This document shows, one piece after another, positions 1 to 55,103 of a DNA stretch of 55,103 nucleotides. Origin of the DNA: Candidatus Babeliales bacterium (GTDB taxonomy: Bacteria; Babelota; Babeliae; Babelales; JABCYS01); the NCBI GenBank assembly GCA_016929235.1, contig JAFGJD010000002.1, forward strand, positions 1 to 55,103, given 5' to 3'. The notes under the pieces were generated by a model. It was not told the DNA's origin. It did no database searches and worked only from the letters and a program-made list of their open reading frames with translations. The translations under genes were made by a program, and so were the position numbers. Position 1 is the first letter of the stretch; each line of letters opens with the position of its first letter.

Positions 1-3
1 AGT

Positions 4-606
4 CTAAAATGGTCGCCGCTCTGATAATGCTTTATACACAGTCACACGGTCCATGTATTCCAATGATGATCCAACTGGGACGCCACGCGCTAAACACGTT
101 ATCTTCAATCCCTCCGCCCCTTTAAGTTTGTGCGCAATGTACGCAGATGTTGCTTCACCCTCTGGCGTTTGGTTCATTGCTAAAATGATTTCTTTCACAT
201 CAGAGGCAATGCGCTTCAGTAACAGATCCACTGTAAGATCATCAACGTCAATACCGTCAAGCGGCGATAGTGCACCACCAAGAATGTGATACATCCCTTT
301 GTATCCACCCGTCTTTTCAATCGCAAGTAATTCTTGCCACGATTCAACAACACAAATCACGGAATGATCCCGTTTGGGCGAAGAACAAAAATAACACGCG
401 TGATTTTGCTCAACCCACGTACAACAGATCGGACAACGACTAATATTTTTCTGTGCCTCACGAATACGATCACAAAACAATTCTATCTGCTGTTCATCCA
501 TAGAAAGAAAATGTGTTGCAACACGATACAGGTTCTTAGAAGCAAGATAGGGAACCTGTTGTAGCGTTTTTAGGAGTCGAGAAAGCGATGGAAGATGATC
601 AACCAT
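4..606 (-). CDS. recR: Recombination mediator RecR
   Basis: 200 aa; Cys4 zinc finger (CPIC...CYFC) and Toprim motifs ICVVE, LGGALSPLDG, TPEGEATS, LARGVPVG. Confidence 0.96.
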   Translation of the reverse strand: MVDHLPSLSRLLKTLQQVPYLASKNLYRVATHFLSMDEQQIELFCDRIREAQKNISRCPICCTWVEQNHACYFCSSPKRDHSVICVVESWQELLAIEKTGGYKGMYHILGGALSPLDGIDVDDLTVDLLLKRIASDVKEIILAMNQTPEGEATSAYIAHKLKGAEGLKITCLARGVPVGSSLEYMDRVTVYKALSERRPF

Positions 607-618
607 ACGATATCCCTG

Positions 619-2187
619 TTACAAAAATTTTAGTTTCTTAAGTGCGAGCGTACTCACCACCCCAACAAAGGTGCTCAATGCGAGGTATAACACTAAACCC
701 GATGAAAGACTGACCGAAAACGCACCGAATACTAATCCCATCACCAACGCTGAAATACGCGCTTGCCCCCCACCAGCAGGTGCTGGCATCAGCACCATGG
801 AGAGACATGTTGCAATAGGTAGGATGTAATATGGATCAGGTGCAGATAAATCGGGGATCCATAAAAATGGAACTTTATATAAGGCTAATGACGAACGCAA
901 AATAGACGCGAGTGCAAAAAAGATCGGCATCTGGAGTAATGACGGCAAGCAGCCGATCATTGCGCCGAATTGCTCCTGTGCAAGCTTCATTTGTTCTTGT
1001 TGAAGTTTTTCAGGATCATTCTTGTATTTGCGTTTAATATGTTCTTCTTTCTTTTTTAAGTTGCCTATTTTCGATGTCGTTTTTTGTTGACTAAAGCTCA
1101 ACGGAATAAGCAAAAGCCTAAACAAAATGGTAAGTAGCACAATTGCCCAACCAAAGTTATGCGTTCGCGTGTTGAACCATCTCAAAAGCTTCAAAATCGG
1201 TTTGGCAATAAAACCAAGCCATCCATAATTCAAAAGAGATTCAAGCCGCTTATCGACGCCAGCAATAGCTTTCTGCTCCTTTGGCCCGAGGTAAAATGAA
1301 AGATTCCACGTTGTTTCTTTTGAAATCACTGGGCCTTCTAATATTGGAGCAATACGTTCCGGTTCAACTTTAAAATAACCGCGTTGAGCAAAATTATGAG
1401 CATCATGAATCATAGCTGTAGCGAAATATCTACTCGATGCACCAAACAACGTTGGCTGTTTCCATATTTCATCATCAAGCGTTCGCACTGACCGACTTCG
1501 TGCGTACTGCATAATCGGCTTATGTAGCTCTTGCACAATGCCACCAATCTGTTCATTACTAGAGTTTTCCGCAAGATAAGGCGAAACAAAGAATAGTCTC
1601 GCCTGAACCCCATCTCCATGCGGATCTATCGTTAAGGAAAGATCTAGCTGATGCTTATCTTTGTGGAGCGTAAAGAGCTTCGTAATAGCTCCTCGCTCAC
1701 TGTGTCCGTGGTACTTGAGTACAACCTTCAGCTCATCTTCATCATGTGAGACAAGTTCATAGTAGAATGGTGTTTCTCTGTCGAGTGCAATTAAAAAAGG
1801 ACTTTGTTCTTTCTCATAGAGTGTTAGGTCAGGAAGTGTTGCAAGCCATTGCGGATGCTGCGTATTGCCATGCCGAAAATCAGCTTTTCGTAGCGATGCG
1901 CCATAGGATGAAAATGTAAATCTTCCATAGCTGGTGATTACATCGGTAAGGGCTTCTTTTTGGGCCTTCCCGTCAGCAAAATCAATTTCCTTATTAACTG
2001 TAATTATCTCCTCCTGCTGCTCTGATTCAGGATTCGATGGGCCCATGAACATACTCAGCATCCAGTTAAGCGTGAATGCTGCCGCAGCAATAAATAAGAT
2101 ATCCTTTGTTTTTAAGGAAAAACGCTGAATCAACCATTGTCCTACAAAAAAAAGGCCGACCCACAATAAAATACTTGCTATATTCAT
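619..2187 (-). CDS. yidC: Membrane protein insertase YidC
   Basis: Large periplasmic domain followed by the YGWLGFI...NFGWAIVLLTILFRLLLIPL, GCLP.L.QMPIFFAL and WIPDLSAPDPYYILP core motifs. Confidence 0.95.
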   Translation of the reverse strand: MNIASILLWVGLFFVGQWLIQRFSLKTKDILFIAAAAFTLNWMLSMFMGPSNPESEQQEEIITVNKEIDFADGKAQKEALTDVITSYGRFTFSSYGASLRKADFRHGNTQHPQWLATLPDLTLYEKEQSPFLIALDRETPFYYELVSHDEDELKVVLKYHGHSERGAITKLFTLHKDKHQLDLSLTIDPHGDGVQARLFFVSPYLAENSSNEQIGGIVQELHKPIMQYARSRSVRTLDDEIWKQPTLFGASSRYFATAMIHDAHNFAQRGYFKVEPERIAPILEGPVISKETTWNLSFYLGPKEQKAIAGVDKRLESLLNYGWLGFIAKPILKLLRWFNTRTHNFGWAIVLLTILFRLLLIPLSFSQQKTTSKIGNLKKKEEHIKRKYKNDPEKLQQEQMKLAQEQFGAMIGCLPSLLQMPIFFALASILRSSLALYKVPFLWIPDLSAPDPYYILPIATCLSMVLMPAPAGGGQARISALVMGLVFGAFSVSLSSGLVLYLALSTFVGVVSTLALKKLKFL

Positions 2188-2377
2188 TGATGAATACCCT
2201 TGCTAACGAGGATTATGAGGAAACTGTGCCCAATGATACCAAAGAAGCCCATAAGATACAATTTACAGAGCCAGTAAGTTTAGGTATAACTCACAAAGAC
2301 GTTCGTGTTTTGCGTGCTTAGTTACCCATCTGTGCGTCCGGAGTATAAAGAAGAGTTTCAAGTAAAGAAGGGCTAGT

Positions 2378-2728
2378 ATGAGAATGCAAAAACGGCAGTT
2401 CCGAATCGGAGAACTTGCAGAGTACTTGGGCGTGGAACGCTTCGTCATTCGTTTTTGGGAAAAAGAATTCAATCTACGGCCAACACGCTCAGAAGGCGGA
2501 CAACGGTTTTACGAAGAAAGAGATCTCGAACGCATGCAAAAAATTAAGCAGCTTTTGTATGAAGAAGGATTTACCATCGCAGGCGCAAAAAAAGCTTTGA
2601 AATCAAAAAAAGACAAGCCTATTGTTGCATCCCAAAAAACAACATTTGATGAAACACTACCCGAAAACGTCACCCATAGACTTAAGACTATTAAGAAAAA
2701 ATTACTCGCATTAAGACAGCAACTATAA
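2378..2728 (+). CDS. MerR-family HTH transcriptional regulator
   Basis: FRIGELAEYLGV..FVIRFWEKEF..P.RSEGGQRFY and LLYEEGFTIAGAK. Confidence 0.9.
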   Translation: MRMQKRQFRIGELAEYLGVERFVIRFWEKEFNLRPTRSEGGQRFYEERDLERMQKIKQLLYEEGFTIAGAKKALKSKKDKPIVASQKTTFDETLPENVTHRLKTIKKKLLALRQQL

Positions 2729-2737
2729 ACGGGACTC

Positions 2738-4126
2738 ATGTATAATAAGAAAGCGCACCTTCATTTTGTTGGTATCGGTGGTATTGGTATGAGTGGTATT
2801 GCCAAGGTACTACGCTATCAAGGCTATACAATTTCAGGTTGCGACCTGGATATGAAACAAATGAGTATTACCGAACTAAAAGAACTCGGTTGCGCCATCA
2901 GCCATGGTCACAATACCGCTATCTGTCAAGATCAATCTATTGATATCTTAGTTTACTCGTCTGCAGTGAAGACAACCAATCCCGAACTTTTGGCAGCACA
3001 AACACGAGGCATTCCAACCATTCCTCGCGCACTAATGCTTGCAGAATTAATGAGAACAAAATATTCAGTTGCAATCGCAGGATCACACGGGAAAACCACA
3101 ACAACATCCATGATCTCGCATGTGCTCATCGAAGCTGGGCTCGATCCTACCATTATTATTGGCGGTCATCTTAAAAACATCTCGGCTCATGCGCGCTTGG
3201 GTAAGGGAGATTTTCTTGTTGCCGAAGCAGATGAAAGTGATCGCTCATTACTCAATTTGCAAGCAACCATGGCGGTACTTACTAATATTGATCTAGAACA
3301 TCTAGAAACGTACACAGATCTTGATGATGTTAAGGCAACATTTACACGTTTTTTAAATAATCTTCCATTTTATGGAAAAGCATTTCTATGCATTGATGAC
3401 CCGAACATTCAATCAATTCTTCCAATCGCACACCTCAAAACAATCAAATATGGATTCTCTCAGGAACTTGCGGATCTCTTTGCAACTAATGTTATCTTGA
3501 ATGTGGATCATTCAACGTGTGTAGTAGCTACAAAGCAAGGAGAGCTTGGGCCTATCATCATTCCAATGCCGGGACGTCATAACGTCTTGAATGCCTTAGC
3601 AACTTGCGCCTTAGCTCGAGAATTGGGCGTCACCTTCGATATGATCACGCAGGCTCTTGCATCGTTCAAGGGCGTAGAACGGCGATTCAGTTATAAGGGG
3701 ACATTTGCAGGCGCAGAACTGTTTGATGACTATGGACATCATCCGGTCGAAATAAAAAACACGCTCGAAGTTGCACGAAAACGAACACAAGGAAATTTAA
3801 CAGTCGTATTCCAACCGCATCGGTACTCACGAACACACAAGCTATGGGAACAGTTCATCGACATGTTCTTAGAAAGTAATATAGATCACCTCATCATCAC
3901 CGATATTTATGCAGCAAGTGAAGCTCCTATTGCAGAAATTACTGGTGAAAATTTCGTCAAAGCAATACGCCAACGCAATCCAAGATTCACCATTCATTAC
4001 GCTCCCTACGAAGAGACGTTCCACGAAATCAAAAAAATTCTCACTCAACTCGCTCGTCAAAACGACCTAATTCTGTTACAAGGTGCGGGCAAGATCAATC
4101 AACTCGCAGAGGACCTCGGAACCTAA
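2738..4126 (+). CDS. murC: UDP-N-acetylmuramate--L-alanine ligase
   Basis: GIGGIGMSG, GSHGKTTT, EADESD, DDYGHHP.EI and FQPHRYSRT motifs. Confidence 0.97.
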   Translation: MYNKKAHLHFVGIGGIGMSGIAKVLRYQGYTISGCDLDMKQMSITELKELGCAISHGHNTAICQDQSIDILVYSSAVKTTNPELLAAQTRGIPTIPRALMLAELMRTKYSVAIAGSHGKTTTTSMISHVLIEAGLDPTIIIGGHLKNISAHARLGKGDFLVAEADESDRSLLNLQATMAVLTNIDLEHLETYTDLDDVKATFTRFLNNLPFYGKAFLCIDDPNIQSILPIAHLKTIKYGFSQELADLFATNVILNVDHSTCVVATKQGELGPIIIPMPGRHNVLNALATCALARELGVTFDMITQALASFKGVERRFSYKGTFAGAELFDDYGHHPVEIKNTLEVARKRTQGNLTVVFQPHRYSRTHKLWEQFIDMFLESNIDHLIITDIYAASEAPIAEITGENFVKAIRQRNPRFTIHYAPYEETFHEIKKILTQLARQNDLILLQGAGKINQLAEDLGT

Positions 4127-4882
4127 TTACGATTTTCCAGGAACTGCTGTAGTCGATGGAGGCGCAACCGATGTTGGAGGAACTGGCCCTTCATCAGATG
4201 AGAACGGCGTCGTTACTACTTCTTGCTGTCTTTCAAGTTCTGCATCTTTCGCAGCAAGGTCACGATCCGCAGTATCAAGATCGCTCACAATAGAATCGAT
4301 AAGCGGTAATTGCCGCAATAATCCGGTATCAATAGACTGCAACTGCATCCTGCTTGAGGAGAGAAGAGCTCCTACATTTGCTAACAATCCAATAGCTAAA
4401 TTGACAGCATCGATTGCCGGAGCAAGAAATGCACCTGCAACTAGATCACCAAGTGACCCTAAGCCATGTAGCAAATCATATAATGGCTTCACCGCCCATC
4501 CATAAATAACATTGTCTTTTGCTTTTTTGAGATCATCCATAAATTTCGCAATGCCAAGATTTCGAATCTGAGAACGCGTACTATCCATTGATTGTTTAAC
4601 GCTTTGTACAAGAGTAAGCTGTGCGCCCTGCTGATCTTTCAGTAGCTGCAACTGCTGCATACCATCATTCTTTAAACCAGTCTCAGCTTCTTGCAAACCA
4701 CTTTTTAGCTCCAACAAATTTTGTTTCACTATTGCTATCTGACTTCGCATCTGAGCAATGGCCTGTCTTTGTGTAGCGATGAGAGATGATGGCCCTTCCG
4801 ATCCGCCAGGACTCATTGCTGCAAAAATCAAGCTTGCTGCTGCACCGCACACCACTATCCACAGTAGATATTTTTTCATCAT
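4127..4882 (-). CDS. Secreted coiled-coil hypothetical protein with central hydrophobic segment
   Basis: Start reassigned to MMKKYLL (GAGGAG SD upstream); signal peptide, heptad-rich helices, P/S/T-rich tail. Confidence 0.75.
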   Translation of the reverse strand: MMKKYLLWIVVCGAAASLIFAAMSPGGSEGPSSLIATQRQAIAQMRSQIAIVKQNLLELKSGLQEAETGLKNDGMQQLQLLKDQQGAQLTLVQSVKQSMDSTRSQIRNLGIAKFMDDLKKAKDNVIYGWAVKPLYDLLHGLGSLGDLVAGAFLAPAIDAVNLAIGLLANVGALLSSSRMQLQSIDTGLLRQLPLIDSIVSDLDTADRDLAAKDAELERQQEVVTTPFSSDEGPVPPTSVAPPSTTAVPGKS

Positions 4883-4901
4883 GGTCACACATCTCCTCGT
4901 G

Positions 4902-5483
4902 CTATATATGAATACCAACAGTTGCTAATGCATCCGCATATGGTTTAATCGCATTTTTCCAACTATTCAGTGTGGATTTTGCTGTATTACAACCCAATAC
5001 ACCGCGATTTTTTGTCTGATCTAAATCTGATAGAATCCGATCCATCGAAGGGATCATGTCTGGGATATGCTTTGTAGTAATTGGATCGATTAGTGCCACG
5101 CCTTGATCAATAATAGTAGTTAAATTATCCGATAGCTCCACAATCTTCTCAAGGGTCCTGCTCAAATTAACAGATGTAAAATGCCACTCATACAACTGAT
5201 GAGCCACATCGACCGTCTCTGGATCTTGCGCATTTGCCTTGACCTCAGCTAACTGAGGTTTTTTGTTTTGAAGAACTAGTAACTGTGCTTCAAGCTTCTC
5301 TTTAGCAGGATCAAGTTGAGCTTTCACATTAGAAATACCCGTCTTCGCTTGATCAACTTTCGTTTGAATAGCAGATTTTGTAGCGTTTACAGAAGTAACT
5401 GCACTTTCTATCCCTCCAATTATGCCCCCGTACGCAACACCTCCTGTATATGCGATGCTCACTATAAAAAAAAATTTCTTCAC
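4902..5483 (-). CDS. Secreted helical hypothetical protein
   Basis: Probable GTG start at 5483 after GGGGAG; KKFFFIVSIAYTGGVAYG signal-like N-terminus; amphipathic helices. Confidence 0.7.
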   Translation of the reverse strand: MKKFFFIVSIAYTGGVAYGGIIGGIESAVTSVNATKSAIQTKVDQAKTGISNVKAQLDPAKEKLEAQLLVLQNKKPQLAEVKANAQDPETVDVAHQLYEWHFTSVNLSRTLEKIVELSDNLTTIIDQGVALIDPITTKHIPDMIPSMDRILSDLDQTKNRGVLGCNTAKSTLNSWKNAIKPYADALATVGIHI

Positions 5484-5640
5484 AATGTAACTCCCCATAA
5501 AAGACACTTCACTTTTCCCTTAGTAGCATATCTAATCAAGCCTAAAAAACACAAGGACCAACCCATATCCATTGCATCCAGATGCTTAGATTGTGTATAG
5601 TACAAGAGTAAGGGAAAATGATTGGTTAGGGGAGATTGTC

Positions 5641-6033
5641 ATGAAACGTATAACCGGTATTTTAGCGCTCGTTTTAGCCGCCAACGGCATATACGCTGAC
5701 CATGGTCACGCGACGGCGGCAGGCTTTGGTGGATTTGCAGCAGGAACTCTTGTAGGAACTGCTATTTCAAACAATCGAGGCTATAGAGACCCAGTTGCAG
5801 AGGCTGAAGCTGATGCTATTCGCGAAGAAACACGCCAAGCACGTAAAGAACGGCTCGCTGCAGAACGAGTAGATAAAGACGACAACAAAAGCAGTCTCAG
5901 AAAACAAAACGAAGAGTTAAAAGAACAAAATAAGCAACTGCAAGAACAAATCGCAGAACTCACTAAGACAATCCAGGAACTCAATGCTCGTCTAGGGCAA
6001 GCCCCAGCACAACAGGGTTCATGGTGGTGGTAA
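5641..6033 (+). CDS. Secreted glycine-zipper/coiled-coil hypothetical protein
   Basis: ATG after GGGAG; signal peptide ending IYA; GFGGFAAGTLVG glycine zipper; heptad coiled coil; C-terminal WWW. Confidence 0.75.
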   Translation: MKRITGILALVLAANGIYADHGHATAAGFGGFAAGTLVGTAISNNRGYRDPVAEAEADAIREETRQARKERLAAERVDKDDNKSSLRKQNEELKEQNKQLQEQIAELTKTIQELNARLGQAPAQQGSWWW

Positions 6034-6061
6034 AAGACCATTAAAAATAACGTTCATCCGT

Positions 6062-6104
6062 AGCATGATGGGTACAATGCACCAGTATCCGTCATGCTTT
6101 TTTT
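6062..6104 (+). terminator. Putative intrinsic terminator
   Basis: gcatgatgggtac/gtatccgtcatgc stem (with G-U pairs) followed by T7, downstream of 5641..6033. Confidence 0.55.
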
Positions 6105-6487
6105 GTACCAGAGATGATATGAATAGCCACCTTAGTTCGTAGCCGCTGAATCGTTACCACACACAAAGTATACGGCTTATCAAATACTAATAATGCCTGA
6201 TCACCCACAAAGGAACCGAGCTCCAGCCATCCCGCACGCTCCATCTCCGACTGATAAAACTCAACCACATCCTGATATGGTAATTTACTTGTATATGATA
6301 ACTCATGGGTATCAAGGATAGGATCATTGAGGCGTGAGGCCCCAACTAAGGCATCAATTAAGACCGGGACATCAGAAAGCTTTGCTTCCTGAACCGTCAC
6401 ATCACGAATAACAACAGTTTTTTTTTGAGAGCCACACGAACTGATGCTTGCCAGTATCCCTAGATACAACAGCATGCGCAGATACAT
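6092..6487 (-). CDS. Putative lipoprotein
   Basis: Hydrophobic N-terminus with lipobox-like ISSC; FYQSEMERAGW segment. Confidence 0.7.
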   Translation of the reverse strand: MYLRMLLYLGILASISSCGSQKKTVVIRDVTVQEAKLSDVPVLIDALVGASRLNDPILDTHELSYTSKLPYQDVVEFYQSEMERAGWLELGSFVGDQALLVFDKPYTLCVVTIQRLRTKVAIHIISGTKKA

Positions 6488-6507
6488 GGACCCCTCCTTG
6501 GCTTGAA

Positions 6508-6933
6508 TTATTCAGCAGCCTGTTCTATTGCCGCTTCAGGAGCCTCTTGTGCAACTTCTACTTGATCTCGTGCCACGATCTTTTCTTTCACACGACCTGC
6601 CTTACCAACGCGATCACGAAGGTAGTACAGTTTTGCTCTGCAGACATCACCCTTGCGTTTGAGAGTGATTGAATCGATGACAGGAGAATAAAAAGGATAG
6701 ATACGCTCTACAGGAACACCGTTTGCTCCGATTTTTCGGACAGTAAACGTAGAGGATGCACCATTATGCTTAATACTGATGACATCGCCTTCAAAAGCCT
6801 GGAGTCGTTCTTTATTTCCTTCTTTGATGCGCTGCGATACAACAATGCGATCACCGGCAGCAAACTGAGGGAAATCTCGCTTGTATGCTCCGAGGTCACG
6901 AATAGTTTCTTTGGTAAAATGTCCTGCTTTCAT
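6508..6933 (-). CDS. rplS: 50S ribosomal protein L19
   Basis: [34 protein letters not shown]. Confidence 0.98.
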
Positions 6934-7023
6934 GAAGCCTATCCTTTTGAGAATGTCTCTGAAATCTCTACGATTTGCTATCTTGCCTATTTACTATACT
7001 GAAAAATTGGTACTCTGCCAATC

Positions 7024-8325
7024 TCATATCCGCTTGCGATTCCACCCAAGCCAGCGGTCAAAAATAACCGCTACTGCCGAACGCACAGACAAATGATTAA
7101 ATTCTGTAAAACCCGCTACCGGCAGCAATAGATAGTCACTTGAGGCAACAACCTCCGGTGCCAACCCCCTTCCAGTTCCAAATACAAGGAGAACTGGCCG
7201 CTCCTGAGACCAAACATCACCTTGGTCATAGTAGGTAATGAGCGATGGATGATCAACTTCTCGTGCCGATGTTGCTATGATCAGAGGCTTCTTTCCTTCT
7301 CTTGCCTCAATCTCCATAAGCACTTCTGATAGATTATTTTTAAGCGCAACCGATGCCAGAGCCTCTGCTCGTTGGGCATTGTAAGTTACTCCCTTACCCT
7401 CTTGCCAGAAGTCGAGCAGCGTCTGTGCTATCTGCTGCTGATCCTTTAATGGAGAAACTAAAAAGTATCCATCAAGACCGTATGTCCTTGCTGAACGAGC
7501 AATATCATGAATATCCAACGATGTAATCGAGGTTGTCCCCACCCGGTCCTGGTCAACAATCACATCACTATGCATTAATACAGCGTAGTGAGATGGAATG
7601 CATGATTTTCCTAAATTCTTTTGATGCTCGGTCATGGGACTAGTACGAAACCAGTCAAAGTGCTCCTTGATCGTCTTATAAGCTGCCTGACTTTCTCGCC
7701 ATTTTTGAAGCTCAGCATGGTTACCTGAGAGCACCACATCCGGCACCTTTTTACCGCGCCATTCCACTGGTTCAGTGAATTCTGGATAATCAACAAATGG
7801 CCCAGAAAATGAATCCTGCTCAACCGATTCTTTACGACCGATTACACCCGGAATATGTCGTAGCAATCCTTCCAAGAACAACATAGCTGGGATATCTCCG
7901 CCCATAACCACAAAGTCACCAACCGATATAACTAAGTCGGCATACTCCTGTTCCACGCGAGCATCCATACCCTCATAACGGGAGCTTGCAAGGATAACGT
8001 GATCATAGGACTGGATCTTTTTAGCAGTTGCTTCAAGGAGAGGTTGGTCAAGTTTTTTACCCTGTGGCGAAAAGAAAATACGAAACGATTTGCCATGCTT
8101 CTTATCCTGTGACGCAATTGCATCCTCTACAACACGAGGCTTAATCAACATGCCTGACCCATGCCCACAGGTAGGAGCATCGATACGCTCCTTTGGCTTT
8201 ACAAACGAAAAATAGCTCGTGACGTCAAACGAAACGAGCTTCTTTTCTTGAGCTTTTTTAACGAGACTTGTGGCAAGGAATGGACCGAATATCTCTGGGA
8301 AAACGGTCAGAATTGATATGTTCAT
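7024..8325 (-). CDS. trmD: tRNA (guanine37-N1)-methyltransferase TrmD fused to a C-terminal SPOUT RNA methyltransferase domain
   Basis: N-terminal RYEGMDARV, ISVGDFVVMGG, VPDVVLSGNHA; C-terminal TTSITSLDIHDIARSARTYG, FGTGRGL, FNHLSVRSA. Confidence 0.93.
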   Translation of the reverse strand: MNISILTVFPEIFGPFLATSLVKKAQEKKLVSFDVTSYFSFVKPKERIDAPTCGHGSGMLIKPRVVEDAIASQDKKHGKSFRIFFSPQGKKLDQPLLEATAKKIQSYDHVILASSRYEGMDARVEQEYADLVISVGDFVVMGGDIPAMLFLEGLLRHIPGVIGRKESVEQDSFSGPFVDYPEFTEPVEWRGKKVPDVVLSGNHAELQKWRESQAAYKTIKEHFDWFRTSPMTEHQKNLGKSCIPSHYAVLMHSDVIVDQDRVGTTSITSLDIHDIARSARTYGLDGYFLVSPLKDQQQIAQTLLDFWQEGKGVTYNAQRAEALASVALKNNLSEVLMEIEAREGKKPLIIATSAREVDHPSLITYYDQGDVWSQERPVLLVFGTGRGLAPEVVASSDYLLLPVAGFTEFNHLSVRSAVAVIFDRWLGWNRKRI

Positions 8326-8564
8326 GCACCCTTGGCATATTTCTTTTGGAGCTTCTTGACGGCATCGCTTGCCTGGGCGCCCTTAGCAATCCATTCCTGA
8401 ATACGATCTTTTTCAAACTTCACAAATGTACCAGTCAACGCTTCATAGGTTCCAAGATTGTCAATGTATTTCCCGTCACGGCTTTGGCGCGAGTCCACAG
8501 CCACGATACGATACACAGGTGCCTTTTTCTTACCAAAGCGAGCAAGACGAATTTTTACTGCCAT
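8322..8564 (-). CDS. rpsP: 30S ribosomal protein S16
   Basis: MAVKIRLARFGKKK.P.YRIV..DSR..RDG.YI..LG.Y; ATGA overlap with trmD. Confidence 0.98.
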   Translation of the reverse strand: MAVKIRLARFGKKKAPVYRIVAVDSRQSRDGKYIDNLGTYEALTGTFVKFEKDRIQEWIAKGAQASDAVKKLQKKYAKGA

Positions 8565-8593
8565 GCAGAGAGATCCTTATATTGATTCAAAAA

Positions 8594-9022
8594 CTAAATT
8601 TTAGGGAATCCTTTGTTATTCCTGAAAAGTTTAGCATATTGCTGACTTTGTTCAAATCGAGCAAGCATACGGTCAATATCACTCACCGTCACCCCTGCCT
8701 GCCGGGCAACCTCACGCTTACGTGAATTGGTCAATTTTCTATGGTCCATTTGCTCGGCCGGGTCCATCGCTTCAATAATTGCCTTGAAGATCTTCATCTC
8801 CTCTTCACCCCGCTTGATGACCTCAGGCGACAATGCATCCTTGGGAAGCCCGGGCATATACTTAAGCACCTTGCTCAAAGAACCCATCTTGGAGATCATA
8901 TTCATCTGATTTACAAAATCCTTAAGTGTCAGTTTTCCAGACGATGGCTGGTCCAAATGAGGCTGTGGCGGCGTCTCTTGTTTTTTTGTACGTGAAAAAA
9001 TCTTAGAAAGCTTACTAAGCAT
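8594..9022 (-). CDS. ffh: Truncated signal recognition particle protein (Ffh/SRP54 M domain only)
   Basis: LTLKDF..QM..I.KMGSL..VL..MPG and AII..M...E......L..SRK..VA...G match the M domain; no GTPase motifs; canonical ffh position upstream of rpsP; ATG at 9022 after AAGGA. Confidence 0.8.
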   Translation of the reverse strand: MLSKLSKIFSRTKKQETPPQPHLDQPSSGKLTLKDFVNQMNMISKMGSLSKVLKYMPGLPKDALSPEVIKRGEEEMKIFKAIIEAMDPAEQMDHRKLTNSRKREVARQAGVTVSDIDRMLARFEQSQQYAKLFRNNKGFPKI

Positions 9023-9173
9023 TGCATATCCTTGTATCATTATATCGATTGAATCGTCCGTTCAGTATAAGGAACTTTCTATTCATCAGCAACGCGCTAT
9101 TTTACAGATAAGCCGCAAATGAGTACATTTTCGTAGAAACGGAATAAGACCCCATCGCAAGGTTGATAACCCT

Positions 9174-10283
9174 ATGAGTAAAAAAGCAGAACCGATCAAC
9201 ATTGATAAGCCCAAAGTTCTTCTTGTTGGAATACAAGCTCCTTATAATAAAACAAAGTATATAGATTCATACTTTGCTGAGTTTCTTAATCTTGCAAAAA
9301 CCAATCAACTGGAATGGGTCGATGTTTATTTCACCAAAATCAGATCCATTGACGCAAGTACCTTCCTTACTAAAGGCAAATTAGAAGAGATCACTAAACT
9401 GTGTAATGAGCATAATATAGATCACGTCGTTATCTCAGAACCGCTTACAGCGCAACAGGCACGCAACCTCACAGAATTATTTAGCGCAAAGGTCTTTGAT
9501 CGCACACAATTAATTCTCGAAATTTTTGAAAAGGCTGCGCTATCCGCCGAAGGGAAAATTCAGGTCGAGATCGCATTTCTCCAGTACCAAAAATCACGAC
9601 TTGCAGGCCATGGAATCCATATGTCTCAACAGGCTGGTGGGATTGGAACGAGGGGTCTTGGTGAAACCGCTAAAGAGAAAGAATCACGTCATATTGAAGA
9701 ACATATTTTAAAACTAAAAAAGAAATTGCATCAGCTCGAACTGACAAGAGAAACACAACGCAAACAAAGATTGGCAAACCGAATCCCAAACATCTGCCTA
9801 ATCGGATATACCAACGCAGGCAAATCAACCATTCTGAATGCGCTCACCAAGAGCCATGTTCTAGCTGAAGACAAGCTCTTTGCAACTCTTGATACCACAA
9901 CTCGTGAGCTCTTCATCAATGGTGTAAAAAAAGGTGTTATCTCAGATACCGTTGGTTTCATACAACAGCTTCCCACTCGATTGATCGAGGCATTTAAGTC
10001 AACGCTCTCAGAACTTCAATATGCAGATCTTCTTCTCCATGTCATTGATCTCTCAGATCTAAATTGGGAATCACATATCAAGATCGTACACGACATACTC
10101 AATGACCTTAATGTACATAAAGATATTCTGTACGTCTTTAATAAGGTAGATAAAACAGAAGATCTAGAAGCACTGAAACCGGCTCTCAATCCTTATCGTC
10201 CTCAGGTGCTTGTCTCCGCATCAAGCAAGGATGGGCTCGCGGCACTCAAAACATATCTTTCATTTTGGACGCCAGAGCGCTAG
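9174..10283 (+). CDS. hflX: Ribosome-splitting GTPase HflX
   Basis: DRTQLILEIF, G.GTRG.GET, GYTNAGKST, LFATLD, DTVGFI, NKVD. Confidence 0.97.
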   Translation: MSKKAEPINIDKPKVLLVGIQAPYNKTKYIDSYFAEFLNLAKTNQLEWVDVYFTKIRSIDASTFLTKGKLEEITKLCNEHNIDHVVISEPLTAQQARNLTELFSAKVFDRTQLILEIFEKAALSAEGKIQVEIAFLQYQKSRLAGHGIHMSQQAGGIGTRGLGETAKEKESRHIEEHILKLKKKLHQLELTRETQRKQRLANRIPNICLIGYTNAGKSTILNALTKSHVLAEDKLFATLDTTTRELFINGVKKGVISDTVGFIQQLPTRLIEAFKSTLSELQYADLLLHVIDLSDLNWESHIKIVHDILNDLNVHKDILYVFNKVDKTEDLEALKPALNPYRPQVLVSASSKDGLAALKTYLSFWTPER

Positions 10284-10366
10284 TACAACATATGCGACCC
10301 CCTTGTTAAAAAGCTGTTTTACTCATAGGCTAAGAGCAAAACAGACGCATCTTCAAGGAGCTTGTC

Positions 10367-11737
10367 ATGCTACACCAAATCATCATTCTCCTCACACCTC
10401 TTAAAATATACGCATGGCTTATTACCGCGCTTGCGTTCATGGTTGCTGAGCTTACAACTCCAGGTCTCTTTTTCTTTCTCGCATTCGGCGCCGGATCATG
10501 CATTGGTGCACTCTTGACATGGCATGGATCCCCATTCACTACCCAAGCATCAGGTGCGCTCATCAGCTCACTGATCAGTGTATGGATCCTGCGAAAACTG
10601 TTTGCGCAACATATCAGTGCCAAGCAGCATGTGCGAACAAATTATGAGGCTCTATCCGGCCAAACTGGAATTGTTACCAAAACAATCCAACCGCATCAAA
10701 GTGGATTAGTTAAAACAAAAGGTGAAGTATGGCCAGCAAAATCAGAAACCAACGACTCCATTGCGTCGGAAACCATCGTCTCCGTTTCTCGTATTGTAGG
10801 AAATCATATTATTGTTAAGCCATTGCTACTTCTTTTTGCATGTTCTTCGCTAGGCTCATTACAAGGCGTCGTTACAGACTATTTTACTAAACCCGATGGT
10901 GAGATAATGACTGATGATGAAGTAATAGAAGCATGCTGCAATCCGTCCTATCACCTGCATCATCCAATAAGTCGCATAGAGCGCCTTGCTGAAGCAGATC
11001 GCAACTGGGCGAATCGCCACTACAACGGAGCCACATGCTACTTCTTTACAACTTCAGGTACAAGAGTAAGAGAAGGCGAATTTGATTTTCAAACAACAAT
11101 GGAAGAAATAGATGCTCCTGGTATTGCTGATACATTATTTTTGAGACCTTTTGATGGATTGTCTAATACGCTATACAGGAATGAGGAGGTAGGCAATATG
11201 GTAGCTTCCCAGGATGCTGCGAACTGTATCCCATACATAAAAGCGATATGCGCCATGCGATCAAGAAGTGCAGTATCTCCTACTAATTCTGACGATAGAA
11301 TTGCCAAAGTGAAGGGAAAGAGTGTCACATTAGCCAAAGATTGCCCAGCAGGGACAGATTACCAAGTAGATGCACATTTGGTAGATTTTTCAAACTGGAT
11401 TGCGCTTTCTGAACGGTTTAAATTTGCTGCCGCACATGGTTGCATTACACAAAGATTCCAATTCTCCCCCCTGGAGCATAACTACGAGCTAATGAATCCA
11501 GAATTATACCCTCGCCTTTCTGCTGAAGACTTTAAGAAGGAAATCTATGCCAAAGTTCTTCATAGACGGATAAAAAGAATTGGAATTACAACTTTGATAG
11601 CACTAGCAGCCGCATATGGTTTTAAAAAATTATATACCGCTATATTCACACGCAAGCCAGGGGCTGCTCAAAAACTTGCCGAAAATAAGACTCAATCATC
11701 TCATGAACATAAATGTACTTCAGAGGAGCTATTATGA
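10367..11737 (+). CDS. NfeD/YbbJ-family protein fused to an unknown ~300-aa C-terminal module
   Basis: aa 1-152: three TM segments (AELTTPGLFFF) plus OB-like G.VK..GE.W.A...GNHIIVKP; remainder unrecognised; upstream of an SPFH gene. Confidence 0.8.
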   Translation: MLHQIIILLTPLKIYAWLITALAFMVAELTTPGLFFFLAFGAGSCIGALLTWHGSPFTTQASGALISSLISVWILRKLFAQHISAKQHVRTNYEALSGQTGIVTKTIQPHQSGLVKTKGEVWPAKSETNDSIASETIVSVSRIVGNHIIVKPLLLLFACSSLGSLQGVVTDYFTKPDGEIMTDDEVIEACCNPSYHLHHPISRIERLAEADRNWANRHYNGATCYFFTTSGTRVREGEFDFQTTMEEIDAPGIADTLFLRPFDGLSNTLYRNEEVGNMVASQDAANCIPYIKAICAMRSRSAVSPTNSDDRIAKVKGKSVTLAKDCPAGTDYQVDAHLVDFSNWIALSERFKFAAAHGCITQRFQFSPLEHNYELMNPELYPRLSAEDFKKEIYAKVLHRRIKRIGITTLIALAAAYGFKKLYTAIFTRKPGAAQKLAENKTQSSHEHKCTSEELL

Positions 11738-12693
11738 TCGTCGAAGGATTCATCATCTTTTTTATATGCCTCGTATTGTTTGTTATGCTCACGATTTCGC
11801 GTGCAACCTATCTGGTCCAACAATCTGAGGTCATAGTCGTTGAGCGTCTCGGGAGATTTCATTCTCTATTAACGCCCGGGCTTCATTTTGTCGTACCATT
11901 CATTGATCTACCACGTTCAACAATGTGGACCATGATCAAGCCAACATCGGACAATCACTGGTACCGCTATTATAAAAACGTATCGCGCATTGATCTTCGT
12001 GAAGCTGTGTACGACTTTCCAAAACAAAACGTAATTACCAAAGATAACGTTACAATGGAAATCAACGCACTGCTCTACTATCAAATCACTGATCCCAAGT
12101 GTGCAATGTATGAAGTACAAGATCTTCCTCTTGCTATCGAACAACTTACACAAACAACCTTACGTGACGTGATTGGTTCAATGGACCTTGATGAGACACT
12201 ATCATCACGGAGCCAAATCAATGAACGACTTCGCATCATCCTTGATGAAGCAACCGATAAATGGGGGGTACGGATCAACCGTGTTGAACTTAAAGATGTA
12301 AACCCACCACACGAGATCCGTATTGCGATGGAAAAGCAGATGAAAGCAGAACGCGATCGTCGTGCATTAATTCTTGAAGCTGAAGGCGCAAAGCGCGCCG
12401 CCATCCTGGAAGCAGAAGGCTACAAAGAAGCTAAGATCACACACGCCGAAGGTGACGCTCAGGCACGGCTCAATCAGGTCCATGCAGAATCGGAATCACT
12501 CAAGGTACTTCGCAATGTTCTTCCCGAAAATGCAGATCCAACTGCATACCTCATCGCATTGAATTATATCAAGGCGTTACCTGAAATGATGAAGGGGAAG
12601 GATGACAAGATGATCATTGTTCCGTATGAAGCAAGTTCTTTAGTAGGATCACTTGCAACCATCAAAGAGCTGTTTGATAAAACAAAAAAATAA
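11734..12693 (+). CDS. SPFH/stomatin-like (QmcA/band 7) protein
   Basis: VVERLGRF, ITKDNV, TTLRDVIG, AMEKQMKAER.RRA.ILEAEG; ATG after GAGGAG with ATGA overlap. Confidence 0.93.
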   Translation: MIVEGFIIFFICLVLFVMLTISRATYLVQQSEVIVVERLGRFHSLLTPGLHFVVPFIDLPRSTMWTMIKPTSDNHWYRYYKNVSRIDLREAVYDFPKQNVITKDNVTMEINALLYYQITDPKCAMYEVQDLPLAIEQLTQTTLRDVIGSMDLDETLSSRSQINERLRIILDEATDKWGVRINRVELKDVNPPHEIRIAMEKQMKAERDRRALILEAEGAKRAAILEAEGYKEAKITHAEGDAQARLNQVHAESESLKVLRNVLPENADPTAYLIALNYIKALPEMMKGKDDKMIIVPYEASSLVGSLATIKELFDKTKK

Positions 12694-12713
12694 ACATACA
12701 GTCATGATATAAT

Positions 12714-12746
12714 AGAGGCCGGAGTGAAACATCCGGCCTTCTTTTT
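12714..12746 (+). terminator. Intrinsic terminator after the nfeD-SPFH operon
   Basis: aggccgga/tccggcct stem followed by tcttttt. Confidence 0.75.
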
Positions 12747-12810
12747 GTACAACTTACGATTCTAATCTACTTTTGCTACAGTAGAAGCTCACATTCTACA
12801 AAGGTCTTGT

Positions 12811-15063
12811 ATGTCAGTTTCATTTCACGAGTTTTTTCAAACGCAGCTTAATCAAGCACAACAGAAAGCTGTAAATCATACTAAAGGTTCGCTACTAGTG
12901 ACTGCTGGAGCAGGCTCTGGGAAAACACGTATTATCACCGCACGTATCGTCAATCTCATTATGAACGAACACATACACCCAACAGCAATTGTTGCGCTAA
13001 CATTCACTAATAAAGCTGCACGAGAAATGCAAGAACGAATCACTAACTTTCTTGGGAAGCTCCCATTTATGCCATTTATTGGCACGTTCCATTCATATTG
13101 TTTGTACCTACTCAAGCGCAATGCAAAGCTTCTTCCATACGAAACATTCTCAATTATGGACGCAGACGACCAACACAAATTGTTGAGCAAATTGATCAAA
13201 CGATACTCGCTTGGAAAACAAACAACAGCAAGAAAACTCGCCTACCATATTTCAACATATAAAAATTCATCTCATTACGAAGGCAACGATCCACAAACAA
13301 AAATCGAACCCCTTGTCAGCCAGGTTTATCAAGCATATGAACACGAAAAAGAACTCAGTAAATGTTTTGACTTTGACGACTTATTACTAGAAACACTCAA
13401 ACTATTTCGTAAAAATCCGGCACTGAAAAAAGAACATCATACATTCATACGACATATCCTGGTCGACGAATACCAAGACACAAATATTGTGCAACACCAA
13501 TTGTTAAAACATATGGTCTTGCAAGGAACCAAAAAAATGGCAATCGATTCGTTGTGCGTTGTGGGCGATGAAGATCAATCTATTTATTCATGGCGAGGTG
13601 CTACCATAGCTAACATCATGAACTTCAAAATAGATTTTCCCGATGTAACCACAATCACAATTGAACAAAATTATCGCTCGGTACAATCAATTTTACATGT
13701 CGCGAATAAAGTTATTGAACATAACGAGCAACGCAATCCAAAAACGCTCTGGTCCGAACGAACTGGACGACAACGTGTATACCGCATTACCTGTGTTTCT
13801 GGTTATCAAGAAGCAGAAGCAATTGCACAATGCGCAAAAGCGTTAATAAGAGTCAATAAATTACGATCATCCGCTGTCCTCTATCGAGCGCACCATCAGT
13901 CGCGGATTATCGAAGAAGCATTATTGCGCCATACCATCCCATATAAGATCATTGGCGGCATTCAATTTTATGAACGTGCAGAAATCAAAGACTTACTTGC
14001 ATACCTACGTTTAATCGTTAACCCGTTCGATCGTATTGCAGCATCACGCATTATCAACACACCAGCGCGGGGATTAGGCGATAAGTTTCAAGAACAATTG
14101 TTTCAACTATGGACAAAAGATCCATTCAGTACACTCACCGACATTTGTACAAAAATGTGCGAAGAAGATGTAGTAACCGGAATAAAACAACAGAGTGTAA
14201 AAGCATTCATACAATGCTTTACTAACATTCAATCGACCGACAGCCCAACCATTGCACTAGAACGAATCATAGAAAAAACTGAATACTTTGCATATCTCAA
14301 AAGAAGTTATGAGCCGCAAGATGCACAAGCAAAAAGCGACAACGTTAAGGAACTATTACAAGCAGTACAATATGCAGAAAAACAAGGCACCAAATCTCTG
14401 AGTGCATTCCTTGATGAAATCGCACTCATGCAAGAAAAGATGCATGACAAAGATACAGATCATGAGCATATACAACTCATGACACTGCATGCCGCCAAAG
14501 GCCTTGAGTTTGATACTGTTATACTCGTAGGCCTTGAAGAAGGACTCTTACCAAGCAGCCGCTCTTTGATGGAAGCACAGAATGCAGAAGAAGAATGTCG
14601 CTTGTTTTATGTTGGTATTACACGCGCACGTGAGCGATTATTACTCGCCAAGGCACGATTCCGACATACATTTGGCAGTATGGAACACCAATCTTCATCA
14701 CGATTCTTAGATCATCTTTCTGATACCCTTGCACCACATGAAGATTTATCCTACGCAAAAGAACCACAAATCGAAGGATTCTTTGCTGAATGGTTGCATG
14801 CACCATTACCTGGACCAGAACGTTCCCCAGTAATCACCTTTACCAATACGTTTTCAGAATTCATTCCTGCACATCTCAAACAAGAGACACGCAAAAAAAT
14901 ACATACGACTGGTTGGAAAAAACATGCACCAGTCAAACATCCCAAGTTCGGAGTAGGCATCGTAAAAGAAGTTGAAAAAAAAGGAAACAACAAAACATAT
15001 ATCACTGCTAGCTTCAAAAGTGGTATTAAAAAGATCGACGCTAAATTCTTATTACCACTCTAG
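12811..15063 (+). CDS. uvrD: UvrD/PcrA SF1 DNA helicase
   Basis: AGAGSGKT, TFTNKAA.EM, DEYQD, VGDEDQSIYSWRGA, LMTLHAAKGLEF, YVGITRA; C-terminal Tudor-like V.HPKFG.G. Confidence 0.95.
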   Translation: MSVSFHEFFQTQLNQAQQKAVNHTKGSLLVTAGAGSGKTRIITARIVNLIMNEHIHPTAIVALTFTNKAAREMQERITNFLGKLPFMPFIGTFHSYCLYLLKRNAKLLPYETFSIMDADDQHKLLSKLIKRYSLGKQTTARKLAYHISTYKNSSHYEGNDPQTKIEPLVSQVYQAYEHEKELSKCFDFDDLLLETLKLFRKNPALKKEHHTFIRHILVDEYQDTNIVQHQLLKHMVLQGTKKMAIDSLCVVGDEDQSIYSWRGATIANIMNFKIDFPDVTTITIEQNYRSVQSILHVANKVIEHNEQRNPKTLWSERTGRQRVYRITCVSGYQEAEAIAQCAKALIRVNKLRSSAVLYRAHHQSRIIEEALLRHTIPYKIIGGIQFYERAEIKDLLAYLRLIVNPFDRIAASRIINTPARGLGDKFQEQLFQLWTKDPFSTLTDICTKMCEEDVVTGIKQQSVKAFIQCFTNIQSTDSPTIALERIIEKTEYFAYLKRSYEPQDAQAKSDNVKELLQAVQYAEKQGTKSLSAFLDEIALMQEKMHDKDTDHEHIQLMTLHAAKGLEFDTVILVGLEEGLLPSSRSLMEAQNAEEECRLFYVGITRARERLLLAKARFRHTFGSMEHQSSSRFLDHLSDTLAPHEDLSYAKEPQIEGFFAEWLHAPLPGPERSPVITFTNTFSEFIPAHLKQETRKKIHTTGWKKHAPVKHPKFGVGIVKEVEKKGNNKTYITASFKSGIKKIDAKFLLPL

Positions 15064-15073
15064 CGATGAAGCA

Positions 15074-15655
15074 TTATGCAGCATTAAGCATTTCCAGGAT
15101 ATCGGTCTGGTTATATTCAAACGCATAATCTCTAGCTGTTTTGCCAGCATTATCCGTTGCATCAATATCCGCACCGTTTTCTAATAAAATCCTAACTATC
15201 GCTATATTTCCATATAACGATGCAATCATTAACGCAGTAATACCGTCTGCGCGGTCCTTCGTTTTTACATTAGCTCCATTGGCAATCAGTAGTATCGCAA
15301 TATCATCAAATCCTCGCCAGGCTGCATACATAAGAGGCGTTAATCCCTTATCATTATCTTGTTCATTCAGACGAGCGCCCTTGCTAATAAGCTCTTGAGT
15401 AATATCAGCGTGACCTTCAGAACAGGCATACATCAACTGAGTGAGCCCAAATACTTGATCCTTGAACTGTATATCTGCACCCTGAGATAATGCTCCTTGA
15501 ACCCCAGCAAGATCTCCGTTATAAGCTGCTTCAATGAGTTGAATATTTACATTCTCATCGGCATGCGCTGGCATCTTGTACCAGAACAATATACTCATCA
15601 ACCCGATTATACTTGCTACCGTTACACTCAACACGGAGCGTTTCATATGCTTCAT
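15074..15655 (-). CDS. Secreted ankyrin-repeat protein
   Basis: Signal peptide ending AHA; about four ankyrin repeats (GLTPLMYAA..G, GITALMIAS..G, GKTA). Confidence 0.9.
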   Translation of the reverse strand: MKHMKRSVLSVTVASIIGLMSILFWYKMPAHADENVNIQLIEAAYNGDLAGVQGALSQGADIQFKDQVFGLTQLMYACSEGHADITQELISKGARLNEQDNDKGLTPLMYAAWRGFDDIAILLIANGANVKTKDRADGITALMIASLYGNIAIVRILLENGADIDATDNAGKTARDYAFEYNQTDILEMLNAA

Positions 15656-15670
15656 ATCATCCTCTCTAGA

Positions 15671-16246
15671 TCACGCTGCCAATGGGAGATGCACCTCATG
15701 CTTACGACCGTCCTTACTCCCTTGTACTGATATTTTCACGGCCAACGGCTTGCCTCTAAACATTAATTTATTTTGATCGGCTATCATAGCGTCGATATCT
15801 GCCTGTTCATCAAAAATGAGATCTCTATCAAGGACAATACCATTACTCAACTGCACGTTTCGACCTGGAACAAGATAATATCCCTTGCGTGTTTTGATAA
15901 TGCGGTATACTTCACCCTGTACCGTTGGATTATCATCCACGTACGGACCTTCCCATTTATCTGGGTATGCCAAGTTCATGGATCCAACTTCCGAACTCAC
16001 AAACATTTGTACCGTAAGAAAATCTACAAAATTTTCTTGGTGATCGAATCCAAGAATCTTACATGAGTCATCAATTCTTTTGAAAATGGTTTGAAGCTGT
16101 TGCATGTCACTAGCAACCAGCTCATCGCTGAAACTTTTTGCATTTGACAAAAGCACTTTTACCGATACCACAAGAATCATGCTAAATAAAACAATAATCA
16201 GCAATTGAAAAAGATGCTTGCGTAAAAATTCTAACACTCCGTTCAT
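15671..16246 (-). CDS. Membrane-anchored hypothetical protein, GspG/pseudopilin-like
   Basis: N-terminal hydrophobic helix and a WEGPY motif resembling the GspG W.GPY motif. Confidence 0.55.
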   Translation of the reverse strand: MNGVLEFLRKHLFQLLIIVLFSMILVVSVKVLLSNAKSFSDELVASDMQQLQTIFKRIDDSCKILGFDHQENFVDFLTVQMFVSSEVGSMNLAYPDKWEGPYVDDNPTVQGEVYRIIKTRKGYYLVPGRNVQLSNGIVLDRDLIFDEQADIDAMIADQNKLMFRGKPLAVKISVQGSKDGRKHEVHLPLAA

Positions 16247-16394
16247 ACTAACTCCCCTGTTTCGTATTACTTAATAAAAAGCTTAGCATGCTCCATAAAC
16301 GAAAGAGAAGGTTTCACTGATTGCTAAAGCTATCTTTTTGAACATAAGCGCATCATAAGTAGCAACATTGATAAGAGCATATCCCCGTAAGATC

Positions 16395-17405
<1,011 letters not shown>

Positions 17406-17522
17406 CTAGAAACAACTCTGTATCATCTCAAAATACTAGATCTACCATACCGAAATTGGCATAAGATGTCTTGACTTTTGAACGCACCCTACACCATGCT
17501 GGCAAAAAAAGGAGTCCTCTCT

Positions 17523-18377
17523 ATGAATCTGATTACCTGGATCCAAAACGCATTTATCAAATACTGGTATCTGATCGGTTGGCGTCATACATTAGAGATC
17601 ATCTTCTTTTCAGCGTTATTCTATTATCTCTCGGTATGGCTCAAACAAGATAAGAAGAACAACCTGCTTCCCGTGTTTTATGCATATTGCATACTTGCCT
17701 TTATTAGTTATGCTCTGGATCTTAGTTCCATATCACAGTTCTTGTTTATGTTTGCTCCCGTCACAATAATGCTATTTATTACGATGCATCAAAATACCTT
17801 ACAAAAAAACTATGTTACCGCCCGCAATCAAAGTTATGATTTATCGTCTGATTGGGTTGACGAACTCCTTAGAGCAACTCTGAGTGCTGTCAACAATCAC
17901 ACTCCTATCACGTGTTTAATAGAATCTGAAGATGCGCTTGATTCGCTTGTAAATTCAAATATTCACTTTGCAGCACCACTACAAAAAGAACTACTTGATA
18001 TTGTCATGACAAGCTCTTCTTTCGATTCTGAAAAGATGATCTGGGTAACCAATTTAGGAAATTTAAAAGCAATTAATACATCATGGACAGGAACATTTGA
18101 TACGGTCTGGGTAGAGAAAGCACTACATACCGACGCCGCATGGAAACAAGATGCACTACTGCTGACAAGTAAAAGCGATGCAACAGTCTGGCATATCGAT
18201 CCAAAATCGAGAACGTTTACCATTATACGAAACAGCACAGTCTATACTGATATTCCAATCCATGAATTTAAATCCCAGCTGGTCAAGCACTTATACGATA
18301 ACTCTGTAAAAAAGAATGAAGGAGTCTACCATCATGAACCGGTACAAAAAAATCGCGAACAACAACCTTCCGCTTAA
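17523..18377 (+). CDS. CdaA/DacA-like membrane protein with degenerate diadenylate cyclase domain
   Basis: Three N-terminal TM helices (LEIIFFS..FY) and a DAC-sized domain, first gene before cdaR-glmM; DGA and RHR absent. Confidence 0.7.
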   Translation: MNLITWIQNAFIKYWYLIGWRHTLEIIFFSALFYYLSVWLKQDKKNNLLPVFYAYCILAFISYALDLSSISQFLFMFAPVTIMLFITMHQNTLQKNYVTARNQSYDLSSDWVDELLRATLSAVNNHTPITCLIESEDALDSLVNSNIHFAAPLQKELLDIVMTSSSFDSEKMIWVTNLGNLKAINTSWTGTFDTVWVEKALHTDAAWKQDALLLTSKSDATVWHIDPKSRTFTIIRNSTVYTDIPIHEFKSQLVKHLYDNSVKKNEGVYHHEPVQKNREQQPSA

Positions 18378-18720
18378 GATTGCATCGCTAACATGTGGTT
18401 TTATATTTTGGGTGATCTTTGGCGCACAGCACAATACCACCATGACATTAAATATTCCACTGTGTTTTTACGGGCAACCGGAGGAATATACCGTTGAAGC
18501 CCCAGAAAGCATACAGGTTACACTCAGAGGAAAGCGTGCTGATTTATACGATTTAGAAATCGACAATCTTGGATTGCATATCAACAGCGATGAGATGAAA
18601 ATTGGAGATAATATCGTTATTCCTACCGCAGAAAAACTTTTTCTCCCCCCCCATGTCAAACTTGCACATTGGAATCCTACTAATCCAATAGTATCACTTC
18701 ACACAACACAGATTTCCTGA
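18334..18720 (+). CDS. cdaR: CdaR/YbbR-like protein (single YbbR domain)
   Basis: NN..LKI.SL..G...W N-terminal TM and P.SI.VTLRG motif; between the cdaA-like gene and glmM. Confidence 0.75.
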   Translation: MNRYKKIANNNLPLKIASLTCGFIFWVIFGAQHNTTMTLNIPLCFYGQPEEYTVEAPESIQVTLRGKRADLYDLEIDNLGLHINSDEMKIGDNIVIPTAEKLFLPPHVKLAHWNPTNPIVSLHTTQIS

Positions 18721-18801
18721 AAACACACCTACTTTTCCGAATAAGATGTTGCTGCTACACTGTTCCCACACTTATTATATCTCATCATTTATAAGGAAAA
18801 A

Positions 18802-20115
18802 GTGAATACGTTATTTGGCACTGATGGAATTAGAAATAAAGTCGGATATCATCCATTCACCAGGGACGCACTTGCTGAATTTGGCAACGCCCTTGGTCTC
18901 TGGATTACACAAAAATACGGACCGCAAATACCAGTACTCCTAGGATACGACACTCGAAAATCATGTGCATGGGTTAAGGCAGCGCTTCAAAGTGGACTCT
19001 TACTCCATCAAATTTCACTCTATGATGCAGATATTCTCCCAACACCGGCAGTCTTTAAAAACTTACGAACAAGCAAAAAATTTAAACTCGGCATAGTCAT
19101 TTCAGCCTCACATAATCCATATGATGATAACGGAATAAAGATTTTTGATCTCACAACAGGTAAGTTAACTCACGAAGACGAACAAACCATTACCGATCTA
19201 TTTTATAATGCTATACCACCAGCGTATGATTCATTTGGTACAATAACCACATATCGTGGTGCACAAAAACAGTACATTGATGATATTCTGAAGTATTGCT
19301 CACCAACGCTCACAGGAAAAACAATTGTTCTTGATTGCGCCCATGGTGCAACATCGCTTATCGCACCGTATATCTTCACTGCATGCGGAGCTCGAGTCAT
19401 TGCTCTCAACAATGAGCCAAACGGAACTAATATCAACGCAAACTGCGGAGCCGTACATCCACAAGGGCTACAACAAGCAGTTATTCGCAACAAGGCCGAT
19501 GTAGGATTTGCATTTGATGGAGATGGCGATCGCGTCATTGCCATCGATCGTTTTGGCAACAAAAAAGATGGTGATGATATTCTTGCGCTTTTGGCAATGC
19601 ATCCTACATATACTCAAGAAACCACAATTGTAGGAACAGTTATGACCAATCAGGGCCTCGAAGAACACCTAAAAAAACACAATACACAACTTGTTCGCGC
19701 AGCTGTTGGAGAAAAACATATCCTAGCCGAAATGCTTCCACATAAATATCTACTAGGTGGTGAACCCTCTGGCCATATTATTTTGCAAGACTATCTTGCA
19801 ATGAGTGATGGCATTGCTGCAGCATTACGTATTCTGGATGCGATGCATCATACCAACAATTGGGATATGGTTACTTTCACAAAGTTCCCGCAAGTGCTTA
19901 TCAACGTTCCCATTAAAACAAGACGCGATTTAACCAATCAACCACTTGCAGATCTTATTGCTACCAGTGAAACTGAACTTGGCACAGGCAGAATTCTTGT
20001 GCGCTACTCAGGTACAGAGCCTATTATTCGCGTTATGGCCGAAGCACCAAACGCAGAAAGGGCATCTACTATTGCAGAATTATTATCACAAAAACTGGCA
20101 AATGAACTTGGCTAA
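18802..20115 (+). CDS. glmM: Phosphoglucosamine mutase
   Basis: FGTDGIR, ISASHNP..DNGIK, FDGDGDR, GGEPSGH, RYSGTEP. Confidence 0.95.
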   Translation: MNTLFGTDGIRNKVGYHPFTRDALAEFGNALGLWITQKYGPQIPVLLGYDTRKSCAWVKAALQSGLLLHQISLYDADILPTPAVFKNLRTSKKFKLGIVISASHNPYDDNGIKIFDLTTGKLTHEDEQTITDLFYNAIPPAYDSFGTITTYRGAQKQYIDDILKYCSPTLTGKTIVLDCAHGATSLIAPYIFTACGARVIALNNEPNGTNINANCGAVHPQGLQQAVIRNKADVGFAFDGDGDRVIAIDRFGNKKDGDDILALLAMHPTYTQETTIVGTVMTNQGLEEHLKKHNTQLVRAAVGEKHILAEMLPHKYLLGGEPSGHIILQDYLAMSDGIAAALRILDAMHHTNNWDMVTFTKFPQVLINVPIKTRRDLTNQPLADLIATSETELGTGRILVRYSGTEPIIRVMAEAPNAERASTIAELLSQKLANELG

Positions 20116-20134
20116 ATTGGAACGGTCTGCACTT

Positions 20135-20452
20135 ATGGATAATACAAAGATAAGCAGTTCTTTTATGATATTCAAAACAGAAGCTCCCGCCTACTCAGAT
20201 GCATGGATGAAATTGGTCCAAGAACTAAGTCAAGCAAATGCCCTTGATCCTAAAACGACAGCTTTGGCATATGTGTCTCTTCTTGCTGTTTTGAACTTGG
20301 AAAGTGGTATACCATTTCATGTGGTTGAAGCAAAAAAAACTGGCGCTACGAGGGAAGAAATTATTAGTGCGATCCTTTTAGGTCTTCCTTTAGCTGGTAA
20401 TCAAGTTATTAAGACTCTGCCAATTGCACTCAAAACATTTGACGAATCATAA
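20135..20452 (+). CDS. Carboxymuconolactone decarboxylase (CMD/AhpD) family protein
   Basis: ALDPKT..LAY...GIPFHV..AK..GATREEI; no CxxC; start reassigned to ATG at 20135. Confidence 0.85.
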   Translation: MDNTKISSSFMIFKTEAPAYSDAWMKLVQELSQANALDPKTTALAYVSLLAVLNLESGIPFHVVEAKKTGATREEIISAILLGLPLAGNQVIKTLPIALKTFDES

Positions 20453-20498
20453 ATCTGTAATATGGCACGCACACATTCAGCATCACATTATGGTGGTA

Positions 20499-21443
20499 TC
20501 ATTGTGACATCTTAAAGAACTCAAGATAAAAACGATCCAGTTGCGCTGATGTACCACCGTATTTTAACTGAAAATCGGCATCAACTAATTGTGCATGCGC
20601 GTCTTTAAGATGTTCATAAGTATGACGACGCCAGTCCTTATTAATAAACGAGAAGGGTAAGCGATGGGCTATCTTTTTGGCGTCGGCATTATTCTTTTGT
20701 TGTTGGAGAAAGACATAGCATGATGCACGCCAGAGCTGCTCACTCCAGAATGCTATCCAAAACTGATCTGGAAACTCATGTGACACATCCTGCCACATCG
20801 CTAAAAATTGTTGCTTATTTTTCCCGAAGAAATATTCACTCAACCGAAATAATGAGTGATCTGGTATGAGAATTTTTTCGAGCCACTGTTCAAAAAAATC
20901 AGATGATTTTGAGCCTACCACCGCTTGATACTGCATCATGATACACGCCTGGTCAAGCACAAGTGTACCACTAATCCGAAACAACCGGCCTGTAAACGTC
21001 TTGTTTTCTCGAGAATTGGGATAGAGCCATGCCCGAAGCTGGTCATAATCTTGCATCGTAACTGATTCTGGAAACAAGAACGCTTCCACAGATTGGGATG
21101 CATTTAATTCCTGAGCATCCTTCGTAAAACATATCACAATATGCGGACCGGTATACAATGCAAAGTACTTCTGCCAAAACATTCTCTTTTTAGCATCAAG
21201 CGCATCCAGTGATCCACACCAGTAGACAATCGTTTGTCCCAGGAAACTCATATCCAATTTCGAAATGATAGAAGCCGTTTCGGCAGATTCAAGATCAAGA
21301 CGTTGAACCTGATGCCCACTGATCCTTTTCCAATGTCTCAACATAAGACTAACAAAAACGGGGCAATATTGTTCAGAAGAAAGAACAAGGACCGATGCGT
21401 CACTCGCGGATGGTTGATTGAGTTTTTGTACCAGTACATTCAT
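20499..21443 (-). CDS. holA: Probable DNA polymerase III delta subunit (divergent)
   Basis: Size and HolA-like layout, SFLG after the N-terminal domain, F.L...FF collar segment, C-terminal D.QLK.G. Confidence 0.55.
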   Translation of the reverse strand: MNVLVQKLNQPSASDASVLVLSSEQYCPVFVSLMLRHWKRISGHQVQRLDLESAETASIISKLDMSFLGQTIVYWCGSLDALDAKKRMFWQKYFALYTGPHIVICFTKDAQELNASQSVEAFLFPESVTMQDYDQLRAWLYPNSRENKTFTGRLFRISGTLVLDQACIMMQYQAVVGSKSSDFFEQWLEKILIPDHSLFRLSEYFFGKNKQQFLAMWQDVSHEFPDQFWIAFWSEQLWRASCYVFLQQQKNNADAKKIAHRLPFSFINKDWRRHTYEHLKDAHAQLVDADFQLKYGGTSAQLDRFYLEFFKMSQ

Positions 21444-22203
21444 TGTGAACTTCTTTGATAGCGGATAATTCTTTAGCATCTGAATTCATATCGACGTATG
21501 CAAAGATATCACGTACGCCCTTAATGGCCAAAATACGCATGGCATCGAAGTGCTCCCAAGAGATTGGCTTTGACTCTGATGTTCCCTGAATCTCAATCAC
21601 ATCACCAGATCGCGTCAACACAAAATTAAAATCAGCGCTAAGCGCCATATCTTCACAACAATCTAAATCGAGATAACAAGTAGCACCTGATACTCCAACC
21701 GAGATTGCGGCGATATCATCCTTCAATACATTCTCTTCCAATGCACCCTTAGCAACCAAATTAGTGACAGCATGTCGCAGTGCTAGATATGCACCTGTAA
21801 TGCTTGCTGTACGCGTACCACCATCAGCTTGCATCACATCACAATCAATAAAAAATGTCCGCTCTCCAAGAAGATCAAGTCTCACGACAGACCGTAATGC
21901 TCTCCCAATAATTCGCGAAATTTCCACAGAGCGGCCATTTCGCTTCATTGCACTAGAATCACGCTGTGTACGCACTGGCGTTGCTGCTGGCAGCATAGCA
22001 TATTCAGCAGTTACCCATCCTTGATTTTTGCCTTTGAGAAACGGAGGAACGGATGTTTGGAGCTTAGCAGAACACAAAATTTTGGTACCCCCAAGCTGGT
22101 ACAAAACGGAACCATCGGCATACGTATAGACACCGTACCTAATGGAAAGAGGTCGGAGCTGATCGCATGCTCTGCCATCAGCTCTCGCAACACTATGAAA
22201 CAT
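21400..22203 (-). CDS. rph: Ribonuclease PH
   Basis: R.DGR...QLRP, GWVTAEYAMLP, EISRIIGRALR, ADGGTRTASITG, EIQGT. Confidence 0.96.
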   Translation of the reverse strand: MFHSVARADGRACDQLRPLSIRYGVYTYADGSVLYQLGGTKILCSAKLQTSVPPFLKGKNQGWVTAEYAMLPAATPVRTQRDSSAMKRNGRSVEISRIIGRALRSVVRLDLLGERTFFIDCDVMQADGGTRTASITGAYLALRHAVTNLVAKGALEENVLKDDIAAISVGVSGATCYLDLDCCEDMALSADFNFVLTRSGDVIEIQGTSESKPISWEHFDAMRILAIKGVRDIFAYVDMNSDAKELSAIKEVHNECTGTKTQSTIRE

Positions 22204-24284
22204 TATTCAACCAGTTTTAACCTGATACGTCCTGAAACTTCATCATAATCCAAGACCTCAACCGTCACAGCGTCTTCAGGTTGTAACGTCTTAAAGATAT
22301 CTTGCTGCTTATGACGAGGAATCGTGGAAATATGTACTAAGCCATCTTGGCCAGGAGCTAACTCAACAAAGATACCAAAATCAGCAAATCGCTTAATGAT
22401 ACCAGGGTAATGCCGCCCAACCTCAATGATGCCACCAAGAATCTTAACCCAGCTGACTGCTTGATCAAGTTTTAGGCCTGGCTGACCAAAAATCTTCACC
22501 GTACCATCGTCTTCGATATCCACCGAACATGATGTCTTTTCGATGATGTCACGAATCACCGAACCGCCTTTACCAATCACAGCACCAATCTTATCAGTTG
22601 GAATCTTGAATGAAACCACCTTTGGCACCATGTCAGAAAGTTCCGGATTCGGCTTAGTCATGACCTTACGCATCTCACCAAGGATATGCTCACGGCCACG
22701 TTTTGCCTGTGCTAAAGCACGCTCAAAAACTTCACGGGGCAATCCACCTTTATACTTGATATCCATTTGGATAGCAGTAATACCAGCGTCGGTACCTGTT
22801 ACCTTAAAATCCATCAATCCAAATGCATCTTCAATACCAGCAATATCAGTCAATGCTTGGAAATCACCCTTAGGGCTTCGAAGAAGTCCCATCGCTATCC
22901 CACTGACCATTGCCCTGATAGGAACACCGGCGTGCATTAACGCCATGGTAGAACCACAGGTGGTTGCCATGGATGTTGAGCCATCCGACTCCAACATATC
23001 GGCGACCAAGCGAATGGTATACGGGAATTCTTCTTCTGAAGGCAAAACTGCCTTGAGTGCAGACGCGGCCAAAAATCCGTGACCAATTTCACGACGGCCC
23101 GGACCACGTTGTGGGCGAACTTCTCCAACCGAAAAGGGAGGGAAATTGTAATGGAGCATAAAATTACGTTCCACCGTATCACCCATCAATTCTTCTACGC
23201 GCTGTTCATCTTGGCCACTACCAAGCGTAGCTGTTACTAATGCTTGGGTACGACCACGGGTAAACAATGCAGATCCATGGGTCGCTGGAAGTAATCCAAC
23301 TTCTACAGAGATCTTACGAACCGCTTCAAAGTCACGACCATCAAGACGCTGCTTCTTTTCAAACATCGCATCTGTCAGGGCCTTACTTAGAGCTTTTTCG
23401 AACACATTTTCAAGCACTTTTTTGGATATTTCTGCACCCTCAACTGCTACTTTATGTTCTATTAAGAATTCATCTTTCAATTGAGAGATATACTCTCCAC
23501 GTTCAATTTTGTCAGCAATAAACGCACCATGCGCTCGTGCTGGTGTAATAAAATCTTGTGCTTTCTTTGTCCACACATTCCAGTCGAAACCGTTCTCTGC
23601 TTGTTCTTTCTCAACACCAACAGCTTTCCTGATTTCTTCTTGCCATGAGATCTGTTTTTGTATTACCTCATGGGCTTCAAAGAAAAGATCCACAAGATCA
23701 GATTCTGAGATTTCGTGCATATTCCCTTCTACCATGCATAACCCATCTTTGGTTCCTGCAATCAAAATCTTGGAATCAGCAATCAAAGATTGGTCGTATG
23801 TTGGGCGTTGAACCCACTTACCATCAACCCGGGCCATTTCTACAAGACCAACCGGCTCCAAGAGAGGAATCTTAGAGATGGTCAATGCAATCGATGTAGC
23901 AAGAAATGCAAGGACTGTCGGTGGATTTTCTTTATCGGCTGAGTAGACCGTATTCAAAACCTGGACACTATTAAAGTAATCTTCCGGAAATAAAGGACGA
24001 ATTGCACGATCAATCAAACGACCGGTCAAGACTTCTTTATCGGTAAATTTACCTTCACGTTTAAAATAACCTCCAGGTATTTTTCCTGCCGATGAAAAAT
24101 ACTCACGATAATCAACGGTAAGCGGTAAAAATCCTGGAAACTCTTGAGCTTTTGCAGAAGTTGCTGTTGCTAAAACAACCGTGCCACCTTGTTTTACCCA
24201 GGCAGCCCCATCAGCTTGATTGGCAAACTTACCAATCTCAACTTCAAGACCAAGCTCCTTTAATTCAAATTTTCTATCTTTCAT
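22203..24284 (-). CDS. pnp: Polyribonucleotide nucleotidyltransferase
   Basis: FLPLTVDY, RLIDR.IRPLF, RREIGHG, MDFKV.GT..GITA.QMDIK; KH and S1 domains. Confidence 0.98.
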   Translation of the reverse strand: MKDRKFELKELGLEVEIGKFANQADGAAWVKQGGTVVLATATSAKAQEFPGFLPLTVDYREYFSSAGKIPGGYFKREGKFTDKEVLTGRLIDRAIRPLFPEDYFNSVQVLNTVYSADKENPPTVLAFLATSIALTISKIPLLEPVGLVEMARVDGKWVQRPTYDQSLIADSKILIAGTKDGLCMVEGNMHEISESDLVDLFFEAHEVIQKQISWQEEIRKAVGVEKEQAENGFDWNVWTKKAQDFITPARAHGAFIADKIERGEYISQLKDEFLIEHKVAVEGAEISKKVLENVFEKALSKALTDAMFEKKQRLDGRDFEAVRKISVEVGLLPATHGSALFTRGRTQALVTATLGSGQDEQRVEELMGDTVERNFMLHYNFPPFSVGEVRPQRGPGRREIGHGFLAASALKAVLPSEEEFPYTIRLVADMLESDGSTSMATTCGSTMALMHAGVPIRAMVSGIAMGLLRSPKGDFQALTDIAGIEDAFGLMDFKVTGTDAGITAIQMDIKYKGGLPREVFERALAQAKRGREHILGEMRKVMTKPNPELSDMVPKVVSFKIPTDKIGAVIGKGGSVIRDIIEKTSCSVDIEDDGTVKIFGQPGLKLDQAVSWVKILGGIIEVGRHYPGIIKRFADFGIFVELAPGQDGLVHISTIPRHKQQDIFKTLQPEDAVTVEVLDYDEVSGRIRLKLVE

Positions 24285-24315
24285 TCTTATAAACCTATAT
24301 AACGCTCAGAGCGAG

Positions 24316-24597
24316 TTACAGAGCTTTTTGTCTAATACCCAACTCTTGTACTAATTTATCAAATAACTTTCTATCCTTTTTTTGCAAGTAGCCGAGAAAT
24401 CTCTTACGACGAGCAACTTTTTGGAGAAGACCACGCTTGGAATCGTAATCTTTAGGAAACAATTTAAAATGCTCCGTTAAGCGATCAATTTCATGGCTCA
24501 AACGAATCACTTGTACCTCGACTGAACCGGTGTCATCATCGTGCTTCTTTACTTTACCAAGAAGTGCATCCTGTGCGGTATTCTCTTTGCTTAACAT
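24316..24597 (-). CDS. rpsO: 30S ribosomal protein S15
   Basis: DTGS.EVQV..L...I..L..H....PKD..SKRGL. Confidence 0.97.
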   Translation of the reverse strand: MLSKENTAQDALLGKVKKHDDDTGSVEVQVIRLSHEIDRLTEHFKLFPKDYDSKRGLLQKVARRKRFLGYLQKKDRKLFDKLVQELGIRQKAL

Positions 24598-24648
24598 GGC
24601 ATTTCCATCCTATACAATTATCACCTAATTCCTTATCTTCCATTCTTC

Positions 24649-24723
24649 TGGTAGGCGCGAGCGGGATTGAACCGCTGACCCCTGCTACGTCAAAGCAGTG
24701 CTCTACCACTGAGCTACGCGCCT
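24649..24723 (-). tRNA. tRNA-Val(GAC)
   Basis: Reverse complement folds as a cloverleaf; anticodon arm ctgct-ttGACgt-agcag; T-loop GGTTCAATCC; encoded CCA. Confidence 0.95.
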
Positions 24724-24738
24724 CCAATCATCTCTACG

Positions 24739-27700
24739 CTAATCAGATACTGACGGCTCTTGGCGATCTATGATCTCCCGCTCTCTAGCCTCAGCCTCAA
24801 TGGCCTTCTGCTCGAGCTCAGGAGTATCGTCACCGAGAAACTTCTTCCTGAAGCTATCAATGCCGGTACCCGCTGGTATCATCTTACCAATAATAATGTT
24901 TTCTTTTAAGCCGTAGAGATAATCTACCTGCCCAGCTACTGCTGCCGAGGCCAAAATACGAGTAGTTTCCTGGAAGGATGCCGCTGAGAAGAAGCTTTCC
25001 GTACCCAAGGATGCCATCGTAATACCCATCAACATTGGTTTTGCCGTTGCAGGTCGTTTGCCCTCAGCCTTCAAGAGTGCATTTACAGTCTTAAAGTGAA
25101 TCTTATCCACCCTATCACCGATCAAGAAGTCGGTATCACCTGCATCAACAACCCTGACCTTACGGAGCATCTGGCGAACAATCAACTCAACATGACGATC
25201 GTTAATATTGATGCCCTGGAGGCTGTAAATTGCCTGAATCTGGTTCACAAGATACTTCTGAACCTTATCTGGACCAAGAATACGCAATATATCATGAAGC
25301 ACTGGCTGTCCAACCGTCAATTGGTCACCTGCACTTACGCGATCACCATTAACTACGTTTAGCTGCTTGCCACGAGGAATGAGATAGTCATAGGTTTCGG
25401 CACCGGAGACAACCGAGATCTTTCTCATGCCACGATGCATACCGCCAAAGACAACTTCACCATCAATATCAGAAAGCATTGCAGGTTCCTTCGGAACGCG
25501 AGCTTCAAAAAGCTCTGCAATACGAGGCAAACTACCGGTCACGTCCTTCGTTCTAGACTGTTCACGAGGCATCTTTACTAGGGTATCACCAACATGGACC
25601 TTGCTACCGTCTTCTGCAACGAGGTATGCACCCGTTGGGAGATAATAATGCGCAATCGTTTGGCCATATTCATCCAGAACGCTCAGTGCTGGCTGATAGG
25701 TATCACCCTTATGGTCAAGGACAATCTTGCTAATCGTTTTGGATCCCTCATCCTGTTTATCCTGAACAGTTACATTATCAACTAAATCAACGTATTTGAT
25801 CGTTCCAGAATGTTCCGTGATAATCACCTTATTGTGAGCATCCCATTCTGCGATCTTGGTATTTTCCTTAACTTCTTGTTTATCATGTACAAACAAGGTG
25901 GAACCATATTCGACGCCGTATTCCTGTAATTCACGACCATCTTTAGAAATAATAGCAACACTTGCCTTACGGCTCATAATGACATTTTTGCCTTCACGAT
26001 TTTTCACCGTACGTGCACGACGTAATTCGATGATTCCGGCCCCTTTGGCTTCGATCGATGAACGCTCAGCCATACCACTCGCAATACCACCAACGTGGAA
26101 TGTTCTCATGGTTAACTGCGTTCCTGGCTCACCAATAGATTGTGCCGCAATAATACCAACCGTTGCACCAACATCCACGAGATCACCAGTTGACAAGTCC
26201 ATACCATAACAATGCGCACATACACCACGCTTTGCCTGACAGCTAAGTACTGATCGTACCAGCACCTTAGATACTGAAGATTCCTTCATCACTTCAACAT
26301 CTTCACGTGTCATCAGATGACCTTGTTTAAAGAGAAGATCTCCTGTGACAGAATCACGAACATCTGCCGCAAGCACACGACCATACAATCTCAATGCAAG
26401 AGGATAAAGGACCTCCCCTGATTCCTTGAGATCTTCAATTTCAACATATCCAAGCGTCTTACAATCCTTGGAGGTTATTACAACGTCCTGCGCAACATCC
26501 ACCAAACGACGGGTCAGATATCCCGAGTTTGCAGTCTTCAATGCCGTATCAGCCTGACCCTTACGAGCACTGTGTGTCGAAATAAAGTATTCAAACACAC
26601 TTAATCCGTCCTTGAAGTTGGAGAGAACAGGTGTTTCCATAATTTCACCGGATGGCTTTGCCATCAGACCACGCATACCAACCAGCTGTTTGATCTGGTC
26701 ACGCGAACCACGAGCTCCAGATTCTAGAAACATGAAGATTGGATTAAATGGCTTCATCTTGCCATCTTTATTTGCAAATGCTATCTCATTCTGTCTGGAG
26801 AGATCGTCCATCATATCTTTAGCAACGTCGGCAGTAGCTTGGAACCATGTTCCAATCACCTTGTTGTAACGCTCACCGTTGGTAATCGCACCATCCATGT
26901 ATAAACGTTCAACTTTATGGACTTCTTGCTCTGCCCGCTCAATAATCTCATTCTTGTGATCAGGAACGAGTAAATCTTCCATGTTAAATGAAATACCACC
27001 CTGGGTGGAGTAGAAGAATCCAAGCTTCTTTAACTTATCCAAGAAAACAATGGTCGCTTCACGTCCGAATTGGTAATAGGTATTTTCCACCAATTTAGCC
27101 AAGTCAGTCTTACGAACAACCTTATTAACCCATGAGAAGGGAGCCCCCTGTGGCAAAGTGTCATAGAGCAATGCACGACCAACCGTTGTATCAACCATAC
27201 CTTGCTCTGAAACACGAACCTTGATTTTTGCATGCAATGCAACGGCACCACGCTGGAATGCCGCAATCAGTTCGTCAAGACTAGAGAAGACAAGCCCTTC
27301 ACCTTTGGATCCATTACGGATCTTAGTTATATAGTGAAGCCCAAGCACCATGTCCTGAGATGGAACCATGACTGGTCGACCATGTGCAGGAGACAGAAGA
27401 TTCTTAGCCGATAAAATAATCTTTTCAGATTCAAGCTGGGCCTGCTTACTTAGTGGTACATGTACAGCCATCTGATCACCGTCAAAGTCAGCATTGAATG
27501 CAGAGCAAACGAGAGGGTGAATCGTAATAGCCTTACCATCTACCAAAACTGGCCTAAATGCCTGAATACCCAAGCGGTGGAGCGTTGGGGCACGGTTAAG
27601 TAACACAGTTCGATCTCGAACTACATCCTCCAATACATCCCAGACAACTGGCTCACCATCTTGGACCATTTTCTTAGCAACACGCATATTCGGAGCAAGT

Positions 27701-28872
27701 TCACGAAGTAAGAGCTCGGCATAAATGTATGACTTAAAGAGCTCAAGCGCCATCAACTTGGGAACACCACACTGATCAATGTGAAGTTCTGGGTCAACCA
27801 CAATGACAGAACGGCCAGAATAGTCGACACGCTTACCAAGCAAGTTCTGTCTAAAGCGACCCTGCTTACCACGAAGCATTTCACTCAAGGATTTGAGTGG
27901 ACGACGATTCGTTCCTCGTACAGGCTGTCCACGTCTTCCATTATCAATTAACGCATCAACCGCTTCTTGCAGCATGCGCTTTTCATTTTTAATAATCACC
28001 GCCGGAGCTTCAATTTCATACAAACGTTGTAAACGAATGTTTCTATTGAGAACGCGACGATATAACTCGTTCAAGTCAGAGCTTGCAAAGCGCCCCCCTT
28101 CAAGTGGTACCAGTGGACGCAAATCTGGCGGCAAAACAGGAAGCACTGAAAGCACCATCCAGTCAGGACTCAAATTTGCTTGTGAAAGCTCTGAGAAAAT
28201 TTTTATACGACGCATGATCTTGAGACGCGCAGCAACAGATGCTGTCTTCTTGTATTCTTCTTCAAGCATCGTCATCTCAAGATTTAAATCGATCATCGAC
28301 AAAATTGACTTGATTGATTCCGCTCCACTGTCAGCCTTAAAATCAACATCATCTTCACGAGTCTCAACATAGGTTTCATACTCATTGTTGGTTAACAAGG
28401 TTTTACGTGGATATGGAGATTTACCTTGATGAATTACAATGTAACAATCAAAGTAAATCACACGTTCTATATCTTTTACAGGCATATCCAAGATCAAACT
28501 GAGATAACTTGGTATACCTTTCAAATACCAGATATGAGCAACGGGAGCAACAAGCTCTATGTGCCCCATACGTTCACGACGAACGCGAGATTGAATCACT
28601 TCAACACCGCACTTTTCACAGGTAACACCACGGTGCTTCATGCGTTTATACTTTCCGCAATTACACTCCCAGTCTTTCTGTGGACCAAAGATACGTGCAC
28701 AGAATAGCCCGTCGCGTTCTGGTTTCAGCGTACGATAATTGATAGTTTCAATCTTCTTAACTTCACCATAGGAAAGCGACTTAATCTTTTCTGGAGAAGC
28801 TAAACCAATACGAATAGCGTTAAACTGCGATGCGCCAATATATTCTTTGAAGCGCTCTAGAAACTTATTCAC
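24739..28872 (-). CDS. rpoC: RNA polymerase beta' subunit
   Basis: NADFDGD active-site motif, N-terminal zinc finger, large SI3-type insertion in the trigger loop. Confidence 0.99.
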   Translation of the reverse strand: MNKFLERFKEYIGASQFNAIRIGLASPEKIKSLSYGEVKKIETINYRTLKPERDGLFCARIFGPQKDWECNCGKYKRMKHRGVTCEKCGVEVIQSRVRRERMGHIELVAPVAHIWYLKGIPSYLSLILDMPVKDIERVIYFDCYIVIHQGKSPYPRKTLLTNNEYETYVETREDDVDFKADSGAESIKSILSMIDLNLEMTMLEEEYKKTASVAARLKIMRRIKIFSELSQANLSPDWMVLSVLPVLPPDLRPLVPLEGGRFASSDLNELYRRVLNRNIRLQRLYEIEAPAVIIKNEKRMLQEAVDALIDNGRRGQPVRGTNRRPLKSLSEMLRGKQGRFRQNLLGKRVDYSGRSVIVVDPELHIDQCGVPKLMALELFKSYIYAELLLRELAPNMRVAKKMVQDGEPVVWDVLEDVVRDRTVLLNRAPTLHRLGIQAFRPVLVDGKAITIHPLVCSAFNADFDGDQMAVHVPLSKQAQLESEKIILSAKNLLSPAHGRPVMVPSQDMVLGLHYITKIRNGSKGEGLVFSSLDELIAAFQRGAVALHAKIKVRVSEQGMVDTTVGRALLYDTLPQGAPFSWVNKVVRKTDLAKLVENTYYQFGREATIVFLDKLKKLGFFYSTQGGISFNMEDLLVPDHKNEIIERAEQEVHKVERLYMDGAITNGERYNKVIGTWFQATADVAKDMMDDLSRQNEIAFANKDGKMKPFNPIFMFLESGARGSRDQIKQLVGMRGLMAKPSGEIMETPVLSNFKDGLSVFEYFISTHSARKGQADTALKTANSGYLTRRLVDVAQDVVITSKDCKTLGYVEIEDLKESGEVLYPLALRLYGRVLAADVRDSVTGDLLFKQGHLMTREDVEVMKESSVSKVLVRSVLSCQAKRGVCAHCYGMDLSTGDLVDVGATVGIIAAQSIGEPGTQLTMRTFHVGGIASGMAERSSIEAKGAGIIELRRARTVKNREGKNVIMSRKASVAIISKDGRELQEYGVEYGSTLFVHDKQEVKENTKIAEWDAHNKVIITEHSGTIKYVDLVDNVTVQDKQDEGSKTISKIVLDHKGDTYQPALSVLDEYGQTIAHYYLPTGAYLVAEDGSKVHVGDTLVKMPREQSRTKDVTGSLPRIAELFEARVPKEPAMLSDIDGEVVFGGMHRGMRKISVVSGAETYDYLIPRGKQLNVVNGDRVSAGDQLTVGQPVLHDILRILGPDKVQKYLVNQIQAIYSLQGININDRHVELIVRQMLRKVRVVDAGDTDFLIGDRVDKIHFKTVNALLKAEGKRPATAKPMLMGITMASLGTESFFSAASFQETTRILASAAVAGQVDYLYGLKENIIIGKMIPAGTGIDSFRKKFLGDDTPELEQKAIEAEAREREIIDRQEPSVSD

Positions 28873-31800
28873 TGATTTCCTCCTTGCCAGTCTTAAACAA
28901 GTCGACTTGCAGACCTAAACTTTGAAGCTCTTTAATCAACACATTGAATGATTCTGGCAATCCTGGATCAGGGATATCCTCACCGCGAATAATCGCTTCG
29001 TACACTTTATGACGACCACTAACGTCATCAGACTTGTAAGTAAGCATTTCACGAAGAGTATGTGCCGCACCATATGCTTCTAGTGCCCACACTTCCATTT
29101 CACCAAATCGCTGTCCACCCTTTTGCGCTTTACCACCAAGTGGCTGCTGAGTAACAAGCGAATATGGTCCATCGGAACGAGCGTGAAGTTTGTCATCAAC
29201 CATGTGGCTCAATTTCATCATATAAATCGAACCAACCGTTACGGGCTGATCGAATGCCTCGCCGCTACGACCATCATAAATGATTTGTGCACCGGACTCA
29301 GGCAATGAAAGACTCTTGAGTAATGGCTGGATATCTCCTTTATATTGCGCACCATCAAAAATAGGTGTCACAAAACGTGCCCCGTCTTGTGCGGTTTGTC
29401 GCGCAAGATCCATAACCCCATCCTTACCTTGATCTTTCTCAATCTGGTCAATCAATGCCTGCCCAAAATACCGACCAAGATATGCCTTTACTGAATCATA
29501 GCTTGCATCAACAATCTGCTTTTTCATTTCTTCGCCGATGGTACGACCAGCAAATCCAAGTGCTGTTTCAAGGATTTGACCAACGTTCATACGTGATGGC
29601 ACACCAAGAGGGTTGAGCACAATGTCAACATGAGTACCATCTGCCAAATACGGCATATCTTCACGAGGAACAATAGTTGAGACAACACCCTTGTTACCAT
29701 GACGACCGGCCAACTTGTCACCGACAGAGATCGGACGCTTCATCGCAACATAAACTTTGACCATCTTGATAACACCTGATGGAAGTGGATCACCTTTTTT
29801 GAGATTATTGATGCGCTCTTCCTTCAAGCCATGCAAAATACGGAGTTGGTTATTAAAGGTATCCACAATATGATCAACCTGTTCACCAATCTCCTTAGAA
29901 CTCGGCTTACATTTTGTAAGTTCATCGAATACACACTGTTCCAGGGCAGTCTTATTAAATACTCCATCTTTGATCAGCTTCTTAGATGATCGCGCTGAAG
30001 CTTTTTGACCTACAAGCTCTTGCACAAGTTGGTCGCGCACCATGTTTTCCAAGAAAGTGCAATGATCCTGAAAATCACCTTCTATCTTCTTGGTTTGTTC
30101 TGCGACAACTTCACGGTAGCGCTTATCTTTTCGGATACCACTACGAGAGAAGATCTTCACGTCGATCACAGTACCTTCAACCCCAGGCGGCACACGCAAT
30201 GAAGTATCTCGCACTTCACGAGATTTTTCACCAAAAATAGCACGAAGTAATTTCTCTTCAGGAGAATATTGAATATCGCCCTTGAGAGTTACCTTTCCAA
30301 CAAGAATATCACCAGGAGCAACACGCGTACCAATGCGTACGATACCGTCTTCATCAAGACCAGCTAATGCTGTCTCACTGACGTTTGGAATATCACGAGT
30401 AATTTCTTCAGGGCCAAGCTTAGTATCCCGCGCCTGTACTTCATATTCATCAATATGAACAGAGGTAAGACGATCATGAGCGACAAGGCTCTTACTCAAT
30501 ACGATAGCATCCTCAAAGTTGTACCCATGCCATGGCATGAATGCAACCAGAAGATTGGTACCGAGAGCGAGCTCTCCACGATCCAACGAAGAACCATTGG
30601 TCAACACATCTCCTGCTTTGACCACGTCACCTACCTGAATAAGCGGTGTTTGATGAATCCACGTATCGTAGGAAGAACGTTCAAATTTTCTGAGATGATA
30701 AATATCAACGCCGTATGCAATCCAGTCATCAACATTATCAAATTCTTTTACATCAGCACGTATAATAATCTTGTTAGCAGATACGTACTCAACAACCCCT
30801 GCTCGACGAGCTGTTTGAACAGCACCTGATGCCTTACAAATTTCTGATTCCATACCAGTACCAACAATAGGCACTTCACACTTGATAAGCGGAACCGCCT
30901 GACGCTGCATGTTCGAACCCATGAGCGCACGCGATGCGTCATCATGTTCAAGGAATGGAATCAATGCGGTTGCAACAGACACTAATTGTTTTGGCGACAG
31001 ATCGATATAGTCGACCATATCAGCATCAACCTGCATAAAGTTTCCGTCATGACGAGCAAATACTTTTTTATCACGAATATGCTTTACTTCGTTGTCAGCA
31101 GCATCACTTTGTGTGATGTACTTATCTGATTCTTGGAATGCATCCAAAAATTCAACATCATGAAGAATATTACCGTGATCAACCTTACGATATGGAGTTT
31201 CGATAAACCCTAGATCGTTCACCATTGCATACGTTGCAAGAGAAGAAATCAAACCAATGGTTTGTCCTTCAGGCGTCTCAATCGGACAAATACGGCCGTA
31301 GTGAGACGTATGCACGTCACGAATTTCGTACGTCGCACGATCCTTCATCACACCGCCAGGCCCAAGCGCAGATAAACGACGCTTGTGCGCAATCTCAGAT
31401 AATGGATTTGTCTGATCCATAAACTGAGACAATTGGCCAGTGCCAAAGAATTCACGAATCACAGCACTCAACGGCTTAACATTGAGAAAATCCTGAGGCA
31501 TTAACGCACCATGCGCTTCTTGCATTCTGAATTTTTCACGAACAATGCGCTCTATTCGCGCAAATCCGGTATAAAATTGATTGGTTAAAAGTTCACCAAC
31601 CAAACGTATGCGACGATTTCCTAAGTGATCGATATCATCAAGCTCACCCTCTGCGCGTTCACGCAAACCGACCAAGTAACGAATAGTAGCAATGATATCT
31701 TCCATCGTTAACACAGTTGTCGTTTCAGAAATAGAAAGTCCAAGCTTTCTATTCATTCTAATACGACCAACCTTGGTCAAATCATATAAGCGTGAAAGAA

Positions 31801-33184
31801 ATAAGAGATTTTCTAGACGCTCTTGAATTTCCTTAAGCGACGCATTATCCCCAGGCCAAATTTTGGCATGTAGATCTTTCAACGCATCCTCACGCGAATG
31901 ACAGGAATCATGCGCAAGCGTAAGCGCTAAGGTTGGTTGAAACACATAATCAGACGATGCAATAAGATCAAATGATAATTTTTTGTACGCCCCCATAGAC
32001 GAAACATGATCCTTGGAGCATACCTGACCCTGTTCTACAATGATCTCACCCGTTTCGGGATCAATCACATCTTTAGCAAACACCTTGTTAATAAGATACG
32101 ATGTTGGCAAAGTCAACTTTGTAATTTTTGCTTTTTCCAAGCGCTCGAGAACATCTTTAGTAATACGAAGACCAATAAGAGCAGATTCTTTTTCAGGAAC
32201 CATACCCTTCTCAATTCTCATGCCCAAAAGCTTTTCAGAAATAGACTTGTGAAAACTTCCGTTTGTAAACGTAATATGATCATAGTCATAGAACAACGGA
32301 AGCATCTCGTCACGATTGATCCCAAGTGCTTGTAGAAACGTTGTAACAAGAACCTTCTTCTTCTTATCGATACGAACATACAAGTTTTCATTGCTATCAA
32401 ATTCAAAATCAAGCCACGAACCACGCATTGGAATAATACGCGCAAGATAATATGGCCTACCACGAACGTCTTTTGCTTTCTTGCTTTGCGAGAACACAAC
32501 TCCGGGAGAACGATGGATTTGGCTCACAACGACACGATCAACGCCGTTAATTAAGAATGTCCCTTGGCTGCCCAACTTATAACGTCCGCGTTCTTCATAT
32601 AGGTCAGCCATCACCGGAACATCAGCAAAGAATATATCTTGTTCCTTAATGTCGCGTACAACTTTCTCACCAGACGCATCGTCCCATGAAATCAATTGCA
32701 CACGGATCTTGAGCGGCATAGAAAATGTTTGCTCTGCCGCACGACACTCATCAAGCTCCATAGGAAGCTTCACATGAACACGCGACAAACAGTTTGCACA
32801 CGTTTTATATTTTGCAGTCTTTTTCTTACACGCCTTACATGTGAGGTTTTTATCAAGACGTGAGCATTCTGACGCTTTGCATGAACTGCAGATCCAAGTA
32901 TAACGATTTTCAATACCGGTTAACTTCCCGCAGGTACAGGACCAGTTCCCAAGTTCGTAGCTGACATATTCCAATGACATTTTATTGTCATAGTCAATTG
33001 GAAAAATATCTCGCAATACCTTCTCAAGCCCAACCGCCTCCCGTTCATTAGGAAGATAATCAAACTGTACAAAATCATTAAACGATTTGGATTGAATCGC
33101 AATAAGGTTAGGAACAGGAACAACGTCCTTAATTTTCCCAAACTTTTTTCGAACAACCCCTCGATCTACGCGCACTAAAAACAT
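28865..33184 (-). CDS. rpoB: RNA polymerase beta subunit (with N-terminal Cys-rich insert)
   Basis: SQFMDQTNPL, GDKLAGRHGNKG, QRFGEME; start at ATG 33184 after GAGGAG. Confidence 0.99.
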   Translation of the reverse strand: MFLVRVDRGVVRKKFGKIKDVVPVPNLIAIQSKSFNDFVQFDYLPNEREAVGLEKVLRDIFPIDYDNKMSLEYVSYELGNWSCTCGKLTGIENRYTWICSSCKASECSRLDKNLTCKACKKKTAKYKTCANCLSRVHVKLPMELDECRAAEQTFSMPLKIRVQLISWDDASGEKVVRDIKEQDIFFADVPVMADLYEERGRYKLGSQGTFLINGVDRVVVSQIHRSPGVVFSQSKKAKDVRGRPYYLARIIPMRGSWLDFEFDSNENLYVRIDKKKKVLVTTFLQALGINRDEMLPLFYDYDHITFTNGSFHKSISEKLLGMRIEKGMVPEKESALIGLRITKDVLERLEKAKITKLTLPTSYLINKVFAKDVIDPETGEIIVEQGQVCSKDHVSSMGAYKKLSFDLIASSDYVFQPTLALTLAHDSCHSREDALKDLHAKIWPGDNASLKEIQERLENLLFLSRLYDLTKVGRIRMNRKLGLSISETTTVLTMEDIIATIRYLVGLRERAEGELDDIDHLGNRRIRLVGELLTNQFYTGFARIERIVREKFRMQEAHGALMPQDFLNVKPLSAVIREFFGTGQLSQFMDQTNPLSEIAHKRRLSALGPGGVMKDRATYEIRDVHTSHYGRICPIETPEGQTIGLISSLATYAMVNDLGFIETPYRKVDHGNILHDVEFLDAFQESDKYITQSDAADNEVKHIRDKKVFARHDGNFMQVDADMVDYIDLSPKQLVSVATALIPFLEHDDASRALMGSNMQRQAVPLIKCEVPIVGTGMESEICKASGAVQTARRAGVVEYVSANKIIIRADVKEFDNVDDWIAYGVDIYHLRKFERSSYDTWIHQTPLIQVGDVVKAGDVLTNGSSLDRGELALGTNLLVAFMPWHGYNFEDAIVLSKSLVAHDRLTSVHIDEYEVQARDTKLGPEEITRDIPNVSETALAGLDEDGIVRIGTRVAPGDILVGKVTLKGDIQYSPEEKLLRAIFGEKSREVRDTSLRVPPGVEGTVIDVKIFSRSGIRKDKRYREVVAEQTKKIEGDFQDHCTFLENMVRDQLVQELVGQKASARSSKKLIKDGVFNKTALEQCVFDELTKCKPSSKEIGEQVDHIVDTFNNQLRILHGLKEERINNLKKGDPLPSGVIKMVKVYVAMKRPISVGDKLAGRHGNKGVVSTIVPREDMPYLADGTHVDIVLNPLGVPSRMNVGQILETALGFAGRTIGEEMKKQIVDASYDSVKAYLGRYFGQALIDQIEKDQGKDGVMDLARQTAQDGARFVTPIFDGAQYKGDIQPLLKSLSLPESGAQIIYDGRSGEAFDQPVTVGSIYMMKLSHMVDDKLHARSDGPYSLVTQQPLGGKAQKGGQRFGEMEVWALEAYGAAHTLREMLTYKSDDVSGRHKVYEAIIRGEDIPDPGLPESFNVLIKELQSLGLQVDLFKTGKEEISE

Positions 33185-33259
33185 CCGGATGCTCCTCACA
33201 AGGCCCAATAATATTCAAGAATGTTCGATCCAAAGAAAATACAGCAACGCGTACGTATG

Positions 33260-33634
33260 CTATGAAAGCTCAACTTTAGCACCAGCTGCTTCGAGCGCTT
33301 CCTTTATTTTCTTGGCATCTTCTTTTGAAGCAGCTTCAGCAATCACTGTTGGAGCTTCTTCAATAGCCTTCTTAGCGTCCATCATGCTCAATGTGGTTAC
33401 ACTACGAAGTGCCTTGATATTCTTGATCTTTTCAGGTCCAGCTTCTTTAAGAGTAACCTTATATTCGGATTTCTCTTCCTGAGCCGCTTCTTGCGCAGCA
33501 GGAGCTGCTGCAGCAGCGATAGGCATAGCTGCTGAAACACCGAACTTTTCTTCTAGTTCTTTGACTAAGCCTGCCAACTCAACGACTGACATCTTGCCAA
33601 TTTCTTCGATTAGTTTTTCATGTCCGTTCGACAT
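33260..33634 (-). CDS. rplL: 50S ribosomal protein L7/L12
   Basis: LVKELEEKFGVSAA, EEKSEY.V.L, LEAAGAKVEL. Confidence 0.98.
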   Translation of the reverse strand: MSNGHEKLIEEIGKMSVVELAGLVKELEEKFGVSAAMPIAAAAAPAAQEAAQEEKSEYKVTLKEAGPEKIKNIKALRSVTTLSMMDAKKAIEEAPTVIAEAASKEDAKKIKEALEAAGAKVELS

Positions 33635-33684
33635 AATGTTCTCCACACAAGTAGTTTAAAAAGTAATTAACAATTAAAAATCTC

Positions 33685-34200
33685 TTATTCTACCCCTTCA
33701 CCAGACAAACTCCCAGCAAGCGGAATTTGCGGACCTTGCTCTTCCCAGTCTTCACCGCTGTCGTCACCACCAGACAAATGCCCATCGCTCTCTACCCGGT
33801 GTTGCTCCATCGCCGTCGTATACATCGTGTGCTGCCGCCCTCCTCGTGAGCCGCGGCGAAAAACCGGTGAAACAGATGTTTCACCTTGCAATTCCATTTC
33901 TGTGCAATCCGTATCCTCTTCACCGACTGAACCCAGGTCTTTTCGCGCAGCCCTTTTCCATGTCAAAGCTGACCACCTGTCAAAATTCCTTTTAGATCGG
34001 CGACCCTTCTTATTCTTAGTCATAAATAATACACCAGCAACAGCACATACTCCAACGACAAAAACTGGAGCTGCTAGCGAGTGCTCATTTTCAACAACCA
34101 CGGTCTCATCAGATTGAGCGACATCAACCTCTTTTGCATAGACAGGAATCCCCCCTGAGAGCACACCAAGCACAACAAAGAACAATGATAGTTTTTTCAT
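33685..34200 (-). CDS. Signal-peptide, single-TM hypothetical protein inserted between rplJ and rplL
   Basis: MKKLSLFF...VYA signal, TM helix, basic KNKKGRRSKR stretch, acidic disordered tail; fills the whole rplJ-rplL gap. Confidence 0.7.
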   Translation of the reverse strand: MKKLSLFFVVLGVLSGGIPVYAKEVDVAQSDETVVVENEHSLAAPVFVVGVCAVAGVLFMTKNKKGRRSKRNFDRWSALTWKRAARKDLGSVGEEDTDCTEMELQGETSVSPVFRRGSRGGRQHTMYTTAMEQHRVESDGHLSGGDDSGEDWEEQGPQIPLAGSLSGEGVE

Positions 34201-34221
34201 AGCACGTACCTTTATCATTGA

Positions 34222-34728
34222 TTACTGATTCTCACCTGATGCACCAGTTGGCTTTTTAGCAATCTGGTCAAGCGCGCGCACAAATGACGACAGCGGCGCC
34301 ATCAGTACACCACACAACATTGCTAGCAAGACTTCCCGTGAAGGTAGCGTTGCAAGCGCAATAATATCTTGCTTGGAAAGAAACTGACTATCTGTATACC
34401 CAGCAACAATTCCCAATTTTTCATTTTCTTTTGCAAACTCGTATAACGACTTTGCGGTTTGTGCAGCTTGATTTGGAGAAAACACAAGCCCAATTTGATC
34501 TTTAAAAACCTGATTCAACTCGCTCATAGCATCTAGATCAGCAACCGCACGCTTCATCAAACGCGCTTTTGCAACCTTGAACAGACTTCCCTGTCCACGC
34601 AGATTTTTACGAAGTGCTTCAAGCTGATGCACTGAAAGACCTTTATAATCAACAACAAATGAAGATGCACTTTGCTGCAACTGTTGTTTTAGCGAGTCAA
34701 CGACAACTGATTTTTCTTGACGATTCAT
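34222..34728 (-). CDS. rplJ: 50S ribosomal protein L10
   Basis: DYKGL.V.QL..LR, KVAK.RL, LATLPSREVLLA. Confidence 0.96.
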   Translation of the reverse strand: MNRQEKSVVVDSLKQQLQQSASSFVVDYKGLSVHQLEALRKNLRGQGSLFKVAKARLMKRAVADLDAMSELNQVFKDQIGLVFSPNQAAQTAKSLYEFAKENEKLGIVAGYTDSQFLSKQDIIALATLPSREVLLAMLCGVLMAPLSSFVRALDQIAKKPTGASGENQ

Positions 34729-34747
34729 CGTGTACCTCTTACCTCAA

Positions 34748-35446
34748 TCACAATTTTACAGCTTCATCAGGGTTAAGTCGTACACCGACACCCATCGTAG
34801 AAGAAACGGTAACATTCTTAATAAACTTGCCTTTTGATGTTGCTGGCTTGGATGCAACCAACGCTTTCATGAACGCATGATAGTTATCAACAAGTTGCTG
34901 CGCATCAAAGGAAACTTTTCCGATAGAAAAATGAACAATGCCGCTCTTATCGTTCTTAAAAAAGAGCTTACCTTGCTTTAATTCCTTAACTACATCACCA
35001 ACTTTAAAGGTCACTGTTCCTACCTTTTTGTTTGGTAGAAGACCGCGAGGTCCAAGCAGCTTTGCGAGCTGACCAACCATTCCCATGAGATCTGGAGTCG
35101 CTACGGCAAAATCAAAATCCATCCAGCCGCCAGAAATCTTTTGCACAAGATCCTCTGCTCCAACATGGTCGGCTCCTGCCTCTGTTGCTTCTGCAGCATG
35201 ATCACCCTTGGCAAACACAATCACTCGAACAGCTTTGCCGCGACCATGCGGTAAAACAACGGCACCTCGGACCACCTGATCACCCTTAGAGGGATCGATG
35301 CCGAGGTTTACATCTACATCAACAGATTCATCAAAATCTGCGTATGCCAAATCCTTAATTTTCGCGAATCCTTCTTGTGGAGAAGAAATCAGATCACGAT
35401 TATGTGACCCTACTGCTTTTGTATATTTTTTACCCTGCTTTGCCAT
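34748..35446 (-). CDS. rplA: 50S ribosomal protein L1
   Basis: FDESV, LPHGRGK, LGPRGLLPN.K.GTV, VSSTMG.G. Confidence 0.98.
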   Translation of the reverse strand: MAKQGKKYTKAVGSHNRDLISSPQEGFAKIKDLAYADFDESVDVDVNLGIDPSKGDQVVRGAVVLPHGRGKAVRVIVFAKGDHAAEATEAGADHVGAEDLVQKISGGWMDFDFAVATPDLMGMVGQLAKLLGPRGLLPNKKVGTVTFKVGDVVKELKQGKLFFKNDKSGIVHFSIGKVSFDAQQLVDNYHAFMKALVASKPATSKGKFIKNVTVSSTMGVGVRLNPDEAVKL

Positions 35447-35466
35447 AACCGTAACGCCTTCTCTAC

Positions 35467-35889
35467 TTAGACAACTTTGACACCCATGCTGCGTGCTGAA
35501 CCAGCGACAATTTTCTTTGCCTGCTCAAGATCATGCGCATTCAGGTCAACCATTTTTGCTTTTGCAATCTCTTCAATATCAGCCCAAGTAATTTGACCTA
35601 CAATCTCTTCATGAGGTCGTGCTGAGCCCTTGGCAATATTAATCTTTTTCTTAATCAGCTCTGATGCTGGAGGCGTTTTAAGCACAAAGTCGAAAGAGCG
35701 ATCCTTGTAAATAGTTACAATGACAGGTACGGTTTCACCCTTACGGCTTGCCGTCTGTGCATTAAACTTCTTACAGAAATCCATAATGTTAGCTTGGTGC
35801 TGCCCCAATGAAGATCCCACCGGCGGAGCAGGAGTTGCCGCACCACCCGGAATAAGCATTTTGACTGTTGCCTTAATCTCTTTTGCCAT
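35467..35889 (-). CDS. rplK: 50S ribosomal protein L11
   Basis: ATPAPPVG..LGQ, FCK.FNA.T, KTPPAS, GSARSMG. Confidence 0.98.
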   Translation of the reverse strand: MAKEIKATVKMLIPGGAATPAPPVGSSLGQHQANIMDFCKKFNAQTASRKGETVPVIVTIYKDRSFDFVLKTPPASELIKKKINIAKGSARPHEEIVGQITWADIEEIAKAKMVDLNAHDLEQAKKIVAGSARSMGVKVV

Positions 35890-35911
35890 CGTACCAACCT
35901 ATCCTTACTGC

Positions 35912-36433
35912 TTAACGCTTAACTTGATCAAATCGAACTTCCACAGGGGTGAGGCGCCCAAAGATACTGACCATAATAGTCATTCGCTCAGACTCAACAT
36001 CCACCTTTTCAATCAATCCAACAAAACCCTTGAATGGGCCATCGGCAATCTCAATCTCACTGCCAACATTAAACTCGCTGACATCGGGAGGAGATACAAT
36101 GACCTCTCCCTTCATCTGCGACGTAATCTTTTCAATTTCCTTCTTACTCAACGCAATTGGCTCCTTGCCACCCAAGAAACGAGAGACCTTAGGAGTCATG
36201 GTTACCACCCGTAACGTAGCAGGAGATGTCTCCATCTCTACAAGTAAATATCCAGGGAATAACTGCTGGTCTTTGCTTTCTTCTGTGTCAAAAAATCGCT
36301 TCATTTTCGCTGAAGGGATAAGAACCTCTCCAAACACATCTTGAAGCCCCTCTTCGACAATGCGCTTTTCCAAATCTTTTTTAACCTGCTCTTCAAATCC
36401 CGCATAGACCTGAACTACATACCACCGTTTCAT
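35912..36433 (-). CDS. nusG: Transcription factor NusG
   Basis: WYVVQVY.G.E, FPGY.LV, KOW motif I.DGPF.GF.G, IFGR.TPV. Confidence 0.98.
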   Translation of the reverse strand: MKRWYVVQVYAGFEEQVKKDLEKRIVEEGLQDVFGEVLIPSAKMKRFFDTEESKDQQLFPGYLLVEMETSPATLRVVTMTPKVSRFLGGKEPIALSKKEIEKITSQMKGEVIVSPPDVSEFNVGSEIEIADGPFKGFVGLIEKVDVESERMTIMVSIFGRLTPVEVRFDQVKR

Positions 36434-36458
36434 CTATCTTGCGCCTTATTCTAGCTGA

Positions 36459-36656
36459 TTACCGGATGCCATACCGGGTAAAAACTGCTTCTGCTGTCCT
36501 TGAAATAACATAGTCAACCGACCCCAAATAGAGAGAAAATGCCGTGACTACAATCAGTACCACGATTGTCGATCCAACAAGCTCTGTCCATGTTGGCCAA
36601 ACAACTTTGGCCATTTCTGATCGTACTTCGTTAAAAAACTGCGTCATACTCTTCAT
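36459..36656 (-). CDS. secE: Preprotein translocase subunit SecE
   Basis: FF.EV..EM.KV.WP followed by a TM helix; start reassigned to ATG 36656 because the longer ORF overlaps tRNA-Trp. Confidence 0.95.
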   Translation of the reverse strand: MKSMTQFFNEVRSEMAKVVWPTWTELVGSTIVVLIVVTAFSLYLGSVDYVISRTAEAVFTRYGIR

Positions 36657-36679
36657 AATTTCAAAACCTTCGCATGTCA

Positions 36680-36755
36680 TGGCAGGCCAGGAGGGATTCG
36701 AACCCCCAACCATCAGATTTGGAGTCTGCTGCTCTACCATTCGAGCTACTGGCCT
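36680..36755 (-). tRNA. tRNA-Trp(CCA)
   Basis: Cloverleaf; anticodon loop ctCCAaa; encoded CCA; canonical position between rpmG and secE. Confidence 0.95.
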
Positions 36756-36761
36756 ACAATA

Positions 36762-36920
36762 CTACTTAGACTCCTTGTGCATTTGATGTTTTTTGCAACG
36801 CCGGCAATGCTTACGCACCTGCAATGAGCCCACCGATCGCGACTTAGCCACGACCTGTGAATAATTACGTTCCTTACATTCACTGCATACCAAATGGGAA
36901 ATTACTCGATTTTTTGCCAT
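36762..36920 (-). CDS. rpmG: 50S ribosomal protein L33 (zinc-binding C+ type); not in the ORF track
   Basis: Manual translation MAKNRVISHLVCSECKERNYSQVVAKSRSVGSLQVRKHCRRCKKHQMHKESK (52 aa). Confidence 0.95.
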   Translation of the reverse strand: MAKNRVISHLVCSECKERNYSQVVAKSRSVGSLQVRKHCRRCKKHQMHKESK

Positions 36921-36960
36921 GAGAAACCTAAATTACGCCTTGAGACCACTTAAGCTGTAA

Positions 36961-37036
36961 TGGAGCCCGCGACCGGACTTGAACCGGTGACCTCTCCCTT
37001 ACCAAGGAAGTGCTCTACCAACTGAGCTACGTGGGC
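36961..37036 (-). tRNA. tRNA-Thr(GGT)
   Basis: Anticodon arm cttcc-ttGGTaa-gggag; encoded CCA. Confidence 0.95.
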
Positions 37037-37118
37037 GCCCCTTTTCATATATTTTCGTTATGAATCATAGATTAAAGCAAAAACACAAAAATACAACTCG
37101 CGACAATCCATTCATTTA

Positions 37119-37194
37119 TGGAGCTGGCGACTGGACTTGAACCAGTGACCTGCTGATTACAAATCAGCTGCTCTACCAACTGAGCTACGCCAGC
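37119..37194 (-). tRNA. tRNA-Thr(TGT)
   Basis: Anticodon arm gctga-ttTGTaa-tcagc; encoded CCA. Confidence 0.95.
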
Positions 37195-37221
37195 CTCACG
37201 AGCTTGTGTCATACGTTTTTT

Positions 37222-37297
37222 TGGAGCGGGAGACGGGGATCGAACCCGCAACCTACAGCTTGGAAGGCTGCCACTCTACCAGTTGAGCTACTCCCGC
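37222..37297 (-). tRNA. tRNA-Gly(TCC)
   Basis: Anticodon arm gcagc-ctTCCaa-gctgt; encoded CCA. Confidence 0.95.
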
Positions 37298-37319
37298 CTA
37301 TACAACCGACCAGTTATTC

Positions 37320-37405
37320 TGGTGGCGAGAGCAGGATTCGAACCTGCGAAGACATTAGCCAACGGATTTACAGTCCGTCCCCTTTGACCGCTCGGGAATC
37401 TCGCC
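37320..37405 (-). tRNA. tRNA-Tyr(GTA)
   Basis: Anticodon arm acgga-ctGTAaa-tccgt; long variable arm; encoded CCA. Confidence 0.95.
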
Positions 37406-37594
37406 TGGATGTCAATTTTTTTCAGTATATGGCCTTCGCCAATAAAACGCCAACTTATATTAGGTGGTTTTTTTCATGTTTTCAACCAAATTTTACTGCT
37501 CCCGTTTTGGAACCATCTCTTCCGCCGTAATGTTGAGTTACTGAGACCCATTTTCTATACTGGCCACAACTTTGATTTTGAATATAAGGAAATT

Positions 37595-39598
37595 ATGAAG
37601 CACTTTAGGCTTGTAGTCCTCGTTTTGGCCTCATGTAATCTCATGGCCTCAAAGACATCTATCTATTCTTCCATCGCAAGTCAGTATCTCACTATACTCA
37701 CAGGCGATAGCCTCAATGGACCACAAGTAATTGCCAGCGGCTCAGATCCCGAATTGGAGCATCTGTCAGAAGCTGAAAAATCATTGGCAGCATTTAAAAT
37801 CCTGAGCACAACTGCCCCCGTATATTTACCAGGTACGGCAATCATCGATCCAAGTACCTGGGAAAATCTAGAGCTATTCATGAACGCCAATTTACTTGGA
37901 ACGGTAAAACGAACTAGAACAAAGCTAGGAGAACTGACATTAGCGAAAATGCTTGCTGAACCAACGATTAATGTCAGAGAGCTACATAGGCGGCAACGAA
38001 TCATCAAGGCGCTCAGTGATAACGAAGCCCTCTTCCGCATTATCGACGACGCACTTGCCACAATTCAAGAATGTGAGGACACTCTACTTTCGTTCTGGAA
38101 AGAGGAAAGTGGTTTTAACAGAGAAACATTCAGTCGATTCTATTTTGCTGACTGGTTTTCAGGCTCAGCAACCATGAACAAAACATCAAGCCTCCTCAAC
38201 TCTCTGCGGCGAGGCGAGGACTTTGCAATGGTACTTACCTTACCGCTCGCATTAATGTACATCCGCTATCAACTCAACAACAATATTTTTAAAACGCTCT
38301 CTGACAATTTTACAGTTCTAAAACAAGACACAGTCGCGGGAAGAGTAATCAAGCGTGTTGCAACTGATGAACAAATTGCTCACTGGTTCCCAGGCGACGA
38401 ATTACGATCCGATCGACTATTTCATGTACCTGGGGAGCTCAAGTTTAACTCCCTTTGCAACTTCTCGTATCGGGCTGGAGATTTTGCAGCCGGTATCATC
38501 AATGTTCTGCTCTCTGGCTACCAGATTGCCACCTATTTCGCTCTATCACATCGATCACATCATTATCTATATGCCAAGCTCAAGGGACTGGCATCATCAA
38601 TCACAAGTATCCACACAATGCATGATGTCATCAAAGTTCACCAGGATTCTCTTAGGGATCTCTATGAATGCCAAGTGCTTACGAACCTATTCGATCATCC
38701 AGAGACCACAAGTGACGATTTGCAAATGCTGTTGGAACATCTTGAAAGCATGACTTTCAAGCGTTCATTCTCGTATTTTTCTGATTTTGGGAAAATTCTG
38801 GCAGCTAATAAACTGATCGATTCTGCAAAATACGAACTAACACCTGCATTGGAAACTATAGGCACTATTGATGCATTCATGTCACTTGCACGATTACTTA
38901 GAGAATTTGAATCACAACGAGTTCATTATTGTTTTGCAGAGTTCGTCAATAGTAAGAATCCGTACATTAATCTCCAGAATTTTTGGAATCCCATGATCTC
39001 ATCAAAAATGGTTGTGCCCAATTCAATCGAACTCGGCCACGTTATTGGAGGACACAATATCATTCTGACCGGACAAAACACCGGTGGAAAATCTACTATA
39101 CTCAAGGGGATTACTCTCTGCACAATTCTTGCACAAACATGTGGAATTGTTCCCGCAGACACCTGTATCTTAACCCCCTTCGCAAGTATTAATACATATA
39201 TGAACATTACCGACAAGGTACAGGAAGGACTTTCACTCTTTGCAGCAGAAGTTCATCGTGCTAAATCATTATTAGAAAAAATTACGCGTCTTGGCCCCGA
39301 TGAAAAAAGTTTTTCGATGATCGATGAAGCATTCAAAGGAACTGGTGGCGAAGCACAAGAGCTTTCTTACTGGTATGCACAAAAGTTGGGAACATTTCCA
39401 AATAGCATATGCATGAACGCAACCCATTATCCGAAGCTCACAGTACTCGAAGATGAACTACCAGGAATATATCAAAACTACAAAGTCGAAGTAAAAATTT
39501 TGGCAGACGGAACTCTTATGCGGCCATACAAACTTGAACGCGGTGAAACGTTACACAACATTGCACAACACATTCTTCATGAACAAGGTCTTTTATAA
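37595..39598 (+). CDS. MutS-related ATPase (domain III/V type) with N-terminal signal peptide
   Basis: Walker A TGQNTGGKST, SLFAAEV, Walker B IDEAFKGT, ATHY..LT; T.LGE..L..ML..P domain III motif; ATG at 37595 after AAGGA. Confidence 0.85.
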   Translation: MKHFRLVVLVLASCNLMASKTSIYSSIASQYLTILTGDSLNGPQVIASGSDPELEHLSEAEKSLAAFKILSTTAPVYLPGTAIIDPSTWENLELFMNANLLGTVKRTRTKLGELTLAKMLAEPTINVRELHRRQRIIKALSDNEALFRIIDDALATIQECEDTLLSFWKEESGFNRETFSRFYFADWFSGSATMNKTSSLLNSLRRGEDFAMVLTLPLALMYIRYQLNNNIFKTLSDNFTVLKQDTVAGRVIKRVATDEQIAHWFPGDELRSDRLFHVPGELKFNSLCNFSYRAGDFAAGIINVLLSGYQIATYFALSHRSHHYLYAKLKGLASSITSIHTMHDVIKVHQDSLRDLYECQVLTNLFDHPETTSDDLQMLLEHLESMTFKRSFSYFSDFGKILAANKLIDSAKYELTPALETIGTIDAFMSLARLLREFESQRVHYCFAEFVNSKNPYINLQNFWNPMISSKMVVPNSIELGHVIGGHNIILTGQNTGGKSTILKGITLCTILAQTCGIVPADTCILTPFASINTYMNITDKVQEGLSLFAAEVHRAKSLLEKITRLGPDEKSFSMIDEAFKGTGGEAQELSYWYAQKLGTFPNSICMNATHYPKLTVLEDELPGIYQNYKVEVKILADGTLMRPYKLERGETLHNIAQHILHEQGLL

Positions 39599-40021
39599 CG
39601 CTACCATATACTCTATAGATCGTTGATCTTGAGAAACATAGTCAAGCGTTACATGACACGCATTATGATGTACCAGTGGCATAATAACTTCGGGCCATTC
39701 AATAAACGACCAGCTATCCGGTTGATATAAATATTCATCAAAACCCTGTTCAATAAACCCGTTATACGATTGCAAGCGATATAAATCAAAATGATGTATC
39801 ACTGCATCATCTTTGGTTATGTAGGTATTGACATAGGTAAACGTAGGACTTGAGATAACACCTTCGACACCCATTACTTTCAGCATCTGCCGTACTAAGG
39901 TTGTTTTTCCTGAACCCAACGGTCCTGTAAACGTATAGACCCTGCATTTATTTTTGAGTTGCACTAGCTCACGCACTATGATATCCAGATCTTCTAGTGA
40001 AAATGTACGAACTGCCATCAT
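39593..40021 (-). CDS. tsaE: tRNA t6A biosynthesis ATPase TsaE
   Basis: G.LGSGKTT, SSPTFT, HFDLYRL, IEWPE. Confidence 0.96.
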   Translation of the reverse strand: MMAVRTFSLEDLDIIVRELVQLKNKCRVYTFTGPLGSGKTTLVRQMLKVMGVEGVISSPTFTYVNTYITKDDAVIHHFDLYRLQSYNGFIEQGFDEYLYQPDSWSFIEWPEVIMPLVHHNACHVTLDYVSQDQRSIEYMVAL

Positions 40022-40593
40022 AATTTTTTTAACACCTTCATAATACGTTTTTCATATTTCGATTGTGTAGTACGAGCACGCGTGCGGCGTAACCCTACCT
40101 CTTCGTGCTTAAGAGGAATATTCCGACTCATCTCTTCCATCAATTCATCAATCTCATGTTCTGCATGTTCGTTGAGTTTACGCAATGTCGCATCTCGCTG
40201 ATGCGCATTTTTTTTGTATTCCTTTTCCCCAAGTACATGAGCAAATGCCGAAGCATCAACTGCAATCACATTATGATAATATGCTGCTTCAATCAATTCA
40301 TTATCTGATGAAATCAGAACACACTCACGGTCTTTCGTTTCATGCAATAGTTTTTTAATAAGGTCGTCTGCAGATTTATGATAGCCAGCATGCACCACCC
40401 TCACACGGGTTCCGTAATACTCCTGACTTAGATGTTGTGTCAACCCGCCATCAAATACGACGCTGATAGTATGTTCTTTGCGACGGGCATACGATACCAA
40501 TGCCGCAATAAGGCCACTTTTCTTCTTCTCGGAGCTTTCTTGCGCCCCAAGCATAGTCTTTAGGAGGTTATAGCCATCAATAATAAGGTACAT
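40018..40593 (-). CDS. YacP/Rae1-like NYN-domain nuclease
   Basis: IIDGYN, VVFDG, SADD.I and SSD.EL acidic motifs. Confidence 0.85.
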   Translation of the reverse strand: MYLIIDGYNLLKTMLGAQESSEKKKSGLIAALVSYARRKEHTISVVFDGGLTQHLSQEYYGTRVRVVHAGYHKSADDLIKKLLHETKDRECVLISSDNELIEAAYYHNVIAVDASAFAHVLGEKEYKKNAHQRDATLRKLNEHAEHEIDELMEEMSRNIPLKHEEVGLRRTRARTTQSKYEKRIMKVLKKL

Positions 40594-40726
40594 GATTTAT
40601 CCTCTCGCACCCATCACTGTACAAAAGAAACACCCAGTTAGAAAACATTTTTACTCAAGAGTGTTTACTTAAACATACCTGATCACTATGATACGTAACA
40701 TCAGAAGAACCTGAAGAGGATCCAGC

Positions 40727-41587
40727 ATGTCGCAGTTGATTCAGATGCGCCAACGACTCAAAGCAGTCGAAACAATCAGAAAAATAACACATGCTATGCA
40801 ACTTGTGTCCATGTCGACACATCTTCAATTCAGAAACCGGAAACAACAAGCTCGGCTGTATCATGACGAACTGCAAGCCCTGCTCCTTACCTCAATATTT
40901 CGGGTTCCTACATGGACAAACCATATTCTGATGCCATCGGCATCAACCAAACCGAAAACATTACTTATTCTTGTGGGGTCTCAGAAAGGGCTCTGTGGAA
41001 CATTTAATACGGGACTCTTAAATGATTTTGATCAACTCTTGTCTGAAAATAATTTGTACCATGCTGATGCGATCATCATCGGAAAAAAAATGATAGAACA
41101 TATTAACGCTCGAAGAAAAACCCTACCCCTCAATATTATTGCACAACACGACGCATTTACTGCATCGACAATATCCGCGTTAATTACCTACATCATTGGT
41201 ATAATTGAACAAACACAAGAGCCATATACACTCGTACAATTGTACACAAATCACGCTATAACCTTTTTTTTACAGGAACATCGCCTATCTACATTAATTC
41301 CGTTTCAACAGTCTGAAGAAGTTGCCCCTTCGCAAGAAGATGAAATGCCATACTGGCACCAGGAACCAAACGACGTGCTCGATGCGCTTGCGCTTCAATA
41401 TCTTAAAGCTTCGATAAATAATATTTTCGTACAATCGCTTCTATCGGAACAGGCGGCACGATTCGTTTCCATGGACAGCGCAACACGTAACGCACGATCA
41501 TTGCTTGATACTATGCGGTTACAGTACAATAAATTACGTCAGGCAAAAATAACCAAAGAATTAATTGAATTAACGAGCAGTTTTTAG
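40727..41587 (+). CDS. atpG: F1 ATP synthase gamma subunit (stand-alone gene)
   Basis: KIT.AM.LV, KGLCG.FN, SEQAARF..MD.AT.NA, YNKLRQAKITKEL.E. Confidence 0.96.
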   Translation: MSQLIQMRQRLKAVETIRKITHAMQLVSMSTHLQFRNRKQQARLYHDELQALLLTSIFRVPTWTNHILMPSASTKPKTLLILVGSQKGLCGTFNTGLLNDFDQLLSENNLYHADAIIIGKKMIEHINARRKTLPLNIIAQHDAFTASTISALITYIIGIIEQTQEPYTLVQLYTNHAITFFLQEHRLSTLIPFQQSEEVAPSQEDEMPYWHQEPNDVLDALALQYLKASINNIFVQSLLSEQAARFVSMDSATRNARSLLDTMRLQYNKLRQAKITKELIELTSSF

Positions 41588-42916
41588 AATAATACGCGCA
41601 CCAAGTTGCTCTAATTTTTTATCAAGTTGTTGATACCCACGCTTCCAGTGATGTACCCCAGTAACGATTGTTTTTCCGACTGCAACAAGACCTGCTAAAA
41701 CTAGGGCACATGAACCCCGAATATCACCCGCGATAACATGTGTACCATACAGCTCATCAACACCATGAACTTCAGCTCGATCACCATTGACAGAAATCAG
41801 TGCGCCCATTTTCTGAAGCTCAGGAACATGAAGAAATCGATTCTCAAATACTGTTTCATGAATTGAACTCGTTCCCTCTGCCAAACATTGTGCAACCATC
41901 ATTGGGGCTTGTAAATCGGTTGGAAATCCTGGATATGGGGACGTCTTGAATGAAACAGCCCGTGGATTTTCGACTGCTCGAATGCTAATACCCCTTCCAG
42001 GAGTAACCTCAGCAATCTCATGGCCCATCTCCTGAAGCTTAAAAAGAAATACATCCAACAAATTAAATGAAACATTAGGAATAGTTACTTCACCCCCTGT
42101 AATTGCAGCAGCAAGAAGTAATGATCCAGCTTCAAGCCGATCCACCACAATTTCATGATCGATAGGACGCAAGGCCGCAACTCCTTCAATCTCTATGCAT
42201 GCGGGAGCCTTAATTTCAATGCACGCCCCCATTTTTTTGAGAACTGCAATCAAATCTAGTACTTCCGGCTCCAATGCCGCGTTGACAATTTTAGTCACGC
42301 CAGGCGTGAGCACAGCAGCCATCATGAGGTTCTCTGTCGCACCAACACTCGGATACTCCAAAATCAAACGTTGCGCCTGCAATTGCTTCACCGTTGCCAA
42401 AAGCATATCTCCATTGCTTTTATATCGTACCCCCATCTTTTCAAAGTTTTTGATGTGGTAATCGATTGGCCGTTTACCAATTCCACAGCCACCCGGCAAT
42501 GCGATATCTGCTCGTGAAAAGCGCGCAAGAAGTGGACCCATCACCAAAACAGATGCGCGCATCTTTTTCATGATATCAGCCTTGACTCTATGCTTCGAAA
42601 TAGTTGAGGTATCAACACATGCAGTATTTTGTTGTGGATAAAATTGCACATCAGCGCCCAAATCACGTAATAGCGCTATCATCTGGAGAACATCTTCTGA
42701 GTTCGGAATATTAGTAAGAGTCGATTTACCCTCAGTTAGAATCAGAGACGCCATAATCACTAACACTGCGTTTTTGGCCCCAACTACATCGACTTCTCCG
42801 CGCAGTTTCAACGATTGTCCAATAACTATAGACGGAAACAAGTCATCAGATATCTCTGTCACAGATGGCGCTGATTCCTGAGAAGGGTCAGTATCAATGA
42901 TAAGGGTTTTTTCCAT
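41570..42916 (-). CDS. murA: UDP-N-acetylglucosamine 1-carboxyvinyltransferase
   Basis: GAKNA, MRAS, PGGC.IG.RP (active Cys kept), PGFPTDLQ, FENRF; short acidic N-terminal extension. Confidence 0.97.
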   Translation of the reverse strand: MEKTLIIDTDPSQESAPSVTEISDDLFPSIVIGQSLKLRGEVDVVGAKNAVLVIMASLILTEGKSTLTNIPNSEDVLQMIALLRDLGADVQFYPQQNTACVDTSTISKHRVKADIMKKMRASVLVMGPLLARFSRADIALPGGCGIGKRPIDYHIKNFEKMGVRYKSNGDMLLATVKQLQAQRLILEYPSVGATENLMMAAVLTPGVTKIVNAALEPEVLDLIAVLKKMGACIEIKAPACIEIEGVAALRPIDHEIVVDRLEAGSLLLAAAITGGEVTIPNVSFNLLDVFLFKLQEMGHEIAEVTPGRGISIRAVENPRAVSFKTSPYPGFPTDLQAPMMVAQCLAEGTSSIHETVFENRFLHVPELQKMGALISVNGDRAEVHGVDELYGTHVIAGDIRGSCALVLAGLVAVGKTIVTGVHHWKRGYQQLDKKLEQLGARIILKTAR

Positions 42917-43219
42917 GAAGGGCTCTCTTATATTTATTTTATAGTGATAAGCGTATCATGCGAGACTCTCGTAAGTATAGGATCTAAATTGCATCTCAGC
43001 ATACCGAATACTGTTCTTGAGTTATTTTACGACTTTTTCACTGTACATGACAGGAAACTTTGCATGACAAATTCAACGGATTATTTAAGGATGAACCATA
43101 TTGTAACGACAAAAAAAAGAATAGCCAAAAAAGAAACAATCCAATTGAAAAAATAGTTCGAGATCTTTATTATGGTGTCTGAATTTATTTAAAATTTTTC
43201 TGGTGAGGAGTCCACGAAT

Positions 43220-43810
43220 ATGCGCACTGAGGCGAGCAAAAAAGGGAGATTAGAGGTTATTTGCGGATCAATGTTTTCCGGAAAATCGGAAGAGCTGATT
43301 CTACGTCTTCGCCGCGCACAATTTGCCAAGCAGAACGCCGTTGTTTTTAAGCATAGTCTCGATGATCGTGTCGCCCGCTCTTATATTACAACCCATAACG
43401 GTAGTAAGTTTGAAGCCATTCCCATAGAGCATCCATCTACTATCCTTTCCGTTGTGGATAAAGATACTGAAGTCATAGCAATAGATGAAGTACAATTCTT
43501 CAACAATGATATCATTAATATTGTGTGTCAGATGGTAGATGAGGGAAGGCGCGTTATTGTTGCAGGACTTGATCTTGATTTTCGCGGCGTCCCATTTGGA
43601 CCTATCCCAACACTCATGGCTGTTGCAGATCAGACGACCAAGCTCAAGGCTATTTGCATGGTCTGCGGGAAAGATGCACATTTCTCCCAACGACTCATCA
43701 ATGGTGAACCTGCCAATTATGAAGATCCTATTGTGATTATCGGCGCAGAAAATTGTTATCAAGCTCGCTGTAGAAGTTGTCACCAAATCAACCGGATTCA
43801 TATATTTTGA
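43220..43810 (+). CDS. tdk: Thymidine kinase
   Basis: GSMFSGKS, IDEVQFF, GLDLDFRG.PF, zinc-site CMVC...CRSC. Confidence 0.96.
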   Translation: MRTEASKKGRLEVICGSMFSGKSEELILRLRRAQFAKQNAVVFKHSLDDRVARSYITTHNGSKFEAIPIEHPSTILSVVDKDTEVIAIDEVQFFNNDIINIVCQMVDEGRRVIVAGLDLDFRGVPFGPIPTLMAVADQTTKLKAICMVCGKDAHFSQRLINGEPANYEDPIVIIGAENCYQARCRSCHQINRIHIF

Positions 43811-45183
43811 GCAAGACTAAACTCAATTATAAATGTACCAACTGTGATTATCGTCCTCCTCGTTGGGTAGGATGCTGTCCTGAATGCAGCGAGTGGAATA
43901 GTGTTGTCGAATTTCAAGCAACACAACAACCCGGTATTGGCAAAAAGATCAGTACCACCGCATTAACTATGGTCCCATTGACAGAAATCAAAACAAACTC
44001 TCATAGACGCTTACTGTCAGGCATCCAAGAATGGGATCGGGTCCTCGGTGATGGTATTATGCCAAATTCATTTCTCATTCTAACAGGTGATCCAGGCATA
44101 GGAAAATCAACACTTCTTTTACAGGTTGCTCACGCAATTTCACAGCATCACCGTGTCTTTTACTTTTCATCAGAAGAATCGCTTGAACAGGTTAAAGTTC
44201 GTGCAGAGCGATTGGGATGTGCATCAGAAAATCTTTTATTTTCAGATCAGGCACGTCTGGAAGCCATTGTTGCTACGGTTGAAACGGACCAACCAGACCT
44301 GGTTGTCGTAGATTCAATTCAAAACTGCTATGCCTCAGAAGTACAAACCCTACCGGGTAGTATCGGCCAGTTGCGTGAAACATCTTTCCAGCTCATGAGG
44401 CTGGCTAAAGAGCACAATGTTGCCATCATTGTCAGTGGCCACATTACTAAAGATGGCAACATAGCTGGACCAAAAATGCTCGAGCACATGGTTGATGGAG
44501 TCTTTTATCTTCAGGGCGAAGATCGATGGCAAACCCGCGTGTTGCGCTCGGTCAAAAATCGATTCGGAAGTATTAACGAACTGGGTTTTTTTGAGATGGA
44601 AACTTCTGGACTCAAAGAAGTTTCCAACATCAATGAGGAACTCCTCAATGCTACCAATAATTCTCCTGGTGCTTCATTGATCAGCTATCTCGAAGGCTCA
44701 CGGCCCCTCCTTCTCGAGCTTCAGGCCCTCACAATTGCATCTAAATATCCATCACCCCAGCGCGTCGTAACCAACCTTGACTATAAACGCCTTGTTCTCA
44801 TTGCCGCAATTTTAGAAAAGTATCTCAAAATCAGATTTAGTGCGCATGATATTTTTTTCAAAGTAAGTGGTGGTTTTACGATTAAAGACAGTTCATCAGA
44901 TCTTGGAATTGCCCTCGCATTATTATCCAGTTACTTTCAAAAATCTCTTCCAGAAAAATCAATCGCTTTAGGGGAAATTAGTCTCACCGGACATATTAAG
45001 CCAGTCAATCTCATTACACGTCATCTCAATGAGGCAACAACATACGGGATCAAAGTTATATTCATTTCTCATAACCAGTCGCTTCCAAAAACAAGAATCA
45101 AGGTGAAACGACTCCACAATGTCTTCGAACTCATGGAATTGTTTATTGAAGCCGAAGATCATTCGGTACCAAAGGCAGAATGA
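43807..45183 (+). CDS. radA: DNA repair protein RadA/Sms
   Basis: C..C..W.G.CP.C zinc finger, GDPGIGKSTL, KNRFG; TTG start overlapping the tdk stop. Confidence 0.96.
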   Translation: MSKTKLNYKCTNCDYRPPRWVGCCPECSEWNSVVEFQATQQPGIGKKISTTALTMVPLTEIKTNSHRRLLSGIQEWDRVLGDGIMPNSFLILTGDPGIGKSTLLLQVAHAISQHHRVFYFSSEESLEQVKVRAERLGCASENLLFSDQARLEAIVATVETDQPDLVVVDSIQNCYASEVQTLPGSIGQLRETSFQLMRLAKEHNVAIIVSGHITKDGNIAGPKMLEHMVDGVFYLQGEDRWQTRVLRSVKNRFGSINELGFFEMETSGLKEVSNINEELLNATNNSPGASLISYLEGSRPLLLELQALTIASKYPSPQRVVTNLDYKRLVLIAAILEKYLKIRFSAHDIFFKVSGGFTIKDSSSDLGIALALLSSYFQKSLPEKSIALGEISLTGHIKPVNLITRHLNEATTYGIKVIFISHNQSLPKTRIKVKRLHNVFELMELFIEAEDHSVPKAE

Positions 45184-45232
45184 TCATAGTATACTACTAT
45201 GGATTTTATCTATTCCAGAAGGACTGTTTCAT

Positions 45233-48200
45233 ATGAACATTACCAAAACAAAGCTTTTTTGGATCCTGGCCACGTTAGTTTCACTCACTGGCATTGCTTT
45301 TACCATTAAATATTTTAAGCGTGCCTTTCCTATAGCAAATGTTGAGGTCTCAGTTGATAGAGCCGATGCACTAGAAAAAGCCCGATACCACGCTACTTCG
45401 TATGGCATAGGCCCTGACACTTATGCTGCTGCCGCTTCCTTTGAAAACGACCGTAACGTACAAAACTATATCGAACTTGAGGCTGGCGGTAGTGAAGCCT
45501 TTAATGAGGTAATCAAGGGATCCTTGTATGCACCATTTACATGGCATGTGCGCCATTTTAATGAAGGTAGTGCTCATGAATGTACTTTCTATTTCAAACC
45601 AGATGGAACTCCTTATGGTTTTGTAGAAAAACTTCCCGAAGAAACCTCCCTGCCGTCACTCGCAGCCCACACAGCACAAAAGAAAGCTGAGGCTCTAGCA
45701 CAACAATGGAATATCGATCTTGCACTGTTTGAGAGTATTGAGACGGCAAAAGACGAAAAGCCCAACGGTCGTGTCGATTACACCTTTGTGTATGAGCAGC
45801 AACACGTATCAATAGGCGAAGGAAAATACCGGCTCACACTTTCAGTTTCGGGTAATAAGGTAACCGGAATACAGCACACTATTAAAATCCCTGAATCATT
45901 CTTCCTGCGCTATGAAGAAATGCGTTCGGCTAATACAACGCTCGCAACTGCAGCAAGCCTATTAATGTATCTTTTATATCTCATTTTGGGCTGCTTCATT
46001 GGGCTTTTTATATTAATGCGCAAGCGCTACGTTTTGTGGAAACAACCATTGATTTGGACGGGAATCATGGCAACGCTTTCACTAGCAAAAATATTTAATG
46101 AAATTCCACTACATTGGATGTTCTATGATACCGCCGTATCCAAAGTACAATTTCTTGTCACAACACTGATTGGATCATTCATATCTATGCTATTCAGTGC
46201 TCTAATATTTCTCCTTTCTGCAGCCGCAGCAGAAAGTCTTACACGGATGGCATTTGGCAATCAGATACAACTATGGAAGTTATGGAAACCATCAATCGGC
46301 AACACTGTTTCTGTGCTTGGAAGAACCATTGGTGGATATCTCATTGTCGGTCTTCACCTTGCCTTCATCGTTTTAATGTATCTTTTTTCTCGTTCTATTT
46401 TGGGCTGGTGGGTGCCTTCAGATACTATGATCGACCCTAATATTCTTGCAACGTATATACCATGGCTACCATCAGTAACCGACGCACTACACGCAGGGTT
46501 TTGGGAAGAATGTTTGTTTCGGGCAGTTCCTTTGGCAGGAGCAGCACTGCTTGGCCGCAAATTTAAAAAAGAACGCTTATTCATTGTCATTGGCTTCATA
46601 ATCCAAATTCTGATCTTTGGTGCTGCTCACGCCAATTATGCAACGCAACCATTTTACGGTCGCTTAGTAGAGCTGATTATTCCAAGTACTATTTTTGGTG
46701 CTGTGTACCTAATGTTCGGATTATTACCATCGATTCTATCACATTTTGTATTTGACCTAATTCTCATGTCACAACCTCTTTTTGCTTCAGCATCCTCGGG
46801 ATCAATTGTCGATAAATTTTTCGTGATAGCGTGTGGAAGCATACCCCTTTTTGTTGTGGCCTATCGCTGGTGGCAAGCAGGAAACTGGCATTCAATTTCA
46901 CATACAGCATACAACAAAGCATGGCAGCCATCACAAGCCCACAATCATGCTGTACACGCCACGCATACATTTACCCAACTATCACCAACTCGTGCAACGA
47001 AGCAGAAACTATGCGGCATTGCTATCTTTGCAACGCTTACGTGGGCCATTGTAACACCGTGGAAACAAAATGCTCCCACAATGTCCATTTCTAGAAGTAC
47101 AGCAATAACACGTGCAACCGAGGCGCTTGCACATTCAGACATTAAACTGGAACATCCATGGCAACCACTTGCCCAAATTGTCGGCGTGGTGGGAACACCA
47201 GGGCGGTTTGTATGGCAAGAAACTAATACTCAAACATATGAACGACTTGTACAACAGCATTACTTAGACGAGCCAACATGGTTGATACGGTTTGTTCGAT
47301 TTACTGGTTCCGTTGATGACCGTAGAGAGGAATACCATATCTTTGTCGATGGTATAGGATCCGTCCTACGAGTTAGACATGTAGTGCCAGAATCATTCAA
47401 AGGAGAATCTCTCAGTGAGACGCAAGCTCGAACAAAAGTTCATAAGGCTCTTAAAGATATTCTCAATAAAGACATAGAATCGCTTAAGGAGATTTCAGCC
47501 ATTCCAACAAAACTTCCAGAACGCACCGACTGGCAGTTTACCTTCTCTGACAAAACAATATTCGAACATGGTGGAGGAGAAGCCCGCATCTCCGTGACAG
47601 TAAGCGGCAATATCGTGTCAGATATTGCACGACATATTCATGTGCCAGAAGCGTGGGAACGTAATGACCGAAGTACAATGAATTTACTTCAAAACATCTC
47701 AGGCCTTAGTTCAACCTTACTTAGACTAATGTTTATTGTGATAACACTCTTTATTCTCATGAACAGCCTATTTGCCGGTGGATTCTTCCTAAAAAGTCTA
47801 GGCATATTATTTTCCTTATGGTGCATCAATAGCATCAATGCATGGCAATCAGTCCTCTTTGCTATTTCGCCCATCAGACCTTTTGGGCAACAGGTAGGAT
47901 CCATAGCAGGAAGTATGATTATTATGTTATTGCTTGAGGGTGCATGTCTCGCATTATTGGTAGCATTCGTCCAAAAGCACAGCAAAAAAACCTATGTATA
48001 TAACCGCAGTCTGCTTGCAGCAGGCGCTGGTGCTGTTGGTGGTATGATCTTTGCAACACTTCGGCACTTCACACAAATAGAACCGACATGGGCAATGTAT
48101 AGCGCATGGTCACAGTATGCCCCTGCATTAGGAACGGCATTGTCATTAATTGCAGCTTTTATTCGCTCAAGTATTTTATTTATGAGTCTCCTTACAATGC

Positions 48201-48550
48201 TAAACTACCTCAGAACAAAACGTCCAATCTCAGATATCGCACTTCTTCTGATTTGGCTTATAATCGGTTTGTTACTTGTTGCTAATTTTGGCATTACCAG
48301 CGTTCTTGGTTGGATAATTGCAGGTCTCGCGCTTGGCTACACACTCAATATCACCTACCGATTTATATGGAGTTTTGATCCAGCACTAGGCATCTTTGTT
48401 ATTGCCACAACGACTATATTATCCGCGCTACAAGCTGCCATTTTGTCAGCTTATCCAGTAGCAACTATTGGTAATATTGTCGCGACTTGTTTGATTTATG
48501 CACTTGCAACTAGAGGCTATCTCTTATTGCATAGAAATCATCATGACTAA
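45233..48550 (+). CDS. Large CPBP/CAAX (Abi) intramembrane metalloprotease with duplicated extracytoplasmic domain
   Basis: EE..FR, FG..H and H...D motifs (WEECLFR, FGAAHANY, SHFVFD); many TM segments; two similar ~200-aa soluble repeats. Confidence 0.85.
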   Translation: MNITKTKLFWILATLVSLTGIAFTIKYFKRAFPIANVEVSVDRADALEKARYHATSYGIGPDTYAAAASFENDRNVQNYIELEAGGSEAFNEVIKGSLYAPFTWHVRHFNEGSAHECTFYFKPDGTPYGFVEKLPEETSLPSLAAHTAQKKAEALAQQWNIDLALFESIETAKDEKPNGRVDYTFVYEQQHVSIGEGKYRLTLSVSGNKVTGIQHTIKIPESFFLRYEEMRSANTTLATAASLLMYLLYLILGCFIGLFILMRKRYVLWKQPLIWTGIMATLSLAKIFNEIPLHWMFYDTAVSKVQFLVTTLIGSFISMLFSALIFLLSAAAAESLTRMAFGNQIQLWKLWKPSIGNTVSVLGRTIGGYLIVGLHLAFIVLMYLFSRSILGWWVPSDTMIDPNILATYIPWLPSVTDALHAGFWEECLFRAVPLAGAALLGRKFKKERLFIVIGFIIQILIFGAAHANYATQPFYGRLVELIIPSTIFGAVYLMFGLLPSILSHFVFDLILMSQPLFASASSGSIVDKFFVIACGSIPLFVVAYRWWQAGNWHSISHTAYNKAWQPSQAHNHAVHATHTFTQLSPTRATKQKLCGIAIFATLTWAIVTPWKQNAPTMSISRSTAITRATEALAHSDIKLEHPWQPLAQIVGVVGTPGRFVWQETNTQTYERLVQQHYLDEPTWLIRFVRFTGSVDDRREEYHIFVDGIGSVLRVRHVVPESFKGESLSETQARTKVHKALKDILNKDIESLKEISAIPTKLPERTDWQFTFSDKTIFEHGGGEARISVTVSGNIVSDIARHIHVPEAWERNDRSTMNLLQNISGLSSTLLRLMFIVITLFILMNSLFAGGFFLKSLGILFSLWCINSINAWQSVLFAISPIRPFGQQVGSIAGSMIIMLLLEGACLALLVAFVQKHSKKTYVYNRSLLAAGAGAVGGMIFATLRHFTQIEPTWAMYSAWSQYAPALGTALSLIAAFIRSSILFMSLLTMLNYLRTKRPISDIALLLIWLIIGLLLVANFGITSVLGWIIAGLALGYTLNITYRFIWSFDPALGIFVIATTTILSALQAAILSAYPVATIGNIVATCLIYALATRGYLLLHRNHHD

Positions 48551-48794
48551 TAAACAGCTCCAAGAAATTCCTGGGGTTGGACCAAGTATTGCGCAAGACC
48601 TTTGGGATCTTGGCATACGCAAGATTGGTGACTTGCGCCTCCGCAACCCAGAGCAGATGTACAAAGAATTATGCGCTCTGCGTGGAATGCATATCGATCG
48701 TTGTGTTTTGTATGTTTTTCGATGTGCTGTATATTATGCGTCACATGATAAACACACCCCAGCATTACTTAAATGGTGGAATTGGAAAGACTAA
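48543..48794 (+). CDS. Cdd1/'pathogenicity locus' helix-hairpin-helix protein
   Basis: IPGVG.SIA.DL..LGI, DRCVLYVFRCAVY, WWNWKD. Confidence 0.85.
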   Translation: MTNKQLQEIPGVGPSIAQDLWDLGIRKIGDLRLRNPEQMYKELCALRGMHIDRCVLYVFRCAVYYASHDKHTPALLKWWNWKD

Positions 48795-49636
48795 AGATTG
48801 TCACTTTCGTTGATACGTTTTGTTTTTGCAAGTACATTTTCTGCGTAACGTTTCCTATCAGAACCCGTCCCCCTTGCACTAGTCATGAGCCTGCGCCTCT
48901 CGTTCTCTTCTCGTGTATCAGCATAATCTAGATCGCGAGCAGCTAACGCACGAGATTGCCCTCGTAAGGCATGAAAGGCTGTAAGAAATTTTGCAATCGA
49001 TGGCTCATCAGCTAAAACAACGACATTTTCCCAACTGGCCTTTTCAGCTTGCCCAGTAAAATTAAAGGAGCCCGTCCAACATAGAGGCCTGTTTGCTCTT
49101 TCATTTTCACCAAAAAGAAAGAATTTGTTATGCATAACAACAAAATTACACTCTCCATCTTTCTTGCGCTCACGTGTTTCATTGAAAACAGTTGCTCTCC
49201 TGACCTGACATCCATGATTCACCAGATAGAGCAGCGCGCGAGGACAAGGAGCTGCGGGATTATCTCTTCTATAGCGCTGGTCAACAACAAGATGTACCGG
49301 AACATCTCTTCCTTGTGCCTCTGCAAGCGCGCGTGCAACTCTACCAAAGTTGAATTCAAAAACAGCCCCAGAAACTGATTCCCGTTCTTCTCTCACCAAC
49401 GCACAAAATAGATCTGCTATGCCCGTCTCATTCAGCACGCCACCATATGGAGAAGAAACAACCGCAAGCGGGTAAACCCGTTGCCCTTCACCAGACGCCT
49501 CACCATCATCCCGAATAGCAAGTGCATCGATTTCTTGAGCCGCCGCAGCTACGTCAGGATCATCCATGCCATACGAAACAGATACCAAAAGTAATGATGA
49601 AACAATTATAAATAATGGTAAAAAATATTTCTTCAT
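48791..49636 (-). CDS. Secreted phospholipase D/Nuc-like protein (single HKD-type motif)
   Basis: Signal peptide MKKYFL...SYG; MHNKF, WTGSFNFT..A....EN. Confidence 0.85.
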   Translation of the reverse strand: MKKYFLPLFIIVSSLLLVSVSYGMDDPDVAAAAQEIDALAIRDDGEASGEGQRVYPLAVVSSPYGGVLNETGIADLFCALVREERESVSGAVFEFNFGRVARALAEAQGRDVPVHLVVDQRYRRDNPAAPCPRALLYLVNHGCQVRRATVFNETRERKKDGECNFVVMHNKFFLFGENERANRPLCWTGSFNFTGQAEKASWENVVVLADEPSIAKFLTAFHALRGQSRALAARDLDYADTREENERRRLMTSARGTGSDRKRYAENVLAKTKRINESDNL

Positions 49637-49725
49637 AAATTGAACTATCCTAGCATTGTGTGAAACGACCGCGCTATGGTAGTATAGTTTGCACTTGAAG
49701 TCACGCCATTTTATCTCGGAATAGT

Positions 49726-50415
49726 ATGAACACAAAATACCGCAATAGAATCATCATTCTTGTTCTTTTAATATCCGCTTTCGGATTACTACATTATTTT
49801 GGCTTTACTTCGTATCTTTCAACGACATATTTGAAAGAGTTTGCAGAGAATGCTCGTGAGTTTGCTAGTGACAATTATATGTCATCTGTCCTTTCATTCA
49901 TTGGCTTATTGACACTCTTGCTAGCATTTTCGATACCTGCTGGCATTCTAGTTCCAATCATCGGAGGGTTTTTGTTTGGCTGGATTCCGGGAGCTTTCTA
50001 TTCCGTTATTGGAGCCACGCTTGGAGCAACGTGCTCGTTTCTTATGGCTCGCTATTTTATTGGCGATTACATTCACGAACGCTATACAAAACGGCTTGAA
50101 AAATTCAATACTGAGTTGAATAACTATGGCTACCTGTATCTAATAGGTTTGCACTTTTTTCCCGTAACTCCATTTTTCATTCTCAATATTTTAGCTGGTG
50201 CAACAAACATTTCCGCCAAGACCTTTATGTGGACAACTCTGGTAGGAGTCACGCCAGCGTACCTGATTTATAGCTATATTGGACAACAATTGATTTCTAT
50301 AGAAAACTTCACTGCCATGGTTTCTACTAAAATTATTGCCGCATTTATTGTTCTCAAAATCCTTTCGCTCACCACACTGCTTCTTGGAAGATTTGGCATA
50401 CGGAGACACTCATAA
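49726..50415 (+). CDS. TVP38/TMEM64 (DedA superfamily) membrane protein
   Basis: GGFLFGW..G, GATLGA...F..ARY, P..PF...N..AG, TL.G..P. Confidence 0.9.
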   Translation: MNTKYRNRIIILVLLISAFGLLHYFGFTSYLSTTYLKEFAENAREFASDNYMSSVLSFIGLLTLLLAFSIPAGILVPIIGGFLFGWIPGAFYSVIGATLGATCSFLMARYFIGDYIHERYTKRLEKFNTELNNYGYLYLIGLHFFPVTPFFILNILAGATNISAKTFMWTTLVGVTPAYLIYSYIGQQLISIENFTAMVSTKIIAAFIVLKILSLTTLLLGRFGIRRHS

Positions 50416-50436
50416 AATACCAGTCGATAACCTAGA

Positions 50437-50464
50437 TTGAATGTTCATTACAATATGGTACCAT
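50437..50464 (+). promoter_or_regulatory. Putative sigma70 promoter
   Basis: TTGAAT-16 nt-TACCAT with TGn extension, ~45 nt upstream of ATG 50511. Confidence 0.4.
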
Positions 50465-50510
50465 GTCTTTGGTATAGTTTGTTTTTTTCTTTAATTATGG
50501 GATTTTATCT

Positions 50511-51023
50511 ATGCACAATAAACTACACATCTTACTTCTTGCCAGTTTTACTATGACATCGCTTAATACATTAGCCATGGACGGTGCCGCCCAAAAACTA
50601 AAAGAGGGGGGCGCTGCCGTACTAGATGCAGCTGAGGCCGCTGATGGAAGCATGCAGATCAATACTACCGGCTTTAGAACAGTACAAATCATTGGCACGG
50701 TCATGTTGGCTTCAGGTATTTTTGGACAAGCAATAAAAGCATTTGAACACGACACTGGGCTCAAGCTTTCCTCATGGGCTCCTATTAAGCACATTGAAGC
50801 ACTCCTTGGTAGTATTTTCATCGGATATATTGCAAGCGATCTTGCAGATGATGGTAAAGTAAATTCACCTATTTCTAGTGTTCAAGACAGAGATGGGCAT
50901 ATCACATGGCGATCATTGTTGGGCTTTTTCACTCGCAAGGCTCTCTGGACAATCCCTGCATACGCTGGATGGATTGGCGTAGATCAGGCAGTAAAACGTC
51001 CGGCTACAAATGAACGTAAATAA
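50511..51023 (+). CDS. Secreted/membrane hypothetical protein
   Basis: Signal peptide ending TLA then MD; several hydrophobic segments. Confidence 0.7.
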   Translation: MHNKLHILLLASFTMTSLNTLAMDGAAQKLKEGGAAVLDAAEAADGSMQINTTGFRTVQIIGTVMLASGIFGQAIKAFEHDTGLKLSSWAPIKHIEALLGSIFIGYIASDLADDGKVNSPISSVQDRDGHITWRSLLGFFTRKALWTIPAYAGWIGVDQAVKRPATNERK

Positions 51024-51114
51024 AGAGTTGCAACTCTGAGCAATGAGCAGTATATACAAAAGTGATTACCTGTTGTTATTGTCTTTCTCATAAAAATGGA
51101 GAAAAAATAATATC

Positions 51115-51579
51115 ATGTACAAGATCCAAAGACTCTTTTGTACAGCAACACTAACGATTGTATCGGCTGCTCTTTGTTCCAATTCGGTTGATAGTATTTC
51201 ACATGTCCCTCATTCACAACAGCCTCAAGAATCATTTTTGAAATTAGGCGAGCATATTATTGCAGAATTTCGCTACTGCAATAACCTGAATGCATTTGAA
51301 GAAATTGAAGAAGTCTTACACAATGCTGCCATAGCCGCAAACGCAACCATTCTTGGCATCGAAAAACATAAATTTTCACCATGTGGCATGTCAGGCATTG
51401 TACTTCTTCAAGAGTCACATATTTCCATTCATACATGGCCTGAATACGATTATGTTGCAATTGATATCTTCACTTGTGGAGAACATGTACACACTGATAA
51501 AGCACTCGCAGTATTGAAAGAATTCTTTGAGCCCAAAGAAGTAATCTCAGCCAAACTTAATCGTGGCTTTACAAAATAG
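51115..51579 (+). CDS. speD: S-adenosylmethionine decarboxylase proenzyme (class 1B) with signal-like N-terminal extension
   Basis: G.H.I.E, KF.P.G.SG...L.ESHISIHTWPE..Y.AID.FTCG. Confidence 0.9.
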   Translation: MYKIQRLFCTATLTIVSAALCSNSVDSISHVPHSQQPQESFLKLGEHIIAEFRYCNNLNAFEEIEEVLHNAAIAANATILGIEKHKFSPCGMSGIVLLQESHISIHTWPEYDYVAIDIFTCGEHVHTDKALAVLKEFFEPKEVISAKLNRGFTK

Positions 51580-51615
51580 TAAGGCCCTCGTCATTCGAAG
51601 ATCATCTTCCCTTTG

Positions 51616-51966
51616 CTATTCCCATTGGCCATAGTCGAGACGGCGACTAATAAACTGACCAAAGAACTCTGCTGGCTCTACTGATGGATAGCGTTCAGAA
51701 AACGTTTCCAGGGGACTTTTGCCTGATTTAGTATCTCTACAACAAACCATCCGCCAAGCATCTTCTGTTGGAAGATCGAGCAACCTACCCAAGACATCTG
51801 TATTTCCCTCAACAATCGCCTGGTTAAGCTGGTCACTTGTCACACAGAATTCTTCTCGAAACGGCCTGAATTCTGGATCCTTCATCAGAATTGTCATAAA
51901 ATCAGTGGCTGCGAGAGGTAGGAACAAACCCCCTAAAAAGCCGTAGACAAAAGACTTTATCTTCAT
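51616..51966 (-). CDS. Small secreted hypothetical protein (possible degenerate ankyrin-like)
   Basis: MKIKSF... signal-like N-terminus after GGAAAGG; L..AI..GN...L and GKSPL segments. Confidence 0.55.
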   Translation of the reverse strand: MKIKSFVYGFLGGLFLPLAATDFMTILMKDPEFRPFREEFCVTSDQLNQAIVEGNTDVLGRLLDLPTEDAWRMVCCRDTKSGKSPLETFSERYPSVEPAEFFGQFISRRLDYGQWE

Positions 51967-52114
51967 ATCGATGCCTTTCCTCATGATGCTGTCTTTCCGG
52001 ACATAGTTTACATAAAGTAAATTGATTTCTTTTAAGCCACCTAAGTTGTATCACAAATAGAATTGCTTCTCAAAAGGGGCCCAACCTATAAACTCTCTTC
52101 CCTGGGATATAAAC

Positions 52115-52142
52115 AAAAAAGGCCCCATTTAAGGGGCCTTTA
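52115..52142 (-). terminator. Intrinsic terminator
   Basis: aaggcccc/ggggcctt stem with T6 on the minus strand, downstream of 52174..52980. Confidence 0.75.
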
Positions 52143-52173
52143 TATTGAACAAAAGCTTTTTATTTATCTTTTT

Positions 52174-52980
52174 TTACCGTCTTGTCCATGATGTAGCCAT
52201 ATCATCACTATTAGGATCATCCAGAAGCGCTCGCATCATTGCATGAGCAAAAGGAGCATCTGGATCAAGAACGGCATAGTAACCGCCAGTACCACACTGC
52301 AATCGAGAGTGTAAGTTTCGAAGGTCCCTCAATCTTGCTTTATCAGGAGTACCATCAGCATGCTCAAACCCAGCACTTCTCAAGACCTCATGTTCTTCCC
52401 ATTTCAGCCCTGCATGAACTTGTCTATCATAGCAGTTAGTAGTGCGGCCGCCACCATATTGTGCATAAGAATTACAATGACGTTCTGTACGAGTTTCCCT
52501 TTGTCCACCAAAAACCTTTACTAGTGCGCGTCCAGCTAATTCAAGCTGCGCGGAACTTAGCCGTATGCTACCAAGAGTACCCGTCGACTTATACTCATAC
52601 TTCAATGAGTCTCTGTAACGTGCATACTCTTGTGCAGTATGATCTGCTCTGTCTACAAGTCCAGCTTGGAAGGCAGCACACGATTCTGCCCATCGTGCAT
52701 CATCGCTATCATCGAGCCAGCCCCGCGCCATAGCGCGTTCGACAAAGGAAGACTCTCCTAACGCCTCAGGAGCAACCCCATGACATGCCCACACGGCAAG
52801 AGCCGCTTCGCGCCCTACATCCTCATAACGACGATCCGCTTGCCCACCTACTGCAAGCAGAGCAAGTGATGCCCACATCGCAAAGGCCTTATTCAACCAC
52901 GCGGGCATTGCCCACAACATGCGGGAAGAAAGCAATAAAAACAAACCGCCCAAGACCTGGGCGAAACGTGTACGTTTCAT
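52174..52980 (-). CDS. Secreted hypothetical protein (GC-rich ORFan)
   Basis: ATG after GAAGGGA; signal peptide; own terminator. Confidence 0.7.
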   Translation of the reverse strand: MKRTRFAQVLGGLFLLLSSRMLWAMPAWLNKAFAMWASLALLAVGGQADRRYEDVGREAALAVWACHGVAPEALGESSFVERAMARGWLDDSDDARWAESCAAFQAGLVDRADHTAQEYARYRDSLKYEYKSTGTLGSIRLSSAQLELAGRALVKVFGGQRETRTERHCNSYAQYGGGRTTNCYDRQVHAGLKWEEHEVLRSAGFEHADGTPDKARLRDLRNLHSRLQCGTGGYYAVLDPDAPFAHAMMRALLDDPNSDDMATSWTRR

Positions 52981-53062
52981 ATAAAATCCCTTCCGTATAA
53001 AAAAACATACTACGATGTTGGATCATAGCAAAGAGATATAAAAAATGAAACAAAAAACTAGA

Positions 53063-54400
53063 TCAACATACCGTCGTATTTTGGGATACTGCATGTTCAT
53101 ATTGCTGTGCAATATCTCGCGCGATATAAAACCAGGCTGCCGCTAAAAGAAGACCAACACTGCTTGCACATGTAAGGAAAAGAGACAGACCCGCAAGCGG
53201 CCCGAATAGCTGTATCAAAGGAAATTTCAATGCGGTTATTGTTGATGCCATTGCCTTGGAACCGCGACCGGCAAAGACTTCAATCCATGCTTGTGTTTTC
53301 CGTCGAGCATCTTTAGTCGTTGGGATATATAATTGTTTTACCGAAGGTTGATTCAACGAATAGTTGAATGCCTTAAAACACAATACTACACCAAATGATA
53401 CTGCCATAATCGGCTTGCTCCACCAGACAATTATTCCAATACCAGAAAGAATTGGCATTAACATAAGTGATGCTTTGATACCAAGTTTACGCTGTATACT
53501 ACTAACACCAAATAATAACGAACACGTAGAAAGTATTCCTACCGCTACGGCAAACTGTGCTAAGTATTCTGATCGCAGAGCCTCAATCGGAAATGCATTT
53601 TTGACCTGAACTTTAAAATATAGATCCACCAATGTTGTAATAGTTTCATACAAACCCGCAATCAACAAAATCCTAAGCAAATAACGATGCTGTATCAAAA
53701 GTTGAAGACCCTCAAAAAATCCAGGGCGACCCTGTGTCGTTTTTGCCGGATGAAATTCAGATGCTGGTGTTGTCTTCATAAAGAACCACATTAAAACACC
53801 TATACATGCAATAAGGATTGCTATAATGACAACAATAGGTGCACTATTTTGAAATCCTAATCGACGGGCTCGTAAGAACCATGGTCCAATGATATTCCCA
53901 AATTGAGCACATAGAAAAATCAAAGGGAACCCACGCTTACCAGACTCTGGTGTAGATACCTCGGCAGCAATTGCCCAAAATAAAGGAACAAACATTGTCC
54001 CAGCGCTTTCAACAAAAACATACCATAACCACCCAATAATACGTGTTGGACTTTCAACCGTATTAGGTATCCCATATATAGGATCGTTTAAAAAGTACGC
54101 AAAGCACAAAGAACTCAGTGCATAGATAACGGTCAACATGTAGAATGCACGATGGAGAGTCATGTTTTCTACAATTTTTCCGTAAATCGTTAAAACACAA
54201 AGTAACACAAAGAGAGAAAATATTTTTGCAAACCCCGTATACTCGGCCCCGACAATCGATCCAAAGATCCCATCTTTAAGCGCAAGCATTGCCCAATAAG
54301 TAGCAATCAAACATCCGAATATAACGCCAAGGAACGAATACTTTCTGAACTCAGCTTGGCTTTCAAATCGACCAAAAATTGATGCTAAAAACAAATCCAC
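53063..54400 (-). CDS. NTT/TLC-family nucleotide transporter (ADP/ATP translocase-like)
   Basis: About 12 TM segments; YW...LKD, W..YVFVE, LFW..A.E, K...YSLN.P...LYIP, K..AWIE.F..RGSK. Confidence 0.88.
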   Translation of the reverse strand: MDLFLASIFGRFESQAEFRKYSFLGVIFGCLIATYWAMLALKDGIFGSIVGAEYTGFAKIFSLFVLLCVLTIYGKIVENMTLHRAFYMLTVIYALSSLCFAYFLNDPIYGIPNTVESPTRIIGWLWYVFVESAGTMFVPLFWAIAAEVSTPESGKRGFPLIFLCAQFGNIIGPWFLRARRLGFQNSAPIVVIIAILIACIGVLMWFFMKTTPASEFHPAKTTQGRPGFFEGLQLLIQHRYLLRILLIAGLYETITTLVDLYFKVQVKNAFPIEALRSEYLAQFAVAVGILSTCSLLFGVSSIQRKLGIKASLMLMPILSGIGIIVWWSKPIMAVSFGVVLCFKAFNYSLNQPSVKQLYIPTTKDARRKTQAWIEVFAGRGSKAMASTITALKFPLIQLFGPLAGLSLFLTCASSVGLLLAAAWFYIARDIAQQYEHAVSQNTTVC

Positions 54401-54458
54401 TCCTCATGCCTAGGTTTCCTAGACATAGTATAGCTTAGAATAAACATTAGGATTGTCC

Positions 54459-54492
54459 AAAAAAAACCCCGAAGTTTTACCTTCGAGGTTTT
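54459..54492 (-). terminator. rRNA operon intrinsic terminator
   Basis: Minus strand aaaacctcgaag-gtaaaa-cttcggggtttttttt just after the 5S gene. Confidence 0.8.
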
Positions 54493-54501
54493 ATAATTAG
54501 A

Positions 54502-54618
54502 TCCTGGCAGTACCTACTCTTCCAGCCCGTCACCAGGCAAGTACAATCGGCGTTGCAGACTTAACTACCGTATTCGGAATGGGAACGGGTATTTCCCTAC
54601 AACTATTCCCACCAGGAA
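54502..54618 (-). rRNA. rrf: 5S rRNA
   Basis: Reverse complement has cctggtgg...cccgttcccattccgaatacggtagttaag...gagtaggtactgccagg with paired ends. Confidence 0.96.
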
Positions 54619-54705
54619 ACTTATATATCAATTTTTCCTGTGTTCGAAATATTCGTAACGTAATAATAAACTTGAGTTTTTATCTCTTTTTACAAAGACA
54701 TTTAG

Positions 54706-55103
<398 letters not shown>

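Follow-up and report, generated by a model that had tools for sequence, protein, structure and literature searches.

Can the M domain of Ffh be of use to a bacterium that has no Ffh GTPase, no SRP RNA and no SRP receptor? This question is raised by a short gene in a 55,103-nucleotide stretch of DNA (the window) from a Candidatus Babeliales bacterium. The organism, one of the Dependentiae (TM6), is a tiny parasitic bacterium. In bacteria, the SRP is regarded as almost universal and as essential, together with its RNA and receptor. Here, a bacterium with a 0.8-Mb genome still has, by a rough hydropathy scan, about 70 ORFs with at least four hydrophobic segments and yet has no SRP GTPase cycle.

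The gene, called mini-ffh here, occupies the position of ffh itself: divergent from hflX and followed on its own strand by rpsP, trmD and rplS (Table 1). Adjacent and divergent ffh and hflX genes are found in many families (for instance in G040, G021, G012, G038 and G023), and judging from these the layout is a retained ancestral arrangement. The trmD fusion has the same length in all 41 genomes searched.

Two start codons are available. The ORF as listed runs from 9040 to 8594 on the minus strand (148 aa), with an in-frame ATG at 9040 upstream of that at 9022. The latter gives the 142-aa form, and a homologue from another study, P0002, begins at the equivalent Met. A first interpretation made from the letters of the window (the sequence-only reading) had described an intact ORF of about 142 aa with its own Shine-Dalgarno sequence in the ffh slot; the ORF list, the AAGGA and the start of P0002 all agree with it. 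No sigma-70-like site was found by a promoter scan of the minus strand between 8200 and 9300. Two metatranscriptome runs of the source study leave the gene uncovered, which has no bearing on its expression.

Table 1. Position of mini-ffh, its parts and its neighbours within the window.
Feature	Position	Strand	Basis or remark
mini-ffh CDS	8594..9022	-	142 aa + stop; ORF, Pfam SRP_SPB, identical to P0001
Shine-Dalgarno-like AAGGA	9029..9033	-	6 nt 5' of ATG at 9022, read from sequence
residues 1-14, MLSKLSKIFSRTKK, native Ffh N-terminus remnant (start of helix N1)	8981..9022	-	basic, moderately amphipathic
residues 15-28, Pro/Gln-rich spacer, QETPPQPHLDQPSS	8939..8980	-	alignment with full-length Ffh
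residues 29-142, M domain (signal-peptide-binding domain)	8597..8938	-	Pfam, phmmer, structure comparison
degenerate motif 1, AIIEAMDPAEQ (relatives AIISSMTxKER)	8750..8782	-	S85A, T87D, K89A
degenerate motif 2, SRKREVARQAG (relatives SRKxRIAKGAG)	8693..8725	-	R104E, G108Q
nucleotide-conserved block (vs X2 relative)	8512..8662	-	last 22 mini-ffh codons, spacer, first rpsP codons
intergenic region between mini-ffh and hflX, divergent, 151 nt	9023..9173	.	sequence
hflX (GTPase), divergent neighbour	9174..10283	+	Pfam GTP-bdg_N, GTP-bdg_M, MMR_HSR1
rpsP (S16), next in operon	8322..8564	-	ORF; orthologues in relatives
trmD fused to SPOUT-type Methyltrn_RNA_4 domain	7024..8325	-	Pfam
rplS, downstream in operon	6508..6933	-	same strand as mini-ffh
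yidC, kept	619..2187	-	522 aa; 5-residue tail (KLKFL) beyond last hydrophobic segment

The protein consists almost entirely of an M domain. SRP_SPB (PF02978) is its sole Pfam match (E 3.4e-22; score 79.1 bits, cut-off 27; profile positions 1-89 of 91), and the SRP54-type G domain (PF00448) has no match in the ORF. A phmmer search of the PDB matches it to Ffh/SRP54 M domains with E values down to 1.7e-14. When the full-length Ffh proteins of the relatives G002 and G003 are used as tblastn queries, only the M part is matched (37% identity, E 1e-16 to 1e-17). The AlphaFold2 model has a pLDDT of 84-98 over residues 30-135, and its best Foldseek matches are again Ffh/SRP54 M domains (2ffh, 8e-5; 4xco_C, TM 0.64). 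Across 31 full-length relatives, 27 columns of the M domain reach a conservation of at least 90%, and mini-Ffh keeps 22 of them.

The remainder of the protein tells how it was formed. Residues 1-14 align without gaps to the MFDFL[ST]xKFS of relatives. A PSSM of native Ffh N-termini (26 N-termini, including three from FtsY and one doubtful row) ranks the mini-Ffh of the window (P0001) third and P0002 fourth among 980 ORF N-termini of the genome. A new start within the GM linker, which was the placement given by MAFFT, is ruled out, as a PSSM of that linker ranks the two proteins only 58th and 122nd of 980. The sequence-only reading had called the N-terminus basic and amphipathic; this is so (hydrophobic moment 0.57; pLDDT below 50 in the model), but its native origin had been overlooked.

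Only about ten N-terminal residues of native Ffh are left, and the N domain (PF02881) is not matched. The spacer that follows takes the place of Ffh residues ~13-310, that is, of the N and G domains and the GM linker's first half. It is rich in Pro, Gln and Lys, predicted to be disordered and weakly conserved, with a 5-residue indel relative to P0002. Because the N-terminus is that of native Ffh, the gene results from an in-frame deletion and is not a frameshifted gene; this confirms it as an M-domain-only Ffh that has lost its NG GTPase. It had been claimed before that NG is absent and that no frameshifted full gene is present, and both points hold, with SRP_SPB alone matched and 151 nt between the ATG and hflX. 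Since slot and N-terminus are both those of ffh, mini-ffh was derived in place from a Babeliales ffh.

The partners of Ffh are missing as well. A search of the whole genome for full-length ffh, ftsY and ffs had been proposed as a check, and none is found in this 809-kb genome (G000) by tblastn, PF00448, PF02881, RF00169 or a clade-specific covariance model, R1. For PF00448, 17 candidates were scored without a match and 14 of 14 controls were recovered; with no SRP54-type GTPase, there is neither an Ffh NG domain nor an FtsY. PF02881 (SRP54_N) has no match at E values up to 0.01. SRP RNA is not matched in G000 by RF00169, nor by R1 at E values up to 10, nor by a 22-nt core motif with up to five mismatches; R1 does recover it in the held-out controls G008 (1e-12) and G021 (3e-15). 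In G003 and G001 ftsY is flanked by two genes, X and Y, that lie 98 nt apart in G000: ftsY has been cleanly excised and its slot closed to a 98-nt spacer.

SecYEG, YidC, SecA and trigger factor are kept. In a rough hydropathy scan of 745 ORFs of G000, 71 have at least four hydrophobic segments and 138 at least two. Compensation of SRP loss by a long basic C-terminal tail on YidC can be ruled out, as the tails are short in 28 of 28 YidCs: 5 residues (+2) in G000, 10 residues (+2) in G014 and G032, and 25 at the longest. Complex prediction for the YidC core (residues 325-522) with mini-Ffh gave 0.00 (mark 0.32), which carries no weight for or against binding.

Most relatives have a normal SRP. 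Two SRP54 GTPases are present in 38 of 40 and SRP RNA also in 38, many of these genomes being more fragmented than G000; the M domain lies in a frame of ~430-480 aa, or is cut by a contig end, in 37 of the 40. Trees of TrmD and HflX place G000 with G002 and G003 (SH-aLRT 98), or with G001-G003 in a larger tree (95), inside a family, f1, in which the other members carry an Ffh of full length.

The short form is not confined to one genome. Besides P0001 and P0002, at least 13 further divergent short forms occur in metagenomes. Among the best 150 matches, proteins of 135-164 aa form at least 10 additional clusters at 50% identity; in them, a native N-terminus is joined by a K/E/S linker to an M domain. 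A locus scan with alignment A5 recovered metagenome loci, and nine complete short ORFs are present on such loci; the order hflX, mini-ffh, rpsP, trmD is seen in L280, L318 and L319, and mini-ffh, rpsP in L305, L323 and L302. The same kind of scan of metagenome and genome contigs with two short forms only (A1) gave no relative. Two loci that look like frameshift debris (L264 and L281) stand outside the 15 short forms, and ESM Atlas clusters of ~140 aa with "SRP_SPB only" were not counted, many being labelled fragments that probably reflect contig ends.

These other lineages are known from contigs alone. One short form, L244, falls within a clade (SH-aLRT 100) in which Ffh is full-length in every other member. 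A single clade of four short-form lineages is rejected by the AU test (dlnL 163, p 2.6e-128), in which the trait group was defined with the tree already known. By these phylogenies the short form arose more than once, that is, at least twice.

A second change concerns two motifs whose residues we take to contact SRP RNA. The five substitutions in mini-Ffh (Table 1) fall in columns that are 94-100% conserved in 31 relatives, and the consensus SMT..E[RK] and SRK.RIAKG[AS]G holds in the relatives and in solved Ffh/SRP54 structures alike. Alignments with both agree with the earlier description of these changes as SM to AM (AIIEAMD) and RIAxGSG to EVARQAG. Motif 2 retains S100, R101, K102, R103, A106, R107 and G110; some binding of RNA may persist, given the basic residues R101, K102, R103 and R107. 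Both motifs are described as RNA-binding in a study of mitochondrial Ffh (PMC8321541).

The loss of conservation is specific to the motifs. With P0001 and P0002 set aside, the remaining 13 short forms keep columns 85, 87, 89, 104 and 108 in 23 of 65 cells, and the other 22 conserved columns in 243 of 286. All fifteen short forms together retain 87% of the cells at conserved columns outside the motifs; these counts include P0042, whose motifs are intact and whose C-terminus is aberrant. The positions listed as relaxed among short forms are S85, K89, S100, R104 and G108. Independent short forms carry A, V, K, L or N at 85, E, D, Q or K at 104, and Q, D, T, A, S or K at 108. Such variety suggests that constraint was lifted, not that a new site was reached by convergence, and the alignment as a whole is that of an M domain relaxed at its RNA-contact motifs and otherwise kept.

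This bears on the possibility that the M domain was kept for a job unrelated to membrane targeting, such as binding rRNA, another RNA or a protein through a remodelled helix-turn-helix, or acting as a general holdase. A85, D87, A89, E104 and Q108 are identical in P0001 and P0002, many basic residues are left in the motif, and the protein diverged fast from its family and was then conserved, all as a new function might require. Such a function nevertheless appears unlikely, for the motif positions vary from one independent short form to the next and the conserved positions that are retained are those of the groove and core.

Evidence that the gene is maintained can be obtained by comparing two short forms. 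P0002 (147 aa) and P0001 share 80% of their residues over the full length, 101 of 114 in the M part, and the same degenerate motifs; a 1395-nt contig of run X2, from another study, carries the same short gene at ~88% nucleotide identity. Between 8597 and 8764, among the differences listed, 18 fall in unchanged and 8 in changed codons (pS 0.51, pN 0.060, dN/dS at most 0.07), an estimate from one pair, 56 codons and the 40 of 161 differences listed. For 8663-8764 the values, again among the differences listed, are pS 0.79 and pN 0.076. Synonymous sites are thus near saturation between the two lineages, and the pattern of substitution shows a gene under purifying selection. The pair L318 and L319 is identical in the gene and gives no dN/dS information. 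Conservation in a sister lineage had been named beforehand as a check on the short form, and P0002 and X2 provide it.

Total loss of the SRP does occur in the phylum. The sequence-only reading had noted neither the short forms of other Dependentiae nor a sister family of Babeliales, f12, without any SRP. In f12, the M domain, the GTPase and the SRP RNA are each found in 0 of 16 genomes, and rpsP follows 125 nt from hflX with no ffh sequence between. G176 also lacks all three; before its rpsP lies a ~40-codon vestige of the ffh 3' end, a small fragment with stop codons. With f12 (16 of 16) and G176 living without an M domain, the M-only state is dispensable in the phylum and may be a way-station. 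A single loss common to G000 and f12 is ruled out by the TrmD and HflX trees, in which f12 groups elsewhere.

The gene could, then, be heading for the complete loss seen in f12 and G176, a remnant in slow decay that does little or nothing. Besides these precedents, G000 has the lowest-scoring of 38 Pfam matches to the M domain, and its M domain is only 37% identical to those of G002 and G003, compared with 57% for TrmD, 65% for HflX and 66% for RplS. This divergence is as compatible with relaxation or a changed function as with adaptation. Decay, which the sequence-only reading had left as an alternative, is disfavoured by a frame that is intact in two lineages near synonymous saturation (dN/dS at most 0.07 and pN 0.06-0.08 among the differences listed), by the non-motif positions kept across fifteen short forms and by an architecture that arose at least twice. 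True decay, as in the G176 slot, looks different, and a remnant on its way out is rather improbable.

Selection on the nucleotide sequence must also be considered. Among the differences listed relative to the X2 relative, the conserved block at the end of the gene has 2 substitutions and 1 indel in 151 nt, compared with 24 in the adjoining 100 nt, and the last 22 codons of mini-ffh have no synonymous change. The block is possibly an rpsP promoter or leader, and conservation of the 3' end of the gene (8603-8662) may in part serve rpsP expression rather than the protein. If the ORF survived only for what it provides in cis, be it the promoter, the leader or the translational coupling of the essential rpsP-trmD-rplS operon, it would make sense that G176 has retained just the 3' vestige before rpsP. 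It would leave unexplained, however, why amino acids are under purifying selection in the part upstream of 8663, with its nearly saturated synonymous sites, and why 15 forms retain the whole fold; f12 moreover has rpsP close to hflX with zero ffh sequence. A purely cis-acting role is accordingly given little credence.

The junction is the same in an independent assembly: a Logan contig of 24,678 nt from run X1, probably the source sample and thus the same data, spans 7900-10300 with 0 differences, and misassembly is excluded as far as contigs can show. That a misassembled or incomplete MAG conceals a normal SRP can be dismissed as highly improbable, for although G000 is in 10 contigs and MAGs often miss RNA genes and repeats, its completeness is 99.27% and its contamination 0.29%, three separate components are missing with the ftsY slot closed, a second study has the same short gene, and SRP RNA is found in nearly all relatives, many of them more fragmented.

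The reading preferred here, with a probability of roughly 0.6, is that mini-Ffh is a working, minimised Ffh, most likely one that binds signal segments at the ribosome exit. An in-frame deletion took out the whole G domain, most of the N domain and the initial half of the GM linker, leaving the native promoter, the start codon and the first ~10 residues joined by a disordered spacer to the M domain. With ftsY and the SRP RNA gene lost too, there can be no GTP-driven targeting cycle. The M domain has kept its fold and nearly all conserved positions of core and groove, with those that hold the SRP RNA set free.

Mini-Ffh would still bind nascent chains by their hydrophobic signal or transmembrane segments. 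It would probably sit at the ribosomal tunnel exit, as do the Ffh M domain and the permanently bound mL105, and would hold these segments for hand-over to SecYEG or YidC. The basic amphipathic remnant at the N-terminus may help to hold the protein to rRNA or to the membrane. The sequence-only reading, which had proposed a membrane-tethered chaperone working without 4.5S RNA and FtsY and perhaps with YidC, is supported in part, since RNA gene and receptor are indeed missing.

A wider claim is that several lineages of Dependentiae independently cut Ffh down to a GTPase-less, RNA-free signal binder, selected for work at the ribosome exit, and that others lost it altogether. This remains tentative, at somewhat less than even odds. 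If true, it would provide a bacterial counterpart and a living model of the step from mitochondrial Ffh to mL105/MAP67, and the M domain would have a useful activity apart from the targeting cycle. That the M domain was kept alone and under purifying selection in several independent lineages argues for a benefit from capturing signal sequences, probably at the ribosome exit, even where GTPases, RNA and receptor are gone, an idea that has rested so far on mitochondrial mL105/MAP67. The origin of those proteins lies more than 1 billion years back. The bacterial genes are young, still in their operon and have full-length sisters for comparison, which opens the steps of SRP reduction to testing, with E. 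coli or with cultivable systems of Dependentiae and amoebae. Searches of the PMC open-access collection and bioRxiv turned up no paper that describes a lost SRP or an M-only Ffh for Dependentiae.

Canonical Ffh shares with mini-Ffh a homologous M domain (PF02978; 2ffh, 1dul), the slot before rpsP-trmD-rplS and the first ~10 residues. It differs in having N and G, about 430-450 aa instead of 142, the RNA-contact residues that mini-Ffh has replaced, and a genome that supplies SRP RNA and FtsY.

Cells with Sec and YidC can live without an SRP cycle. SRP mutants of Streptococcus mutans are viable with YidC2, and mitochondrial Oxa1 has a ribosome-binding tail. These systems are laboratory mutants or organelles and have a long basic C-tail on YidC/Oxa1, whereas the lineages described here are natural bacteria with short YidC tails. 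Natural loss of SRP components during genome reduction is also seen in insect endosymbionts, where extremely reduced genomes (well under 300 kb) lack ffh and ftsY. Such symbionts lean on functions of the host or of a co-symbiont, and we know of no M-only Ffh reported for them.

In RNA-free SRP54 proteins (cpSRP54 of seed-plant chloroplasts and the mitochondrial mtFfh of some protists), loss of the SRP RNA is described as accompanying mutation of both motifs (PMC8321541, citing Trager et al. 2012). These proteins keep the NG GTPase and the FtsY receptor, and cpSRP54 has gained cpSRP43. The genome with mini-Ffh has mutated motifs but neither NG nor FtsY, having lost the whole GTPase cycle.

The closer analogue is MAP67/mL105 rather than cpSRP54, which the sequence-only reading had named. 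An origin of MAP67 from mtFfh by internal deletion of N and G has been proposed (Pyrih et al. 2021, PMC8321541). mL105 is described as lacking NG and sitting at the tunnel exit with its C-terminal helix entering the tunnel (Tobiasson & Amunts 2020, PMC7326499); it is further reported to take the position that the M domain of Ffh has in E. coli and to touch a density attributed to the insertase Oxa1 (Tobiasson et al. 2022, PMC9576764). Foldseek also matches the mini-Ffh model to mitoribosomal chains of the mL105 type (6z1p_AT, E 0.043, TM 0.54/0.47; 9g6k_Le; 9i05_AI; 8a22_Ub), a likeness of fold to be expected of any M domain.

Both consist of an M domain that comes from Ffh, and neither works beside an SRP RNA. 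MAP67/mL105 belongs to eukaryotes, is encoded in the nucleus, has an ancient origin and is now a stable ribosomal protein that may occur alongside mtFfh; mini-ffh is bacterial, has its native start in the ffh operon slot and encodes a putative ribosome binder. Mini-Ffh does not share descent with the eukaryotic MAP67 family: it is an analogue and not an orthologue, of recent and repeated origin inside Babeliales.

Mini-Ffh (P0001) is an intact, selected protein with the fold of an M domain. The source genome that encodes it, G000, has no SRP GTPase, receptor or SRP RNA, and the RNA-contact positions of the protein are relaxed. When the frame is started at 9022 it encodes 142 aa, and AAGGA stands 6 nt before the ATG, so the intact ORF with its own Shine-Dalgarno sequence that the sequence-only reading described is there. 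Both P0001 and P0002, a short-form homologue from another study, begin at that methionine. The only Pfam domain is SRP_SPB, the Ffh/SRP54 M domain (E 3.4e-22, profile positions 1-89 of 91). Alignments to relatives and to solved structures agree with the earlier motif readings AIIEAMD and EVARQAG. The neighbouring genes are listed in the table; the length of the trmD fusion is common to all 41 genomes of the order searched. In genus g3 (L058 = G003, L062 = G002) a 4-7-kb insertion with 4-7 plus-strand genes, some of them tandem paralogues of ~300 aa, lies between ffh and hflX. It is missing in G000 and in most other families.

Features of the window and of related genomic and metagenomic loci
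Feature	Location	Strand	Description
Open frame, 148 aa	window 8594-9040	-	ORF call
mini-ffh, 142 aa	window 8594-9022	-	M-domain-only Ffh
rpsP	downstream of mini-ffh	-	
trmD	window 7024-8325, downstream of rpsP	-	433 aa; fused to second SPOUT-type domain (Methyltrn_RNA_4, PF09936)
rplS	downstream of trmD	-	
hflX	151 nt upstream of mini-ffh	divergent	ORF and Pfam
456-aa protein	window 10367-11737	+	NfeD-like C-terminal-type domain near N-terminal third, then long unannotated extension
326-aa ORF	window 11713-12693	+	overlaps the 456-aa NfeD-like gene; looks like an SPFH/band-7 partner
Loci L280, L318, L319			hflX (divergent), mini-ffh, rpsP, trmD
Loci L305, L323, L302			mini-ffh, rpsP
Locus L244			mini-ffh, then trmD, rplS
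Short form without N-terminal remnant	L323 6001-6363		directly precedes rpsP on a 10.7-kb contig
rpsP 125 nt from hflX (G014, G032)	L060 11211-11663; L061		
ffh vestige of G176	L324 (G176:C3) ~3230-3350	-	~40 codons of the ffh 3' end

The sequence-only reading suggested that the protein may work without 4.5S RNA and FtsY, and genome-wide searches found no full-length ffh, ftsY or ffs in G000. The window is the whole of contig C8 of this genome (808,977 bases, 10 contigs, 99.27% complete, 0.29% contaminated). No SRP54 GTPase (PF00448) was found among 17 candidates scored, with 14/14 control genomes positive, and no SRP54_N domain (PF02881). In tblastn, full-length Ffh of two same-family genomes matches the M part only, at 37% identity. 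Neither Rfam model RF00169 nor the clade-specific covariance model R1, even at E up to 10, finds an SRP RNA, and the 22-nt conserved SRP RNA core has no match at ≤5 mismatches. R1 rests on 30 SRP RNAs from relatives and recovers the RNA in the left-out genomes G008 (E 1e-12) and G021 (E 3e-15). Of 40 relatives from this order, 38 encode both Ffh and FtsY as their two SRP54 GTPases, and 38 carry an SRP RNA. An M domain occurs in 37, where its frame either measures ~420-520 aa or is truncated at a contig edge. The same-family genomes G001-G003 carry full-length Ffh in front of rpsP. The neighbours of ftsY in G003 and G001 are 98 nt apart in G000, from which ftsY is cleanly removed. Elsewhere in the order FtsY is found in frames of ~296-330 aa without a long acidic A domain, and it begins MFNFIKEKF.KIY (loci L014-L016 of G025, G027 and G039), which resembles the Ffh N-terminus MFDFLSEKFSSIF. 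G000 retains SecY, SecA, YidC and trigger factor, and a rough scan gives 71 ORFs with at least four hydrophobic segments.

Among 261 species genomes of the phylum, all of one order, G000 alone has an M domain without the GTPase. Other lineages have lost the whole system. The sister family f12 comprises 16 genomes of 0.7-1.1 Mb in 8 genera (G014, G032, G079-G092), with a completeness of 90% or more in 13; none of the 16 has an M domain, an SRP54 GTPase over the cut-off (one stray match reached 18 bits), an SRP RNA or a match to the short-form profile. In G176, a genome of family f4 that is 93% complete, the M domain, the GTPase and the SRP RNA are likewise missing. Its vestige, 'FIKFEQIQRFVKLLKR', lies behind stop codons and directly before rpsP, a genuine pseudogene left in the ffh slot. 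Two further genomes (G128, G170) have SRP RNA and no SRP proteins; since they are only 61-64% complete, this is put down to assembly gaps. Life without SRP is plainly possible in the phylum, and the M-only state may therefore be only mildly useful, which is the strongest caveat to a functional mini-Ffh.

Neighbouring, divergent ffh and hflX genes are the arrangement in many families of the order. G000 retains it, which places the deletion inside ffh. The first ten residues of G000 (MLSKLSKIFS) and P0002 (MLNRLTSLFT) align without gaps to the MFDFL[ST]xKFS of the order's Ffh. In a ranking that took in the N-terminus of every G000 ORF with 100 aa or more, a PSSM of the native N-terminus (trained on 26 N-termini, including three FtsY and one doubtful row) placed G000 at rank 3 and P0002 at rank 4 of 980, against ranks 58 and 122 of 980 with a PSSM of the GM-linker start. 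The native start and some 10-12 codons were thus retained. Ffh residues ~13-310 were lost, and with them the remainder of N, the G domain in full, the LGMGD motif and the helix of the linker. The remnant is basic and moderately amphipathic (hydrophobic moment 0.23-0.57 across ten forms) and may serve to hold the protein to membrane or rRNA. A Pro/Gln/Lys-rich spacer of 15-20 residues meets the M domain at 'SSGKLTL'. In the AlphaFold2 model (30 sequences) residues 30-135 reach pLDDT 84-98, and residues 1-26 stay below 50.

Similar reductions can be found in metagenomes. A profile of two short forms, searched against 1.84 billion representative proteins, gave 1751 matches at E ≤0.001. The best 150 include ten more short-form clusters at 50% identity, with proteins of 135-164 aa (P0003, P0004, P0008, P0010, P0012, P0017, P0021, P0023, P0032, P0042), built of a native Ffh N-terminus (e.g. 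MFDFLSKKIS, MFDFISKKFS), a K/E/S-rich stretch and the M domain. All of these clusters are rare, with one or two members (Logan, ENA, NCBI, JGI) on contigs of 1.2-206 kb. A second kind of 116-123 aa begins at the M domain itself ('MSEKFTLNDF...'), as in P0063, P0035, P0031 and the L323 form. On metagenome contigs a scan gave 80 loci, and in 9 of these the short frame is complete and has no G domain. The GC of short-form loci is 0.30-0.44. L264 and L281 were left out as debris-like. In a tree of TrmD+HflX, made by quick search from 36 rows with SH-aLRT as the only support measure, G000 groups with G001-G003 (support 95), L319 groups with G026 (support 93), and L244 falls inside a clade of eight (support 100) whose other members all have full-length Ffh; L280 has no settled placement. 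The best tree uniting four M-only lineages, a group named after the tree had been seen, is rejected by the AU test (dlnL 163, p 2.6e-128). Since the NG domain is not regainable and a single clade is rejected, the reduction occurred at least twice.

It is unlikely that the short gene matters purely in cis, as sequence needed by rpsP. Evidence can be taken from the 1395-nt X2 contig of the other study, which encodes the 147-aa P0002 and, aligned to 8396-8938, shows 67 differences over 543 nt. Across the gene end, at 8512-8662, the 151 nt hold 2 substitutions and 1 indel, against 24 in the next 100 nt. This block holds the last 22 mini-ffh codons (no synonymous change), the spacer and the rpsP start. 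It may be an rpsP promoter or leader, as TTGAAC-N16-TAAACT is readable on the minus strand; a consensus promoter scan of 8200-9300 found no sigma-70-like site on that strand. This suggests that some of the 3' conservation serves rpsP. Upstream of the block the pattern is that of a protein. Over 8663-8764 (34 codons), 18 differences lie in unchanged codons and 6 in 3 changed ones (pS 0.79, saturated; pN 0.076; ratio not computable). Over 8597-8764 (56 codons) the counts are 18, and 8 in 5 codons, with pS 0.51, pN 0.060 and a ratio of at most 0.07. These values come from listed differences (40 of 161 rows), with this contig's rows unbroken over 8430-8762.

A dying remnant, which the sequence-only reading had left as an alternative, fits poorly with this ratio and with the same short form in P0002. 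The two proteins are 80% identical overall and share 101/114 residues of the M part, with all unusual motif residues the same; the N-terminus and spacer differ, with a 5-residue indel. Compared with G002 and G003, the M domain of G000 has only 37% identity, against 57% for TrmD, 65% for HflX and 66% for RplS. Between G002 and G003 the divergence of Ffh (80% identity) is like that of TrmD (77%) and HflX (83%). The picture is one of a burst of change after reduction and tight conservation later.

A new, unrelated function is another, improbable alternative, and it can be weighed on 27 M-domain columns that are at least 90% conserved among 31 full-length relatives. G000 and P0002 retain 22 of these; at the other five both carry the same changes, S85A, T87D, K89A, R104E and G108Q. 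Because these five columns were chosen on G000, the 13 other short forms were counted separately: they keep the five in 23/65 cells and the other 22 columns in 243/286. S100 is kept in 4/15 short forms. Substitutes depend on lineage (A/V/K/L/N at 85, E/D/Q/K at 104, Q/D/T/A/S/K at 108), and for that reason the changes look like release from constraint. We take the relaxed positions to be RNA contacts, as in the E. coli M-domain/4.5S structure. They fall in two motifs whose mutation is described in PMC8321541 as accompanying SRP-RNA loss in cpSRP54 and mtFfh. The representatives search also returned P0009, a 443-aa full-length Ffh with the motif YRKKELAKGAG, where E stands for the arginine of RIA just as it does in G000, and with a C-terminus (FEQAQQYAKLLKNNNF) like that of G000. 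It may come from a close relative in which erosion of the RNA motifs preceded NG loss.

As far as contigs show, mini-ffh is not an assembly artefact, a concern raised earlier: a 24,678-nt Logan contig of X1 spans window 7900-10300 with 0 differences, as an independent assembler though not independent data, since X1 is probably the source sample, and X2 has the homologous short form.

By analogy with mitochondrial mL105/MAP67, mini-Ffh would use its conserved groove to bind signal or transmembrane segments, and would act where the Ffh M domain sits, at the exit of the ribosomal tunnel. In Foldseek the neighbours of the model are Ffh/SRP54 M domains and, in four mitoribosome entries, chains of the mL105 type. 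PMC open-access papers and bioRxiv yielded no paper that describes loss of SRP or an M-only Ffh in Dependentiae. As described in PMC7326499, mL105 has no NG domain and sits at the tunnel exit with its C-terminal helix inside the tunnel; PMC9576764 places it where the E. coli Ffh M domain lies, touching density assigned to the Oxa1 insertase. For the MAP67 family, PMC8321541 proposes an internal deletion of N and G from mtFfh, and reports it to be essential in two apicomplexans. Mini-Ffh would be the bacterial counterpart of these mitochondrial proteins, one that is recurrent and has arisen in place.
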